From a virus, in the IMG/VR virus record IMGVR_UViG_3300046535_002148, positions 70,640 to 134,639 of that record: 64,000 nt of DNA, one strand, 5' to 3'. The notes below the pieces were generated by a model. That model made no database searches and was not told where the DNA came from. It saw nothing but the letters and a program-made list of their open reading frames with translations. Every line of letters starts with the position of its first letter. Positions within the stretch are counted from its first letter, which is position 1. Shown here one piece after another: positions 1-64,000 of the stretch. The position numbers and the translations under genes are program-made.

Positions 1-233
1 ACCCGGTCTGGACCGCTACCGCTCATCCACTCCATGCGCGCCCCACAGATGGCGCAGTCCGCCGTCCGCTTCTCGGGGCGCTCCCGGGTCCGGTCGTTGT
101 AGGCCTTCTGGTAGACGGCGCGACAGGGCTTGCACCAGGACCCGCGTGCCGCCCGCTCGTTGATGCCGCACTTCGTGCACAACGAAGCCCCCGCCGGTCC
201 GACGGGGGCTTCGTTCGTTTCGATGATCGTCAT
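1..233 (-). CDS. Cys-rich zinc-binding protein, possibly the N-terminus of an HNH/EndoVII-type endonuclease (runs off the window edge)
   Basis: Manual translation from the ATG at 233: MTIIETNEAPVGPAGASLCTKCGINERAARGSWCKPCRAVYQKAYND...CAICG, with three CxxC pairs. Not in the ORF track because it is truncated. Confidence 0.5.
   Translation of the reverse strand, partial: MTIIETNEAPVGPAGASLCTKCGINERAARGSWCKPCRAVYQKAYNDRTRERPEKRTADCAICGARMEWMSGSGPDR
181..215. terminator. Hairpin terminator downstream of the major capsid gene
   Basis: 13-bp perfect inverted repeat AACGAAGCCCCCG / CGGGGGCTTCGTT. Confidence 0.7.
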
Positions 234-294
234 GCAGGGTCTGTCGACCCAGTTACCCGCTCAGTCAAGTTTCATCGTGAGCAAGCAGTCCGTA

Positions 295-1272
295 TCAGGG
301 CGTGACCGAGCTGTCGACCAGGCGTCGTGCCTGCTCCGGGTGGTGCACCAGGCCACCGATGTCCTTGCGGCACCGGTAGTGGGTGTAGTCCACCGTGTTC
401 TCGTCCCAGGACTTGACCTGCATGCCGCCGTACATCGCGAACCGGCCGACGTCGCCGCCGAAGATCCACAGTTCGTTGGCGGGGATGAAGCTCTCGCCGT
501 CGTCGTCGGTGTAGTTGACGACCTGCTGGACGGTCGCGGCCTTGTAGACACCGAGGCGTCCACGCGACCGGACCTCCGCCGTGGCCTCGGGGTCGAACCC
601 GAGGTTGAAGTCGGAGATCTTGTCGACCATCGAGGCGCGCCCGATGATCGTGACCGGCACCGGCGCGGCACCGTTCGGCTTGATGGCGTCGCGGACCTCA
701 CGGAGCGCGGCGTCGACCTCGGGCTTGGACAGACCCGCCGTGGCCACGTAGTACGGGCTGGTGGAGGGGACGGCCATCTGCAGCATCTCGAAGATGCGGC
801 GGTTGACCTCGGCCTCGAGGCGCATCTGGCCGAGTGAGACCAGGTCCTCCATCGCCGTCGCGAAGTTCATACGGAGCTTGTCCGTGTGCTCCGAGACGTG
901 GAAACCGATGGTGTCGCGCGGGAGGGTCCAGTCCTCCTCGCGGATCTGGCTTTCCTCGATGTAGCCACCACGGGAGGTGTAGAACACCTTCATCCCGCGA
1001 CGCTCGGTCAGCTGGAACCGGTCGAACTCACCGACGTTCTCGACGCGGAAGTACTTCGAGAACTCGTTGGTGAAGGTGAACTGGTAGTCGAGGACGTTGC
1101 TGATGTCCTGGGCAACCTGGCGCTGCCAGTTGTGGTTGCTCCAGTTCTCGCGGGCCTCTTCGTTGAACTTCGCGCGCAGAGCGGCGAGCTCCTCGACCTT
1201 GCCCTTGTCCTGACCCCAGGGGTCAACGGACCCACGAGTGTTCATGAGCTGCGACGCAGTAGTCGTCGTCAT
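295..1272 (-). CDS. Major capsid protein (probable HK97 fold)
   Basis: 325 aa, last gene of the portal-protease-scaffold-decoration run, followed by a strong terminator. C-terminal ...KDIGGLVHHPEQARRL resembles capsid C-termini. Confidence 0.75.
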   Translation of the reverse strand: MTTTTASQLMNTRGSVDPWGQDKGKVEELAALRAKFNEEARENWSNHNWQRQVAQDISNVLDYQFTFTNEFSKYFRVENVGEFDRFQLTERRGMKVFYTSRGGYIEESQIREEDWTLPRDTIGFHVSEHTDKLRMNFATAMEDLVSLGQMRLEAEVNRRIFEMLQMAVPSTSPYYVATAGLSKPEVDAALREVRDAIKPNGAAPVPVTIIGRASMVDKISDFNLGFDPEATAEVRSRGRLGVYKAATVQQVVNYTDDDGESFIPANELWIFGGDVGRFAMYGGMQVKSWDENTVDYTHYRCRKDIGGLVHHPEQARRLVDSSVTP

Positions 1273-1290
1273 ATCGAGTGACCCCCTTCC

Positions 1291-1827
1291 TTACTTGTTG
1301 AGGACGACCTCGACACGGCCACCAGCCGCGTCGAACTCGACGACCTCACCGATCGAGGTGGCGGACTGCGGGTCGGCGACGTCGATGAACTTCGCGCCGT
1401 CCCAGGCAAGGCCCCGGCCAATGGCCACCGACGCGGTGGCGAACATGGTCACGGCCGGGATGACGCGACCATCGCTGCGCGTCTGCGAGGGCGTGTTCCG
1501 GAACCAGACCTTCACGCCGGCACCGTTGGTGACGACGGAGAGTCGGCCGGGGATGCACTTGCCCCGCTCGAAGGAGTCGATCCGCATCGACTGGTAGATC
1601 GTGCGGTCCCAGACCTCTTCCTGCACGAGCAGGCCGCAGGTGTGCGGACGCGGCTTGGCGTTCGCGGCGGCGACCTTGAGGAAGTTCGGCGCGCTGGTGT
1701 CCTGCTCGACGAGCGTCCCGCACAGAAGGACGGGACCGCTTGCCGGAGTCCGGAGTCGGCCGTTCGAGTTGCGCATGGACTCGTCAGAGATGCGGAACCC
1801 GAAGTTCAGACCGTAATCGCTGGCCAT
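1291..1827 (-). CDS. Capsid decoration/cement protein
   Basis: Start MASDYG follows an SD (AAGGAGGG). Beta-rich, ~178 aa, between scaffold and major capsid. Confidence 0.55.
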   Translation of the reverse strand: MASDYGLNFGFRISDESMRNSNGRLRTPASGPVLLCGTLVEQDTSAPNFLKVAAANAKPRPHTCGLLVQEEVWDRTIYQSMRIDSFERGKCIPGRLSVVTNGAGVKVWFRNTPSQTRSDGRVIPAVTMFATASVAIGRGLAWDGAKFIDVADPQSATSIGEVVEFDAAGGRVEVVLNK

Positions 1828-1840
1828 TTCCCCTCCTTCC

Positions 1841-2605
1841 TTAGCGGTTGGCGGCGAGGAGCCGCATGAACGTGGTCTGGCCACCGGACGTGTCTGACGG
1901 GCCGTCACCAGCGCCCCGGAAGGCCGCGGTCTCACGCGCCGCCTTCTCGGACTTCTTGGCGTCGTCCTCGTCGTCGTCGGTCATGAAGGCCGGCTTCTCC
2001 TTGCCGTCCTTCTTGTCCTTCTTGACGGCACCGGCGGTCTCCTTGAGGTCGGCGATCGCCGCCTCGAAGGCCTCGGCCGACATCTCGGCCCAGCGCTGAA
2101 TGCGCTCGTCGGTGAAGTACTTCTCGTCGAGACCGGCAAGTTCGGTCTTCGCCTTCTCTGCGCGCTCGGCGCGGAGCTTGGCGATCTCCTCCTTGCGGGC
2201 GACCTCGGCCTTGTGGCCGTCGAACTCCTTCTGGAGTTCCTCGGTGGCCTTCTCCGCAGCCGACTTCTCGGCCTCGACCTTGTCGATGCGAGAGAGCAGG
2301 TCCGCCTTCTCCGACTCCAGACCGTTGATCTGGTCCTGGAGTGCGGACTTCTCCGTCTCCAGCTTGTCCCTGTCCGCGTTGAGGGTGGCGGTCTGCCGCT
2401 TCACCTCTGCGTCGAGGACCGCCGCGTGCTCATTCGCGGTGTAAGTCCGCTCGTCGGGCATGACGGCTTCTCCCTCCTTCGCAATTTCCGGGTCGACGGC
2501 CCGGCAGAAGGAGCAGGGAGCGTGCGAAGCGCCCTCCGGCTTGAGAGCCAGAAGGGCGTCGTGCGCTTCTTGTGCCGTCCGCGTCGCCATCTCGATGTGG
2601 GGCAT
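1841..2605 (-). CDS. Capsid scaffolding protein
   Basis: Long E/K/A-rich coiled coil between protease and capsid genes. Start uncertain. Confidence 0.65.
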   Translation of the reverse strand: MPHIEMATRTAQEAHDALLALKPEGASHAPCSFCRAVDPEIAKEGEAVMPDERTYTANEHAAVLDAEVKRQTATLNADRDKLETEKSALQDQINGLESEKADLLSRIDKVEAEKSAAEKATEELQKEFDGHKAEVARKEEIAKLRAERAEKAKTELAGLDEKYFTDERIQRWAEMSAEAFEAAIADLKETAGAVKKDKKDGKEKPAFMTDDDEDDAKKSEKAARETAAFRGAGDGPSDTSGGQTTFMRLLAANR

Positions 2606-2637
2606 CGGCGATCGCGGAGATCTCTGAAATTTGCCCC

Positions 2638-3891
2638 TCAGGCAGAAGCGATGACTGCCGCCATGAGGTTCTGCCACTCCTCGGGGGACATCCCGTTCGC
2701 GGCCTCGAATGTGCTTTCCGCGGCCTGCTCGGCCTGCTTCATGACAACGGCGTCGGCATGTGCCCAGCCCGGTCGTGCGGGCGGGAGAATCAGTGCCGAC
2801 CCGAGGAACGTGGGGTTGTTGAAATGACGCACGGAGGACCGTTCACGGATGTGGTCGCAGCCGGCGCCCTTCACCATGTCCATGTAGCCGACGGATTCCC
2901 CGCAGCCGCTCTCCCCGGCGCAGGTGACGGTCTCGGAGATGCACTCCATGGACTGCCAGACCTTGCCCCATTCCGAGGCCTGCTCGACGAGCTGGGCCTC
3001 CTGGGGGTAGAGCCAGGTCCACATCGCCGACTGGGTGCGGATGTAGGGGAACTTCCGTCCGCCGTCGTCAGCCTTCTCCTGCGGGTAGACCATCTGGGCG
3101 CCGACGATGGTGCCGACGACCGACCGGGCCTCGTGCAGCCAGTTGAGCGGACCGTTGAGCACTGAGGGCTGCCCGAACTCCAGATCCGCGGTGCTCCACA
3201 GGGCGCCGTTGCGGTTGGGCTCCTCGGAGCCGACCAACGCACCCTCGATCCAGAGGTAGTGCGGGTTGTCGGCCCGTCCGACGTTCTCCACGGGCGCGGC
3301 GAGCAGGGTCTTGCCGGCGACCTGGAGGACGACGGGCTGGGTGGTCGAGGTGTCGGGGGTGGCGTTGACGACGAGCCGCGCGGCTTCCTTGATGGCGGGC
3401 AGGTGGACGCCGTCGATGTTGAACACGACGGTGGTGCCCTCCGCGGCCTTCTCGTTCTTGCCGACGATCCCCTTGGCCCAGGCCGCACCGGCATCCCCGC
3501 CCCAGGCGAGCCAGGCCACGTAGCCGGGGGTCTCCTTGCCGGCGTCGCTCCAGCCGTTCTTCTTGTCCCCGGCGTGGCGGCTGAAGAACGAGTGCATCCG
3601 GCGGATCGTGGCCAGAGATACCGCAGTGCCGGCGGCGAGCTGCTTGGCCCGGGCGCGGCCGACGTCGGTGAACCCGCCTCCGGCCTTGCCGTCGGCGATC
3701 AGCTGCAGCGCACGCCTGGCGGCGCTGCGCACTCCCTCGGGCGGGCTGTAGGTGTCCTCGGCCTCTTCCGGCAGGACGAGCGCGTCCTCGTCATCGGCGT
3801 AGGCGAGCAGTACGTCCATCGCCTGCTCGACGTTGCGCTGCTCGCCGAACTGCTTGGCCTTCTCGATGAGCTCGTCCCAGTAACCAGTCAT
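2638..3891 (-). CDS. Prohead maturation protease with an N-terminal accessory domain
   Basis: Directly follows portal. C-terminal PNRNG...LNWLH...QSMEC fits an assemblin-type His/Ser protease. N-terminal helical domain ...RRMHSFFSRH...GYVAWLAWGGDAG. Confidence 0.6.
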   Translation of the reverse strand: MTGYWDELIEKAKQFGEQRNVEQAMDVLLAYADDEDALVLPEEAEDTYSPPEGVRSAARRALQLIADGKAGGGFTDVGRARAKQLAAGTAVSLATIRRMHSFFSRHAGDKKNGWSDAGKETPGYVAWLAWGGDAGAAWAKGIVGKNEKAAEGTTVVFNIDGVHLPAIKEAARLVVNATPDTSTTQPVVLQVAGKTLLAAPVENVGRADNPHYLWIEGALVGSEEPNRNGALWSTADLEFGQPSVLNGPLNWLHEARSVVGTIVGAQMVYPQEKADDGGRKFPYIRTQSAMWTWLYPQEAQLVEQASEWGKVWQSMECISETVTCAGESGCGESVGYMDMVKGAGCDHIRERSSVRHFNNPTFLGSALILPPARPGWAHADAVVMKQAEQAAESTFEAANGMSPEEWQNLMAAVIASA

Positions 3892-5666
3892 GCCTGGTCC
3901 ATCGACTCGTCGTCGTCGTTCGTGGACTCCGAGGCCTTCGTGCTGGGGTTACCGCCCGGCCCGCGCGGCGCGGCCTTCTTCGCCGGGTTGTTCGCGGTCC
4001 TGCCGCCACCGACAGGTCGCCCACCGCGCGCGCCCGAGACGCCCGGGGGTTCTCCGGTGTTGTTGGGTCCGGGCTTCTGCGCTGCCGGCTTGGCCGGGGT
4101 GGCGGGCGGGGGCTTCTCCTCCGGCTGTTTGCCCTCACCGGTCGGACCACCGGGCATCTGACCCGGCATCAGGACGGTCTTGAAGACGTCGTCGTAGAAC
4201 TCCCCTTCGACCTCCAGGCGCATGGCCTCGGTGGCCTGGTCGAGGCCGAAGTACTCGAGGATCGTCTCCCGGGAGAGCTCGCGGGATGCGCGCAACGACA
4301 GCAGGCCCTGGATCTGGGACTGGTCGAAGGCCAGGGAGATGTTGCGGGGGGTGAAGACCAGGCTCGGTTCGGCGGTGAAGACGTCGGCGTTCTTCGGGTG
4401 CTGGCAGATCGCGTGGGCGATCTCGCGCTCGATGGTCCGCGAGAGCATGTGCCGGCGGTTGTCCATGACGCGGGCGACGATCTCGCTGATGGTCACCTGG
4501 GTCTCGTTGCGCTGGCCGCGGCCACCGACGGTCAGGGTGCCGAGCAGGCGGGACAGGATCTGGTTGTTGATGACCTCGTACTTGTCCGGCTGCAGAGTGA
4601 GGTCTGTTTTGGGCGCGACGATGTCGATGTTGAGGCGGTGGTCGGCGATGATGACCGGCGTGCGGGCGATGACGCTGTAGTTGTCGCGGAGGTTCTGCAG
4701 CTCCTCCGGCCGGGCGGGCATCTTGTCGTCGCCCTTGCGCACCAACAGGATGTAGTTGGCGTTGCCGATCAGGGCCGCGCGGTCGGACTGCATCAGCTGG
4801 GTCTTCATGTCCAGCAGCTGGAAGCAGCTCTTGAGGCGCGGTTCGGGGAACGGCTCGTAGTCCGCCTTGGTCGCGGTGTGCCGGAAGACCCACTCGGGGT
4901 CCATCATCAGCAGGTTGTTGACGTCGACGTTCCAGGTGACGAGCTTGCGGACGTCCTCCGGCGGCGGGGTGTAGGTGCCGGTGAAGAACGCGATCATCAG
5001 CGGGTCGTCGATCTGCTTCTCGAAGGCCCGCTGGTAGTACCCGACCTCCTCGGTGTTGGAGGCCCAGCACAGCCGGTCCCCACCAAGGGGTCCGAGGTCG
5101 ACAGGGATGCAGCGCGCGGGGTTCAGCGTGCGCAGCGCGATCGGGCACCAGATGCGGAAGGTGCGCTTGCGGCGGTTGCCGCCCTTGGTCTTTCCGCGGA
5201 CGGTGTAGGTCTTCCAACCCCAGATCTTGGCCACGACGGTCTGGGAGATCGTGAACTCCTCGCGCCACATGGAGCGCACGACCTGGTCGAGGTTGACGTC
5301 GCGGGACCACTGGTTGAAGACGTCGGCCTCGTCGCCCTCCTCGGACTCCCACTTCAGTCCCTGGAAAGCGATGGCCTCGGTGATCTCGGAGACGCCGGAG
5401 ACGATGGAGTCGTACTTGAGGGCGTGCCGGGCTGCGCGCATCTCGTCGTAAGGGTTGTCCGGGGGGACGTAGGCGCCCTTGTCGAACATGTTCGAGCGGC
5501 TGGTCGCGGCGCGGGCGTTGTCGACCCAACGGGAGAGCTGGGACGCCAGTTGGCGGACCTCCGCGTTCTCGGTGATCGCGGCCGAGGAGATCTCGGTGGT
5601 GTTCCACATCTGCATCGGGCGCCCGGCGACGGGCAGGTCGGAGACGACCTCGATCGGCTCAGCCAC
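3888..5666 (-). CDS. Portal protein
   Basis: 592 aa, downstream of terL and upstream of protease/scaffold/capsid. Has LSRETILEYFGLD near the C-terminus and a disordered Pro/Gly tail. Confidence 0.7.
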   Translation of the reverse strand: MAEPIEVVSDLPVAGRPMQMWNTTEISSAAITENAEVRQLASQLSRWVDNARAATSRSNMFDKGAYVPPDNPYDEMRAARHALKYDSIVSGVSEITEAIAFQGLKWESEEGDEADVFNQWSRDVNLDQVVRSMWREEFTISQTVVAKIWGWKTYTVRGKTKGGNRRKRTFRIWCPIALRTLNPARCIPVDLGPLGGDRLCWASNTEEVGYYQRAFEKQIDDPLMIAFFTGTYTPPPEDVRKLVTWNVDVNNLLMMDPEWVFRHTATKADYEPFPEPRLKSCFQLLDMKTQLMQSDRAALIGNANYILLVRKGDDKMPARPEELQNLRDNYSVIARTPVIIADHRLNIDIVAPKTDLTLQPDKYEVINNQILSRLLGTLTVGGRGQRNETQVTISEIVARVMDNRRHMLSRTIEREIAHAICQHPKNADVFTAEPSLVFTPRNISLAFDQSQIQGLLSLRASRELSRETILEYFGLDQATEAMRLEVEGEFYDDVFKTVLMPGQMPGGPTGEGKQPEEKPPPATPAKPAAQKPGPNNTGEPPGVSGARGGRPVGGGRTANNPAKKAAPRGPGGNPSTKASESTNDDDESMDQA

Positions 5667-6033
5667 GGCTCATGTCCAAGTCCTGGCGACGGACCTCGAG
5701 CATCCGCGAGGCGGTCTTCCACTGCCGGTCGCACTCGGCGAGGGCCCGCTCGGCCTCCTGGGTGCGGACCTGCTTCCACTCGCGCCGGCCTTCGACGCGG
5801 AACAGGTGCACGCACATCTCGCTCAGGCGTGCGCTGATCGCGGAGAGGGTGAGCATCGCCTGGTCGGGCTCCATGGCCCAGAGCTCACGCAGGCGGCTCA
5901 GGCAGTAGTCGATCTCGGCCTGGACCTTGTCCTTGCTCTCCAGCACCCCTGACGAGAGATTCGCCGCGACGTCGGGGACCAGGTCGGCGACGAACCCCGC
6001 CCGGCTGGTCCCCTCGACGGTGAACGTGCCCAC
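5659..6033 (-). CDS. Hypothetical helical protein
   Basis: 124-aa ORF overlapping the portal start. Confidence 0.6.
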   Translation of the reverse strand: MGTFTVEGTSRAGFVADLVPDVAANLSSGVLESKDKVQAEIDYCLSRLRELWAMEPDQAMLTLSAISARLSEMCVHLFRVEGRREWKQVRTQEAERALAECDRQWKTASRMLEVRRQDLDMSRG

Positions 6034-6273
6034 ATGCCCTCCAGAACTCGGTTCTGGTGGGCCGCATCGTCGTTTTGGTCCGAGGAACTAAAAAATCCCT
6101 ATCCGAAGGCGATCCCGCCGCCTGGCCACTCCTCGCCGTAGGGGTTTGCGCCGACGATGCCGTCGTTCTTCGCGGTGGCGACCGCGCCCTCGAACCAGGC
6201 CCGGAACAGCTGGTCGCGGATGTTGCTCTGGCAGTAGGGGCAGCAGTCCTTCGCGGGGTCGAGCACGGTGCTC

Positions 6274-7032
6274 CTAGATCGGGGTGCGGGCCAGCGCGAG
6301 CATGGCCTGGGCGTAGAGCTGACACACGCGGGACTCGGTGACATTCAGGGCCTCGGCGACGACGCCGAAGCTGCAGCCGTCGTAGTGGTGAAGGGTCACG
6401 ACGATGCGCAGGTTCTCGGCGAGCTTGCCGATGGCGTGGGCGAACAGGACCTTGGCCTCGGCGATGACCGCAGCGGTTTCCGGGGACTCTGCGCGCTGGT
6501 CGTCGATGAGCTCGGCCAGCGGGAGGCGGTCGCCCTTGCGGCCGACGGAGACCTCTTCGTCCAGCGGGTGGAAGTTGGCCGCGGAGACGTCGCGGGCGAT
6601 GTCGGAGACCTCTTGCTCGCTGATCTCCAGGGCGCGGGCGAGCTCGCCGCGGTTGGGGGGCCTGCCGAGTTCGGCCTCCAGGCGCAGGAACGCGCCGTCG
6701 ATCTCCCGTGCCCGGGCACGCACCGAGCGGGGCACCCAGTCCACGGCGCGCAGGCCGTCGACGATCGCACCGCGGATGCGGGTCATGCTGTAGGTCTGGA
6801 ACTTGATGCCGCGCTCGGGCTCGTAGCGCTCGATCGCATCGAGCAGCCCGAGGTTGCCCCAGCTGACCAGGTCGTCGCGGTCGACGTGCCCGGGGATGTT
6901 GCCGGCGACCATGCGGGCGACGTAGTTGACCAGCGGCTGGTAGTGGCGGGCGATCAGTTCCCGCAGCGCGGGATCGCCGACCTCCTTGTACCGCGCCCAG
7001 ATCTCCGGGTCGACGGCTTCCATCATCGACAT
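6274..7032 (-). CDS. whiG: WhiG/FliA (sigma-28) family RNA polymerase sigma factor
   Basis: Region 2 DDLVSWGNLGLLDAIERYEPERGIKFQTYSMTRIRGAIVDGLRAVDWVPRSVR. Region 4 HTH VAEALNVTESRVCQL. Confidence 0.9.
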   Translation of the reverse strand: MSMMEAVDPEIWARYKEVGDPALRELIARHYQPLVNYVARMVAGNIPGHVDRDDLVSWGNLGLLDAIERYEPERGIKFQTYSMTRIRGAIVDGLRAVDWVPRSVRARAREIDGAFLRLEAELGRPPNRGELARALEISEQEVSDIARDVSAANFHPLDEEVSVGRKGDRLPLAELIDDQRAESPETAAVIAEAKVLFAHAIGKLAENLRIVVTLHHYDGCSFGVVAEALNVTESRVCQLYAQAMLALARTPI

Positions 7033-8687
7033 CAGACGAACAGGTCCAGGATCGGACCGCCGTCGTCGGGGCCCTCGATGATCTTCTGGATCGGCGGGAT
7101 GAACTTGGCCGCGGTGACCATCTTCAAGGCGTCGAGGGTGTGGAAGGAGCCGCCGCCGAAGACCCGCCGGGTGCCGTAGGGCGAGCCGTTGTCCTTCTGC
7201 ACCGTGTAGGTCTGGCCCTGCATCTCCATGATGATCTCGTTGTCGAAGGGCAGCTTGATCTTCTGCAGGTCGACGTAGTCGTTACGCAGCCAGTCGGTGG
7301 AGGCCTCGACGACGTTGCGCATGATGGCGAGGTCGGCCCGGGACTCGCCGTACTTCAGCTCACGGTCCTCGAACCCGACCGGGTAGTTCTTGCTGAAGTT
7401 GTAGCCGTGGATGCGCGTCCCGATCCCCTCGTAGCGCGACAGCTGGTCGACCAAGGGGAACCCGACGCCGGTCTGGTCGATGCCGAAGCTGACCAGGCTG
7501 TCGCCGTAGTGCCGGAACAACAGCTCGACGACGAACATCTGGTCGTCGATGTTGATGCGCTGCAGGTGGACACGGGTCAGGACATGCAGCTCGTCGGAGC
7601 CCTTGACCTGCCCGACGATGATGATCTCGCTGGGGTGATTGGTGACGCCGACGTCCATGCCGCCGTAGAAGGCCTCGTACCCGTGCGGGGCGCCGACCTC
7701 CTTGCGGTTGCGGTGCTGGCTCCAGCCGCTGATGTGCTCACCGGGCAGGTGGATCATGTTGCGGATCGCTTCCTGCCGACGGTCCGCCTCCTTGGGCAAC
7801 TGCTCGACGATGATCGGGACGCGGGTGTAGACCTCGCTGTTGTAGCGCGAGGACTCCTCGAGGTCGATGCAGGCGTTGAGCTTGGCCAGTACGAAGACCA
7901 CGCTGCTGGCGTCGCCGTGCTCGCCGTAGATGTTGCGCTTGTAGTTGATGTGCTGCCGCGACCCGCCGAGCTGCTTGATCTTCTCCCGGCGCTCCTGCTC
8001 CGACCAGTGCGGGCGCATCATCGCCATGGGCCGGTGGACGGTCCAGGTCACGTCGGCGCTGGACTTCGAGCCCTCGGTGATCTCGAAGAAGTTGTCACGC
8101 ACGCCCTTGGGCACGCCGTGGCAGCGCCAGGTGGCGCCGGGCAGGCCGCGGTTGAGGGTGTCGACGATCTCGGTCCAGCCTGCGGTCGGGTAGTCCTGGG
8201 CCTCGTCGAGCTCGATGGAGATGACGTGCTGGCCCTTGACGCCCTTGCCGTCCTTGTTGGGCAGGCGGGAGACGATCATCGTGCCGTTCTTGAACTTGGT
8301 CTGCCAGTGCGGCTGGCGGTTCATGCCGTTGCCCTTGCCGGCGGGCAACATCTCCCGCAGGATCCGGGTGCTCAGCAGTCGACCTTCGATCGCGTCGGTG
8401 AGCGGCCGGAGGTGGTTCAGTTCCGGGGCGGTGACCAGCATCTTCTGGCCGCTGTAGGTGAACGGGAACGAGCAGGACCGCATGGTGATCGACACGGTCT
8501 TGCCGGTGGCACGGGCGCCCTGGTCGACCTGGTGGCTGTCGCTGCACCGGTACCAGGAGTGCTGGAAGGGCCAGGCGCGGTAGCACCCGGAGTCGGTCTC
8601 CGGGTCGTACCAGGAGAACTCGGCGAGGTCGAGACCGCTGGGGTCGGTGAGCAGCGCCCACAGGTACAGCTCTTCTTCTGACGGCAT
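7032..8687 (-). CDS. terL: Terminase large subunit
   Basis: Walker A GARATGKT, Walker B IELDEAQD, RNase H-like nuclease motif GMDVG and HTLDA. Start taken as MPSEEEL. Confidence 0.85.
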   Translation of the reverse strand: MPSEEELYLWALLTDPSGLDLAEFSWYDPETDSGCYRAWPFQHSWYRCSDSHQVDQGARATGKTVSITMRSCSFPFTYSGQKMLVTAPELNHLRPLTDAIEGRLLSTRILREMLPAGKGNGMNRQPHWQTKFKNGTMIVSRLPNKDGKGVKGQHVISIELDEAQDYPTAGWTEIVDTLNRGLPGATWRCHGVPKGVRDNFFEITEGSKSSADVTWTVHRPMAMMRPHWSEQERREKIKQLGGSRQHINYKRNIYGEHGDASSVVFVLAKLNACIDLEESSRYNSEVYTRVPIIVEQLPKEADRRQEAIRNMIHLPGEHISGWSQHRNRKEVGAPHGYEAFYGGMDVGVTNHPSEIIIVGQVKGSDELHVLTRVHLQRINIDDQMFVVELLFRHYGDSLVSFGIDQTGVGFPLVDQLSRYEGIGTRIHGYNFSKNYPVGFEDRELKYGESRADLAIMRNVVEASTDWLRNDYVDLQKIKLPFDNEIIMEMQGQTYTVQKDNGSPYGTRRVFGGGSFHTLDALKMVTAAKFIPPIQKIIEGPDDGGPILDLFV

Positions 8688-8698
8688 CGTGATCGCGC

Positions 8699-8950
8699 TC
8701 AAGGACGCACTCCCGAGAAAGGACGGACGTTGCCGAGCTCGCGCATGAACCCGAGGTAGGCCATGAGGTCCTTGGCGCCGTGGCGCCGGGCGAAGCCGGG
8801 GACGATGACGTACTCGCAGTCGTGGTAGCCGCGGATGCGAGCGATCGAGTCGACGTAGATCCACTGCTGCCTGCACAGGCCGCGGTTCTCGGCCCAGTAC
8901 TGGGCGGCGTACCAGCTGTGGGCGAAGACCAGGACGGGCTGGCGCTTCAC
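8699..8950 (-). CDS. Hypothetical protein
   Basis: 83-aa ORF with 4-bp overlap to the upstream gene. Confidence 0.5.
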   Translation of the reverse strand: MKRQPVLVFAHSWYAAQYWAENRGLCRQQWIYVDSIARIRGYHDCEYVIVPGFARRHGAKDLMAYLGFMRELGNVRPFSGVRP

Positions 8951-9540
8951 GCGTCGCGCTCCCGCAGTCGCATGAAGTCCCGCAGGACGATGCTGGACAT
9001 CTGGGGGTTCTCGCTGAGCACGTGGCCGACGAGTTCGGCGAGGAACAGGGCCCGGTACTCGAGGAAGTAGCCGGGCGAGACCTTCGCGTGCTCCGCGATC
9101 CGCTCCATGATCGCCATGTCCGGGCGGTACGGGATGACCTCGCCGGCGCGCTTGATCTGCTCCCCGGCCAGGAGCTTGGACAGGGTGCCCTGGCTGATGC
9201 CGGACTTCAGGGCGAACTGGCGTTGGGACCGTTCGCCGAGCAGCTTGCGGAACGCTTCGGGGAACGGGTCCATGGAGAACCGCGTCGGGAAGACGGTCTC
9301 CAGGACGACGTCCAGGCTGGCGAAGCGGGGTGGGCGCCGTCCGGTGCCGTTCTTGCGGGCGCCGCTGTTGCGGTCCTGGTCGTCCTTGACGGCGTTGAAG
9401 GCGTCACCGAGCAGCTTGCCCAGGGTGGCCATCCCGGCCGGTCCGTCGAAGTGGCGGATCCACTCCCCCGCGCTGATGTCCGCGCAGTGCGGGTACAGCG
9501 CTTTCGCGTTGGCGTAGTCAGCTCGTGGGATAGGACTCAC
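8947..9540 (-). CDS. XRE-family HTH DNA-binding protein
   Basis: SQRQFALKSGISQGTLSKLLAGE HTH followed by MERIAEHAKVSPGYF. Confidence 0.7.
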   Translation of the reverse strand: MSPIPRADYANAKALYPHCADISAGEWIRHFDGPAGMATLGKLLGDAFNAVKDDQDRNSGARKNGTGRRPPRFASLDVVLETVFPTRFSMDPFPEAFRKLLGERSQRQFALKSGISQGTLSKLLAGEQIKRAGEVIPYRPDMAIMERIAEHAKVSPGYFLEYRALFLAELVGHVLSENPQMSSIVLRDFMRLRERDA

Positions 9541-9832
9541 CTGCCATGCAGCCGCAGGCGCGCTCGCCCCCGTCGATGTCGACGTAGGCGGCGAGGCAGG
9601 GCTCCCCGAGGTGGGCCCGGTGCATGCACTCGTACTGGCAGTGCCCGCGGGTGATGCGCGGGTTGGAGACCAGGAGCGTGTTGATGACCTCGACCCAGAG
9701 CTCGAGGTCGATCGTCATCCGCCCCACGAATTTCCCGAGCATCCAGACCTCGACGTGGACCTCATCGCCCACGACGAGTTCGTCGAAGTGAATTCCCTGA
9801 CTCCTGCCGGTGTCTCGCCGGATCATCCACAT
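9518..9832 (-). CDS. Hypothetical protein
   Basis: MWMIRRD... with a Cys/His-rich C-terminus. Confidence 0.45.
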   Translation of the reverse strand: MWMIRRDTGRSQGIHFDELVVGDEVHVEVWMLGKFVGRMTIDLELWVEVINTLLVSNPRITRGHCQYECMHRAHLGEPCLAAYVDIDGGERACGCMAGESYPTS

Positions 9833-9864
9833 GCCGAGGCTGCCCTTCTCCGCTTCAGCGGCAG

Positions 9865-10485
9865 TTACATCTCGCGAATCCACAGGGCCTGCTGGTTGTT
9901 CTGGAAGAACTCGTCGAGCTCGTCGAACTCGGGAATGGCCACGGTCCGGATCCACTCGAGGATGTCGTTCTCGGAGTTGAATCCCAGTCGCTGTCGCTCC
10001 TCGCCGTCGGACCGGTCGTAGGTCTGCACGATCGACTTGAGCTCGTTGAACAGGGCGATGGTCTTGCCCAGTTGCTCCTGGCGGTGGACGCCGAAGATCT
10101 TCGCCCGGCGCTTGACCTCGTCGAACCACTTGCTGAAGTTGCCGTCGTTGGCCGCGGCGTCCCGGACGGACTTCGCCAGGCCCATCGAGTGCTTGATCTT
10201 GTTGATCTGATCGCTGTAGGACTTCAGGTCTGACGACACGTCACCGGTGTTGACCTCATCGCCGTAGTAGTCGGTACCGCGACCGAGCCACTGGGTCCAC
10301 CGGAAGACCATGAGCTCGAGGGCGAGGAGCCGGTCGACGTCACGCAGGTCGGTGACGTCGGTGAAGCGGGTCTGCTGGACGTAGGCGTCCCGGGTCTCCT
10401 TCAGCCACATCGCCTCGTCGCGGGTCATCACGGTCAACGTCTTGTTGGAGACCAGACGTACCTCGAACCCTGCAGGTGAGGTCAA
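9865..10485 (-). CDS. Hypothetical helical protein (possible terminase small subunit)
   Basis: First gene of the packaging operon, helical. The TerS assignment is positional only. Confidence 0.45.
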   Translation of the reverse strand: MTSPAGFEVRLVSNKTLTVMTRDEAMWLKETRDAYVQQTRFTDVTDLRDVDRLLALELMVFRWTQWLGRGTDYYGDEVNTGDVSSDLKSYSDQINKIKHSMGLAKSVRDAAANDGNFSKWFDEVKRRAKIFGVHRQEQLGKTIALFNELKSIVQTYDRSDGEERQRLGFNSENDILEWIRTVAIPEFDELDEFFQNNQQALWIREM

Positions 10486-10715
10486 CGAACTTCCTTCCCG
10501 ATCCAGCTTCGGAGTTTCACCGAACGGGAATGACCATAAGCCAGGGTGATGCGACGCTCGCTTCGGAAATTTGGCCCTCGGTAGCTTCATTCAGAGCGTA
10601 AATATCCGATGTTCCGGTCTGCATTTGCCACCCGACGACAGAATGCGACTCAATTACCGGATCGGCGATTTCGGGGCAGCGGAAATGCTCGAAAGATTTT
10701 GCTTTCCCGGGCGTG

Positions 10716-11237
10716 TCAGGCGCTCCTGGGCAGTCGCGGGTTGCACCCACCGCACAGCCGTCGCCCGGCCGCGATCAGGACCGAGGAGCCGCAACGGGTG
10801 CAGGGGCGCACGGCGTCGACGCCGCGGGTCATGGTGGTCTCGTGGTCGGCGAAGGCCAGGACGGTGCGGGGGTTGTCGGCGTCCAACTCGAGCACGCCGG
10901 ACAGCGAGGTGATCTGACTGTCGTCCTTGAAGACGATGCCGTTGGCGGCATCGCAGACGTGCTTGAGCAGGTTGTCGACGTCGACCCGGCGGCGGGTGGA
11001 GCGGTAGAACACCGCGATCAGTGCGACGTTGCCCGTGAACATCGGGATGCGCTTGAGGCGGAAGCCTGTGGCCTGCTCCGCAACCTTGTCCTTGGGGTCG
11101 TGGTAGGCCCTGCCGTTCGGGGCGAACCGCGGCCGGGCCTTCGAGTGAGGCTCCCCCGGGACGACCGCGAACTCGACCCGGGTGAAGTGGCGGTTGAAGG
11201 CGTGCATGAGGGCCAGAACCTCGTCGGTGTAGTCCAT
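10716..11237 (-). CDS. rusA: RusA-family Holliday junction resolvase
   Basis: VPGEPHSKARPRF and DVDNLLKHVCDAANGIVFKDDSQI motifs. Confidence 0.9.
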   Translation of the reverse strand: MDYTDEVLALMHAFNRHFTRVEFAVVPGEPHSKARPRFAPNGRAYHDPKDKVAEQATGFRLKRIPMFTGNVALIAVFYRSTRRRVDVDNLLKHVCDAANGIVFKDDSQITSLSGVLELDADNPRTVLAFADHETTMTRGVDAVRPCTRCGSSVLIAAGRRLCGGCNPRLPRSA

Positions 11238-11426
11238 TCTGACGTTTTCGACGGATCGTCAGATCCGATCGAGCTTCTAGACTGACCCCGTGAAGCAGCT
11301 GGAACTCGCGGTCGATCTGACCCCGGTGGAGGCGCTGCGCATCCTGTTCGACGGCTCGACGGTCTGGCGTCGTCGCAGCGACCGCCTCCGGCCCATCGAG
11401 GACGTCCCCCTGACCGGCGACCTGCT

Positions 11427-12128
11427 CTAAGCCAGTCGCGGCAGCTCAGTGGTCTGGCCGCAGGCCTGGTACATGACCTGCTCACCGAGGTACTTCGTGA
11501 AGGCCGGCGGGATCGCCTGCGCCAACTCGACCTTGGACATCCACCAGATGTCCATCGCCTTGCACCAGAGTTCGAACTCGTTCCTGCCGAGACCCTGCCC
11601 ACGCCCGTAGACCCCGATCACCGGCGACATGTAGACCACCGGCTTGCCCGAGTGATAGCGACGGGTCGGGTACATCGGCGAAGCAGCGTCCTGCCGGGCG
11701 TGCTGGCACTCGGGCTGGAACAGGTCGAGGTTGGACTCGAACAGGCGATGCCGCCGGACCCCCAGCTCGAACATCGAGCCGCACAGCACGATCGGGTCGT
11801 ACAGCGGGGCTCCGGGCACGTTCTCGATGACATAGGGCCGCGGCAGTCGGAGCCCACGCAGCGCGTCACGGGTCGCCCCCACCAGGTCGGTGTGCTCCGG
11901 ACCGGAGAAGGCCTTGAGGCTGGTGTGGACCTTGCAGGGTGGGCTGGCGTGGATGACGTCGAACTCGTGCCCGTGCTGCCGGATGAACTCCACGGCATCG
12001 CCCTGCACGAACTCGAACGGCGGGTAGTTGGGCTGGGGCTCGATGTCGATCCCCACCACCTCGAAGCCCGCCTGGTGGTACCCCATGGTGGCGCCGCCGG
12101 CCCCACAGAACGCATCGAGCAGAAGCAT
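11427..12128 (-). CDS. DNA cytosine-5 methyltransferase (orphan)
   Basis: Motif I DAFCGAGG, motif IV HASPPC, motif VI IENV, C-terminal QAIPP. Confidence 0.85.
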   Translation of the reverse strand: MLLLDAFCGAGGATMGYHQAGFEVVGIDIEPQPNYPPFEFVQGDAVEFIRQHGHEFDVIHASPPCKVHTSLKAFSGPEHTDLVGATRDALRGLRLPRPYVIENVPGAPLYDPIVLCGSMFELGVRRHRLFESNLDLFQPECQHARQDAASPMYPTRRYHSGKPVVYMSPVIGVYGRGQGLGRNEFELWCKAMDIWWMSKVELAQAIPPAFTKYLGEQVMYQACGQTTELPRLA

Positions 12129-12160
12129 CCACTCGGGATCGTCCCGATCGAGGCGAAACC

Positions 12161-12448
12161 TCAGTCCTGCTCGAGGAACAGCGCCCGCAGGACCTTGCGG
12201 ACAGAGTCCTCGTCCACGCCGGTCATCCGCGCCAGCTGCGCAGTCGGGTCACTGCCGCCCGGTCGAATCGCCCAGGGGGCGACCGGGTACTCCGGGTCCA
12301 GGTAGTCGCGTTCCATCCGCCGCAGATCGCCCACGAGCAGCCACAGCGACGTAGGTGCAGCAAAGCCTTCCGGCAGGTACGGGTGGACCTGCCCCGGATC
12401 CGGTTGCCAGGTCAGCCCGTTGCGCGCCAGTGCTCGGCGATAGGACAT
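12161..12448 (-). CDS. Hypothetical protein
   Basis: MSYRRALARN... short ORF in a tightly packed run. Confidence 0.45.
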   Translation of the reverse strand: MSYRRALARNGLTWQPDPGQVHPYLPEGFAAPTSLWLLVGDLRRMERDYLDPEYPVAPWAIRPGGSDPTAQLARMTGVDEDSVRKVLRALFLEQD

Positions 12449-12461
12449 CCAGCCGCCGATG

Positions 12462-12716
12462 TCAGAACTCCCGTCCGCCCGGCGGCGTCCAGCCCTGGCG
12501 CTCCAGCCAAGCCTTGGTGCCCTCCTCCAGCGCGATCTCCGGGCCATTGAGCTCCAGGTCGACGCATTGGGGTCGCAACTCCAGGGTCAGGTAGCAGGTG
12601 CCCCCGACAGCAGCACTGAAGCGCAGGGACCGCACGTTGAGTCGCTGGCCGTCGATCTCGACGAAGCCGGTACTGCAGTGGCGGTCCAGCTCGATGCGGA
12701 CGTTGGGTCCGGTCAC
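12462..12716 (-). CDS. Hypothetical protein
   Basis: GTG start VTGPNVRIELD..., 4-bp overlap with the upstream ORF. Confidence 0.45.
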   Translation of the reverse strand: MTGPNVRIELDRHCSTGFVEIDGQRLNVRSLRFSAAVGGTCYLTLELRPQCVDLELNGPEIALEEGTKAWLERQGWTPPGGREF

Positions 12717-13117
12717 TCGCCCTCCCGGAGGTAGGCCGTCTCCGCGGGCTGCTGGATGGCCTCGACGGTCGCGGCGAACCGAAGACGCTGAGCCTCGACG
12801 CCGGCCAGCCCGACCGTGCCCATGAGCGGCTCGGTGACCTCGAGCCAGACGTCCTCCACGGGCTCGTGCTCGATCTGACCGGCCGTCAGGACGGCCTCGT
12901 AGACGCCTCCGGCGACCAGCGGCCACGGGATGTTGTCCGGGGACGTGGGGCCGACCAGCCGCGCCGCGGTGACGATGGCCAGGGAGGTGTCCGCCGCCGA
13001 GATGCTCCAGGAGCCGTTGACCGCGTTGCGCAGGTCCTCGCCCAGGTCGTGCCAGAGGACCATCTGCATGTCCTCCACCCACTCGTGGAGCTGGGCGTGA
13101 TCAGAGGTCAGGGGCAT
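12713..13117 (-). CDS. Hypothetical protein
   Basis: MPLTSDHAQL... Confidence 0.5.
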   Translation of the reverse strand: MPLTSDHAQLHEWVEDMQMVLWHDLGEDLRNAVNGSWSISAADTSLAIVTAARLVGPTSPDNIPWPLVAGGVYEAVLTAGQIEHEPVEDVWLEVTEPLMGTVGLAGVEAQRLRFAATVEAIQQPAETAYLREGE

Positions 13118-13414
13118 GACGCGCCTCCGAGACGTAGAGCCAGAGCGGCCCCGAGTCCAGGGGGTTGGGCTGGCGTACGTAGCGGGTGGACTCGCTGGAG
13201 TCATCGGCAGCGACGTTGAAGACCGCGGACATGACGAACGCCGGGAGCTCGATCTCGGCCGGAGGGTCCATCAAGTCGGCGTCGAGATCGAGCTGGTGTC
13301 CATGGGCGGGGCCACCGATGAGCTGGACGGGGATCAACGCGCGGCGTCCGGGATGGTGCTCATGCAACGACGGTAGTCGTTTCGGCCGACAAGCTCGAGC
13401 CCCGAGTTTCCCAG

Positions 13415-13924
13415 CTAGGACTTGACTTTCTCCCCGAGAACTACACGGTCGCGAGCAAGATCCAGCGCTCGCCGGGCGTCGGCGAGCGCCAGCTGCTGCC
13501 GGGCGACCGCCGCCTCCATCCGGGACAGCTCATCGAGGAACAGGTGCTCGTGCTGGGACTCGACGGTCGCGGCCCGCTCGATCATCGCCAGGGCGTCGGC
13601 GACGACGTCGCCGGAGGCGACCGGCCGCTGCTGGGGCCTGCGGTTGGCCCACCTGGCCAAGGCGCGCTCCCACCCCGGACCCTTGAGCTCGACGTAGCCG
13701 GTCCTGGCGCTGCGCAGCCGGGTGCTCAGCGCCTTCCTGGCCTCGTCGTCGACGGTGCAGGTGGCCCAGGTGTCCGGCGACATGGCGCAGGCTCCGCGCT
13801 CGGTGTCGACGTAGACGTCCATGTGCCCGATCGAGGCGAACAGCACCACGTGGAAGCGCGCGTCGAGGTACTCGCCGGTGTCGTGCTTCGCCAGGTCGCC
13901 CGGCAGGAAGTACAGGTCGTCCAT
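13415..13924 (-). CDS. Hypothetical protein with C-terminal coiled coil
   Basis: 169 aa, SD GAGGAGG, upstream TGACGTTTCGGCTACGCT promoter motif. Confidence 0.6.
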   Translation of the reverse strand: MDDLYFLPGDLAKHDTGEYLDARFHVVLFASIGHMDVYVDTERGACAMSPDTWATCTVDDEARKALSTRLRSARTGYVELKGPGWERALARWANRRPQQRPVASGDVVADALAMIERAATVESQHEHLFLDELSRMEAAVARQQLALADARRALDLARDRVVLGEKVKS

Positions 13925-14303
13925 GGGAGCCCTCCTCGTGGGCCGAGCAGCGTAGCCGAAACGTCAGTTCCCTTGCTGGGGAACGAACCCGGGACGGGGG
14001 TTCCCGCGATCTCCCTAGGCTCCGTTCATCCCCGTGGGGGGAAAGGGGGGCGCGGCCGAGCGCAGCGGAGAGCGGAGTGACGAGCGACAGCGAGTCTCGA
14101 AGCCTTGGTTGAAGCAGCTGTTGACGACAAAGACGCCCCCCCTCCTGCGCTTCGCTTGGAGCTGACTCGTCTCGTCGCTGCGCTCCTCAACAAGTCAGTC
14201 CCCCCCGGGGGACCGACCTTTGGGCGTGGCGTCCAACGTACGCGACGCGCGACCAGCGATCTGAGCCGCGACGTTCCCCAGCCAGCTTGGGAGTTTCTTC
14301 CGC

Positions 14304-14684
14304 TCATAGCGGAAGCACGCTGACGCCGTACTGCGCGAAGTGTTCGTCGCTGGTGGCGACGGTGTACCGACCCTCCAGCGCCTGGGCGATGATCAGCCGG
14401 TCCCACGGGTCGCGGTGCAGCCACGGCAGACCCTCGTAGCGGACCACGTGGGTGTCCTCGATCCCCAGCCTCGTCAGCCCGCCGGCGTGGACCATCTCCA
14501 GCAACCGGGGCGGGCGCACCAGCTTCCCGACGGACACTTTGGTGGCGATCTCCAACAGCGAGATGACCGAGTAGGCGACCTCGGAGGCCGCTTCGATCCG
14601 GGCGACAGTCTTCGGGGCCACGTTCCCGACCCCGATGCGCAGCAGTGCCACGGTGTCCAGCAGCAGGCGTTCGTGACGCGGCAC
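14304..14684 (-). CDS. vapC: VapC-family PIN-domain toxin
   Basis: LLLDT...SVISLLEI...HRDPWDRLIIAQA...VATSD PIN motifs. Confidence 0.9.
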   Translation of the reverse strand: MPRHERLLLDTVALLRIGVGNVAPKTVARIEAASEVAYSVISLLEIATKVSVGKLVRPPRLLEMVHAGGLTRLGIEDTHVVRYEGLPWLHRDPWDRLIIAQALEGRYTVATSDEHFAQYGVSVLPL

Positions 14685-14686
14685 GT

Positions 14687-14923
14687 CTACTCGCCCTCGA
14701 TCAGCAGCTCGGCCAGCTCGCCGTCGGCCGAGCTGAACGCCGCCTCATCGAAGCTCCACACATCGCCGAACCAGCCGAACATCGACATCCGGTCACTCGT
14801 GGCGACCTTCACCAAGGTGAAGCGCTCGTTGTTGCGCGTGATGACGACCTCCTCCCCGGCGCGGGCTGCATCGAGCAGCTTGCTCAGGTTGGACTTGGCC
14901 TCGTGGACGTTCGCGGTCTGCAT
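14687..14923 (-). CDS. Phd/YefM-family antitoxin
   Basis: MQTANVHEAKSNLSKLLDAARAGEEVVITRN. Directly upstream of vapC, with a leaderless TACTCT -10. Confidence 0.9.
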   Translation of the reverse strand: MQTANVHEAKSNLSKLLDAARAGEEVVITRNNERFTLVKVATSDRMSMFGWFGDVWSFDEAAFSSADGELAELLIEGE

Positions 14924-14954
14924 CCGCCTAGAGTAGCTAACCGGGCTAGTCTTG

Positions 14955-15635
14955 TCAGGGGGTCCAGAAAGGGATCGGCGGCAGGTCCACGATCGGCGGC
15001 GTCGACGGCGAGGGCTCCGGAGTCGGACTGGGAGCCACCGCGGGCTCTCCAGCCGGCCCCTGCGGTCCTGCCGGTCCTGCCGGGCCGGTGTCGCCCTGAG
15101 GACCTTGCGGCCCGGTGTCGCCCTGGGTGCCCTGTGGGCCCGTGTCACCCTGCGGGCCCGGCGGGCCCTGGGGGCCGGTCGCCCCGGTGTCGCCCTTCGC
15201 CCCCTGCTGACCCGAGGTCCCGGCCTGGCCGGGCACCCCGGCCGCGGGCGGGTGGGCCGCGAGGTACGCCGCGACAGCTGCCGAGAGGTCCGAAGCGCTG
15301 GGTGCAGGGCCCTGCGCGCCGGTCTCGCCCTTCTGTCCAACCGCCCCGGGGATGGGTGGCGCCGGCGCTGCGACCTTCGGCGCGATGCCCTTCTGGATCA
15401 GCTGCCCGCGCAGGGTGTTGATGTCCGTGTTCGCGGAGTTGACCTGGTTGGTCAACTGCTCGACCCGGTTGTCCGAGGTCTGGTTGCGGGAGTCCTGCTT
15501 GGCCTGGACCCAGGCGGTGTACGCGATGCCGAGGACGGAAAGCAGGAGGACCACGACGACCCAGGCCGTCCGTCGACGCGCCTCCACCGGAACCGCATGC
15601 GTCCGGGGAGCAGGCTCATCAGTCTGTAGCGTCAC
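14955..15635 (-). CDS. Membrane-anchored collagen-like (Gly-X-Y) protein
   Basis: N-terminal TM helix, short coiled coil, GPQGDT repeats, Pro-rich tail. Confidence 0.75.
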
Positions 15636-15978
15636 CGCGCTCCCCCTGTACCAGCTCGATTGCAGCCCGTCGCTGCTGATCCACGCCGCGCTGGTTCTCG
15701 GCCTCTACGTAGCGCTGGTAGCGCCAGTCCCCCGGGTTGGCCATCCGCTGGTCGCGCTCCTCGCGGTCGCGCAGCAGCTGTTCGGCCCGGTCCGCCCGGG
15801 CCTCCGCGGCCTTGGTCCGCTCGTTCTCGCGGTCGGCCGCGTTCTTCTGCAGCTCCGTGTTGAGTCGGGTCAGCTGCCAGTTCTGGCGCAGGAGGTAGAT
15901 CACGATCCCCGCCATCCCGGAGCCACCGACGAGCAGCGGCGAGACTGCCGCAGGGTCCACAGATGGCAACTCGCTCAC
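15619..15978 (-). CDS. Single-TM membrane protein with coiled coil (lysis-cassette type)
   Basis: [18 protein letters not shown] segment, overlaps the collagen-like gene. Confidence 0.55.
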
Positions 15979-16412
15979 CCCCGCGTCGGGCTGCCTCAGC
16001 TGACCTTCCGGCCATTGCCCGGGTACATGACGACATCGAATCTCTGGACCAGGGATCCGTCCTTCAGGGTCGCCGGTGAGATCTCGACGTCCTGGAAGTA
16101 CTTCCGCCCGTACTCGTCTCCGGCCGGGGTGACGAACGTGCTGACGGCCATTACGACCCCTTCTCGGTCTGCAGAAGAGAGGTCTCCGTGGCCTTCTCTG
16201 TGGTCATCGGCTGGTGCAATTCGTCATTCGCGCTACGCCCGCACTCACACACGCCGGCCTTCTCGGCGTAGCCGTGCGGAAGGTCGAACCGATCGACCCC
16301 GAGTTCTCGCTGAATCTCCATGTCGAAACCTCCAATCTCCTTCTTGGGGTATCGACCGGGAACGCACCGAAGACCAGCCGGGATCCGCCCAGCTGGTCTT
16401 CGGTTGGGAGCG

Positions 16413-16781
16413 TCAGGCCTTGGCGGCGGCTGCGGTCTTCGGCTCCGGCTTGTCGTCGTCGGACTTGGCCTCCACGGGCCGAGTCTCCGCGTGCCGAGGC
16501 GCGTGGCGAGCCTTCGGCTTGTCGTCGTCGTCCTCAGGCTCCTGGTTCTCCTGGAGGCTCTGCGGGGTGACGTAGTCCTTCGGGTCTCCGTGCCGGGACT
16601 GCAGCGGGACCGAGTCCGGCCAGTCCTCGTGGTCCGGCTTGTTGAAGTCGAGCTCGCCTGCGATCTCCTTGGCCCGCTTCTCGTCGGCCTCCTTGATCGC
16701 CGCGAAGCGCTCCTTGTTGACCTTGTCGACCTCGGCCTGGATCTTCGGGTCGACCTTCTCGGCGCTCACGTCGTCAGCCAT
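16413..16781 (-). CDS. Hypothetical charged low-complexity protein
   Basis: MADDVSAEK..., followed by a hairpin at ~16366-16404. Confidence 0.55.
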   Translation of the reverse strand: MADDVSAEKVDPKIQAEVDKVNKERFAAIKEADEKRAKEIAGELDFNKPDHEDWPDSVPLQSRHGDPKDYVTPQSLQENQEPEDDDDKPKARHAPRHAETRPVEAKSDDDKPEPKTAAAAKA

Positions 16782-17073
16782 TGAGGTCCTCCTCGGTGTT
16801 GGCCTGCTCGCCGGTGTTCGCCGCCGTCGAGGTAGGGCCCTGGGCGTCCTCGACGGTCGGCTGCTCGGCCTCGCCGTCGGGCTCGACGCCGTACTCCGGG
16901 TCACCGGCGGTGCCGTCGAGCTCCGCCTTCTCCTCCTCGGTGGGCGGGGCCTCCGGGTCGCTGATGCTGCCCTTGGCGCCGGTGCCGAGCGTGCGCTCGA
17001 CGTCGTCCTGGGGCTCGCCGTCGACGAGCACGGGCTCGGTTGCCGGAGTCTGATCCGGCTGGGTCTTGGCCAT
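16774..17073 (-). CDS. Hypothetical acidic protein
   Basis: 99 aa, SD AAGGAGGT. Confidence 0.55.
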   Translation of the reverse strand: MAKTQPDQTPATEPVLVDGEPQDDVERTLGTGAKGSISDPEAPPTEEEKAELDGTAGDPEYGVEPDGEAEQPTVEDAQGPTSTAANTGEQANTEEDLNG

Positions 17074-17297
17074 GGGGGACCTCCTTCAACTAGGAGATCG
17101 ACCTGACGGCCATGGACGACAACAGAACGGCTCAGCGGGCCGCACGCACTCGAAACTGACGTTTCGTCAGTTCGATCATGCCTCTGACCTGCGATTTCAC
17201 GGACTCAAATGATACTCAACCGGAACCCTAGCCATCCCACTTCGGTTCTGCTTGAATATCAATCGGTCCTGCAAAGAGTTTCCGCAGGTCAGACAGG

Positions 17298-19076
17298 GTG
17301 ACCGCCTTCGCCAACATCGGCTTGACCGGCGGCATCACTGGCAGATCCATGCTGCTGTCCCCCTCGGAGGGCTCGTTGTCCAAGGCTCAACCCGTGCTCA
17401 CCGGCCAGGCTAGATTGAGCCGCCTTCGGCGCCGCAAGCCGGATCGCGACGAGCGGCTGGGCGTGTCGTACGCCCGGTACTCCGAGGAGATCCAGGGCTC
17501 CATCCCGGAGCAGGAAGGCACCAACCGCGGTGTCGCCGCGGACTTCGACGTGAAGATCGTCGACTACTTCAGGGACGAGGCGATCTCCCGGTCGATCCAG
17601 GAGCGGCCGGGCCTCATGGCGATGCTGATCTACCTGGAGGCGCACCCCGAGGTCGGCTTCATCGTCATCAACGAGCTGGAGCGCCTGACCGCCGGCGTGT
17701 CCCAGCGCGGCGAGATCACCGAGATCTGCCAGCGTCTCCACGTCACCTTGCTGACGGAGGACATGGATGACATCGACCCGTTCGACGAAGAGAAGATGCA
17801 GGAGGCCGACAAGCGGGCTGTCGAGGCCAAGGGTGAGGTCCTCAAGGTCCAGCGACGTGTGCGTCGCACCATGAAGCAGAAGTTCGGTCCGGAGACCCAG
17901 CGGGTGTCCATGCGGCCCGCCTTCGGCACCCGGATGAAGCCGCTGCTCGGTCCCGACGGCAAAGCGCTGCAGCCAGGGATGAAGCTCGTCGATGAGAACG
18001 GCCGGACGATCCGTTCCGGTGAGCTGGAGAAGGACCCCAACGAATTTCCGCATCTCCAGGCCATGTTCAAGATGGCGGACGAGGGAAAGACCGACGCCGA
18101 AATCGCGCGGCATCTGACTGACCGCATCCCGACGAAGTCCGGCAACAGGATGTGGCGGGCCAACACGGTGGCCGGGATTTTGACGAACCCGCTCTACAAG
18201 GGCGAGTACACCTGGGGGAAACAGGCCGTCCGCCGGTACAGCAACGGCAAGACCTATCTGGAGGAACGCCCCGAGGGTGACCCTGGCAGGGTCACCAAGC
18301 AGTTGTCGTCGGGGCCGTTCATCCCGGTCGAGCTGTGGGAGCGGGTGAACGAGCGCCGGAAGGCTCGTCTCGACACGCTGCGCTTCAAGCGGCGTACCCG
18401 CGATGTCCAGCTGTTCGACGAGCGCATGTTCTGCCTGGAGTGCGGCTACAAGCTCTACGGGATGATGGCCAACGCAGGACGCCCGGAGCCGAAGCGCCGC
18501 TACAAGCCGGTCCGGTTCAACTACGCCTGCAACAACGCACGGCGGGGGAACACGACCAAGCCGGGGTTCAAGCCTCCGTGCGAGAAGTCGCGGATCATGA
18601 GCGACTACCACCTGTTCGACGCCCTGGCCGCAGCCCTGGACAGCGATGCCGAGCGGTACGTCACGGTCTACCGAGCAGCGGTCAACGCCGATCACGTGGT
18701 GGCCCGCAAGGCGGAGCTGGAGAAGCACATCCGCGTCGCGGAGGCCAAGCTCGAGCGGGCGGTCAACCTGCACCTGGACGACCCCGAGATGATGCCGCGG
18801 CCGAAGCTGGACAAGCTGAAGGCCGAGACGGCCGAGGAGATCGAAAAGGCCCGCCAGGAGCTGGCAGGCCTCACGGTTGAGCGGGCGATCAGCGTGCCCG
18901 AGCAGGACGAGATGTTGCTGCGCCCCGTGGTCGAGCTGGTGGAGCAGCTACGCGACCTCACCACGCCGGTGGAACTTCGCCGTCAGCTGCTTTCCCGAGC
19001 CGGCATCGAGCGGTTCTACGTCCACCGTCCACACGTAATGATCGAGTTCAGCAAGGGGTACGCCGGCGTCGAGTAG
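17298..19076 (+). CDS. int: Large serine recombinase (phage integrase)
   Basis: Catalytic YARYS, ERPGL, ELERLT, recombinase domain (ILTNPLYKG), zinc ribbon CLECG...YAC...C, coiled coil. True start may be slightly downstream. Confidence 0.92.
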   Translation: MTAFANIGLTGGITGRSMLLSPSEGSLSKAQPVLTGQARLSRLRRRKPDRDERLGVSYARYSEEIQGSIPEQEGTNRGVAADFDVKIVDYFRDEAISRSIQERPGLMAMLIYLEAHPEVGFIVINELERLTAGVSQRGEITEICQRLHVTLLTEDMDDIDPFDEEKMQEADKRAVEAKGEVLKVQRRVRRTMKQKFGPETQRVSMRPAFGTRMKPLLGPDGKALQPGMKLVDENGRTIRSGELEKDPNEFPHLQAMFKMADEGKTDAEIARHLTDRIPTKSGNRMWRANTVAGILTNPLYKGEYTWGKQAVRRYSNGKTYLEERPEGDPGRVTKQLSSGPFIPVELWERVNERRKARLDTLRFKRRTRDVQLFDERMFCLECGYKLYGMMANAGRPEPKRRYKPVRFNYACNNARRGNTTKPGFKPPCEKSRIMSDYHLFDALAAALDSDAERYVTVYRAAVNADHVVARKAELEKHIRVAEAKLERAVNLHLDDPEMMPRPKLDKLKAETAEEIEKARQELAGLTVERAISVPEQDEMLLRPVVELVEQLRDLTTPVELRRQLLSRAGIERFYVHRPHVMIEFSKGYAGVE

Positions 19077-19183
19077 CGCCTTCTGCGCCTTGTGGATCGC
19101 GACCGCCTCGGCGATGCGGTCGATCTGGGTGGAGCTCAACCGCTCCTCGCCCCACATGACCCTTCGGTTCGGGGTCTCGTCCA

Positions 19184-19450
19184 TCACTCGAACTCCATCT
19201 GGCCCTCGCAGGTCCACGCCGCGGGGGTCTTCTCCTTGGTCTCGGTCACGAGGTTGTCCTCGATGAACCGGGCGACGTCGACCGGCCGGAGCCGGATCGA
19301 CCGCCCGATCCTGACGTGCTGGAGCCGGCCGTCCTCGACCAATCGGTAGACCCCGCGGGCACTGATCGAGTACAGGGCCGCGACGTCCTTGATCGACAGA
19401 AGGACCATGTCCTCCTCAGCGACCTCGGGGGTCTCGACGGTGCTGACCAC
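19184..19450 (-). CDS. Excisionase-like HTH protein
   Basis: LLSIKDVAALYSISARGVYRLVEDGRLQHVRIGRSIRL, convergent with the integrase. Confidence 0.8.
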   Translation of the reverse strand: MVSTVETPEVAEEDMVLLSIKDVAALYSISARGVYRLVEDGRLQHVRIGRSIRLRPVDVARFIEDNLVTETKEKTPAAWTCEGQMEFE

Positions 19451-19667
19451 GCAGAGCTCCTCGGATGAAGTGATGCGACTGTCGCTTCACTTTCTGGGGC
19501 GGGACGAGGCCCGGGCCCTCGGCAGTACGGCCCGGACCTCTGTCACCCGCATGTCCGTGGAGGACGGACGTCTCCGACGCTAGGTCGAGGCCCAGGAGCC
19601 TGGCGAACGTCCTCGGTGAAGTCCGCGCCAGAAACTCCCGGGCTGGCTTGGGAGTTCTCAGGGGGAC

Positions 19668-20366
19668 CTACTGCTTGACGGTGAAGTGGTACTTCGCGCC
19701 GAGCTTGGTGAGCGACTGGATGCCCGCCACCCCGTCCCAGGGCTTGCCGACGCCGCAGCGCTGCTGCCACTTGGCGTAGCCGGTCTTGTTCGCCGGGAGC
19801 CCCTCGTGGACGAGCGCCGTGGCCACCGGACCGACGTAGGTGCCGTGAGCATGCAGGGTTCCGAGCACGTCGGACAGGTCGATGACGACGGCCTTGACCG
19901 CGGGTTTGGCGGCTGCCTGCTTGCTCGCGAGGTAGGCCTCCCAGGTGGTGACGGGCAGCTTCATGTCGCGGTGACGGTCCAGGCCGTTGCTCGCCAGCCC
20001 GTTGCGCCCGGCCCGCAGCGAGGCGACCTGGCGCGCGGCAATCGCCGCCAGCTCCTTGCAGCCGACGGCCACAGCGTGGATGTGCTCCGGCCACGGGCCC
20101 TCGCTGGGGAACCGGTGCCAGGCGGCGAACCCGACGATGCGCAACGCCCGGACCCGCTTGTTGATCTGCGTCAAGGTCAGGCCGCGGACCGAGAAGTCGA
20201 TGCAGCCGCCGCCGTTGTGGGTGCCGGCCGAGGCGGCGACGGTGGTGTTGTACGAGCCCTGGGTGACCGTCAGCGGGCCACCGAGCTTCTCGGCCTCGGC
20301 GATCATCGCCGCGGTGCGGGTGTCGGTGGTGTAGCGGCCCTGGACCGTGGTTCGGGTCAGGGCCAT
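19668..20366 (-). CDS. Endolysin, M15-like Zn peptidase plus C-terminal cell-wall domain
   Basis: QGSYN...SAGTHNGGGCID...HIHA metal-binding pattern and a DGVAG-type peptidoglycan-binding tail. Confidence 0.75.
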   Translation of the reverse strand: MALTRTTVQGRYTTDTRTAAMIAEAEKLGGPLTVTQGSYNTTVAASAGTHNGGGCIDFSVRGLTLTQINKRVRALRIVGFAAWHRFPSEGPWPEHIHAVAVGCKELAAIAARQVASLRAGRNGLASNGLDRHRDMKLPVTTWEAYLASKQAAAKPAVKAVVIDLSDVLGTLHAHGTYVGPVATALVHEGLPANKTGYAKWQQRCGVGKPWDGVAGIQSLTKLGAKYHFTVKQ

Positions 20367-20719
20367 CAGTCGGCCGCTGCGTTCGGGTCAGTGTCCGCTG
20401 CCGGGGAGGCGTCGGGCTGGGCCTGACCGGCGTCCTCGGCGTCGTTGAGTTCGGCGCCCTCAGCGGCCTCGGTGGCGTCGTCCGGGGCGTCGGGCAGATC
20501 GTCCAGCTCCGGCTCGGTGCTGGTGTCCGCGGTGTTGGACGGGTCGGTCTCGCCGGTCGGCCACGGGATGATCTCTTCCTGCGGCGCGTCGGGACCGGCG
20601 GTGCCGGCCGTGCCGGCGTTGGCGTCGGCGTCGGAGTTGTCGTCCGGGAAGTCGGCGGGCAGGCCGGTGTCGTCCGGCACCGGGGGAACCTCGGTGTCGG
20701 GGCCCTCGGGAGTGCTCAT
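20366..20719 (-). CDS. Hypothetical acidic disordered protein
   Basis: 117 aa, D/E/P/A-rich, translationally coupled to the endolysin. Confidence 0.55.
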   Translation of the reverse strand: MSTPEGPDTEVPPVPDDTGLPADFPDDNSDADANAGTAGTAGPDAPQEEIIPWPTGETDPSNTADTSTEPELDDLPDAPDDATEAAEGAELNDAEDAGQAQPDASPAADTDPNAAAD

Positions 20720-21103
20720 CGGTGTCCCTCTCTCTGTTGGCGGTACAGAGAGGTGGATCGACGAGCTCGGAGACGGCAGCGAAAAGGAAGGAGCCCCTGC
20801 GAGGCCGGGGAGGCGGCGCAGGGGCTCCGGTGCAGGTGGCCCAGGGGGGCGGACTGACGCTCCGGTCGGGGCTACCTACAGATCAGGCGCAGGCGACGAT
20901 CGGCTCGGGCGCCAGCGGGACGTGGATGTGCAGCGTCTGGGTGCAGCCGGTCTCGAAGTCGAGGTCCCACTCGACCCAACAGCTACGGCAGAACATGCGG
21001 ATACCCGTCATGACCCTCTCCTCCTTTCCCTGTGCGACGGCTTGATGGGGTCATCGGCACGGTGACGGGAAAGTGAAGCGAGGGTCGCATCACTTGTGCA
21101 CCG

Positions 21104-21496
21104 CTAGCCCACGAAGTCGTGCGCCAGCACGAAGGCGTCGGCATCCCAGGCGCTGTGCCCGCCCTCGGCCTCGAAGACCACCCAGTCCCCCGGTTGGGCC
21201 TGGTGGACGCGGGCGTCGGGGCCGGTGAGGGTCATCGGGACCTCGGTGGCGAAGGCCTCCATGACCAGACCCCGCCGGCTGATGGTCATCGTGACCACCG
21301 AGAGGTCGACGAAGTCGCGGAAGTTGCCCTCGTCGGTGGGCAGGTCCAGACAGGTCCGGATGCACTGTTCACGGCCCCCGTCGATGGCCAGGTAGCCGCA
21401 GGGGCACATCTGGGACTCCTTCGGCGTCTCGGAGACCAGCTCGGTCAGGCAGCGCCCGCAACGGGCCCGGTTCACGATGATTCGGTGAGCGCTCAT
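21104..21496 (-). CDS. Hypothetical Zn-ribbon protein
   Basis: NRARCGRC...CPCGYLAIDGG. Confidence 0.55.
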   Translation of the reverse strand: MSAHRIIVNRARCGRCLTELVSETPKESQMCPCGYLAIDGGREQCIRTCLDLPTDEGNFRDFVDLSVVTMTISRRGLVMEAFATEVPMTLTGPDARVHQAQPGDWVVFEAEGGHSAWDADAFVLAHDFVG

Positions 21497-22228
21497 CCTC
21501 AGTCATCGGCGCCGGACAGCCAACATTTTGGTTACGCTCAGTGAACACCGCAGGTCCGAGCCTTGATCAACTGACCCGCGACATAGAACGTTCTACAACT
21601 TATCGACGCCGCAACATGTTTGCTGTGCCACTAACCCGTTGACCTGTGGATATCGTTCCGAAGCTGGCTCGGGAGATCGGAACCTGTGGCGCACGACTCA
21701 ATCAGAACGTCGAATTGGACGCAACTATCACCAACATTCGGTAAAGCCCAGATGGTCCGCAGGTAACTTCTGATGGTGCCGAGGTTTGACCCAGCCTTGC
21801 GCTGTGTAATCAGTAAAGGACCACCGGGCTGTTCCGCAGACGCCCCTCCGGCCCATGCCCTCCAGGTATGCCGTCGGAGCGCCTGGTGGCAAAGCCGGGG
21901 GGCGACGCGGCGGATCCGGCCAGCAAGGGCCAGGCCCGAGACGCCTCCCGAGTCCCTGGAGCGACCGGTGTTGATCGTTCTTCCCGAAATCCTGACGTCG
22001 CGCACCTCTGTGGAGACCGCCTGCGCAAGAGCGCTGCACGCGCTGTCCTCGGTCCATCCCCCGAAGGAGTGCCAGGGCCAGTACGAGGATCTCGTCCATG
22101 AGCTGAGCCGGCTGCGCTCGCGCCTGCAGTCCGACCACCTGGCCTGCTGATTCTGCCCTACTGAGGGCCCATCAGGTTCCGATTCACGCGGCACTTCGTG
22201 CTTCCTCAGATCGGACGAGGCTTCATGC

Positions 22229-22999
22229 ATGAGCGTGATGGAGGAGCGGCTGCGCGCCGCCAGTGAGAAGATCAGGATCCTCAAGACCGAGACGGCCAAG
22301 TCCGCACAGGGGTTGCCCGGCTACGGCGACATCCACCCGACGTTGGAGCTGTGGCGCGGCGCCGAGCCGGTCGGGTTCGCCGTCGCCCACGCGATCGACA
22401 AGGAGACCGGGCTGGCCCTGTGCCGGATGCTCGCCTCCGGCATGGACGCCGACATGATCTTGCTGGCCAACGACACGATCCGCAGTACCCACGAGAACAA
22501 CCCCATGACCGGGGAGCCGTGGAAGGCCGGCGACATGCAGGACCTGATGGAGAACCACGAGGGCCTGGAGAAGGGCTGGGTCAAGGAGTGCGTCTCGATC
22601 TGGGCCGCGAACCGCGCCGGTGACCACCAGTCCGCGAACTGGTGCTACCGGATCTCCGGCCGCGGTACCGACGAGGTCGCGATCGAGTGGGCAGAGCTGG
22701 ACGTCCTGCCAGCGAACTCCGGCAGCGGCTACATCATCGACAAGCTCGTCGAGGCCGCGACCATGACCTCCATGGGCGAGACCATGGCCAGGTACGGCGT
22801 CACCCACGCCACCTTCGGCATCTCCGAGGAGCACGCCCGCGCGATCCAGGACTGCCAGACCGCCGAGATGACCATGGGCGCGCTGCAGATCGACGGCCGG
22901 CCCGGCGTCTCGATCGCGCTGTTCTCCGAGCCGGACACCGAACGGCGCGCCGTCATCATGGAGAAGTTCCCCGACAGCATCGTCCAGAGCCACTTCTGA
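22229..22999 (+). CDS. Hypothetical protein
   Basis: 256-aa ORF with normal composition. Confidence 0.65.
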   Translation: MSVMEERLRAASEKIRILKTETAKSAQGLPGYGDIHPTLELWRGAEPVGFAVAHAIDKETGLALCRMLASGMDADMILLANDTIRSTHENNPMTGEPWKAGDMQDLMENHEGLEKGWVKECVSIWAANRAGDHQSANWCYRISGRGTDEVAIEWAELDVLPANSGSGYIIDKLVEAATMTSMGETMARYGVTHATFGISEEHARAIQDCQTAEMTMGALQIDGRPGVSIALFSEPDTERRAVIMEKFPDSIVQSHF

Positions 23000-23128
23000 T
23001 GGGCGAGGCGCTGGAGATCGCAGGGGCGACGGCGGTCAGCTGCCGACTCTGTCACGGGACCGGCCTGTTCGACGGCGACCTTCCGTGTCCCAACGGTTGC
23101 CCGGCCCGGAAACCTGACGAGCCTTCAG

Positions 23129-23695
23129 ATGAGTGACGTGTTCTACGTCAGCGACCTGCACATCGGCCACAGCTACATGGCCCAGCTGCGGGACTACGAA
23201 TCGGTCCAGGACCACGACGAGGACCTGGCACTGGCCTGGGTCAAACAGGTCCGGTCCCGTGACATCGTCTGGGTGCTCGGCGACGTGGCGATGAACCCGG
23301 CCGCGGGGATGGCCTGGATCCGCAAGATGCCCGGCACCAAGCACCTCGTCGCCGGCAACCACGACCGCTGTCATCCCGGCCACCGGGACGGCTACAAGTA
23401 CCTGCGCCAGTACCTCGACGGGTTCGAGTCGGTGCAGCCCTTCGCACGCCACCGGATCGCCGGCACCAACATCGCGCTGTCGCACTACCCGTACGCCGCC
23501 GACCACACCGAGCAGCCGCGGGAGATGCAGTGGCGACTGCGCGAGCTGGGGATGCCTTTGCTGCACGGGCACACCCACTCCCCCGTCGTTCGCACCAGCG
23601 AGCTGGAGATGCACGTCGGTTGGGACGCCCACGGTTCCCTGGTGCACCGCGACCTGGTCGCGAAGGAATTCGACCTCGGCAGGAGAGAACAGTGA
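23129..23695 (+). CDS. Calcineurin-like metallophosphoesterase
   Basis: SDLHIGH, LGD, GNHD, SHYP, HGHTH motifs. Confidence 0.88.
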   Translation: MSDVFYVSDLHIGHSYMAQLRDYESVQDHDEDLALAWVKQVRSRDIVWVLGDVAMNPAAGMAWIRKMPGTKHLVAGNHDRCHPGHRDGYKYLRQYLDGFESVQPFARHRIAGTNIALSHYPYAADHTEQPREMQWRLRELGMPLLHGHTHSPVVRTSELEMHVGWDAHGSLVHRDLVAKEFDLGRREQ

Positions 23696-24009
23696 ACGAC
23701 CCCTGGAAGGACCCGGACATGAAGGCGTGGGTCGCCCACGCCCAGGAGACGCTGGTCCCGATGCTCGGCGACTCGAGCATGACGGTCAGCCTCTGCCCCG
23801 ATGCCGGGAACGGCGACATCAAGTACGCCGTCGAGCTGGGCCTCTCGATCATGATGAACAAACCCATCGTCCTGCTGGCACGCGTGGAGGACGACATCCC
23901 GCCGAAGCTGCGGGCCGTCGCCGACGAGATCGTCGTCGGCGAGATCGACGACCCGTACGTGCGGTCCCGGCTGCACGCGGCGATCGACCGGATCCAGAAC
24001 AACCTCTGA
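23692..24009 (+). CDS. Hypothetical protein (possibly nucleoside deoxyribosyltransferase-like)
   Basis: AVELGLSIMMNKPIVLL resembles the ExG...KP motif. Weak. Confidence 0.4.
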   Translation: MNDPWKDPDMKAWVAHAQETLVPMLGDSSMTVSLCPDAGNGDIKYAVELGLSIMMNKPIVLLARVEDDIPPKLRAVADEIVVGEIDDPYVRSRLHAAIDRIQNNL

Positions 24010-24019
24010 CCCCAAGGGA

Positions 24020-24571
24020 TCAGGCAGGGTCGAACCATGAGGCCGGGCGCATGTCGCCGATCGCCATCTTGACGTTGAGCTGATCGGCCGGGTGCTCGAT
24101 GCCGTCCATCTGCGGCTGCCACAGCAGCTCGACGTCGGTGTCATCACACAGCGACCCGACGATCTCGTCCCAGTCGAAGTCCGCCAGGTCCGGGTCCGAG
24201 GACTCCGGCAGCGCCTCGAAGACGGCAAGTTCTTCTACCTCCAGATCGCCGGCGTCGATGTGGTCGTAGCAGGAGGACTGGAGCACGACCTCGGCTGCGA
24301 CGGACCCGAGGTCCCTTTCGCCGGTGCGCAGGGACTCCTCGACGCGCCGATACCACCCGAGCATCTGGATCCACCATTCGCGGGGCTGATTGCGGACCAT
24401 CGGCGGCAGATCGACCGGGACCGGCTCGCGGCCCTCGTGCTCATCCCACTCCGAGAGCCAACGTTCGAGCATGTGGCCGGAGACCATGACGTCCTGCCAC
24501 AGCAGAAATCGCGTGCGCTCGGTCAACGGCCAGTGGGCATGCGGGTTGGGGATGAAGCCGGATGCAGTCAC
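24020..24571 (-). CDS. Hypothetical protein
   Basis: 183 aa, leaderless TACCGT -10. Confidence 0.55.
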   Translation of the reverse strand: MTASGFIPNPHAHWPLTERTRFLLWQDVMVSGHMLERWLSEWDEHEGREPVPVDLPPMVRNQPREWWIQMLGWYRRVEESLRTGERDLGSVAAEVVLQSSCYDHIDAGDLEVEELAVFEALPESSDPDLADFDWDEIVGSLCDDTDVELLWQPQMDGIEHPADQLNVKMAIGDMRPASWFDPA

Positions 24572-24711
24572 ATCGAAAACGGTAGGTCGTCGGCACGTGC
24601 GCCGGAAGGAGTTCCGCAGATCAGCTGCTCGATCGGCGTCGATTCCGGCTCTCCGGACAGCAATGAACCCCGGCGCCCCACCACAAGTCCCCGGGGTTCA
24701 TTGGTCTGGAT

Positions 24712-25437
24712 CTACCGTACTCGTTGCTTGATCAAGCGCAGCCACGGAATGAGCTCGTGGGTCAGGCCGTCGTAGAGCTGCTCGTCGCTGACCTGCCGCG
24801 GGATCTTCGCGTGGAAGGCCGAGGCGTTGTCGATCGCGCGGCCGGGGAGATTCGACAGCGTGCCGAGGTACCCGACGTCGTTGCCGAACCCGACGAAGGC
24901 GAAGAACAACTCGTCCTGCTCGGAGCAGTCGCGCAGCAGCTGCTCGGTCGCGCCGCGGTCGCCCGGGGCGCCGTCGGTCTGGAAGATGACGAATCCCGGG
25001 ACGCCAGCGTTGCTCGCGCGATGCAGGTCGCGGACCTTCTGCATCGCCGGTGCGTAGCGGGTACCGCCCCAGCTGGCCTTGCGGTGCTGCCGTTCGACCA
25101 CCCCGGCGTAGGCGTTGATGTCGACGTCGAAGGGCTCGTACACGTCGTCGTGGAACAACACCGTCGGCACGATGCCGTCGTCGTCGAGGTTGGCGCTCAG
25201 GCCGAGGGCCTGTTCGGCCAGGCGTTGGACGTCACCGTCGCTGTAGAACATCTCCATGGACCCGGAATGGTCCAGGACCAGGTAGACAGCGACCTTCTCG
25301 TCACCGGAGGCACCCGCCTTCTCAAGCGACACCTTGGCGGTCTTGATCAGATCGACCATCGGCGTCGACGTCGAGCTGCTGGACGACGCAGTCGACTGGC
25401 TCGGCCGGTCGGACTGGTTCTTTCGCAGAAAGCCCAT
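24712..25437 (-). CDS. vWA-domain protein (TerF-associated vWA type)
   Basis: MIDAS LVLDHSGSM, GGTRYAPAM, FQTDG, FVGFG. Start MGFLRK. Confidence 0.8.
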   Translation of the reverse strand: MGFLRKNQSDRPSQSTASSSSSTSTPMVDLIKTAKVSLEKAGASGDEKVAVYLVLDHSGSMEMFYSDGDVQRLAEQALGLSANLDDDGIVPTVLFHDDVYEPFDVDINAYAGVVERQHRKASWGGTRYAPAMQKVRDLHRASNAGVPGFVIFQTDGAPGDRGATEQLLRDCSEQDELFFAFVGFGNDVGYLGTLSNLPGRAIDNASAFHAKIPRQVSDEQLYDGLTHELIPWLRLIKQRVR

Positions 25438-25867
25438 GCGTTGAATCAACTCCCTGGGAGGTGCCGGCCTGGTTGGCCGGGCTCCCGTAGACGTAGTTCG
25501 GATCCAGGCGCACCCGACGACGACTCTGACGCAGAGTCCGGTCGTACTTGGTGCGCCACTGCTTGTTGTCGTCGAGCCACTGCACCTCGAAGCGACGGTT
25601 GTGCGCGAACATGTCGGTGATGATCGCCCGGGCACCGATCTCCTGCTGCTCCTGCAGCGTCCTCGGCTTGACCCGAGGCTTGGGGATCGGCTCCCCGTTC
25701 TCGTCCTTCCCGTAGGCGTTGCGTCGGTCTTTTTCGCACCGTCGAATGGCTTTCGACGGCTCGACCGACTCCATCGCCTTGATCAGGATCAACGCCATGT
25801 CGTGCCATTCCCCGTCCGCGAGCAATTCCATGGTGCGGTGGAAATACGGGGTTCCTCTTTCAGACAT
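25322..25867 (-). CDS. Hypothetical protein
   Basis: ELLADGEWH suggests a winged-helix start. 3' end overlaps the vWA gene. Confidence 0.5.
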   Translation of the reverse strand: MSERGTPYFHRTMELLADGEWHDMALILIKAMESVEPSKAIRRCEKDRRNAYGKDENGEPIPKPRVKPRTLQEQQEIGARAIITDMFAHNRRFEVQWLDDNKQWRTKYDRTLRQSRRRVRLDPNYVYGSPANQAGTSQGVDSTHGLSAKEPVRPAEPVDCVVQQLDVDADGRSDQDRQGVA

Positions 25868-25869
25868 GG

Positions 25870-26856
25870 TCAGAGCCGCGCCATTCCCTTTTCGTAGATC
25901 GCCTGGAACTTGGCGATCGTGGCCTCGACGCCTTCCAGGAAGTCAGGAAGTTCCGCGTCGGAGTAGGCCTCCAGCACGGCGGTGTAGTCGTCGTAGACCG
26001 ACAGGTTGCCCATGGCCATCCCGAATCGCTGCCTCGGCGTCATCGGTGCCCGGCTGTTGTTGGTCTTCCGTCCGCCGAGGTTGTCCTGGATCCGCTCCTC
26101 CATGTTCTTGACCCAGGTCTTGATCACCTTCTCCTTGGCCGCGAACGAACGCGCCGCGTTCAGCATGGTGATCAGGTCGTTGACCTCGTCGATCTTGAGG
26201 TGAGCCTTGATCGTGAGGTTGGTGGCGCCTACGAAGATCTCGTCCGGGTTCACGTTGTTCAACCGACCGCGGATCTGCGCGGAGAGCTTGGTGAACAGGT
26301 GCAGGTCGATGTCGTTCTCCTGCGCCCGCTTGAGTGCCGAGGTCTCCGCGGACTTGCGCTGCACCTTCGACAGCGGCACCTGGTTCTGCGCCGCTGCCTC
26401 CTTGAGGGAGATCCCGAGGTTGTCGGCCGCGAAGAGCGCATTGATGATGCGCTCGTCCTCGGACAGCGACAGGCCGTTGAAGTTGTTGGCCTCGCGGCAC
26501 ATCGCGGCCACCGTCGCCGCCTTCGCACCGGTGACCTCGTAGCGGTCCACGGTGGGCACCTTGGCGCGCATGGCCCCGGCCGCACGGTGGTTACCGTCGA
26601 TCATCAAGCGCTTCGAGGTCTTGGTGGTCCGCTGCACCACGATGGGCGGGAACGTTGCACCGGTCAGCCAGGCGACCTCGTACCGTTCGACCGTGGGCTC
26701 GTTGAGCGGCTCCAGTCGCGCCTGGTTCTTCAGCGACCGGACCAGGTCGACCTCATTCAGGTCCGCCCCGGGAATGAACTCCCAGCTCACGTTGTAGGAA
26801 TCGAGCCAGTCCTCGATCTCCTTGCGCCGATTGGTTTCGGCCTTGCTAGCCGCCAT
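25870..26856 (-). CDS. ParB/Srx-like N-terminal domain protein
   Basis: FPPIVV...LMIDGNHRA motif followed by an HTH-like segment. Confidence 0.7.
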   Translation of the reverse strand: MAASKAETNRRKEIEDWLDSYNVSWEFIPGADLNEVDLVRSLKNQARLEPLNEPTVERYEVAWLTGATFPPIVVQRTTKTSKRLMIDGNHRAAGAMRAKVPTVDRYEVTGAKAATVAAMCREANNFNGLSLSEDERIINALFAADNLGISLKEAAAQNQVPLSKVQRKSAETSALKRAQENDIDLHLFTKLSAQIRGRLNNVNPDEIFVGATNLTIKAHLKIDEVNDLITMLNAARSFAAKEKVIKTWVKNMEERIQDNLGGRKTNNSRAPMTPRQRFGMAMGNLSVYDDYTAVLEAYSDAELPDFLEGVEATIAKFQAIYEKGMARL

Positions 26857-26870
26857 TTTCGCAATCTCCC

Positions 26871-27836
26871 TTAGGACGCCATCTCGTGACGTCGGTATAC
26901 GGTGACAATTTCTCGGGCCTGCAGGTCGGCGACAATTCCGATCTCGCCATCCAGATAAATCCTGCAGTCGCGCTTCTCCTTGTCGGACTTCTCGGTCCGG
27001 GAGGGGTCCAGCATGACGGCGAACGCACGTTCGACCGTGATCTGCCGCTCCGCAAGACGCTTGCGTGCGTGAGCGCTGATGGTGAACCGCGAGGCCAACT
27101 CGGACACAGCTTCGGCCGGGGTCCGGTAGCCCTTGTCCTTGATGACCTGCAGGACGGTGTTGTCCGTCCGGTCCACCTGTACCGACCAGCCCGGCACGAC
27201 GAGCAGTTCGAGGCCGGGGCCGGTCCTGTCGGGCGTGGTCACGAGTGGGTTGGAGATGATGCGTTCCACCTGCTCGGCCGTGATGCCGTACTCGGCCATC
27301 TGCTTCTCGGCCTTGTCAGCGAAGGTGAGTCCACAGACCTTCACGATCCGCTGCGGGACGGTGACCTCGACGACCTCGCGGCTCTGACGGTGGTAGTCCA
27401 GGTCCTTCGGGGCGCTGAGGCCGAAGCATCCGGTCTCCTGGTGCGCCAGGCGCAGCCAGCTCCACAACCATTTGGTCCAGCGCTCACTGTCTTTGTCACA
27501 GAGCCGGAAGTAGTAGCTCTCGCCGTCGAGGGTGAACGAGACGTGGTCGTTGCCCTTGGGCTGCCCACACCGGAAGCAGGACGTGGTGCGGTTGATCGGT
27601 GAAGTCTCAGCCGCTACGAGCCAGGACCACAGCTCGTGGTCCCACTCCTTGAAACAGGGCCTGCTGCACAGCGAGAGGAGGTACGTCTCCTCGTGAACTA
27701 CTTTGCTGTGGTTCAACTTGGACTCCGCGACGCGCTTAGCGCACCGCATGCAGCCAGCCATCCGGTCCCCGTCCATCTGGGCCAATGATTCGGACACGGT
27801 ACCGAACCAGTGGGCCGGCGGAACAGAAGCTCCCAA
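26871..27836 (-). CDS. Zn-finger protein with tandem DUF4258/BrnT-like C-terminal domains
   Basis: CxxC pairs. Two repeats of (FADKA/ISAHA)..RxxExxIT.E.....I..P ending in IVTVY. Start uncertain. Confidence 0.5.
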   Translation of the reverse strand: MGASVPPAHWFGTVSESLAQMDGDRMAGCMRCAKRVAESKLNHSKVVHEETYLLSLCSRPCFKEWDHELWSWLVAAETSPINRTTSCFRCGQPKGNDHVSFTLDGESYYFRLCDKDSERWTKWLWSWLRLAHQETGCFGLSAPKDLDYHRQSREVVEVTVPQRIVKVCGLTFADKAEKQMAEYGITAEQVERIISNPLVTTPDRTGPGLELLVVPGWSVQVDRTDNTVLQVIKDKGYRTPAEAVSELASRFTISAHARKRLAERQITVERAFAVMLDPSRTEKSDKEKRDCRIYLDGEIGIVADLQAREIVTVYRRHEMAS

Positions 27837-27893
27837 GCCAGCTTGGCAATTTTTCCCACCACCGGGTCATTGACCGACCATAGGGTCGGCTGA

Positions 27894-28682
27894 ATGGAAC
27901 CACGACACGTGCTGGTGGCCGGCGACTGGCACGGCGACACCGGTTGGGCGATCGGCGTCGTCGAGATGCTGCCACGCTTCCTGCCCGAAGAGAAGGACCG
28001 ACTCATCCTGCAGTTGGGTGACTTCGGGATCAGTGGCAGACCGAGCGGCCAGAGCTACCTGCATCAACTCAACAAGCAGCTGGAGAAGGCCGACGCCGAC
28101 GTCGTCTTCATCGACGGCAACCACGAGGACCACCCTCTCCTGCGTACAGCGAAGAAGGCCGACGGGCCGCTGATTCCCACCGGCGCAACGAAGCTGCGCC
28201 GTGTCCGGTCCAGGATCTGGTGGGCGCCGCGCGGCTTCCGCTGGCGTTGGCACGGACACGAATGGGTGGCCGTGGGCGGCGCGGTGTCGGTCGACCGGGC
28301 GCTGCGCGAACCCGGTGTCAGCTGGTTCGCCGAGGAGGAGCTCACCGAGGCAGAGATCGAGGCGATCATCGACGCGGGCCCGGCCGACGTCGTCATCAGC
28401 CACGACCGCCCGGCACAAGCTCCGCTCGCACTGCCGCCGTGGCCCGACGAATGGGATCTGGCCGACCTGGCCCGGTCCGAGGCCCATCGCGACCGGATCC
28501 AGCGCGTTGTTGACGGCATTCAACCGCGCCTGCAAATGCACGGCCACTACCACGTTTACAGCCACGACTTCGCGGGTATGCCTTTCGGCCAACTTGAACT
28601 TCTGGCCCTGGACATGAATCGCCGAGCGGGAAGTCTTATGCGCGTGAACGTCGTCGACCTCCGGTTGGAGCCCCCGCGGTGA
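27894..28682 (+). CDS. Calcineurin-like metallophosphoesterase
   Basis: GDWHG, QLGDFG, DGNHE, GGAVSVD, SHD, HGHYH. Confidence 0.88.
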   Translation: MEPRHVLVAGDWHGDTGWAIGVVEMLPRFLPEEKDRLILQLGDFGISGRPSGQSYLHQLNKQLEKADADVVFIDGNHEDHPLLRTAKKADGPLIPTGATKLRRVRSRIWWAPRGFRWRWHGHEWVAVGGAVSVDRALREPGVSWFAEEELTEAEIEAIIDAGPADVVISHDRPAQAPLALPPWPDEWDLADLARSEAHRDRIQRVVDGIQPRLQMHGHYHVYSHDFAGMPFGQLELLALDMNRRAGSLMRVNVVDLRLEPPR

Positions 28683-28734
28683 AGCCGCGGGTGAACAGTC
28701 ATCGCTTCTCCTCGGGCACCGGGATCTGGCACGG

Positions 28735-29205
28735 CTAGAGAGGCTCGATGTACTCGACGGACTGGTCCCGCTCGAGCTTGATCTGCTGCTTGCAGGTACC
28801 GCTGCAGTACTCCAGGGAAAGGCCCCGGACGGTGCGCCGGCGGGCCTGCTCCATCGTCAGCTGGTTGCCGCAGACGGTGCAGACCGGCAGACGCTCGATG
28901 GGCGGCAGCTCCTTGTACTTCTGCGGTGAGCCGCGGAACGCCTGCCCGCACGCACTCGAGCAGTACCGGCGCCGACGGCCGGAGGCCTGCTGCTGCAGGT
29001 CCTTCCCGCAGACCGGGCAGGTGTCCAGGCCGCGGTTGAGGCCCATCTTGCGCAGGCCCGCGGCGATGGTGGAGACGGTGCGGCCCATGGCGGTGGCGAT
29101 CTCGTCGTTAGTCAGACCGGCCTTGAAGAGCTCGGTCAGCATCTCGTAGTCGTCCTCGGACCACCCGTACGGGCGCTTCGGAGGCTTGATGGCGGGGGTC
29201 GTCAT
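28735..29205 (-). CDS. HTH plus Cys-repeat DNA-binding protein
   Basis: WSEDD...GLTNDEIATAMGRT HTH, CPVC...YCSSAC repeats. Paralog of 44432-44863. Confidence 0.6.
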   Translation of the reverse strand: MTTPAIKPPKRPYGWSEDDYEMLTELFKAGLTNDEIATAMGRTVSTIAAGLRKMGLNRGLDTCPVCGKDLQQQASGRRRRYCSSACGQAFRGSPQKYKELPPIERLPVCTVCGNQLTMEQARRRTVRGLSLEYCSGTCKQQIKLERDQSVEYIEPL

Positions 29206-29289
29206 TCTGATGTTCTCGTCCTCAATCTGAGGTTTTCAAAGACGGATAGGGGTGGGCCCGAAGACCCACCCCTCGACCGCCTACAGCGC

Positions 29290-30180
29290 CTAGGCGCCAG
29301 TGTCGTCCGGGTCCTCGGCCAGGTCCGTCGGGTACGGACCGGTCCACGCCTTGGCGACCGGGAACTTAATCTCGGCGCCCTTCGGCGCCTTGGTCACCAG
29401 GCGTACGGGGCTGTCGGTGACCAGCCCGTTCCAGGTCTTGATGAACAGGGTCAGCATGACCCCGGAGGTCACGCGCTCGTTCTTGCGGCGGATCTGCCGC
29501 AGCCGCGAGTCGAGGGTGAGGATCGGGGAGTTCTCCCCCTCGTTGGTGCGCCGGGCCAGGCGGCGGATGAACCAGTCGGCCAACCTCACCCCCGAGCGCT
29601 GGACGATGAGCCAGTGCGCGACGGCGATGACGCGCGGTGCCGCCTCGATCTGCGTGCGGTACCGCAACCCGACGGCCACCGAATCGTGGATCTCCGGGTT
29701 GCTGTCGATGAAGGCGACGATCTCCGGGGAGGTGAACTGCGGGGTCTTGTTCTTGGTGATCGCGTCGGTGCGGCTCATCATGCACAGCCGCGCCGTCGCC
29801 GCGAGCATCGCGGCGTTCGACTCGCCCCGCAGCTGCAGCGCATCGGTGGTGGATCGGTTCGCGCCGCTGTCCATCGTCAGGAACGACTCCGGGCTCATGT
29901 TGCGCATGACGATCCAGAGCTGCGTGGTCTGCGACTGGACCTGGGCCATCAGGCGGTGCTGACCGTTGATCAGATTGTCGTTGGTGTCGAAGCAGATCGC
30001 TGCCTCGCACGGCCCCCAGTCCCCCTGCTCCATGGCCTTGGCGTAGGTGTCCACGCGGGACTTCCGCACCGGCCGGTTGATGACGTTGTGGATCAGGGCC
30101 TCCTCGGCCCAGCCGGCGTCGGCCTTGACCAGCTCGATGTCGAGCTCGCGGTTGCTCAGGTGCATGCGGGGGCGGCTCAC
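29290..30180 (-). CDS. ParB-like N-terminal domain protein
   Basis: NRPV...YAKAMEQGDW...LINGQHRL...DSGANR. Confidence 0.65.
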   Translation of the reverse strand: MSRPRMHLSNRELDIELVKADAGWAEEALIHNVINRPVRKSRVDTYAKAMEQGDWGPCEAAICFDTNDNLINGQHRLMAQVQSQTTQLWIVMRNMSPESFLTMDSGANRSTTDALQLRGESNAAMLAATARLCMMSRTDAITKNKTPQFTSPEIVAFIDSNPEIHDSVAVGLRYRTQIEAAPRVIAVAHWLIVQRSGVRLADWFIRRLARRTNEGENSPILTLDSRLRQIRRKNERVTSGVMLTLFIKTWNGLVTDSPVRLVTKAPKGAEIKFPVAKAWTGPYPTDLAEDPDDTGA

Positions 30181-30491
30181 GGCGCGGCCTCCCCGTCGGC
30201 GCGCTGCACCGTGAAGGCCATGACGCAGTTGAGCTCACGCCAGTCCTGGGGCGTGCCCTCGACGAGCTCCGGCTGGAAGCCGATGGTGTAGTCGACCTTC
30301 TCGTTGGCGGTCGCGATGGCGCGGACGGCGTTGTGGACGGCGTGCGCGCCGACGGCTCGCAGGACAGCCCGGTCACCGCACCGCACGACGCTGATGATCG
30401 TGGAGGCCAGCTTCTTGACGTCGGCGTCCTTCTTGACCTGGAACACCCGGTCGACGGGTTGGGGCAGAGCCCCTGAAGGCGTCACGGACAT
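30177..30491 (-). CDS. spoVS: SpoVS-family (Alba-like) protein
   Basis: LASTII...LRAVGAHAVHNAVRAIATA...FQP matches the SpoVS pattern AIGAGALNQAVKAVAIA. Confidence 0.75.
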   Translation of the reverse strand: MSVTPSGALPQPVDRVFQVKKDADVKKLASTIISVVRCGDRAVLRAVGAHAVHNAVRAIATANEKVDYTIGFQPELVEGTPQDWRELNCVMAFTVQRADGEAAP

Positions 30492-30602
30492 GACTCGATG
30501 ACCCTTTCGGGAGGGAGGGGAAGCGAGAGGGCGCCATGAGTGCCCTGGTCCGTGTTGCGGATTTCAGCCTAAACGCTAGGTGCGCGATCGCGCCAGAGAG
30601 GT

Positions 30603-32138
30603 TCAAGTCCACCGCTCGACCCACGCCAGACCACCGACGTCCAGCAGGCGCTGGGCGCGGGTGACCGCGACGTAGGCGAGCATCAGCTCATCGGGATCGA
30701 GCTCGGGGAGGTACCCGTTCTCGTCCTCCTCCGGCTCCCGGTCGGCGAAGTCCATGCTGATCCGCACCGAGTCCCACTGCCGGCCCTTGGCCCGGTGGGC
30801 GGTGGAGACCACGACGTCGGCTGCCATCTCCGCAGCGAGCGCGCCGTCGCCACGCAGACCGTGGTTGGCGGTCTTGCTCATCGCCTCGATGACGCCTTCG
30901 GGCCGGTAGTCGTCGATGAGTCGGACCCAGGTCTTGAGGTCCCCGCCGTCATGACTTTCTTCGACATATTCCTGGACCTCCGCCCAGGTCTTGAAGACGA
31001 ACAGGTCGCGGTGCGTGGTGGTGCCGGTCTTCATCAGTTCCTCCGCGGCCCGAGCGAACGCGACGACCTCGTCGGTTCCGCCCACCACGGCGACGCTGCG
31101 CCCGTCCTGGTGACAGCGCAGGACCTCCTTGACCACCGCGGCGTTGGTCCGGCACAGCACGGCCTTGGCCGCGGTGCCGAGCGGGCGGATCTCCCCGGGC
31201 TTGTCGGGATCGCCGGGCAGGACGCGCAGGTCGGCCCTGAGCAGCTCGAGCCACTTGTTGGCCTCGTCGGCGATCGCCTGGCCGAACCGCCAGGACTTGG
31301 TCAGGGTGCGGTCGTGCCGGGAGTCGAAGCTGTTCATCGCGTCGATCGCGCCGCGCCATCGGTAGATCGCCTGGTTCGCGTCCCCGACGACGACGACCTG
31401 GCAGCCCTGGCGCTGGAGCAGGTCCACGATCACGCCGTTCGCGTCCTGCCCTTCATCGAGCAGCACGTAGTCGTAGGGCAGTCGGGGCCGGGTCAGACAG
31501 AAGGCCTTGAGGTAGTGGTCGTGGGAGAAACGAAGTTTCCCGTCCGGACTGGACAGGTCCTCCCATGCCTGTTCTGCCCGCGGCACGATGTAGCGGGCCA
31601 GTTCGCGGCGCGCTTCGACGGTGTCGATGCGGGTCACGCCGGGGACGTGCCACTGGTCGATCTGCTCGTCGCCGGTGTAACAGAACCGCTGGACGGTTTC
31701 CATCGCGATGCGACCCAATTGTGGTGCGGGCATGACGATCCCGGCGAACTCCTGGAACTTCTTGATCCCGAGGATCTCGGCGGTGACCTGCGGTCGCACC
31801 CGGCTGCCGTTGAGCCGGTTGCGCAGGGCGTTGCCGCCCCAGGCGCGCGCTGCCCATCCGTAGGCCAACGAGTGGGCGGTCTTGCACTTCACGTACTCGG
31901 GGAAATCGAGCTGGGCCTCGTCAGCGATCGCCCGGTTGTAGGCAAGGTAGAGCCCGTTGCGGCCGGGGTGGACCCTGCTCATCATCTTCAGCGTCGACGT
32001 CTTCCCCGAGCCGGCCAAGGCGCTGATGGTCATGTTCTGCCGAGTGGCGAATGCCTGGATGCAGGCGTCCTGCTCGGAAGTGGGGCGCGGGCCGTGGACG
32101 GCGGGCGCGGTGGGGTCACTCTCGGCCTGGATCTTCAC
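30603..32138 (-). CDS. UvrD-like SF1 helicase
   Basis: ALAGSGKT, LAYN, TAHS, LLDEGQD, VGDANQAIYRWRGA, LTKSWRF, STAHRAKG, YVAVTRA. Confidence 0.9.
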   Translation of the reverse strand: MKIQAESDPTAPAVHGPRPTSEQDACIQAFATRQNMTISALAGSGKTSTLKMMSRVHPGRNGLYLAYNRAIADEAQLDFPEYVKCKTAHSLAYGWAARAWGGNALRNRLNGSRVRPQVTAEILGIKKFQEFAGIVMPAPQLGRIAMETVQRFCYTGDEQIDQWHVPGVTRIDTVEARRELARYIVPRAEQAWEDLSSPDGKLRFSHDHYLKAFCLTRPRLPYDYVLLDEGQDANGVIVDLLQRQGCQVVVVGDANQAIYRWRGAIDAMNSFDSRHDRTLTKSWRFGQAIADEANKWLELLRADLRVLPGDPDKPGEIRPLGTAAKAVLCRTNAAVVKEVLRCHQDGRSVAVVGGTDEVVAFARAAEELMKTGTTTHRDLFVFKTWAEVQEYVEESHDGGDLKTWVRLIDDYRPEGVIEAMSKTANHGLRGDGALAAEMAADVVVSTAHRAKGRQWDSVRISMDFADREPEEDENGYLPELDPDELMLAYVAVTRAQRLLDVGGLAWVERWT

Positions 32139-32668
32139 GTGGCGCTGTGCTCCTGAAGGAATGCCTCGACGTCGTCGAGGTGATGGGGCTGGAGGCCTCG
32201 GCGTGGGTCGGGCTCGATGAACAGGTGCGGCGGCAGTCGGCCTTCGTTGGATTCGAAGAAGCCCTTGAACTCCGTGATCGCCTCGTCGTCGGTCCAAATG
32301 ACGGGGTGGCCGGCCTGCATCACCTCGACCGCTGTCAGGCCCTTGGCGTAGTGACGCGTCCTGACGGTGACGTCGCGCAGGTGTTCCGAACCGATCGGCA
32401 GCCGCGGGAACCCCATGAGCTGTTCGACCTGGTGGGTGTCGAGGAGTTCGGGGTGTGTGGTGCTCATGCACCAGGTGCTCGACCAGCGCAGGTCGACGTC
32501 GAAGGTCTCGCGCAAGTGCAGGATCCGGGCGACCAGTCGCGGCGCCCAACGCATGCGGAAGCCGTTGCCCTGGGAATAGGCGATGCCCTGACGTGGAGCC
32601 TCACCCCAGCCCGGCTTCTGGCTGGTGTTGATCACTCCGTCGATGTCGAGCAGCCAGACGGCTCGCAA
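32135..32668 (-). CDS. HAD-superfamily protein (RNA-repair-associated HAD type)
   Basis: LLDIDGVIN, WSSTW, IWTDD motifs. Confidence 0.75.
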   Translation of the reverse strand: MRAVWLLDIDGVINTSQKPGWGEAPRQGIAYSQGNGFRMRWAPRLVARILHLRETFDVDLRWSSTWCMSTTHPELLDTHQVEQLMGFPRLPIGSEHLRDVTVRTRHYAKGLTAVEVMQAGHPVIWTDDEAITEFKGFFESNEGRLPPHLFIEPDPRRGLQPHHLDDVEAFLQEHSAT

Positions 32669-32739
32669 GGTCCCTCCCTGGGTCAGTTGCCCAGGCTAGG
32701 GATTTCCGCCGACACGGCCTTCGGGAAAACGGCCGGGGC

Positions 32740-33114
32740 TCAGGTGCACTCGCAGTAACGCCAGGTCCAGCAGCCGTCCTTCCAGATCAAGTCGATGCGA
32801 CCGTCGTGGAGAGGGAAGGTGGGTCCGTCGTAGGCGTCCTGGATGGCGGTGTGCGCCAGACTCATTGCCTCGAGCGCCACGCAGTAGTCGACGTCTGTGA
32901 CCTGGTGGTGGAGAGGCAGCTGCCCGCCGTCCCAGTCGGAGTGGGCGAGCGCGAACCCTTCGCCGCAGCTGTTGGCCTGGACCTCGCAACCTGCAGAACA
33001 GACCATCCGACAGCCCTTGGGTCCGGGCCCGAGGCATTCCAGGTGGGCCGCGATCGCTCCGTGCTCGGTGATGGTCCAACTGATCTCGTGCACGGCGACC
33101 TCTTCTCGGCCCAA
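32740..33114 (-). CDS. Hypothetical protein
   Basis: Cys-rich 124-aa ORF. Confidence 0.45.
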   Translation of the reverse strand: MGREEVAVHEISWTITEHGAIAAHLECLGPGPKGCRMVCSAGCEVQANSCGEGFALAHSDWDGGQLPLHHQVTDVDYCVALEAMSLAHTAIQDAYDGPTFPLHDGRIDLIWKDGCWTWRYCECT

Positions 33115-33228
33115 GCTCCCGAGCTGGCTTCGGAGGGAGCGGGGTCATCCTGTCACCGGCAGAAATTTCCGGCCAGGTGGGGCCGGGCAATTGTTCTACC
33201 GTCGGGAGCGACCCGAAGGAGGAATCCC

Positions 33229-33879
33229 TTGACCGACCCGGATTACACCGCCATCGCCCTGGTGGTCGACCGCTCCGGCTCGATGGCGTCGATCGCCACC
33301 GACGCCTCCGGTGCCATCTCGCACTTCATCAAGGACCAGCGCGAGCAGCCCGGTCGCACCACCGTGAAGCTCGTCCAGTTCGACGACCAGTACGACGTGG
33401 TCTACCCCTCGACCGACATCCACCAGGTGCCGGAATACCAGCTGGTACCGCGCGGCAACACCGCCCTGCTCGACGCGATCGGGCGGACCGTCACCGACTT
33501 CGGCCACGAGCTGGCCGCGCTGCCCGAGGCCAACCGGCCCAGCACGGTCATCGTGGTCGTGCAGACCGACGGGCTGGAGAACGCCTCCCGGAACTACGGC
33601 CGGGAACAGATCGCCGGGATGATCCAGAACCAGGAGGCGAACTACGGCTGGAAGTTCGTGTACCTCGGCGCCAACCAGGACGCGATCGCCGTCGGCCAGG
33701 CCATGGGCTTCCATGGCCACTCGACCATGGACTACATGGCCTCCGGCGCCGGCGTCCGCGGCATGTCTGCCGGGCTGAGCAACTACGTCAACAACACCCG
33801 CACGTCAGGGACCTACGCCTTCACCGATGCCGACCGTCTCGCGGCGGTGGCGCCGGAGGACGAAGGGAAGCCGGCCTGA
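33229..33879 (+). CDS. vWA-domain protein
   Basis: TTG start after AGGAGG. VVDRSGSM, PRGNTALLDAIG, QTDGLENAS, YLGANQDA. Confidence 0.85.
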   Translation: MTDPDYTAIALVVDRSGSMASIATDASGAISHFIKDQREQPGRTTVKLVQFDDQYDVVYPSTDIHQVPEYQLVPRGNTALLDAIGRTVTDFGHELAALPEANRPSTVIVVVQTDGLENASRNYGREQIAGMIQNQEANYGWKFVYLGANQDAIAVGQAMGFHGHSTMDYMASGAGVRGMSAGLSNYVNNTRTSGTYAFTDADRLAAVAPEDEGKPA

Positions 33880-33928
33880 CCGATTCCGCCCATCGCCCCG
33901 GGTCGAGCCGGAGCGATGGGCGGAGCTG

Positions 33929-34414
33929 TCAGAGCTCGCGGGCGATCGAGTCGCAACTGGAGACCGCGACGCCGAGGTCCTCCTCGACCTTCAGCTGCTG
34001 GATCACGCCGTCCACGGCCAGCAGCGCGTAGCGCCTGGACCGCAGTCCCAGCCCGAAGTCGCGACCGTCGAAGACGAGGTCCATCGCGTGGGCGAAGTCG
34101 AGGTTGCCGTCGGAGAGCATGAGGATCCGGTCATCGACACCCTGCGAGATCGCCCAGGCCTCCATGACCCACGGATCGTTCACGCCGATGCAGGAGACCC
34201 GGTGCACACCCCGGCCCAGAAGCGAGTCCACGCCGGAGATGAAACCGGGAAGGTGCTGACGCGAACAGCCCGGAGTGAACGCCCCCGGCACCGCGAACAG
34301 CACGTGTCTCCCGACGCCGAACACCTCACCGGTGCGGATCGACTCGGGCATTCCCATGACGTTCAGGACCTGGACCTCTACATCCGGGATCCGGTCCCCG
34401 ACCACTACTGCCAT
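33929..34414 (-). CDS. Peroxiredoxin (Prx5/Redoxin family)
   Basis: FAVPGAFTPGCSRQHLPGF, VNDPWVMEAW, RSRRYA. Confidence 0.9.
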   Translation of the reverse strand: MAVVVGDRIPDVEVQVLNVMGMPESIRTGEVFGVGRHVLFAVPGAFTPGCSRQHLPGFISGVDSLLGRGVHRVSCIGVNDPWVMEAWAISQGVDDRILMLSDGNLDFAHAMDLVFDGRDFGLGLRSRRYALLAVDGVIQQLKVEEDLGVAVSSCDSIAREL

Positions 34415-34788
34415 GCCCTGGTTATCGGCCCCTACTGGCCACGTGCCGAGCTGGTGCCGCCCACGATCGAGGAGTACCTGATGGAGCCCTGGCGAGACCC
34501 CGACGCCCCGCAGTGCAAGAACACTGCAGCGCGCTGCAACCACGTCCTGAGCGCACACGACCCCGCCAGCGGCGAGTGTCTGGTCCAGATCTGCGAATGC
34601 CGTTCCTGGCAGCCCTGAGACCGCTCCCGCCCGCAGCCCCTTCCGTTCCCCGGAGGGGGCTTTCGTGGTCTCCGGGGTCCGTCAACCCGTGACCGCGAGC
34701 CTCCGAAGCTGGCTCGGGAGTTTTTCGCTACCACGGACAGGCCGCGCGAGCGTGACGACGACGCCGACGGGGCCCTCCGGCCGCGGCG

Positions 34789-34794
34789 TAGGTT
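34789..34794 (+). promoter_or_regulatory. Candidate -10 (TAGGTT) for the Y RNA-AAA-rsr transcript
   Basis: TANNNT ~50 nt upstream of unit 1 and ~70 nt downstream of a palindrome copy. Confidence 0.4.
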
Positions 34795-34842
34795 CTAACC
34801 AGTCGCAGACGCCGAAGACCTCGGCTAGCGTCAAGCAACGAC

Positions 34843-34974
34843 GCCGTGGTCGGTGCGAACGGTCGGGATACTTCTGTTACTGGTTCGAGTCCGGTCTCGG
34901 GAGCCACTCCCGAGAAGCTCAATTGGCTGAGCAAGGTTCACGCCTGACCGGATCTGATGGTTCTCGACCACGGC
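34843..34974 (+). ncRNA. Y RNA-like (YrlA-type) unit 1
   Basis: Outer stem GCCGTGGTCG/CGACCACGGC, CGGTGCG, TACTTC. Permuted tRNA core: T arm ACTGG-TTCGAGT-CCGGT, acceptor hairpin CTCGGGA-GCCAC-TCCCGAG, D arm GCTC/GAGC. No anticodon loop. Confidence 0.85.
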
Positions 34975-34980
34975 TGCACG

Positions 34981-35137
34981 ACCGCACAGGTGACTGATCG
35001 GTGCGTAGGACACGGGATACTTCTTTCGGAAAAAAAGGCGATTCCAGTTCGACTCTGGGCCGCTCCACTCGTGGGGCGGGGTGTGGACCTAGTAATTTCC
35101 CGAGTTCGCCTGGATCTCGATCGGTCTCCTGTGCGGT
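34981..35137 (+). ncRNA. Y RNA-like unit 2 (degenerate permuted tRNA cargo)
   Basis: Long outer stem ACCGCACAGG..GATCG / CGATC..CCTGTGCGGT, CGGTGCG, TACTTC. T loop TTCGACT, acceptor hairpin CCGCTCCAC/GTGGGGCGG. D arm replaced by a short loop. Confidence 0.8.
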
Positions 35138-35160
35138 TGGGCCTTCGACCGCACAGTCAA

Positions 35161-35303
35161 CCGCTACCGGTGCGCAGGAACTGGTTACTTCCCTTGCATG
35201 GAGGGAACGCGGGTTCGAATCCCGCCTGGAGTCCTCGTGGCTCCTGTCGACCAGCGGCCTAGGTCACCTACGTTCCCAGCTCCGACCTTGTCCTCGGTGG
35301 CGG
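35161..35303 (+). ncRNA. Y RNA-like unit 3 (complete permuted tRNA cargo, UGC anticodon)
   Basis: Outer stem CCGCTACCG/CGGTGGCGG, CGGTGCG, TACTTC. Anticodon loop CTTGCAT, T arm GCGGG-TTCGAAT-CCCGC, D arm GACC/GGTC. Confidence 0.85.
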
Positions 35304-35320
35304 CTGCCCTATTCCCCTAA

Positions 35321-36838
35321 TTGACGGAGCATCAGATGGAACCGATCGAGGCCGACGGCCAGATCATCGTGAAGCCCAAGACCGCGGCCCAAGAGGCCGG
35401 CAGTGCAGTGCTCAAGGAACTTGCGCGACTCGGCGGCAACCTCACCACCGAGGACGCCCTGGAGTTCCGTGGCAAGAAGATCGTCCTGCCGGAGTCGATG
35501 AGCGGCGACGTCAGCGCCGCCATCAAGTGGCTCAAGGAGCACCAGGAACAGCAGGAGCAGAAGCACATCTTCCGCCGCGTCTTCAAGTACCGACCGCTGG
35601 ACGGCGCCCACGCCTTCCACCAGGTACTGAAGAAGGTCTGGGGCAACACGGGCCTCGGCAAGCCGATCAACACCATGTTCGGTCCGATCCCGCCGGCGTT
35701 CATCACCATCGACGTCGGCGTCAACGAGACCGCCCAGGTGCCGCAGAACCGCATCGACTTCCCGCCGCTGCAGGCCGAGATCTACTGCGAGGACGCGGTC
35801 GACCCCGAACTGGGTCCGCTGTTCGAGCTGATCATCGAGGCGCCGCGCAAGTTCCGCGGCCACATCGAAGGTCTGTTCATCGCGATCGAGCAGGAGCTGC
35901 AGCACCACTCGATCTACAAGGGCAAGGCCATCACCGGCGCCACGGTCCCGGCCTTCATCGACACCTCCAAGGTCGACCCGGACAAGGTCGTCTACTCCCA
36001 GGAGACGCTGACCCAGCTCGGCGCCAACGTGTGGTCGGTCCTGCGCCACGGCGAGGAGATGAAGAAGCTCGGCATCTCCCTCAAGCGCGCCGTCCTCCTC
36101 GAGGGTCCGTTCGGGACCGGCAAGACCCTGGCGGCGTTCCTCACCGCGCAGGAAGCGGTCAAGGCCGGCTGGACCTTCGTGTTCTGCCGCCCCGGCGTCG
36201 ACGACCTCGACCGCACGATGAAGACCGCCCTGCTCTACGCACCGTCGGTCGTCTTCTTCGAGGACATCGACGTCCTGGCCGAGCGCGGTGACCCCGAGGC
36301 CGTACAGAAGCTGCTCGACACCTTCGACGGCATCGGCGCGAAGAACCAGGACTGCATCGCGGTCCTGACGACCAACCACGTCGACAAGATCCACCGCGGG
36401 ATGCTGCGCCCGGGCCGTCTGGACGCGGTCATCCACATCGGCGAACTGGACGCCAGCGGCATCGAGCGGCTGATCCGCGTCAAGGTCCCCGAGGACCGTC
36501 TCGGTGAGCTGAAGATGGACGAGGTCTGGGACGCCATGAAGGGCTTCCTGCCGGCCTTCGCCGCCGAGGCCATCGACCGGGCCATGCGCTACCAGATCCA
36601 CCGCACCGGTGCCCTGGGCAAGCTCGAGACCACGGACTTCGTGGCCGCGGCCCTCGGTCTGCGCCCGCAGCTGGACCTCATGGAGGGCGCCGGCGAGGGA
36701 CAGCGCACGCCGACACTGGACGCGGTGATCCACAAGGCCGTCCGCGGCGCCGTGCACGAGATGGTGCTCGTCGACCGCTCCGGCGGACGCAGCCACCAGC
36801 TCGACGGCCAGGGCGACCCGGTCTACGCCGCCAAATAA
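35321..36838 (+). CDS. Classical AAA ATPase with long N-terminal domain
   Basis: Walker A GPFGTGKT, Walker B VVFFEDID, SRH TTNHVDKIHRGMLRPGRLD. Confidence 0.9.
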   Translation: MTEHQMEPIEADGQIIVKPKTAAQEAGSAVLKELARLGGNLTTEDALEFRGKKIVLPESMSGDVSAAIKWLKEHQEQQEQKHIFRRVFKYRPLDGAHAFHQVLKKVWGNTGLGKPINTMFGPIPPAFITIDVGVNETAQVPQNRIDFPPLQAEIYCEDAVDPELGPLFELIIEAPRKFRGHIEGLFIAIEQELQHHSIYKGKAITGATVPAFIDTSKVDPDKVVYSQETLTQLGANVWSVLRHGEEMKKLGISLKRAVLLEGPFGTGKTLAAFLTAQEAVKAGWTFVFCRPGVDDLDRTMKTALLYAPSVVFFEDIDVLAERGDPEAVQKLLDTFDGIGAKNQDCIAVLTTNHVDKIHRGMLRPGRLDAVIHIGELDASGIERLIRVKVPEDRLGELKMDEVWDAMKGFLPAFAAEAIDRAMRYQIHRTGALGKLETTDFVAAALGLRPQLDLMEGAGEGQRTPTLDAVIHKAVRGAVHEMVLVDRSGGRSHQLDGQGDPVYAAK

Positions 36839-36881
36839 TCCAGTGGCCGTCGCCGGGTAACCAGGGGAAGCTCGGCGACAT

Positions 36882-36995
36882 GAGTCCGGTGCGAGACCAG
36901 GAGATACTTCTGTCGCCAGCTGGGCCTTCAACAAGCCTGGCACCCAAGGGGAAACCTGACAGGTCCCCGACTCCAGGTCGCCTGATCTCGGGCTC
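36882..36995 (+). ncRNA. Y RNA-like unit 4 (non-tRNA cargo)
   Basis: Outer stem GAGTCCG/CGGGCTC, CGGTGCG, inner stem GACCAGGAG/CTCCAGGTC, GATACTTC, CCTGATCTCG. Confidence 0.75.
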
Positions 36996-37014
36996 CTAGT
37001 ACTTCAGCAACACC

Positions 37015-37137
37015 GCACCTCCCGGTGCGAAGACCCACGGCTACTTCGGAAAACAACCTGCCTCCGGGCTCGGTTCAGGTGGTTCAAATCCACCAAAGGC
37101 AACACCAGCCGTGAGTTGACCTGTTCTCGGGAGGCGC
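37015..37137 (+). ncRNA. Y RNA-like unit 5 (T-arm-containing cargo)
   Basis: Outer stem GCACCTCCCG/CGGGAGGCGC, CGGTGCG, CTACTTC, T arm GGTGG-TTCAAAT-CCACC, CCTGTTCTCG. Confidence 0.75.
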
Positions 37138-37301
37138 AGCCCCAAGGTGGGCCGGTGCGCAGACATCGGTTACTTCGCCTGTGGAGCCGTGGGTCGCAGG
37201 TTCGAGTCCTGCCGCGCCGACCTGGTCTCGGCGTGTAGCTCAGTCGGTAGAGCAACGTCAGTTCCGACGTCGACCTGGTTCTCGGCCCACCCTGAGGCTG
37301 C
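37136..37301 (+). ncRNA. Y RNA-like unit 6 (complete permuted tRNA cargo, GUG anticodon)
   Basis: Outer stem ...GGTGGGCCG/CGGCCCACC..., CGGTGCG, TACTTC. Anticodon loop CTGTGGA, T arm GCAGG-TTCGAGT-CCTGC, acceptor CGCGCCG/CGGCGTG, D arm GCTC-AGTCGGTA-GAGC. Confidence 0.88.
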
Positions 37302-37328
37302 GCCTCCCTTCATGGAAGGCGATCGAAG

Positions 37329-38921
37329 ATGGCAAAGTTCAACAGCGCCACCGCCACGAAGACCCGCGCCCGCGGCCCGATCAAGGCCAGCGCCACCAAG
37401 ACCACCGTCACCCACGAGGGTGCGCCGGCCTACTCCCGGGACGCCAAGAGCGACCTGTTCCTCCTCGCCGTCTCCAACATGGTCGGAGAGGCGACGTTCT
37501 ACGAGTCGGCCAGCGACCGGGACAACCGCTTCGGCGCCCTGGTCCGCCAGGTCGCCGTCGAGGACTTCGACTGGTTCTCGGTGTTCCTGCCCTGGCTGCG
37601 CGCTGAGGGGAACATGCGTTCCGCGCCGCTGGTCGCCGCGTGCGAGGCGGTCAAGGCCCGCCTGGACGCCGGCCTGCACGGCGGCAACCGCCAGCTGGTC
37701 GACACCGTCTGCCAGCGCGCCGACGAACCGGGTGAACTGCTGTCCTACTGGATGAACACGCACGGCCGGGCGGTCCCGAAGCCGGTCAAGCGTGGTGTCT
37801 CCGACGCCGCGGCGCGGCTCTACAACGAGCGCTCCGCGCTGAAGTACGACACCGACGGCAAGCCCATGCGCTTCGGCGACGTGCTGGAGATCGCGCACTG
37901 CTCCCCCGCGGCCGACAAGCCGTGGCAGGGCACGCTCTACAAGCACCTGATCGACCGGCGCCACAAGCGCGGGGAGGAGATCCCCGACAGCCTGCAGACG
38001 CTGCGGACCCGGGCCTCCTTGATGGCACTGCCGGTCGAGCAGCGTCGCCAGTGGGTGGACGGCACCGAGACCTCCCGGGCTGCGCTCAACGGCGCCGCCA
38101 TGACGTGGGAGGCGCTCGCCGGTTGGCTGCAGGGCCCGATGGACAAGGCCGCCTGGGAGACGGTGATCCCGAACATGGGAATCATGGCGCTGATCCGGAA
38201 CCTGCGGAACTTCGACGAGGCCGGCGTCAGCGACAAGGTCGCCAACGAGGTCATCGCGAAGATCTCCGACCCGGAGGTCGTCGCGAAGTCCCGCCAGTTC
38301 CCGTTCCGCTGGTACTCCGCCTACAGGAACGCACCGAGCCTGCGGTGGGGTCACGCGCTGGACCAGGCGCTCACGCAGTCGACCAAGAACATCCCCGAGC
38401 TCAAGGGCCGCACCCTGGTCCTGGTCGACACCTCCGCATCCATGAACGGCATGGGCTACTCCCGTCGTTCGGAGGTCACTCCGGCCGTGGCCGCGGCCCT
38501 GTTCGGGGTGGCGGTCTCGGCGCGCTGCAAGGACGTCGACCTGCACGGCTTCGCGACCGGGGAGTTCCGGCACGAGACCAAGAAGGGCGCCTCGGTGATC
38601 AAGGAGGTCGACCGGTTCGTCAACCGCATCGGTGAGGTCGGGCACGGCACCGACATCGCCGGCGCGGTCCGTCGGACCTACAACGGCCAGGACCGGGTCA
38701 TCATCATCACCGACATGCAGACGATGACCGGCGGCATCGACCAGCTGGTGCCGCAGCACGTCCCGATGTACGGCTTCAACCTTGGCGGGTACGCCCCGAC
38801 GATGCTGCCGTCGACGTCGACGCGGGTGGAGATGGGGTCGCTGACCGACGCAGCCTTCCGGATCATCCCGATGATCGAGGCCGGTAGGGATGGCACCTGG
38901 CCGTGGGACGATCAGGACTGA
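37329..38921 (+). CDS. rsr: Ro60/TROVE-domain RNA-binding protein (Rsr ortholog) with C-terminal vWA
   Basis: THEGAPAY, LFLLAV..TFYE, GNMRSAP, QRADEPGE, MALIRNLRNF, SRQFPFR. vWA LVDTSASM, GTD, IITD. Confidence 0.92.
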   Translation: MAKFNSATATKTRARGPIKASATKTTVTHEGAPAYSRDAKSDLFLLAVSNMVGEATFYESASDRDNRFGALVRQVAVEDFDWFSVFLPWLRAEGNMRSAPLVAACEAVKARLDAGLHGGNRQLVDTVCQRADEPGELLSYWMNTHGRAVPKPVKRGVSDAAARLYNERSALKYDTDGKPMRFGDVLEIAHCSPAADKPWQGTLYKHLIDRRHKRGEEIPDSLQTLRTRASLMALPVEQRRQWVDGTETSRAALNGAAMTWEALAGWLQGPMDKAAWETVIPNMGIMALIRNLRNFDEAGVSDKVANEVIAKISDPEVVAKSRQFPFRWYSAYRNAPSLRWGHALDQALTQSTKNIPELKGRTLVLVDTSASMNGMGYSRRSEVTPAVAAALFGVAVSARCKDVDLHGFATGEFRHETKKGASVIKEVDRFVNRIGEVGHGTDIAGAVRRTYNGQDRVIIITDMQTMTGGIDQLVPQHVPMYGFNLGGYAPTMLPSTSTRVEMGSLTDAAFRIIPMIEAGRDGTWPWDDQD

Positions 38922-38936
38922 CAGCCTCCGCAGCGA

Positions 38937-38970
38937 GAAGCCCCCGCACCGAGTTTGGTGCGGGGGCTTC
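38937..38970. terminator. Bidirectional hairpin terminator after rsr
   Basis: 14-bp inverted repeat GAAGCCCCCGCACC/GGTGCGGGGGCTTC between convergent genes. Confidence 0.75.
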
Positions 38971-38971
38971 T

Positions 38972-39190
38972 TCAGCTCTCCTCGTCACCGTGGCCGAGCA
39001 GGATGGCGACCACGGACTCGGCCCATTCGTTCTCCCCGCCCCGTGACCGCAGCCAGACGTCCAGGGACGGCCGGTCCAGTTCGGCGATGTCGAAGGAGCC
39101 CCACCGGCCGTCGGGGTCCTTGGCGCGGACATAGATGCCGGTGATCCCGTGCAGTGCATCGTGCCGTGCGGGGTCGATCAGTAGCTCCAT
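38972..39190 (-). CDS. Hypothetical protein
   Basis: 72 aa, TGIYVRA...WGSFDIAELD. Confidence 0.5.
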   Translation of the reverse strand: MELLIDPARHDALHGITGIYVRAKDPDGRWGSFDIAELDRPSLDVWLRSRGGENEWAESVVAILLGHGDEES

Positions 39191-40144
39191 CAGGCTTCCT
39201 CGGATGGTGGAGTGGCGTACGCCGGGTCATGGCCGGGACACTGCTGCGACCAGTGGCCGTTGCTGCCGCAACGCAGACACGTGGAAGTCGCGGGCGTAGT
39301 CGGCGCGGCGGTGGGAGCCAGGTAGTGCGCGACGGCGTCCGCGAGACAGGCTCGGTCGAGACTTGCGGACCTCTCTGCGAGCGTCAGGCCGTTGAACCAC
39401 TCGACGGCAGCGTCGATGACGGCCCGCATCGCGGCGACCTGTTCCTCGGCCTTCATCGCTCGCTGCCGTTCCCGGAGCACACCTCTCTGAGTGGTCGTCA
39501 CCTCGGCGGACGTCTCGGCCAGCTCCGCAGTCAGGTCCTCGACGACGTCGGCCAGGCGGAGGGCGGCATCCCGGAAGGGCTTCGGAGCGCGCCAGCGCGG
39601 CCAGCGCACGGTCGCGATGTCGGCGGCGACCCCGTCCTCGCTCATGCCTCCCACCCGCAGGTCTGGCAGACGCGGACGACTCCTCGGCCGCGGGAGGGCA
39701 GCTCGAGGTAGAGCCATTTGCGGCTGCCGCAGCGCAGTCGGTGCATCAAGGAACGGATCATGCTGACGCCCCGTCAGTTACGCGCCTGGACTCGAACTTG
39801 CCCCACGCGCCGATCAGTACTCCCCATTCGACACCGACCGCGGCCACCCGCTCGTTGATGAACTTCTGCGGCTTGCGTTCCCGGCGGAGCGAGGTCGCGA
39901 GCTGGGAGACGACCAGCTGGTACTCCAGTTCGACGTCGCGCCGGTTCGGGAAACGGGCGCTGAGCACGACACCTTGATCGGTGATGACGTACCAGCCCGG
40001 GACCGTGCTGGCCTCGAGGTAGCGAGAGGGGTCGGCGTCGTGGCTCACCAGCGGATCGTCACACACGGATACGACATTGTGTTCGATCCGATCCTGGGGC
40101 AGACTGCCCTCATGCGTCGATGGTGACTCCCCCGCCCCGTTCAT

Positions 40145-40218
40145 GGGGGTGTGGTGTAGTGGTAGCGCCGTCGAGTCCAAATCGACTAGCCCGGGTTCGA
40201 TTCCTGGCACCCCTGCCA
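40145..40218 (+). tRNA. tRNA-Trp (CCA)
   Basis: Acceptor GGGGGTG/CACCCCT, anticodon arm GTCGA-GTCCAAA-TCGAC, T loop TTCGATT, G73, encoded CCA. Confidence 0.85.
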
Positions 40219-40375
40219 TCCCTTCTCGCCGCCTACCGCTGCGCGGCGGCGACGGATCGCCCGAAGATCGGGACGAACGAACGGTCGCGATGGGACCGTT
40301 TGGACCATGCGCCGCGAGCAGTGGCGGCGCATTCTGGTCATCAAGACCATTCCGCCGACCGGGAGGACTGCCGGA

Positions 40376-40671
40376 TGAAGCAGCGCAGCGACATCGACTG
40401 GCCACTGCACATCATCCTTTCCGTCCTCACCGCCGGGTTGTGGCTGTTCGTGCTGCTGTACCTGGTCGTCACCCGCCCGAAGCCCCGCCGGCCGAACCTG
40501 CCGGTCCCCGCCAACACGCCCGAGTTCCGGCAACGCCACGCCGAACGCGCGGCCGAGCTGGACCAACAGATGCTCGACATCCAGGCGAGGCGGACCGAGG
40601 CGCAGGCGAAGAGGGACGAGCTCAACGCGCGAATCGTTGAACGGGAGCGGCAGCAGCAGGATCACGCCTGA
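40376..40671 (+). CDS. Small membrane protein
   Basis: HIILSVLTAGLWL TM segment plus coiled coil. Confidence 0.5.
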
Positions 40672-41045
40672 CGCTTGCTGGGGAACACGCACAGGCCGGT
40701 GGCGGTGTTGGCCAGGGGCTTTCGCGGTACCCAGCCGCCGCCGTTGGTGATGCACTGCTGCTCGCGTCGCTGCTCGACGTCGACCCGTCCGGTGTCCGGC
40801 CGGGTGTTGTAGCGGTAGATCAGCAGCCCGATCCCGAAGATCAGGGTGAAGAACGTGGCGACGCCGACCACGATGGCGACGGCCTCGTTGCGGCTCTTGC
40901 GCCGCTCTTCGCGCGCCCTGGCGATCGCTTTCTCGGTCTCCAGCCGTCGCAGCTCGGCCTCGTGCCGGTGCTGCTGCTCCCGGAAGTCCAGCTTCTCGAC
41001 GTAGGTCATGCCCACTTCGGGATCGAGGTCGAGGTCGTCGCTCAT
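40662..41045 (-). CDS. Membrane protein
   Basis: MSDDLDLD... coiled coil then TM helix. Confidence 0.5.
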   Translation of the reverse strand: MSDDLDLDPEVGMTYVEKLDFREQQHRHEAELRRLETEKAIARAREERRKSRNEAVAIVVGVATFFTLIFGIGLLIYRYNTRPDTGRVDVEQRREQQCITNGGGWVPRKPLANTATGLCVFPSKRQA

Positions 41046-42739
41046 TGCTCCTCCGAGCAGATGTCCTCGAAGTCGCTGGTGAAGACCCGCGTCCCGCACT
41101 CGCACGTGAAGGTGACCTGCGAGGCGGACATGCCCAGGTCGATCACGGGGAGGCCGTTGTGCTCGATGCCGGTGCGGAGGGACAGGTACATGCCCTCCCC
41201 GCAGTTGGGGCACTCGAGGGACAGGTAGACGTCAGCGGCCATGGTTCAGAAGGAGCTGGTGTCGACGGACGCGCTGCTGGTGTCGCAGTAGGAGCTGGTG
41301 TCCGGCGCGGAGTAGCTCGACGAGGTGTCGACGTACGAGCTGGAGGTGTCCGGCGCGCAGGGGCTCGGGTCCGGTGCCGGCGTGGGGTCCGGCGCCGGGC
41401 AAGCCGGGGCGCTGTCCTGGGCGGGGGCGGGGATCGCGGCGGTCATCAGGACCGGTGTCATGTCGGGGAGGTCGACCTCCTCGACGGTGTCCGACTTGAT
41501 GCCCTCGGATCGCTGCTGCTGGCTCTTCGTTGCCGGGCGGCGTACGTGCTTCTTCAGCATCTCCGTCGGTGACGGGGTGCCGGGCTTCGGCTCCTCGTCC
41601 TCCTGGAGGATGTTGGCGTCCGGCCAAAGCTCCTCGAAGCTCGGCGCCTCGTGGCGCTCGACGCCGAGGTGCTTGTAGATGCTCTGGATCCAGTTGCTGA
41701 GGCCCACGTCAGGCGCCTTCCGGTTCGTAGGGATAGACAAGTTCGAATTCGCAGTGGCACCGGTCGCACTCGACGATCAGGACGGTCTTCACCGTTCCGG
41801 ACCAGCGTTCGATGACGGTGCCCTTGCCGCCGCACTCGGGACAGGGCTGGGAACGTGCGTGCTCGCAGGCCGCGCGCACGTCCATGACGTTCACTCCGGC
41901 TGCGTGGTCTGGCCCGGCTGGAGATGCGCTGCCAGGTACAGCTGCTGGGTGAGCATCGCCGAGACCTGCAGTGCGCCGGCCAGGGGCAGTTCGACGGTCC
42001 AGACCGACGACTCCTCCGCCTGCTCCTCGTCGGCGATGAAGACCAGGACCACCCTCGGGTCCTCGCCGTGGTGGTGTGCGTAGATGTCGACGCCGAGACT
42101 CATGAGTTCGACGTCGCAATCAGTAGATGGGTCAGGGCGTCACGGACCTCGGTGAGCTGCCCACGGTCGAACGTCCCACTGATCGTGACGTCGAAGGCGC
42201 CCTTGCGTCCGATCGCACTGACGCGCCACAGCTCCGTGCCTGCCGCGATGATCGCCGCCCCGCCCCAGGCCTCGTTCTCAACCGCCCATTCCACCGGGAC
42301 GGGGACGACCTGGGTCGGCCGGACCTCCTCCAACGGGAATCCGTCGGCGATCTCGGCGTCGGTCCACTCCTCGGCCGGCTCGTTCACATCGCACCCACTG
42401 CCTGGTTGGCATTCCAGTACAGCTGGGTCATGGGCCCGTAGCCCTGGATCTGGGCCCAGGTGTAGGCGTCGTCGTTGAGCATCGGGTCACCGCAACGCCA
42501 GAGACCGTCGCGCCACTTCTGCCAGATCCGGCCGAAGCGGTCGGAGACCGCGGCCATCGGCGTGATCGGCTCCGGCATGCTCTCGACGACCTCGACGGTC
42601 GACCCGACCGGGAGCCATCGTTCCTGTCCGGACTCGTCGACGATGCAGATCTCGCCGGCGTCATTGACGTCGCCGTAGCTACCGATGACCGGCGGCGGGG
42701 TCACGCGGACCCAGGCGCCGAAGGAGATGTCCGGGGTCG

Positions 42740-43096
42740 TCATACCGGCCGCGCTCCTTTGCCGTCCCAGTCCTTGGCCATGCCTGCCTCGACCGAGACC
42801 GCGTTGACGCTGTGGCCCGCGACCAGGTCCTCGTGGGAGACGAAGATGTCGGCCAGCCAGCGCCCGTACTTCTCGGTCTTGTCCTTGTGGGTCTGGACGA
42901 CGACCGCGAGACCGACGGGGAGCTGCTGCTCCAACCAGGCCTTGCTCGTCACGCCTTCGGGGGTGTTGTGCTCCGGGGCGTTGATCCCGTAGAGGCGGAC
43001 CCGCGCCTGCTGGTAGGTCCTCAGGCCGAGGTCGACGGTGAGGTCCACGGTGTCGCCGTCGACGACCTTCACGACCCTGGCTGCGTATTCGTACAT
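42740..43096 (-). CDS. Thermonuclease (SNase-like)
   Basis: VVDGDTV, RVRLYGINAPE, EKYGRWLA. Leaderless TAGGTT -10. Confidence 0.88.
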   Translation of the reverse strand: MYEYAARVVKVVDGDTVDLTVDLGLRTYQQARVRLYGINAPEHNTPEGVTSKAWLEQQLPVGLAVVVQTHKDKTEKYGRWLADIFVSHEDLVAGHSVNAVSVEAGMAKDWDGKGARPV

Positions 43097-43215
43097 GGCC
43101 CCCGAACCTAGCCGGGATGGACCCGCATCTGTTTGGCGGACCAAACTCCCAAGCTGACTTGGGAGCAACGTAAACCGTAGAAGCACCGACCCGCCAGAGC
43201 CCTAGCGTTCCGGTC

Positions 43216-43953
43216 ATGACGAAGCTGAATCAGTTGGTGGCTGTTGAGAAGGGCCTCAAGAGCACGGTGAACCGTCGTTGGACGGACTGCTACCACCAGG
43301 TAGGGAAGTCGGCGCTGCTCGCCGGCCTGCAGCGCACCTACACGCCCAAGGAGGAGGACGGCGACCAGCTTCCCCCGGAGTCGGTGCGGGTACAGATCGA
43401 CGTCGAGGACGTCCTGGTGACGCTGGGCAAGGATCTCGGGCGGCTGTTCGACGTGGTCTCCACGAAGGACAACGCGAACTGCGAGGCCAAGGCCGACGTC
43501 AAGCTGTCCGACGGCTCGGTGCTGCTGCACGACGTGCCGGTCTCCACGCTGCTGTACCTCGAGAAGCAGCTGACCGACCTGCACACCTTCTGCGCCAAGC
43601 TGCCGGTGCTCGACCCGGCCGAGAACTGGACGCGCGACGAGAACGCCAACGTCTACAAGACCGACGCGGTGCAGACCACCCGGACCAAGAAGGTCCCGAA
43701 GGCGTTCGTGAAGGCGCCGGCCACGGACAAGCACCCGGCCCAGGTGGAGATGTTCCACGAGGACGTGATCGCGGGCACCTGGACGCTGGTCAAGCACTCC
43801 GGGGCCATCCCGGCGACCCGCCGCGTCCAGCTCGTCGATCGTGTGGAGGAGCTGCAACGCGCGGTGAAGTTCGCCCGTGAGGCCGCGAACACCATGGAGA
43901 TCACCGACAAGCTCATGGGCAAGGCGGTGTTCGACTACCTCTTCGCGAGGTAG
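43216..43953 (+). CDS. Conserved hypothetical helical/coiled-coil protein (candidate partner of the downstream RNA)
   Basis: 245 aa MTKLNQLVAVEKG...RTYTPK...RTKKVP...HPAQV. Leaderless TAGCGT -10. Resembles an uncharacterised family I recall from actinobacteria and phages (not verified). Confidence 0.8.
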   Translation: MTKLNQLVAVEKGLKSTVNRRWTDCYHQVGKSALLAGLQRTYTPKEEDGDQLPPESVRVQIDVEDVLVTLGKDLGRLFDVVSTKDNANCEAKADVKLSDGSVLLHDVPVSTLLYLEKQLTDLHTFCAKLPVLDPAENWTRDENANVYKTDAVQTTRTKKVPKAFVKAPATDKHPAQVEMFHEDVIAGTWTLVKHSGAIPATRRVQLVDRVEELQRAVKFAREAANTMEITDKLMGKAVFDYLFAR

Positions 43954-43964
43954 TCCCACAGATC

Positions 43965-44383
43965 CCCACCGGCGCCCCCTTGCTGGACGGTCCGGTGGGT
44001 AGCACGGAGCACAAGCTGAAGATGAAGCTCACGACAGGAGGCCCTCAGGCTGAACGTCAACTGAATCTGATGCCACATCAGCGGCAAAGTGGAGTGTTCG
44101 AATCCTCCCCGGGGCCCCAACTCATGCCCCGGTAGCCCAATCGGTAGAGGCACCGCCGGCCCTCAGACTCTTGCTCCAACTTCAGACCCCCCACGCCCAT
44201 CGGATCAACCTGGTCGGGGCAACCCCACGAAGCGATGCCGGTTCGAATCCGGCCCGAGGCTCCACGTGCCTCGGTGGTCTAACGGCAAGACAACTTCGAG
44301 TTTCTGAAGCTGATCCCGATCATTCAAACGTCGCCGGTGGGACGACAACGTGGACAGTCACGTCTTGAAAACGTGAATACACA
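43965..44383 (+). ncRNA. Structured RNA with two circularly permuted tRNA-like domains
   Basis: Domain A (44081-44156) and domain B (44228-44298) each read T arm, 7-bp acceptor hairpin, D arm, closed by a short stem. Boundaries approximate. Confidence 0.75.
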
Positions 44384-44414
44384 GACGGCCCGGGCAGGAT
44401 ACGCCCGGGCCGTC
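44384..44414 (+). terminator. Hairpin terminator
   Basis: 12-bp inverted repeat GACGGCCCGGGC/GCCCGGGCCGTC. Confidence 0.65.
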
Positions 44415-44431
44415 GCCATATCTGGAGACCC

Positions 44432-44863
44432 ATGAGCGTCAAGCCCTTCGCGCACGGTCGAGCCTGGTCCGAGGAGGACGACCTCCGCCTGGTCGAGCTG
44501 TACGACGACTTCACCCTCAGGCAGATCGCCGTGGTGATCGGCCGCAGCCGCGGCGCGACAGCGCTGCGCGCCACCCAGCTGGGCCTGAACCGCCGCGTCG
44601 AGGCCTGCAAGCAGTGCGACAAGGCCCTGCCGCCGCCCCAGCGCAGCAGCGGGCGTCCCCGGTACTACTGCGACCCGGAGTGCCGGCTCCTGCACAACGA
44701 ACAGCGCCGGGCCGAGAAGCGCAACGCCCGGAAGCGGACGACCTGCCTCGAGTGCGACGGCCCCATGCCGGCGACGCACCGCTGGAAGTTCTGCTCCGAC
44801 GAATGTGCCCACACCTGGTGGGCGGGCCGAAGAACAGAGGAGAGGAAGGGAGGGGCCGCATGA
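44432..44863 (+). CDS. HTH plus Cys-repeat DNA-binding protein
   Basis: WSEEDD...TLRQIAVVIGRS, CKQC...YCDPEC, CLEC...FCSDEC. Paralog of 28735-29205. Confidence 0.6.
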   Translation: MSVKPFAHGRAWSEEDDLRLVELYDDFTLRQIAVVIGRSRGATALRATQLGLNRRVEACKQCDKALPPPQRSSGRPRYYCDPECRLLHNEQRRAEKRNARKRTTCLECDGPMPATHRWKFCSDECAHTWWAGRRTEERKGGAA

Positions 44864-45003
44864 GCCCACTGCTGATCGTCGCCCTGCTGTTGGTCCTGCT
44901 GTTCGGGGGGTTCGGCTTCGCCGTCCACATCCTGTGGTGGGGCCTGATCCTGGCCCTGGTCGTTCTGGTCGCCGAGGCGGTCCTCGGTCGCCGGCGGCTC
45001 TGA
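44860..45003 (+). CDS. Small hydrophobic membrane protein
   Basis: MSPLLIVALLLVLLFGGFGFAVHILWWGLILALVVLVAEAVLGRRRL. Confidence 0.6.
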   Translation: MSPLLIVALLLVLLFGGFGFAVHILWWGLILALVVLVAEAVLGRRRL

Positions 45004-45409
45004 GACCGCCGCCCGGGCGGGGGTAGGGGCCTACGATCCCCGGCCCCGTGCTCCCGGCGCGACGGCGACGCCCACGATAGGCGACAGCCCCGGCCATCCA
45101 GGCCGGGGCTGTCTTGTCCGTCGACGGAGCTGGAGCGGCTCGAGCCCGGGGTCTGCAGCGTGGAGACCAGCTCCGGGCCGTCATCGCCGTCCATGGCCGG
45201 ACCGTGTGCAAACCGGCTTTGACTCCGCCGACGGCGTCCGGGGAATGGCTAACGCCACCACCGTTCGCGCAGGTCAGGGGCCAAAGCGAACGGCGCATCA
45301 CTTGTTCGGGCTGATGCCCAGGACCTCGGGGACGCAGGCGCTGCACAGCCCGCACTCGATGGACGACGGCGCCCAGAGGGGGTGCTCGCAGTTGACGCAG
45401 CGCGGGTCC

Positions 45410-47071
45410 TCACGCGAACTGTTCTTCAGGAACTCGCGCGGATCGCTCACGTCTCAGGCCCTCGGTCTTCTTCTCGTAGGGGTCCAGCTTGGCATCCCCG
45501 GGGACGTCGATGAGCACCTCCTCCTCGGCCCAGCGGTTCAGGCTCTCGGCGATCTCCTCGGCCACGGACCGACGCCAGTAGTGCGCCAGGGTCAGCCGGG
45601 AGTAGCCGGTGGCCTGGCGGCGGACACGGACGACGATGAAGTGCCCACGGTTGTGCTTCTCGACCCGGTAGAACTCGTCGGCGTAGGTCATGACGCTCCG
45701 TTCGGCTCGAGCAGGCGGTCGCGCAGGACCCGAAGGGGCTCGGTCAGGTGCCCGCGCTCCTCCAGCGCCCGGAAGGCGTCGAGGACCTCGTCCAGCGTCA
45801 GGGGCTTCGCCGGCTGGGCGACCTGGTCCTTGCTCCAGGCGTCCTCGTCCACGTCGCCGATCTCGTCGCGGTAGGCGCGGACCAGCGGCATGATGCGGTG
45901 CTCGACCCAGGTCGCCCAGGAGGTCAGGACCCGGTCCTGGGCCTCCGTGGAGAACGTGTGCATGTCCACGACCTGTTCGGCGATGCGGACGGCGATCCGG
46001 TCGCGCAGTTCGGTACTCATCGACGGAAGATCCCCTTGAAGTAGGTGACGAGGACCCAGGCCAGGGCCAGGGCGCCGACCGAGGCGGCGATGCCCTCCGG
46101 CCAGTTCCAGCACTGGGTGTTGGCGGAGTCGGCGAGGTTCACGGAAGTGCCTCCAGGACCATGTGGATGAGCAGGTAGGCCCCGATCAGGTAGCCGAGGG
46201 CGCAGAGGACGAACAACCACCGGGCCCGACGGAGATCGGCGCGGGCCTGCTGCCCGTTCTTGCAGCCGACGCAGCTGCAGTTGTCGGGGATGACGTCGAA
46301 CCCGCGTCCGCGGGCCCAGCAGTGCGCGGCCTGGCGCACGAGCTCGTCCGGAAGATCAGTCATGAGCGACCAGCCAGTCGACGTTGCCCAGAAGGCCCGC
46401 GACCTCCATGGGTGTGTAGCACTCGGTCATGGCGCCGAGGATCTGACGGGCCTGCGGCGAGGTCGAGATCTGCGCGAGCTCCGCCTGGCTGGGCAGAGCG
46501 AGTGAGACGGCGCCGGCGTTGTCGACGGTCATCAACGACAGGCCGTGGCACTCCCAGCAGATGTTGACGTCGCCGGTCTCCAGGATGGCCTCGTCGTTGG
46601 TGTAGTCGAGCACGGCGTGGCAGTAGGGACAGGGGGCAATGAGTTGTGGAAGCACCTTCACCCCATCGTCTTCGGGGGCGCCGGTTCCCAGGCGAGCGCG
46701 TCCCACGTCAGGCCGGGACGGACGGTCCCGGAGGCGGTCGTGAGCGTCTGCAGGTCGATCCGACCGTTGACGGCGAGGGGGGAGATCGGCGCCGACTCGG
46801 GTCGGCGGATCTCGTAGCGCGGCCGGAGGACCGGCGGGTCGACGCTGAGGTCGAGGGTCTCCTGAGACTGCACGGCGACGAACATCCTCCGCGCCGTGGT
46901 CTCCAGCTCGAGGAAGGAGTCCTGGAACGTCTCGTCGAGCTCGTTGTAGGCCAGGGCGCCGTCGTCCTCGCGCCACACTTCTGCGAAGCCCCAGGTCTCG
47001 GGCTCGGGGTCGTCATCCTCGTTGTAGTCGTAGTACACGACCACGCGCCGTTCGCTCACGGTGATCCTCAC
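45410..47071 (-). other. Run of short hypothetical ORFs
   Basis: Overlapping minus-strand ORFs such as 45410-45691, 45688-46020, 46139-46363 and 46658-47071. Confidence 0.45.
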
Positions 47072-47614
47072 GTAGGAGGACGGGCCGTCGCCGGATCTCC
47101 CGGCAGGCGACGGCCCGTCCGCTCAGGGGGGCGACCCGGCGAAGACCAGGTCCCGGTCGGACAACGAGGACGCTAGCGAGATCCCCGGATGAACCGATTT
47201 GCTTTCCCTGTCGCGGATCTGCACCACTGGGCTATGGTCGGAACGCACGCCGGATTGACGCACAGAGAGCGCCCCCCGAACAGTTTGCAGGGCTGTTCAG
47301 GGGGCGCTCGTGTCTCCGGAGCTGGCTCGGGAGTTACATCAGCGCGGATCGCGCGCGGGTCTGCGCCACCAGCAGCGTCATCCAGACGTCCTCGTGCAGC
47401 TGCATCTCGGCGATCGCCCTGAGCGCCTCGCGCAGACGTCCCACCTCTTCCAGCAGGTCGGTCGCGATGTTGAGCAGGCGCAGCACTCCCCCGTCGGGCG
47501 ACAGGAAGTCGATGACGTCGCTGGCCATGGGTACCGGGTACTCGCCGGCCTCGTAGGAGTAGCAGACGGCGGCGCGCACGCGCTCCAGCAGCTCCTTCGT
47601 CGGGACCTCGAAGG

Positions 47615-48007
47615 TCACGAGGTCCCGACCCACTTCCCGTGCTCGAAGGTCTCGACCTTGATGTTCTCCGGCCGCATGTCGCGCTGAAGCTGATTCTCTA
47701 ACCTCCGTTTCAGCTCGGCCTCGTCGAGGGCGTCCTGGCCGAGCTTGCGCTTCATCCAGGTCTGGAAGGTCGAGGTCGCGACCATGCGCTCGAACGCGAT
47801 GCGCTTGTTGCGGTGCTGGGACCGGTCCTCGCGGGACTCGCCACGGGCGCCGGATTCGCGGTGGATGATCCGCACGCCACTGGAGGTCTTGTTGACCTTC
47901 TGCCCGCCGTTGCCCCCGACGCGGAAGGTCTGCACGTCGCAGTCGTCCAGGGTTACCGACAGGACCCGCTCGCCCTTGTCGACCCGTCTTTTCGGTTCGT
48001 ACATCAT
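47615..48007 (-). CDS. Peptide chain release factor-like (GGQ domain only, ArfB/PrfH-like)
   Basis: TFRVGGNGGQKVNKTSSGVRIIH...RSQHRNKRIAFERM. Confidence 0.85.
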   Translation of the reverse strand: MMYEPKRRVDKGERVLSVTLDDCDVQTFRVGGNGGQKVNKTSSGVRIIHRESGARGESREDRSQHRNKRIAFERMVATSTFQTWMKRKLGQDALDEAELKRRLENQLQRDMRPENIKVETFEHGKWVGTS

Positions 48008-49006
48008 GGGTGGACGGTACTCCCGAGCCGACTCGGGAGCGGGGCCGAACGAATCCTGACGACACGCCGGACGGTCGAGGGCGGTCCCATTATGTGAGAC
48101 GACGCACGAGCGTTGCGAGATCGGTGCCTCTCCCGACAGATTTGACCTTTGATCCCCGGATGCCCTTGGCTACCGATGCCGGCCCCGTCATCGAGGAATC
48201 CTCCCCGCCCGCGCTTGACGCATGGGTGTTGGTCGTCCGCCTGGTCAGTTGGCGAGTGACGGGGTCGGCTCAAAGCGAATGCCCCTGAGAATCCATCTCT
48301 CAAGGGCATTGCTCGAACTTCCAGTGCTACATCTGCGCAGGTCAGCTGGCTACGTCCAGGAGATTGACGGGCCAGCCGGTCCGCTTCGACGTGTGCTCCG
48401 GTGAATATCCGGAAACCACAAGAGCCCGCGCATCAGCAAGAGTCCAACCCAATTCGGAAAAGCGTTCCTTGCTCGCTTCGAGTTGGCGAGTACTTACAGC
48501 GCCATTCTTTTTCCTGGCGTCACTTTCCTTGGGAACTTCCAATCGTGAAGTGCTGGTCGTGCTGGCCACTCGGCGACTCCTCCGGCCTCTGGGGGCATCC
48601 AAAGAGGTACGTTCGCCATTCCAGCGTCACTTGTCAACGCCGTCGAGCCAGCTCGGCGGCTGCCGCTGGTCGAGCAACTCCCGGTCGATCTCGTCGATCG
48701 CGGCCTGGATCGCGTCGATGGCCTTGGCGACCGCCCGCCGGTAGGTGAATCCGCCGCCGTCGTGCTGGATGAAGTGCGTCCCGACCCCCGCAGGGTTGTG
48801 CTCGTCCACAGGACTGCGGGTCGAATGGATCTCGAACCACCACCGCTGACGCCAACAGCGCCACAGCCGCCCGGAATGACGCTTCCACGGCCGACGCAAC
48901 GGCGCCGCGGGGAGGATCTCGGCGTAGATGCCGGACCCCCAACCCTCGGTGAACGGGGGCCAGGGGCCGGCGACCAGGCCGTAGGCCTGCACGATGTCCG
49001 GGTCGC

Positions 49007-49474
49007 TCACCCGTCGAGGGTAGGCCGGGAGGCGGGCATCTTCCACGGGGTGTCGTGGTCGACCCGCTTGGCGTTGAGGATCAGGTCCTCGTTCGGTGCG
49101 ATGTCCTCCGGGTCCTCGCCCAGGATCTGGGTCAGGATCTCGCGGATGTCGGCGAGATCGTTGTTGCCGTCGAAGAGGTCCCGCGAGAGGCCGTCGGCAG
49201 TACGTCGTCCCATCCGCGCGCCGAGAAGGTCATGGGCGAAGTAGCGCACCTGGACCCGCTCGCCGAGGTAGCCGAACTCCTGGCGCTCCTCCGGGGTCAG
49301 GTCGACCTCGTCGGACCTGGCGCAATCCTGGCTGTAGGCGTAGTCGTAGCCGGCGATCGCGACGGCCCAGCCGGCGAAGCACATTCCGGTGCCGCACCGC
49401 CAGGTGCTCTGGTCGTGGTGCTGCGGGTTGTTCTTGATGTGGTGGTAGGTGGCCACCAGGAGGTCTCTGTTCAT
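49007..49474 (-). CDS. Hypothetical protein
   Basis: HDQSTWRCGTGMCFAGWA motif. Leaderless TACTTT -10. Confidence 0.55.
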   Translation of the reverse strand: MNRDLLVATYHHIKNNPQHHDQSTWRCGTGMCFAGWAVAIAGYDYAYSQDCARSDEVDLTPEERQEFGYLGERVQVRYFAHDLLGARMGRRTADGLSRDLFDGNNDLADIREILTQILGEDPEDIAPNEDLILNAKRVDHDTPWKMPASRPTLDG

Positions 49475-49593
49475 GGGCGGAAAGTACTCCGAAGCCAGCT
49501 TGAGACCTGCCGGATTTTGCGGCCGTCCGGGCCCGCCGGGATCTGCCTAGCCTCGTCGATGACGCGAACAGGCAATCAGATTCGGATGGACCC

Positions 49594-50226
49594 ATGGACC
49601 TCGGAAAGCGCGCTGCCGTAGGAGTTCTGACGGCCACAGTGCTCACTGCCGGCCTCAGCGGCTGCGGCAAGGACAGACCCAGCTATCGACCTGTCGCCTA
49701 CGGCGAGGCGGGAACGTGCTTCTTCGTCGATGATCCCTACGAGGTGGTCCAACAGCAGGCCCTCGGGTTGTGCCCGACGGGCTGGACGCCGGCGCGGATG
49801 CCGCCCTACTGGCTCAACCGCTACGCCAGCTACTACGACTCCCCCGCCTACGCCAACGCCTTCGTGCTGCCGGCGCACCGGACCGTCTACATCAACACCG
49901 GCAAGACCTACCTGCGCGACCACAAGGCCGACATCACCGCGGCGCTGAAGGATGCGCAGTACTCCAAGGTCAACAAGAAGGGCCAGACCGTCGGCCAGCC
50001 GGTCCCGGCGACGAAGATCGCCAAGCAGGTGACCAGCGGCAAGTTCGGCGGCGGCAGTGCCCGCACCACGTCGCAGGGCGGTGGCGGTGCCCGCACGGGC
50101 TCGGGGTCGGGTTCGTCGACGTCGGTGAAGTCGGGCGGCTCGTCGAGTTCGTCGTTCAAGTCCAGCGGCAGCGCCCGGTCGATCCGGTCGTCGAGCTCCC
50201 GCGTCTCGAGCGGGCGTACCCGATGA
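49594..50226 (+). CDS. Lipoprotein with Gly/Ser/Arg-rich tail
   Basis: Signal peptide with lipobox LSGC. Confidence 0.65.
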   Translation: MDLGKRAAVGVLTATVLTAGLSGCGKDRPSYRPVAYGEAGTCFFVDDPYEVVQQQALGLCPTGWTPARMPPYWLNRYASYYDSPAYANAFVLPAHRTVYINTGKTYLRDHKADITAALKDAQYSKVNKKGQTVGQPVPATKIAKQVTSGKFGGGSARTTSQGGGGARTGSGSGSSTSVKSGGSSSSSFKSSGSARSIRSSSSRVSSGRTR

Positions 50227-50569
50227 CCCGGTTCCTGGTGGTGGGGTTCCGGCTGGAGACCTGGGAGCGCTTCGCCGAACTCGTCGAGGCCTCCGACCCG
50301 CGCACGGCCGAGGACATGCTCACGTTGCAGGAGGAGAAGGCCGGCAGGCCGATCGCCGTCTGCGCGGTCCTGACGATGCCCCCGGAGTGGGAGCACACGG
50401 CTGGCGCCATGGTCTGGTCCGACGGCTCCCCCGTGGTCGCCGACCAGTACGCGACCTGGATCCTCCCTGACGCCCAGTCCCAGGACGAGGTCGACCAGGC
50501 CCGCCTCGCCGGCGGCTACCACCTGTGGAGCCCGGCGGAGGAGAAGAAGAAGCGCTGGGGCTGGGGAGC

Positions 50570-50974
50570 GTGAGCGACCTGCGCATCCTCGTGACGGGCT
50601 CGCGTGCCATCACCGACCCGACCGACGTGTGGCCCCAGCTGTCGCACATCGTCTCGATGCACGTCGCCCGCCACCCGCAGGCCAGGATCACGATCGTCCA
50701 CGGCGCCTGTCCCAGCGGGGCCGACGAGCTCGCCTCGCAGTGGGTGCAGAAGTTCAACGCCGCCAATGAGCGCCAGATCGTCGAGGAACGCCACCCCGCC
50801 GACTGGGCCGGGCACGGCAGGGCCGCAGGGCCGATCCGCAACCAGGCGATGGTCGACCTCGGCGCCGACCTGTGCATCGCCTTCCCGAAGGGCGAGTCGC
50901 GTGGCACACGGCACTGCATGTACCGCGCCATCGCCGCGGGCATCCAGACCGACGTCGTCGAGCTGGGTGATTGA
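50570..50974 (+). CDS. SLOG/YspA-like (DUF2493-type) protein
   Basis: RILVTGSR, IVHGACPSGAD, ADW..HGRAAGPIRNQAMV, SRGT. Confidence 0.8.
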   Translation: MSDLRILVTGSRAITDPTDVWPQLSHIVSMHVARHPQARITIVHGACPSGADELASQWVQKFNAANERQIVEERHPADWAGHGRAAGPIRNQAMVDLGADLCIAFPKGESRGTRHCMYRAIAAGIQTDVVELGD

Positions 50975-53711
50975 TTACCGCCGGCGTGAGCCCTACAAGC
51001 CGCTCCCGCCACCGGACCCGTGTGTCGACGGTGGCCATCGTCACGACCCGGAGATCCTCGAGGATTGCGTCGGGCGGCGGGAGCCCCTCTATTACGTACG
51101 TTGCCGCCGGTGCTCGCGGACCCAGGGCGCATGGGCCGCTCCCCCGACGCATCTGCTGCAATCGCTGGCAATCGCCTACGGCTGGTCACAGGAGCTGGAC
51201 TGATGGGTGCCGACGCCAGGATGATCGGTGACTACCGCAAGCCCTGGTGCTGGATCTGCCACGCGGAGCCCGGGCCGGACTGCCCCGGCCGCGGCGACAA
51301 GGGCAAGCGCATCGACCGGGAGCGCGGCAAGAAGGAGATCCGGTCTCAGTTGGCCGAGGGGTGCACGCAGGACTGAGTGCCACAGGCGTGGAACCCGCCG
51401 AACGACTTCACGACCTCGGCAGCATCCATGAGGCGCTGCACGGGCTCGTCGAAGCGCCGCGACAGCTCCCCGAACGACAGGTCCAACTCGTCCCCCGTGA
51501 GCCTGGCCATCTCTTCGACCAGGCGCATGAACGGCATCCGCATCAGTTCGGGTCCTTCATGACCGGGGCCAACGGGAAGGCGCAGTTCCAGTGAGCGGTG
51601 TTGGACGGCGGGAACTTGGCGCTGCCGACGTAGGGCGGGTCATTGAGGTCCACCGGCTTCTCGCACACCCCGCACAGCGGCATCTTGTCCTCAGCCACTC
51701 TGCTCCTTCAGCTCGTCGAGATACGCCTGCAGCCGCAGGCCCTGGCCGCTCATCATCACGGCCTCGAGCAGCGGGTACAGCCGGTGGCCCTGCGGGATGT
51801 CCCTGACGCCGCTGGCGGCGTCCAGGCGGTGCACGAGTTCCCGCAGGAACCTCACGTCGTCCTTGAAGGACTCGGGCAGGTGGATCAGGACGAACGTCCC
51901 GCCGACCCCGGACTCGTCGGGCGCTTCAATCATGGTCGTGTTCCTCCGAGCAGCAGGTGCACGCCAGCACCCAGCCGTCATCGGGCAGGCCGGCGTTGTG
52001 GATCTGGAACATCCGTAGGTGCCGGACCTGCTGGCGGGAATGGTCGGGGCACACCTTCGGCTCCGACCACTCGATGGCGACCTCGGGGACGGCGAACAGG
52101 TGCCGTGCCGGCTCCCCCATCAGAGCTGACTCTCCCAGGCCTCGAACTTCCGGCCGACCGTCGCCGGCGGCGGCAACTTCGGCTCGCCGCCGAAGTGCTC
52201 GGCCCACTCGACGGGGTGCTGGTCGTAGAGGTGCAGCTCCGCCGCGGCCTCGGATGCCAGTTCCGTGGTCCAGCTCTCGCGGTGATGGCACACCGTGCAG
52301 GTGAAGCCGAACTCGGTCGGCTCCTCCGAGGCGTCCTCCATGGTGAACTTCATCGCGCATCTCCTGCCCTGATGTCCTTGCCCTCGTGGTGCCAGATCCA
52401 GTCCGGCAGTGGGACCTGCGCGGCCTTCTCACAGGCCTCAGGCAGCGACCAGGCGCGGACCTCGAGCTTCCAGGGATTGCCGACCCAGTCGGCGTCGTGG
52501 TGCTTGCCCTCGGCGTCGCCGAAGGACGGACGCCCGCGCACCTCGAACTGCCACAGATGGCCGTCCTCGGGGCTGCCGGTCACAACAGCTCCTCGAGACG
52601 ACCGAGGCAGGTGATCTGGAGCTCGAACCGGGCGCCGGCCAGCTGGAACTGGATGACGCTCGGGTCCGGGCCAGGCGGGGGGTTGATGCCGGTGTTGAGC
52701 TCCTTGTGCAGCAGGACGGTCAGCATGCCCGCCGCCCAGGCCTGCAGAGCCGCCTTGTCGTCCTGATGCAACGCAACTCCCGAGCCAGCTTGGCGAACCG
52801 TCCCACGCTCCGGCGGACGACCGATGCCTGTCATCCTTGGGGTGCGAGGCTACAGCGGAAACCTCAGATGTCGCACCGGTCTGCGCGTTGGATTCCGGAC
52901 AGCCCCGGACAGAGGGACTCCGGCCGACTGCTGCTGCACCTCAAGGACGACCTGCGCCGACACGGCTATCCCGAAGATCTGATCGAATAAACTCGACAAA
53001 GCGCCGTCCGCACGAGCCGTAGCCTCAGAGTCAGTTCGTGGCAACCGGGCGGCGCGCCACGCTCTGGAGTCTCGATGTCGAAGACCGTCAAGAAGTTCCT
53101 CGTTGTACGCGCCGACGGCAGTGCCCGCGTGGTCGCCACCAGGCCGAACCTGCGCCTCGACGAGTTCGCCTACCAGCTCAACATCGCGATTCCGGATGCA
53201 TGGTCGCGGATCATCGGCCAGATCGACCTGACTCTCCCTGACCCCGCTGATCTTCCGGCCGTGCAGGTCAGGGTCGAGGAGGCCGAGCTGCCGTGAACCC
53301 GAGCCTGGGGTTCCGGATCCGCCTGCTCGGCTGCGTCTTCAGTCTCCACACCTGGAACGACTGGCGGTACTCGCCGTTCCATCGGGAAGATGACTGGCAG
53401 ATACGTACTTGCGACATCTGCTGCAACGGCCTGCAGGAGAGGCAACTGACGCTAAGTCAGGAGAGCGCATGAAGGTCAGGATCAACAAGGAAGACGATCG
53501 GTGGATCGTCCGGACGCCGCTGAAGAGCGTTCAGGGCGACCGCGACAGCTACGCCGACGCGGTCGAGCTGGCGCTGGAGATCTGGGAGCGACTGAACTGC
53601 CAGACGGCCACGTAATTGCGCAGCGCCGGAACCACGGGGATGCGTAGAGTTGGTCCCGGACGCCCGTCATGCATGAGCTTCGGCCAACAGCGACAACGGG
53701 CGTCCACCCAT

Positions 53712-53789
53712 AGCGGGATGGCGCAGTTCGGTTAGCGCGATGGGCTCATAACCCATAGGTCGCCGGTTCAAATCCGGCTCCCGCCACCA
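53712..53789 (+). tRNA. tRNA-Met (CAT), initiator-like
   Basis: 1:72 mismatch (A/C), three G-C pairs in anticodon arm ATGGG-CTCATAA-CCCAT, encoded CCA. Confidence 0.9.
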
Positions 53790-54339
53790 AAGGTCTTACG
53801 GGGCAGCCAAGAGTGCCCGTCAGCTTGTCAAGGGGTGTAGCGCTGGCGCGCAGCTTCCCCCGAGGTGCCCAGGTAGGAGCCGATCGCCGCCCACGACAGG
53901 CCCGCTCGACACGCCTTCGCCACGGCATCCAGGACCGCCTGCTCCGCCTTGAGGCGTGCCGCGACAGCTGCCCGGATCTCACGCAGCGGCTCCGCGTCGA
54001 ATGCCTCCACCTCGGTGTCCTCGCCGAGGGCTTCGAAGGCGTCAGCCAACACCTCGGCCCTGCCGTCGAGCTTGTCCAGTGCCTGGCGGATGCCGGCGTT
54101 GACGGCCTCCCGCTGGTGCTCGGGGCAAAGCTGCGGGACCTGGACCGGGTTGGCCAGGACGATGTGCAGGAAGGCCGGCACGCGGTCGTCGTACTGGAAC
54201 GGGTCCAGGACGGTCCCGTGGAGAATCTCGACGACGCCGGGCCACACCTCGTGGGCGGCGTTGTACGCGGCCTGGCCAACCCGCTGGCCCTGCTCGACGA
54301 ACTCGGACCAGGTGGCGAAGAACAGCTGGACGTTGGCGT

Positions 54340-54660
54340 TCACAAGATCCTCCGGGGACACACGCAGGCGCGCTTGACGAAACCCAGCGGCTCGGCCTCG
54401 GTGTCGGGATCCCACGCGAACGCCGCCGCGACCGGCACCAACAGGCTATGGCCGCTGTAGCACCAGCCGTGGTCCCAGACGTAGACGAAGTCCTTCGGGG
54501 TCATCACGATGCGCCAGTTGGTGATCATCAGGACCAGGTCGATGTTGTGCGTCGCGGTGGTCTTGAGCGTGTAGCTGCCGTAGTCGTTCAGCTTGAAGAC
54601 CTGGTCGCCGAACGGCAGTACGGGCGGGGCCTCGCCGATGTAGAAGTCGCCGCTGTCCAT
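54340..54660 (-). CDS. Hypothetical protein
   Basis: 106 aa, leaderless TAGTTT -10. Confidence 0.55.
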   Translation of the reverse strand: MDSGDFYIGEAPPVLPFGDQVFKLNDYGSYTLKTTATHNIDLVLMITNWRIVMTPKDFVYVWDHGWCYSGHSLLVPVAAAFAWDPDTEAEPLGFVKRACVCPRRIL

Positions 54661-54666
54661 GGACAG

Positions 54667-54686
54667 AAACTACAGCGGAAACGTCA
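54667..54686 (-). promoter_or_regulatory. Extended -10 promoter motif TGACGTTTCCGCTGTAGTTT, leaderless
   Basis: TANNNT lies 6 nt upstream of the ATG at 54660. Related motifs at 13949-13966(-), 52847-52866(-), 56870-56889(+) and 62350-62370(+). Confidence 0.6.
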
Positions 54687-55568
54687 AAACCCCCTCCCGA
54701 GCTGGCTTGGGAGGGGGGTTGATGTGTTGCTAGTCGGAGCGCGTGATCCTCGTGCTCTCGACGGCGTGCATCCACTCGGCAACCCTGAAGGTCCTGCGTC
54801 CGCACGCCCGGAAAGGGTCGGCGCTGACGAAGACCCAGGTGGAGATCCGCGTCCAGGCCACGCCGGTGTTACTGGATGTAGCCGCGGGCCCTGGCTGCGA
54901 TGTACGCCGCGGTGAGGGCGCAAGCGCCTTCGTGCTCGGGGCCCATGAAGGAACCGGTCGACTTGTCCGTGCACTGGGCGCCGTCGCGGATGGCATCGGA
55001 CAGGGTGTAGCCGGCGAGGACCTTGAGTTCGATCGCGCCGAGCTCCTTCTTCAGGATCAGGTCATCGAGGGCGGGATGCTCCCCCATTGGGAGGGCGGCG
55101 GGAACGCGTACCGGTACAAGGGTCGAGCTGGACATGGTGCCTCCTCAGGCATCGGGAAGGTGAGGTCGACGTCGAGCGTCTCGAGCCAGTCGGCGATCTC
55201 CTCGCGGGTCCACACCGTTCGAAGCATCCGGACGTCGAATCCCTTGAGGTACTGGAGGTGGGCCGCTACCGACAGCCGGACGCACCCGTCATTCAGGTGA
55301 ACGATGACATTGCCGACCTTGGCGGGGCCGGGACATCCGCACGGCGGCTGCACCCAGCTGTCCAGACCCGGCAACAGCGCCTTGAGCGTCCCCGTGACGG
55401 TGTGGCCGTTGAGTGAGTAGTACTGGCTCATGGCAGGACGCTAGGACGAATGCCGGTCCCGCCGTTCCGGGCGACGAGGACCTCACCCGGCCGTAGTGGT
55501 GTAGACGCGACGAAGCCCCCGTCCGTAATGGACGAGGGCTTCAGCGAGCACCCGGATAGCCTGATGGC

Positions 55569-55643
55569 TCCTCCGTAGGGGAATTGGTAGACCCACCTGC
55601 CTCTGGAGCAGGGGTATTGCAGGTTCAAGTCCTGCCGGGGGAG
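55569..55643 (+). tRNA. tRNA-Gln (CTG)
   Basis: Acceptor TCCTCCG/CGGGGGA, anticodon arm CCTGC-CTCTGGA-GCAGG, T arm GCAGG-TTCAAGT-CCTGC. Confidence 0.88.
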
Positions 55644-56896
55644 CTCAGTTCGTCGGCCACAGACAGACGGCGGGAAGGCCCTCCGCGGGCTCCTCGCCCG
55701 TCTCCGTGTCGTCGCCTTCCTCGACCGTGCTGAACTCGCCGGAGTAGGTGGTGTCGGGCTCGTACACGCCGATCGAGAACTCGGCGAACGGCGAGAAGCG
55801 GTTGCCCTCGGCGTCCTTGGACATCACGACGATGGCGTTCGACGGGAGCATCTGCAGCTCGTCGATCAGCTCGGCAACGGTCGTTCCAGTGGTGACGGCG
55901 TTCATTCGGGGATTCCCATCCGCTGGTAGAAGGTCTGCTTGCACTGCCGCGTGCCGTCGAGGCACCACGGCGGCGGTTCGATGAAGTGGGTGAGGCTGCG
56001 CCGGCCGAGCTGGCGTCCGCAGAAGGTGCACGGGCCGCGTTCCTTCCGGAACCAGAGCAACGTCATGGCTTCTCCTCGTAGACGCTGGACTTCCGCAGGT
56101 CGCCCTGGGTCTCGAAGTGGCGGTCGAGGCGGTCGGCCAGTCGACGCGCCTTCGCCTTGTTCGCCCAGATCCAGATCGAGACGCTGTGGATGTCGCCGCC
56201 TCCGCCCATGTGCATGGTCGCCGGGGAGCCGATCCTGCAGCAGGCGTCGGACTCGAAGTACTCGTCCCACTGCTTCTCGAAGGACGGCGGCAGGTGGTAC
56301 TCCCACAACCAGGACCGGCTCACGCCGTCACCGGCCGCTCGTCGAGCAGACCGTCGCGATGCAGGCAGCATCCGCAGAGCACGCGCCGCGCGTCGGTCTT
56401 CACCCACTGGATGAGGGGCTTCGGCCGACCCACGCACCGCGGCAGGACCTCGAAGTGGCGCCCCAGCCACTCCTGGTCGTCCTGCGGGAAGTTGACGATC
56501 GGGATCTCGGCGTCGTACTCGAAGCCCTCGGCGTCGACCAGGCGTACGAAGGCCTGCCCGTCCCAGAGGTAGCCCTCGATCCAGCCGAGGAAGCGCTCGC
56601 GCTTCGGGCCGCGGCTCATTCCGGCGCCTTCGACGACAGCTCGTCCTCGAGCTGCTCGACCGTGACGCCGGCGGTGTCCGCAGCCATCCGGCGGCAACGC
56701 TCCGAGATCAGGAGCAGTTGTGCGACGCGAGCGCACTGGTCCTCGGTCAATGGTCCGAGACGCTTGGCTGCGGCCAGGATGTCCGCACGGGCGTACCGCT
56801 GGTCCTCCATGTCGCCGATCATGCCGGCGACGGAGCTTGCACGGCACTCCCGAGCTGACTCGGGAGTTATGGCATTTCCGCTGTAGGTTCCGGGTC

Positions 56897-57244
56897 ATGG
56901 CCCGCGTGTTCGTCACCCAGTACGTGATCGAGCCGGACGGCTACGCCGAGGCTCCGTTCATGGACAAGCACCACTTCATCCTGCACGTCGTGCGCCGCAC
57001 ACTCGACGGCAGCTGGGATCCGGAGGAGTGGTCGGTCTGTCGACCCGGGTTCCACGGCGAGGCCTACACGAGGACCGGCAAGCTGGTCGGGGTCCGCGGC
57101 AGCGACCGGCTGAATCGACGACACGCGGTGTTCGACCTGGCGACGGCGTTGGACCTGGCCCACCGCCTCGTCGACGGCGAGCTGGTGACCAGGGAGTACC
57201 GCACGCTGAAGGACGCGGTGGCGCAGTGGAGGCTCGCCACCTAA
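56897..57244 (+). CDS. Hypothetical protein
   Basis: MARVFVTQY..., leaderless TAGGTT -10. Confidence 0.55.
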   Translation: MARVFVTQYVIEPDGYAEAPFMDKHHFILHVVRRTLDGSWDPEEWSVCRPGFHGEAYTRTGKLVGVRGSDRLNRRHAVFDLATALDLAHRLVDGELVTREYRTLKDAVAQWRLAT

Positions 57245-57347
57245 TCCGGTTGGCCCCGGGACCGCGGTCTGACACGCTGGGCCCATGGACCGCCGCCGAT
57301 ATCTGCGACTTACCAGTAGTCGCTCGTCATCTTCCCTGTCCTGACGC

Positions 57348-57442
57348 GGAGGGATGGCCGAGCGGCCTAAGGCGGCGCGCTGCTAACGCGTAGAGGCCCC
57401 TGTCGGGGTGCTCCGAGGGTTCGAATCCCTCTCCCTCCGCCA
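57348..57442 (+). tRNA. tRNA-Ser (GCT)
   Basis: GGAGGGA/TCCCTCC acceptor, CTGCTAA loop, long variable arm, G73, CCA. Confidence 0.9.
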
Positions 57443-57443
57443 T

Positions 57444-57529
57444 GGAGGGCGGCGACCAGTGGTGGTCACCCCGTTTCGAAAACGGGTATGCCGGGCACCG
57501 ACCCGAGGGTTCGACTCCTTCGCTCTCCG
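57444..57529 (+). tRNA. tRNA-Ser (CGA)
   Basis: GGAGGGC/GCTCTCC acceptor, CCCGT-TTCGAAA-ACGGG, long variable arm. Confidence 0.75.
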
Positions 57530-57555
57530 CTCATAGCGCGCCGGGGTACATGCAT

Positions 57556-57629
57556 GCCCCCGTGGTCAAACTGGCAAAGGCGCTCGGCTCAGACCCGAGA
57601 GTTTGGGAGTTCGAGTCTCCCCGGGGGTA
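57556..57629 (+). tRNA. tRNA-Leu (CAG), short variable loop
   Basis: GCCCCCG/CGGGGGT acceptor, CTCGG-CTCAGAC-CCGAG, T loop TTCGAGT, A73. Confidence 0.85.
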
Positions 57630-57632
57630 CGA

Positions 57633-57701
57633 GGCAGGCAGTGCAGGGCACCGGCGCGGCTGTAAACCGCCTCCGTCTCGGTTCGACTCCGGGGTCTGCC
57701 A
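57633..57701 (+). tRNA. tRNA-Tyr (GTA), atypical reduced D arm
   Basis: GGCAGGC/GTCTGCC acceptor, GCGG-CTGTAAA-CCGC, T loop TTCGACT. D arm is only GTGC-AGG-GCAC. Confidence 0.6.
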
Positions 57702-58055
57702 CGTAGCCGGCTCGGGACCTACTCGACGTCCCAACCGGCGAGGTCGCCGAGCGTCAGGTCGGTCTCGGCCAGGTTGCGCATGGTCTGCTCACGCTCGGCC
57801 CGCCGACCGCGGTGGTACCCGACGTCCTGCCCGCGCTCGTAGGCGTCGATGATGTGCCCGACCAGGTCGCCCTGTCCGTCGCGGTGGCCCGCCCTGTAGT
57901 CGTCGATCCCGCTGGGCGTGTCGGGGATGTACGGCTGGTCAGCGGCACGGCGGACGGTCTTCGGCTTCATGACGCTCCTTGCTGAGGTGGATCCTGAGCG
58001 TAAATGAGGAATCCCCATGATCGCCACGAGTTGAGGGCGAGCCGATAAGCAGGGG

Positions 58056-58373
58056 ATGGAGCGCGATGCCTGGAACGACCCGACGAAGCCGCCGACTGCG
58101 GCGACCGACCTGGGCGACGGCGCGTGGGTGTCCTGGGGGACGTCGCTGAACCGCGGCGACGAACCATTGGTGTGGCACTGGTGCACCGGCGCCGTGATGC
58201 TGGCCGAGCCCGGCGACCACATCGAGGGTTGGTACCCGCGGTGGGCGCCGGCCGGGGTCGGCGCACACACCCTCGTACAGAAGGAGCCGTTCACGATCAG
58301 TCCGTCGGTGTACTGGCCGTACTGCTGCGGGATGCACGGCTTCATCACCGACGGGGTCTACCGACCCTGCTAG
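58056..58373 (+). CDS. Hypothetical protein
   Basis: PFTISPSV...CCGMHGFITDG motif. Confidence 0.55.
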   Translation: MERDAWNDPTKPPTAATDLGDGAWVSWGTSLNRGDEPLVWHWCTGAVMLAEPGDHIEGWYPRWAPAGVGAHTLVQKEPFTISPSVYWPYCCGMHGFITDGVYRPC

Positions 58374-58930
58374 GACTCGTTTTCGTCGTCGCGCCGATCC
58401 ATCCACTCGCGGACCAGCTCGGGGTTGCGCGACGGGTGCTGCCACTCCCCTCGCTTCCTGTCGAAACGCGCCCGGTCCGACGACTCGTAGTCGGCCACGA
58501 CGTTGAGCTGGCGAGCGAGCTCGCGTGCCTGGTCCACCGTCAACGAGAGGGCCACGGATGGCTCCTCACCGGAATGCCCGGTGGTGATCTGGAAGTCGAC
58601 CAGCCCGTTGGCCAGGCCCCAGCACAGGTCGATGCGCAGGGTTGACGACTTCCCCATGAGCAAGGCGTCGTCGGTGACGATCGAGTCGAACTCCTCGATC
58701 TCGTCGCGAGGGTCGTCCATTCCTACGACTCCCTTCGGGCGAGAGCTGCATGAGCCTCCACCAAGGTGACGATGAACCTCCCGATGGCCTCGTCGCGGCG
58801 CTGGCGCACCTGCTCGTGGTACCCGGCGTCCGGACAGACCCAGTTCTCCAGGGCCTTCCCGATCCGTCGACACCGGGGACAGGTGAACGGGTCGTCCGCC
58901 ACAAACTCTCCTTCTTGAACGTCCGGAGCG

Positions 58931-59905
58931 CTACTGCTTCCAGTGGAAGACGCGCTCGCCGCCGAGCAGCGGGGCGCCCTCCGGGCCCTTGATGTGCGGC
59001 GTGATCCAGATCGGTCGGTGCACGTTGCGCGAGGGATACCACTGCTGGCGCCAGTGCCCACGGACGACCCACTGGTGCTGGTAGTCCCGCTCGCTCATCC
59101 CCCGTTCCGACGCCGGTTTCGTCGGTCGTCGCAGGGTGATTAGCCGGACCTTGGCCTCGGGATCTCCCCCGTTGCGCCTCAGTCGCTTCTTGCTCATCCG
59201 GTCCAGCTCGACCTCGGACTCGCGGGCGAGACCCTCCTGCTGCATGAGCACCCAGGCAGCCTTGACGATCATCGCCGGACTCGTGGGCAGGCCGCGGCGC
59301 TTGATGTCCTCCAGGTCCTCGAGCGCCGGGTCGCCGTACTCCCAGACACTCATCCCGCCGCGGATGTGCAACTGGGGCAAGGACTGCCGGATCCAGGCCT
59401 GCTGAGTGGGGTCGGTGATCCCGTCGGCGACGATCATGTCGTCGCGGTGGAGCAGGTAGACGACACCGATCCCACTGATTTCCCAGAGGTCTGGATGGAG
59501 GGGGCCCCAGGCGACGCCGTGCACCGCGTCGCGGTCGAAGCGCCACAGGGGTTCTGGGCTGTAGAGCACGCCGTAGTCCGACGGCAGGTCCTCCGGCGTC
59601 AAGGTGAAGTCCGGAAAGCTCTCCGAGGCGTGCTTGGCCAGCTCGGTCATGTCGGCCTCGACGTAGAACAGATCCGCCTCGGCGATCACCGCACCGGCGA
59701 GCCCGTGCCGTTCCGGCGGCTCGGGCTCATCAGGGGAACGCGGCCGGGATCTTCGCTCCTCGTTGAAACCGTGCCACCACGACTCGGCGTACGCGGAGTC
59801 GGCCCAGTGGGCCATCTCGCGACGCAGCTCGGGCAGGTCGACCGGGCGGAAAGGCGGCACACCACAGACTAAGCGAAAATGTCGAATCTGACCCACTGTT
59901 CGCAA
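58931..59905 (-). CDS. Hypothetical phage protein
   Basis: C-terminal HQWVVRGHWRQQWYPS...HRPIWITPHIKGP motif. True start probably ~59840. Confidence 0.65.
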   Translation of the reverse strand: MRTVGQIRHFRLVCGVPPFRPVDLPELRREMAHWADSAYAESWWHGFNEERRSRPRSPDEPEPPERHGLAGAVIAEADLFYVEADMTELAKHASESFPDFTLTPEDLPSDYGVLYSPEPLWRFDRDAVHGVAWGPLHPDLWEISGIGVVYLLHRDDMIVADGITDPTQQAWIRQSLPQLHIRGGMSVWEYGDPALEDLEDIKRRGLPTSPAMIVKAAWVLMQQEGLARESEVELDRMSKKRLRRNGGDPEAKVRLITLRRPTKPASERGMSERDYQHQWVVRGHWRQQWYPSRNVHRPIWITPHIKGPEGAPLLGGERVFHWKQ

Positions 59906-60192
59906 CTCCCGAGCTGCACCGGGAGTTTCGTCCGCGATCCGGATCAGGTCTGGCGCAATCAGATCTGGTCCAGGTGGGCCCTGAGCTGATCCAGCGAGAT
60001 CGTGCTCCCGCCCTCAGCCGTTGCGGCATCGAAGGCCGCGATGTCCTCGAGGGCTTCCACCGCGCGGCGGAGGAATGCGAGGGAGACCACGCGTCCCGGC
60101 GGGTCTGACCCCGCAGTTCGTGACGTTCCCTCGCCAGATCATGGTGGAGGGGCCGACCCACAAGTTCGCCGTCTCCTAAGCCCAACCCTCGA

Positions 60193-60534
60193 TCACTCGG
60201 TCGGAAATTTCACGATCTTCGCTCGGCGCCGCGGCCCCAAGGGCTTCAACGTCTCCGGCGACACGGCCGGGGATACGTCGATGTCGGCCATCCGGCGCCT
60301 GCGCCTGCGCGGTGTCGGGGCGGCGCTGGGCTGAACGGTGAACTGATCCACGATGGCGTCGATGTTCGCTTGGCTGAACTTCACGTAGCGCCCGATCCGC
60401 ACGTGCGGGATCTCGCCCTTCTGGTAGCGACGACGGATGAAGTCCACGGTCACGCCGAGCATCTCCGCGGCCTCCTCGACGGTGTAGAGAACCGGTTGCG
60501 GCACGTGACTCCTCGATCTGGGTGGCAGCGACAC
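60193..60534 (-). CDS. Excisionase-like HTH protein
   Basis: LYTVEEAAEMLGVT...GEIPHVRIGRYVKF. Confidence 0.75.
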   Translation of the reverse strand: MSLPPRSRSHVPQPVLYTVEEAAEMLGVTVDFIRRRYQKGEIPHVRIGRYVKFSQANIDAIVDQFTVQPSAAPTPRRRRRRMADIDVSPAVSPETLKPLGPRRRAKIVKFPTE

Positions 60535-61414
60535 CGAGCGTCTTCCATACGGCCTGAGGTTGTCCGGCTCCGGCTAGGAATCCATTGGCCGGACCCTGTT
60601 CCGGTCGATCTCCTGCGTCATCATCGCGCCGATGCTGGCCACCATGTCGTCGAGGCTTTCGAGGGAGAGCTTGATCGCCGGCCGGGCCTTGACCGGCACC
60701 TTCCGCATATCCGGATAGAGACGCCGGATCCTGCCCCGCATCTTCCGGGCGTCGTCGAGGAAGCGGGCCAGCTCGATCATCGTCCTGCGGCGCGAAGCCC
60801 GTGCCGCAACGGAGGTCCGGATGCCGACGTCGTCGAGCACGGCGTCTGCCTCGGCGAGGGCGTCGGTGGGGATCGCGCCGTGCTCGGCCTCGTACTCAGC
60901 GACCGCGGCGAGGCCCGCGCTTTCCTCCTCCGTGAGGGGAGGTCCCACCACCACGGTGAACGAGTAGCGATCGAGTTGATCGGCGGGCACCCCGGCCTCG
61001 ATCAGCTGGAGCTTCGCCTCGGCGATGGCGACCGCCTTCGCGATGTTTGTCTGCTGTTCCGGCGTGAACTCGTCGACGCCGATCTCGACAATGTTCGGAT
61101 CCTTCTTCACGACGTTCCCCCTGGCGGGTCCGGTTCGATGTCCCGCGGCCGGCGGTTCCGGACCTGCCGGGCGATCTTGTTCCGCTCCTGCTGTTCGGGG
61201 TCCTCGGCCAATGCCGCGTACCCGGCCTCGAGTTCGGCCCTGCGTCCGGTGTACTCGGCCAGGGCCTTGCCCAGAGGCGAGTCCGGCGGCGGGTTGTCGG
61301 TGATGACCACGACCTTCCCGCTGCCGCAGTGCGGGCACGTCGCCAGGCCGAGCTCGTCCCACCGCTCGAGACACCTCATGCACGCGCCGCCGGTCGGCAC
61401 GGGAGTCCAGTCCA

Positions 61415-61873
61415 TCAGAGCTTGGTCCTGGCGCCGCGGGGACGTCGGGCCGGCGTGACGACCGGGGTGACCGTGTTGCGGTCGATGATCTGATCGAGGT
61501 GCTGCTGGCTGAACAGCACCCGACGGCCGAGCTTGACGTGCGGGATCGTCTTCTCGCGCACGGCACGACGCAACCAGTCGACGCTGATCCCCAGCTTCGC
61601 CGAGGCCTCCTCGGTGCTGAACAGCAGCTTGTCGGTCTCGCTGACGCTCACGACGCGGGCCTCCTGACGTGGCTTGGCGGGGCGCAATGGCTCGCGCACG
61701 GGACCGTCCAACTGCGACCCCGCCAGCCAGGACGCAGTTCGCCTCCTGACCTCATCGCTGACCGGCGGTCTTTCCGCGAGGTACTTGGCGAACCAGGCCT
61801 CAGTCTCTTCGCTCCACACCCGGCCTCTTGCTGCTCGTTCGCCGTTGGCCATAGCGGAAACGTTACTTCGCAC
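61415..61873 (-). CDS. Excisionase-like HTH protein
   Basis: LFSTEEASAKLGIS...TIPHVKLGRRVLF. Confidence 0.7.
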   Translation of the reverse strand: MRSNVSAMANGERAARGRVWSEETEAWFAKYLAERPPVSDEVRRRTASWLAGSQLDGPVREPLRPAKPRQEARVVSVSETDKLLFSTEEASAKLGISVDWLRRAVREKTIPHVKLGRRVLFSQQHLDQIIDRNTVTPVVTPARRPRGARTKL

Positions 61874-62682
61874 GCAGGCCGATGGACGGCATCATCGCCA
61901 CAACTCGACGAGATCCGCCGTCTCGTCGTCCTCGCGGATCGCGATCTGTTCCGCGCCGTCCTTCCGGACGAACTCCTGCGCTTCCTGCAAGGCGCGGAAG
62001 CCCAGCCGGTAGTCGATCTCCTGTGCCCCGTGCACCGTGACGTCGAACGCACGCAGGCAGAACATCGGGAACCCGTTCGGGGACGTCCGGTAGATCGCCC
62101 ACAACTTCATGGTGCTCCTCCGTCTGGCGCCGGTCTGGACCCCGCAGACCCTAGGTGCGTGGCCCGCAGCTGTCCAGGGTCGCCCTGGACAGCGCGCCGC
62201 CACTGTGGTAAAGGCGGTATAGCCCCACGGTGGGGAGTGAGCTGCCGAGCCGTGCTCTGCGGCAACGGCGACTGCAAGACCAGCGCCACCGGCCGGCCGA
62301 CGTAGCTGGTCTGCGCCGCGTGCGGCGCTCGCGCGTGACCCTGGTGAACTGATGTTTCCGCTCGTACCCTCTCCTGATGAGCAAGAAGGGCGCGAAGAAG
62401 CGGGCACAGGCCGACGCCGACTACGCGCGCTTCCTTGCAGCGTCACCGCAGTACACCCGCGGGGGCCAGGTCGACCCGGAGGTCGCGCCGAAGGCCGTCG
62501 GCCGGCCGGGCACCTCCACCGGCAGGTCCGGGACGGCGAAGTCCTACCGGACGATGAGGCTGAAGAAGCCCGTGAAGCCGAAGGACCCGGTGGTCGACCC
62601 TATGGCCGTCGGTCGCGCCGCCGCCGCGTTGGAGCGGTCGCGCCGCCGCATCGAGGGTCCGCCGAAGGACCAGGACCGGTAG

Positions 62683-63003
62683 ATGCGCTGCATTCACGAG
62701 ATGATCGAGGACCAGTGCGCCGCGTGCTCGGGAGTCGCCGTCCTGACCTGCCGCCTGTGCCCGCAGCCGTTGACCGATCCGATGTCGGTCCAGCTGGGCG
62801 TGGGGCCGGTCTGCTTCGGCAACGACGAGCCTGCGCGGCGACTGTTCCTGGAGCGCGATCTCACCAAGTGGTGGACCGTCAAGATGCCGGAGGCCAGCGC
62901 CAGGTCCTGGTCGCAGGCGCTCAAGCGCATCGGTCTGCAGGCCGTGGTCCGCTCCGGCGAGCTGTACTACAGCGGGCCGGACGTGGCAGCGGAACAGAGC
63001 TAG
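62683..63003 (+). CDS. Zn-finger protein (DUF6011-like)
   Basis: CRLCPQPLTDPMSVQLGVGPVC. Confidence 0.55.
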   Translation: MRCIHEMIEDQCAACSGVAVLTCRLCPQPLTDPMSVQLGVGPVCFGNDEPARRLFLERDLTKWWTVKMPEASARSWSQALKRIGLQAVVRSGELYYSGPDVAAEQS

Positions 63004-64000
63004 CCGTGGTGGTCGCGACGCCGTACGCCCGCATCGGGGACTCGGGGCGGGTGCTGCACCACTACTGGTGCGTCCTGGTCCGCCGGGCCGAGTACCGGCG
63101 CGACCGCGGCGACACCGAGCGACTGCCCCTGTTCCTCACCGGGCCCGAGGCGGTGCGGTTCACCACCCTGTACCAGCACCGACCGTGCCAGGTCTGCGCC
63201 TGCGACATCGGCGCGCCGACGACGAGGGTCTTCTAGACCTAGCTCCCGAGCCAGCTCCGGAAGTAGGGTTTCCGCTCATGACCGAGCCCCAGCTCGACGA
63301 CCGGACGATGAACACGATCGCGGTGATGCTGTCGGTCCACATCCAGACCTACGGCTTCCTCGAGGAGGAGCAGGGCGAGAAGGTCCGGCACATGCTGAAG
63401 ACGCGCGACCCGGGCGAACTGCTGGAGGTGGCCGCGATGCTCGCCGAGCGGGAGCGCGCAGCCAGCGAGCCGGAAGCCCGACGCGACGAGCCGCACGAGT
63501 TCCACATGTCCAGCTACATCACCGAGCCCCGCTGCTGGTGCGAGCGCTTCGCCGACGACCCGATCCACGTCACCGGCCCGTGAGCCCGACCTGCCCCTGC
63601 GGGTACGCCTCCGAGTGCGGGTCCTGGTGCGGGGGCGGGCACGAGAACGGGCTGTGCCCTCCGTGGGTCGACGAGCGGCAACTGCAGATCTTCGAGGTCG
63701 CGTGAAGTACTCCCGCCTTGCCGCCGACCTCGTACCAGCGCGCGAGCCGGTGCTGCTCTGGTTCGACCTCGACGACGGGCCGGTGATGGGCCAGGGCCTC
63801 GTCGTCCCCCACGACCTCGGCACCGTCGACGTGATCGTGACCGGCACCGACCGGGACGGGGCGTCGTTGCCGATCAGCGTCCTGGCCCAGGACGTGGACA
63901 CCGTGGTGATCGGCGCCGTCCCCGGTCTCCACCGGATCGACGTGATCTCGTGAAGGTCGTCGACGACTGCGGCCACGGCTTCGAGCTCGGCGTGGACCTG

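What the first reader, a model, noticed from the sequence alone, without database searches (positions are those of the whole stretch)
35161..37301. Complete circularly permuted tRNAs with anticodon loops, all opened at position 29/30
Seen: rejoining unit 6 gives a canonical 73-nt cloverleaf, CGGCGTG TA GCTC AGTCGGTA GAGC A ACG|GC CTGTGGA GCCGT GGGTC GCAGG TTCGAGT CCTGC CGCGCCG A (anticodon GUG). Unit 3 gives GCTCCTG TC GACC AGCGGCCTA GGTC A CCT|CC CTTGCAT GGAGG GAAC GCGGG TTCGAAT CCCGC CTGGAGT C (anticodon UGC). Unit 2 gives CCT|TT TCGGAAAA AAAGG with an 8-nt loop and no D arm. In all three the 5-bp anticodon stem is completed only across the break (3 nt + 2 nt), and the break abuts the conserved TACTT(C). 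Known: described YrlA RNAs replace the anticodon arm with the Ro stem rather than keep it. Discriminator bases do not match the anticodons (A73 with GUG, C73 with UGC). Inference: these are anticodon-displaying decoys for anticodon nucleases or modification enzymes, or precursors ligated into tRNA-like products.
Basis: partly seen in the sequence, partly recalled or inferred. Interest (0 to 1): 0.9.

Follow-up and report, generated by a model that had tools for sequence, protein, structure and literature searches.

The report
Phage Y RNAs keeping an anticodon arm
Small RNAs encoded beside a phage's Ro60 gene are back-to-front tRNA look-alikes that, unlike the textbook bacterial Y RNA, also carry a realistic anticodon stem-loop, so they imitate a whole tRNA while tied to the Ro60 protein.

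Summary
The window (a 134.6-kb soil phage) carries six YrlA-type Y RNA units around an AAA ATPase gene and just upstream of a Ro60/TROVE gene. Units 6, 3 and 2 carry a short hairpin between the conserved TACTT(C) and the T arm. Its two base pairs stack on the three pairs formed with the nucleotides after the D arm, giving a 5-bp stem with a 7-nt loop (8 nt in unit 2).

In 66 homologous units from 39 sources, both helices covary (0 of 500 shuffles reach the observed score). A set of 26 units from bacterial genomes behaves the same way. The loops look like real anticodon loops: U33 in 31 of 34, purine 37 in 30 of 34, G36 with G37, and 26 different triplets.

The break position is not fixed. It varies from 28/29 to 30/31 across the family.

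The hairpin is not wholly new. Chen et al. 2014 drew a stem-loop there and called it a variable arm, and a primer printed there for M. smegmatis YrlA shows the same hairpin layout. Reading it as an anticodon arm appears to be new.

A decoy or tether function is plausible but untested. Ligation into tRNAs is unsupported. Earlier scan notes describe related Ro60 partner RNAs with the inverse topology on other DNA.

The parts
34844..34977 (+). Y RNA unit 1: canonical YrlA layout with no hairpin insertion. The CTT of TACTTC pairs directly with the AGG after the D arm. The acceptor loop holds G-CCA.
   Evidence: Rfam YrlA 42.3 bits, below the gathering score of 69. R1 model 77.2 bits. Coordinates.
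34992..35130 (+). Y RNA unit 2: T arm and acceptor stem, no D arm. Hairpin TT/AA with an 8-nt loop (35024-35035), AGG 35036-35038 pairing with CCT 35088-35090.
   Evidence: R1 63.9 bits. Coordinates. ARAGORN did not call the re-permuted form.
35161..35307 (+). Y RNA unit 3: complete permuted tRNA mimic. Anticodon-like loop CTTGCAT at 35193-35199, stem CC/GG (35191-35192, 35200-35201) plus AGG/CCT (35202-35204, 35267-35269).
   Evidence: R1 102.8 bits. Coordinates. ARAGORN calls the unpermuted DNA tRNA-Ala(tgc) at 35163-35234 and the re-permuted form tRNA-Ala(tgc).
35321..36838 (+). AAA ATPase gene (505 aa) inside the array.
   Evidence: Pfam AAA PF00004, E 6.1e-14. phrog_10440, unknown function. 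Not found by tblastn in the 150 viral and phage loci held.
36880..37001 (+). Y RNA unit 4: Ro60-binding scaffold with GGTGCG...TACTTC, without a full tRNA-like domain.
   Evidence: Motif match. R1 30.2 bits.
37016..37140 (+). Y RNA unit 5: the same scaffold with an isolated T arm.
   Evidence: Motif match. R1 33.5 bits.
37146..37295 (+). Y RNA unit 6: complete permuted tRNA mimic. Closing stem 37146-37154/37283-37291, GGTGCGCAG motif, second stem 37164-37169/37264-37269, TACTTC 37171-37176.
   Evidence: R1 145.4 bits (it is one of the model's 10 seeds). Rfam YrlA 43.2 bits. Coordinates.
37177..37190 (+). Unit 6 anticodon-arm look-alike, 3' part: GC, loop CTGTGGA, GC, then CGT, which pairs with ACG at 37255-37257.
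   Evidence: Covariation of the homologous columns. A homologue in Enterococcus phage vB_OCPT_Ben keeps GC CTATGGA GC CGT ... ACG.
37255..37257 (+). Unit 6 nucleotides 27-29 (ACG) after the D arm. They form the 5' strand of the cross-break part of the stem.
37329..38921 (+). Ro60 (TROVE) gene, 530 aa, directly downstream of the array.
   Evidence: Pfam TROVE PF05731, E 9.7e-14. phrog_850 RNA-binding protein. 25 related viral loci at 41-57% identity.

Best explanation
These are YrlA-class Y RNAs, the non-coding partners of the phage's Ro60 protein.

Architecture. Each RNA has a closing stem with a GGUGCG(N)AG motif that resembles the Ro60 site of Y RNAs. It also has a circularly permuted tRNA-like domain, in the order T arm, loop-closed acceptor stem, D arm. 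In units 6 and 3 (and, in degenerate form, unit 2) the mimic is complete:
- The 2-4 nucleotides after the D arm pair with the strand just upstream of the variable loop.
- A 1-3-bp hairpin with a 7-nt loop stacks on them.
- Together they make a 5-bp stem with an anticodon-type loop.
- The Ro60-binding stem leaves sideways through the gap in the 5' strand, making a three-way junction. The conserved UACUUC lies on one side of the gap and, commonly, ACGU on the other.

Inferred function. Ro60 carries a whole-tRNA look-alike whose anticodon arm is offered to proteins that read anticodon loops, such as anticodon nucleases, modification enzymes or synthetases. The RNA would act as bait, competitor or tether. 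A phage with several units shows several different triplets.

Shown here: the architecture, its conservation, the covariation, the tRNA-like loop signature and the adjacency to Ro60.

Inferred, not shown: expression, Ro60 binding, coaxial stacking and the partner proteins.
For: Context:
- The array lies next to a TROVE gene.
- Of the loci with a tRNA-domain unit listed, the tblastn run found a Ro60 relative in most. Its printed list stops at 40 of 42 loci.

Family resemblance: Rfam YrlA is the best family match to units 6 and 1, at 43.2 and 42.3 bits.

Covariation of the whole model on 66 units from 39 sources:
- 93.6% of cells paired against 64.3% in shuffles.
- Local hairpin pairs: 89.0% against 40.4%, with 59 cells changed on both sides.
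- Cross-break pairs: 89.9% against 53.7%, with 64 such cells.
- 0 of 500 shuffles reach the covariation score in any of these three counts.

Second set: 26 units from bacterial genomes. Local pairs 90.2% paired, cross pairs 93.7%.

Prevalence: 40 of the 66 units have two local pairs and a 7-nt loop as aligned. 13 of the 26 bacterial units do.

Loop signature:
- Over 34 distinct loops: U33 in 31, purine 37 in 30, and 26 different triplets.
- Among 23 viral loops: A38 in 21, G36 followed by G37 in 7 of 8, U36 by A37 in 9 of 9, C36 by A37 in 5 of 5.
- 9 of the 23 viral loops are identical to loops of real tRNAs in the same loci.

Divergence among 26 pairs of units at least 80% identical elsewhere:
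- Triplet 34-36: 25 of 78 sites differ (0.32).
- Positions 32, 33, 37, 38: 8 of 104 (0.08).
- Rest of the RNA: 452 of 3499 (0.13).

Compensation across the break: units that lack the third nucleotide after the D arm use the last C of TACTTC instead, which keeps 5 bp (7 of 32 units).

Literature:
- M. smegmatis YrlA is Rsr-bound, cut by RNase P and given a CCA end (Chen 2014, section 8 passages).
- Hughes et al. 2020 suggest YrlA may compete with an anticodon nuclease (passages).
- A preprint reports that a Ro60-like protein of phage Bas63 counters the Ppl defence (passage).
Against: - Nearest-neighbour energies give the 2-bp hairpin only -0.5 (unit 6) and -0.9 kcal/mol (unit 3). The proposed folds (-43.0 and -42.2) lie far above the MFE folds (-68.1 and -60.2).
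- In 77.3% of cells the 41-43 strand could instead pair with the UUC of TACTTC. That pairing cannot be excluded as an alternative conformer.
- For unit 6, folding with the other helices enforced pairs CUUC with GGAG.
- The alignments were fitted to the model's structure, and the sequences are related. The shuffle counts are therefore not probabilities.
- ARAGORN on re-permuted sequences is a weak test. It called 30 of 32 with the expected triplet, but it also called 877 of 1600 controls with a shuffled arm.
- A32 occurs in 6 of 23 loops against 2 of 144 real tRNAs.
- 26 of the 66 units lack the hairpin as aligned.
- The rest of the mimic matches the displayed triplet poorly. The nearest real tRNA body has the same anticodon in 1 of 40 units.
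- There is no expression, binding or probing datum for these phage RNAs.
Confidence: 0.6

Rival explanations
1. The hairpin is real but only architectural. It would be a junction-stabilising or Ro60-gating element left over from the tRNA ancestry of YrlA. The triplet it displays would mean nothing and would drift freely.
For: - The triplet diverges faster than the rest of the RNA (0.32 against 0.13). Neutral drift would also give this.
- 26 of 66 units do without the hairpin.
- The linker between TACTTC and the stem varies from 3 to about 10 nt in units without it.
- The body of the mimic does not match the triplet (1 of 40).
Against: - The loop length of 7, U33, purine 37, A38 and the G36-G37 / U36-A37 coupling are kept across Streptomyces, Gordonia, Xanthomonas and Enterococcus phages and actinobacterial genomes.
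- The loop flanks are more conserved than the rest of the RNA (0.08 against 0.13).
- A purely structural tetraloop-type cap would not need an anticodon-loop signature.
Confidence: 0.2
2. The strand 41-43 pairs locally with the invariant UUC of TACTTC. This would give an ordinary self-contained 5-bp hairpin, or a switch between that hairpin and the cross-break stem.
For: - 77.3% of cells can form these pairs.
- Some units fit the local stem better than the cross stem. Examples are the CTTCA/TGAAG type in L108:9304 and Streptomyces phage BRock L153:3275.
- ARAGORN reads the unpermuted DNA that way in 22 units.
Against: - There is no covariation: 77.3% observed against 76.5% in shuffles, and 45 of 500 shuffles reach the score. 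UUC never varies, while 41-43 covary with the nucleotides after the D arm.
- Unit 6 and its Enterococcus homologue cannot form it in this register.
- Without the cross stem the D arm is left unattached to the junction.
Confidence: 0.1
3. These are true permuted or split tRNA genes. Their transcripts would be cut and ligated, or used as two pieces, to give decoding tRNAs.
For: - The re-permuted units 6 and 3 give 73-nt cloverleaves that ARAGORN calls tRNA-His(gtg) and tRNA-Ala(tgc).
- The phage has no His or Ala tRNA of its own.
- M. smegmatis YrlA is cut by RNase P and gains CCA (Chen 2014).
Against: - No RtcB, RNA_ligase or PolyA_pol family match in the 92%-complete phage genome.
- The Ro60-binding stem and TACTTC sit at the junction exactly as in units without any anticodon loop.
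- The break position varies.
- Triplets ACC, ATG and ATT occur.
- Unit 3 lacks G3.U70 and has C73. Unit 6 has A73 and no G-1. The bases are from the sequence; the identity rules are recalled.
- ARAGORN's false-call rate on shuffled arms is 877 of 1600.
Confidence: 0.04
4. The hairpin is a variable arm, as the stem-loop upstream of the T arm was labelled by Chen et al. 2014.
For: Chen et al. [quoted passage not shown]
Against: - For a variable arm, the nucleotides after the D arm must pair 5' of the hairpin. That pairing, with the UUC of TACTTC, is formed in 26.6% of cells, the same as in shuffles (26.6%).
- Instead they pair with the strand 3' of the hairpin. This puts the hairpin at the anticodon end of the stem.
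- I could not see Chen's figures or supplements, so their exact drawing is not known to me.
Confidence: 0.03

Closest known systems
YrlA (Y RNA-like A; Rfam RF02553; Chen et al. 2014, PMC4201824; Wang et al. 2018 preprint 10.1101/312249)
   Same: - Encoded next to a Ro60/Rsr gene.
- A 5'/3' closing stem with a Ro60-type motif.
- A permuted tRNA-like domain with T arm, loop-closed acceptor stem and D arm.
- A short stem formed by the nucleotides after the D arm.
- A conserved YUAY (here UAC of TACTTC) before that stem.
- Found in phages as well as bacteria.
   Different: - The window units score below Rfam's gathering threshold (43 against 69 bits).
- The Rfam consensus and S. Typhimurium YrlA continue the anticodon stem into the Ro60 stem and have no anticodon loop. 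These units add a hairpin with a 7-nt anticodon-type loop and route the Ro60 stem out through a gap in the 5' strand.
- The invariant UUC after UAC is specific to this subfamily.
M. smegmatis YrlA (Chen et al. 2014)
   Same: - Actinobacterial.
- About 147 nt.
- Upstream of Rsr.
- 7-bp acceptor stem.
- The primer printed for its 5' half reads as CA, a 7-nt CTTCTAA loop, TG, 3 nt, a 5-nt variable stretch and the start of the T stem. This is the same layout as here.
   Different: - It was published with that stem-loop treated as a variable region, as far as the text shows.
- I could not fetch the full sequence. The primer was not found in 401 sampled genomes. Its cross-break pairs are therefore unchecked.
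[quoted passage not shown] Nothing is shown for the phage units.
D. radiodurans Yrn1 (Chen et al. 2014)
   Same: A Ro60-bound Y RNA that can be drawn with a 5-bp 'anticodon arm'.
   Different: - 6-nt loop and no full D arm.
- Different orientation of the T and D arms relative to the ends.
- Judged an independent lineage by its authors.
Circularly permuted tRNA genes of the red alga Cyanidioschyzon and two-piece (permuted) tmRNA (recalled, not read here)
   Same: The 3' half is encoded before the 5' half, and the acceptor ends are joined by a linker that processing enzymes can open.
   Different: Those give functional, chargeable products after processing. Here the free ends form a protein-binding stem, and the identity elements do not fit the displayed anticodons.
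Earlier scan notes on Ro60 partner RNAs with the inverse topology (for example e1-5529253)
   Same: A whole tRNA shape joined to a Ro60-docking stem at the anticodon stem, beside phage Ro60 genes.
   Different: In those the ends are at the acceptor stem and the Y module is loop-closed. Here the ends are at the Y stem and the acceptor is loop-closed. These are AI notes that I did not test.

Membership tests
YrlA-class Y RNA | Encoded adjacent to a Ro60/Rsr (TROVE) gene | tested here: met
   TROVE gene at 37329-38921, 34 nt after unit 6. Ro60 relatives lie next to units in the viral loci and in 11 of 21 bacterial loci.
YrlA-class Y RNA | Permuted tRNA-like domain: T arm, loop-closed acceptor-like stem, D arm, closed by a short stem | tested here: met
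   Helices paired in 96.7-99.2% of cells, with two-sided changes. The Rfam alignment covers these elements.
YrlA-class Y RNA | Score at or above Rfam RF02553's gathering threshold (69 bits) | tested here: not met
   43.2, 42.3 and 18.7 bits for units 6, 1 and 3. 0 of 6 matches in the phage genome are over the cut-off.
YrlA-class Y RNA | 5' motif GNCGAAN0-1G proposed for Rsr recognition (Chen 2014) | tested here: inconclusive
   The units have GGTGCG(A/C/T)A(G/C). This is close to, but not an exact instance of, the printed motif. It differs at one position from the vertebrate GGUCCGA quoted in the paper.
YrlA-class Y RNA | Bound by Ro60/Rsr in vivo | not testable with these tools
   No RNA or binding data.
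Functional (decoding) tRNA, permuted gene | Acceptor-end identity elements that fit the anticodon, and a route to joined or chargeable products | tested here: not met
   Unit 6 (GTG) has A73 and no G-1. Unit 3 (TGC) has U3-A70 and C73 (identity rules recalled). No ligase or CCA-enzyme families in the phage.
Functional (decoding) tRNA, permuted gene | Cloverleaf recognised by a tRNA finder after re-permutation | tested here: inconclusive
   30 of 32 were called with the expected triplet, but so were 877 of 1600 controls with a shuffled arm.
tRNA anticodon arm (as a structural mimic) | 5-bp stem, 7-nt loop, U33, purine 37 | tested here: met
   32 of 42 parsed units allow 5 bp plus a 7-nt loop. 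U33 in 31 of 34 and R37 in 30 of 34 distinct loops. Covariation.

The most novel reading that the evidence does not exclude
Ro60 particles of actinophages, other phages and actinobacteria carry a fast-changing panel of authentic anticodon arms on whole-tRNA mimics, which RNase P may open and the CCA enzyme may finish. The panel would act as anticodon-specific bait. It would soak up or sense tRNA-cutting defence nucleases, or hand anticodon-reading enzymes, or tRNAs damaged by them, to Ro60 and its nuclease partners. Each unit would cover one tRNA species, and the triplet would evolve in an arms race.
Probability: 0.2. Interest if true: 0.85.

Novelty: new variant of a known kind. Interest (0 to 1): 0.62.

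Why it matters
The tRNA-like domain of bacterial Y RNAs has no known partner. The solved example lacks an anticodon loop, which has steered thinking toward proteins that bind the elbow or acceptor.

If a large subfamily presents a complete anticodon arm with real-looking, quickly changing triplets, the likely partners narrow to proteins that read anticodon loops. That subfamily includes cultured Gordonia, Streptomyces, Xanthomonas and Enterococcus phages, and probably the well-studied M. smegmatis RNA. The question then becomes directly testable by modification mapping, nuclease competition and charging assays. It also ties phage Ro60 to the current work on tRNA-targeting defences.

There is a practical consequence too. 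These units are being annotated as tRNA genes. GenBank lists tRNA-Arg(tct) in Gordonia phage VanLee and tRNA-Arg(cct) in Streptomyces phage GiJojo. ARAGORN made 22 such calls in the loci examined.

Tried and rejected
- ARAGORN on re-permuted sequences. One search failed on a parsing error and fixed it. The test proved weak because 877 of 1600 controls with a shuffled arm were also called.
- Nearest real tRNA by D, variable and T regions. Only 1 of 40 units has a nearest real tRNA with the same anticodon, so there is no general whole-tRNA mimicry of one isoacceptor.
- Stem identity to real tRNAs with the same anticodon. The mean best identity is 5.5 of 10, no better than with other anticodons, so there is no sign of recent copying of anticodon arms from real tRNAs.
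- Variable-arm pairing model: rejected.
- UUC local pairing: no covariation, but not excluded.
- Minimum-free-energy folding does not recover the proposed fold.
- Promoter and terminator scan of 34500-39300. It found 0 promoter-like sites and 2 terminator-like sites, against 2.0 expected. This is uninformative.
- Neighbour genes. The AAA ATPase, VWA, HAD_SAK_2, redoxin and UvrD-like proteins of the window were not found beside Ro60 in the other viral or phage loci (0 loci each). They are not part of a conserved module.
- Public sequencing runs: no RNA holder listed.
- Fetching M. smegmatis YrlA by its printed primer: not found in the 401 sampled genomes of the order of G001.
- Literature. Searches 'YrlA' plus 'tRNA-like', 'Y RNA' + 'Ro60' + 'bacteriophage' + 'anticodon' from 2015, 'permuted tRNA' + 'phage' and 'YrlA' alone (listing only) returned no paper describing a YrlA with an anticodon stem-loop.
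  - The figures and supplements of Chen et al. 2014 (Supplemental Fig. S1, Table S2: phage YrlA structures) could not be seen and may show these hairpins.
  - The Annual Review by Sim et al. 2020 is not held.


Full report
**What is there.** The window is the right-hand 64 kb of a 134.6-kb IMG/VR virus record with 67% G+C.
- Between 34.8 and 37.3 kb lie six units that share GGTGCG, a spacer of 6-20 nt and ACTTC. There are 8 matches in the window against 0.81 expected, and six of them are in this region.
- The units flank an AAA ATPase gene (35321-36838) and end 34 nt before a TROVE/Ro60 gene (37329-38921).
- Rfam's YrlA model is the best family match to units 6 and 1 (43.2 and 42.3 bits), but it stays below its gathering score of 69.
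- The Rfam consensus structure has the T arm, a loop-closed acceptor stem and the D arm enclosed by a 4-bp stem. That stem runs on into the Ro60-binding stem, and there is no anticodon loop.

**The observation.**
- In unit 6, TACTTC is followed by GC, CTGTGGA, GC, CGT, a 5-nt variable stretch and the T arm. After the D arm come A and ACG.
- In unit 3 the same layout uses the last C of TACTTC as the first stem base: CC, CTTGCAT, GG, AGG, with CCT after the D arm.
- Unit 2 has TT, an 8-nt loop, AA, AGG and CCT, and no D arm.
- Unit 1 has no insertion. There the CTT of TACTTC itself pairs with the AGG after the D arm, which is the canonical YrlA arrangement.

**Homologues.**
- A protein-guided scan with the Ro60 protein gave 25 viral loci. 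Most have a unit just upstream of Ro60 with an insertion of the same kind.
- A DNA pattern scan gave 118 more viral stretches.
- Named phages also carry such units: Enterococcus phage vB_OCPT_Ben, Xanthomonas phage 10KY502B, Streptomyces phages GiJojo, BRock and Quantum, and Gordonia phages VanLee and Rabbitrun.
- I built a covariance model from ten hairpin-bearing units with the proposed structure. Searching the window and 150 loci found 88 + 35 matches.
- The 66 matches with E at most 1e-12 from 39 sources form alignment A5.

**Covariation on A5.**
- Whole structure: 93.6% of cells paired against 64.3% in shuffles.
- The two local pairs alone: 89.0% against 40.4%. Pair types include GC, CG, UA and AU. 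The covariation score is 0.714 against 0.142.
- The three cross-break pairs: 89.9% against 53.7%. The score is 0.866 against 0.214.
- In each of these three counts, 0 of 500 shuffles reach the observed score.
- Sliding the partner strand by 1-3 columns lowers pairing to 25-50% for the local pairs and 32-60% for the cross-break pairs.
- Two rival pairings were counted on the same alignment.
  - The invariant UUC of TACTTC with strand 41-43 is formable in 77.3% of cells. That equals the shuffles (76.5%), so it has no covariation support but cannot be excluded as an alternative conformer.
  - The pairing needed for a variable-arm reading joins the nucleotides after the D arm with UUC. It is formed in 26.6% of cells, the same as in shuffles, and is rejected.
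- A second set came from bacterial genomes: a genome-contig scan, plus a model search of 151 genomes of one actinobacterial family, 12 of which had a match. Its 26 units gave 90.2% pairing for the local helix and 93.7% for the cross helix.
- Caveats: both alignments were fitted to the model, the rows are related, and cells count sequences rather than events.

**Break position.** In my own parse of 42 units, 32 allow a 5-bp composite stem with a 7-nt loop.
- The split between pairs made with the strand after the D arm and local pairs is 3+2 in 13 units, 2+3 in 7, 4+1 in 8, 1+4 in 2 and 5+0 in 2.
- Five of the 4+1 cases belong to one family that the model aligns as 3+2.
- In the 2+3 cases the nucleotide after the D arm is missing before the common ACGT, and the last C of TACTTC takes its place.
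- So the total of five pairs is kept while the exit point of the Ro60 stem moves. 'All opened at 29/30' describes this window only.

**The loop.**
- 40 of 66 viral units and 13 of 26 bacterial units have two local pairs and a 7-nt loop as aligned.
- Over 34 distinct loops, U33 occurs in 31 and a purine at 37 in 30. There are 26 different triplets.
- Among 23 viral loops, A38 occurs in 21. G36 goes with G37 in 7 of 8, U36 with A37 in 9 of 9 and C36 with A37 in 5 of 5. Real tRNAs from the same loci show the same coupling.
- 9 of the 23 viral loops are identical to a real tRNA loop in those loci.
- A32 is over-represented: 6 of 23 loops against 2 of 144 real tRNAs.
- Among 26 pairs of units at least 80% identical elsewhere, the triplet differs at 0.32 of sites, the loop flanks at 0.08 and the rest of the RNA at 0.13.
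- The body of the mimic does not generally match the triplet (1 of 40).
- The stems are no closer to real tRNAs with the same anticodon than to others.
- The phage itself has seven real tRNAs (Trp, Met, Gln, two Ser, Leu, Tyr) and none for His or Ala.

**What it is not.**
- The phage genome, which CheckV estimates at 92% complete, gave no match to the RtcB, PolyA_pol (CCA enzyme) or RNA_ligase families.
- Unit 6 has A73 and no G-1. Unit 3 has U3-A70 and C73. By recalled identity rules, neither should be charged with His or Ala.
- Triplets such as ACC, ATG and ATT occur.
- These points argue against decoding tRNAs made by ligation.
- Nearest-neighbour thermodynamics do not favour the proposed fold. 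The hairpin adds only -0.5 to -0.9 kcal/mol, and the MFE folds are 18-25 kcal/mol lower. Support therefore rests on comparative evidence and on assumed coaxial stacking.

**What was known.**
- The Wang et al. 2018 preprint states that S. Typhimurium YrlA lacks the anticodon loop (passages).
- Chen et al. 2014 found YrlA near Ro60 in more than 250 bacterial and phage species. [quoted passage not shown]
- They show that M. smegmatis YrlA is Rsr-bound, cut by RNase P and extended with CCA. A primer they print for its 5' half has the same hairpin layout, with a CTTCTAA loop (passages).
- So the hairpin has been seen before. What I could not find in the searchable literature is its reading as the anticodon arm, its loop signature or its diversity. 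Figures and supplements were not visible to me.
- Hughes et al. 2020 propose that YrlA might competitively inhibit an anticodon nuclease.
- A 2024 preprint reports that a Ro60-like protein of phage Bas63 counters the Ppl defence and suggests that some neighbouring 'tRNA genes' are Y RNAs.
- Earlier notes of this scan describe related Ro60 partner RNAs with the inverse topology on other DNA. I did not test them.

**Verdict.**
- The structural observation is confirmed and extends well beyond this phage.
- The units are best filed as a variant of YrlA-class Y RNAs that keeps an anticodon-arm mimic.
- Function as bait, competitor or tether for anticodon-reading proteins is the most likely reading, but it is inferred.
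- A purely architectural role, and a switch involving UUC, remain open.

Noticed in passing
L155:3204-3275 (Gordonia phage VanLee) and L152:3269-3343 (Streptomyces phage GiJojo): GenBank annotates tRNA-Arg(tct) and tRNA-Arg(cct) directly upstream of the Ro-like gene. Both overlap Y RNA units found by the model, so they look like misannotated Y RNAs. ARAGORN made 22 such calls over units in the loci examined.
   Followed up: partly
window 44080-44320: Two more permuted tRNA-like domains lie after a DUF7873 gene (43216-43953). They lack the GGTGCG...TACTTC scaffold. An earlier follow-up of this scan has already treated them.
   Followed up: no
window 35321-36838: The AAA ATPase (phrog_10440, unknown function) sits in the middle of the Y RNA array. 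It was not found beside Ro60 in any of the other 150 viral or phage loci held.
   Followed up: partly
L007:1481-1605 and L007:1848-3077 (Enterococcus phage vB_OCPT_Ben): A close homologue of unit 6, including GC CTATGGA GC CGT, lacks TACTTC. It is followed by a DUF2828 + DUF7788 protein, not by a gene recognised as TROVE. The blastn search listed 29 Enterococcus phage records matching this stretch.
   Followed up: partly
window 37164-37169 with 37264-37269, and the homologous stem in other units: The second stem of the scaffold often carries one unpaired position. Column pair 24/250 of A5 is unpaired in 30 of 65 cells. It is an A.C mismatch in units 6 and 3.
   Followed up: no
window 37158-37162 with 37179-37183: The MFE fold of unit 6 pairs the loop bases CUGUG with CGCAG of the Ro60 motif. 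9 of 23 distinct viral loops contain CUG. This may be chance, or it may hint at self-masking.
   Followed up: no
window 34903-34906: With a 7-bp acceptor stem, the acceptor loop of unit 1 reads G then CCA. The loop of unit 6 starts with A-CC. This fits RNase P/CCA-type processing of the kind shown for M. smegmatis YrlA.
   Followed up: no
A5 and A7 loops: Five distinct loops carry U33-G34-U35 (triplets GTG, GTT, GTC, GTA). From recall, this is the element read by tRNA-guanine transglycosylase and by some anticodon nucleases.
   Followed up: no
window 32135-32668 (-): A small protein matches the HAD domain of 'Swiss Army Knife' RNA repair proteins (E 2.6e-06). It lies 2 kb upstream of the array, and a VWA-domain protein lies at 32806-33879.
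   Followed up: no
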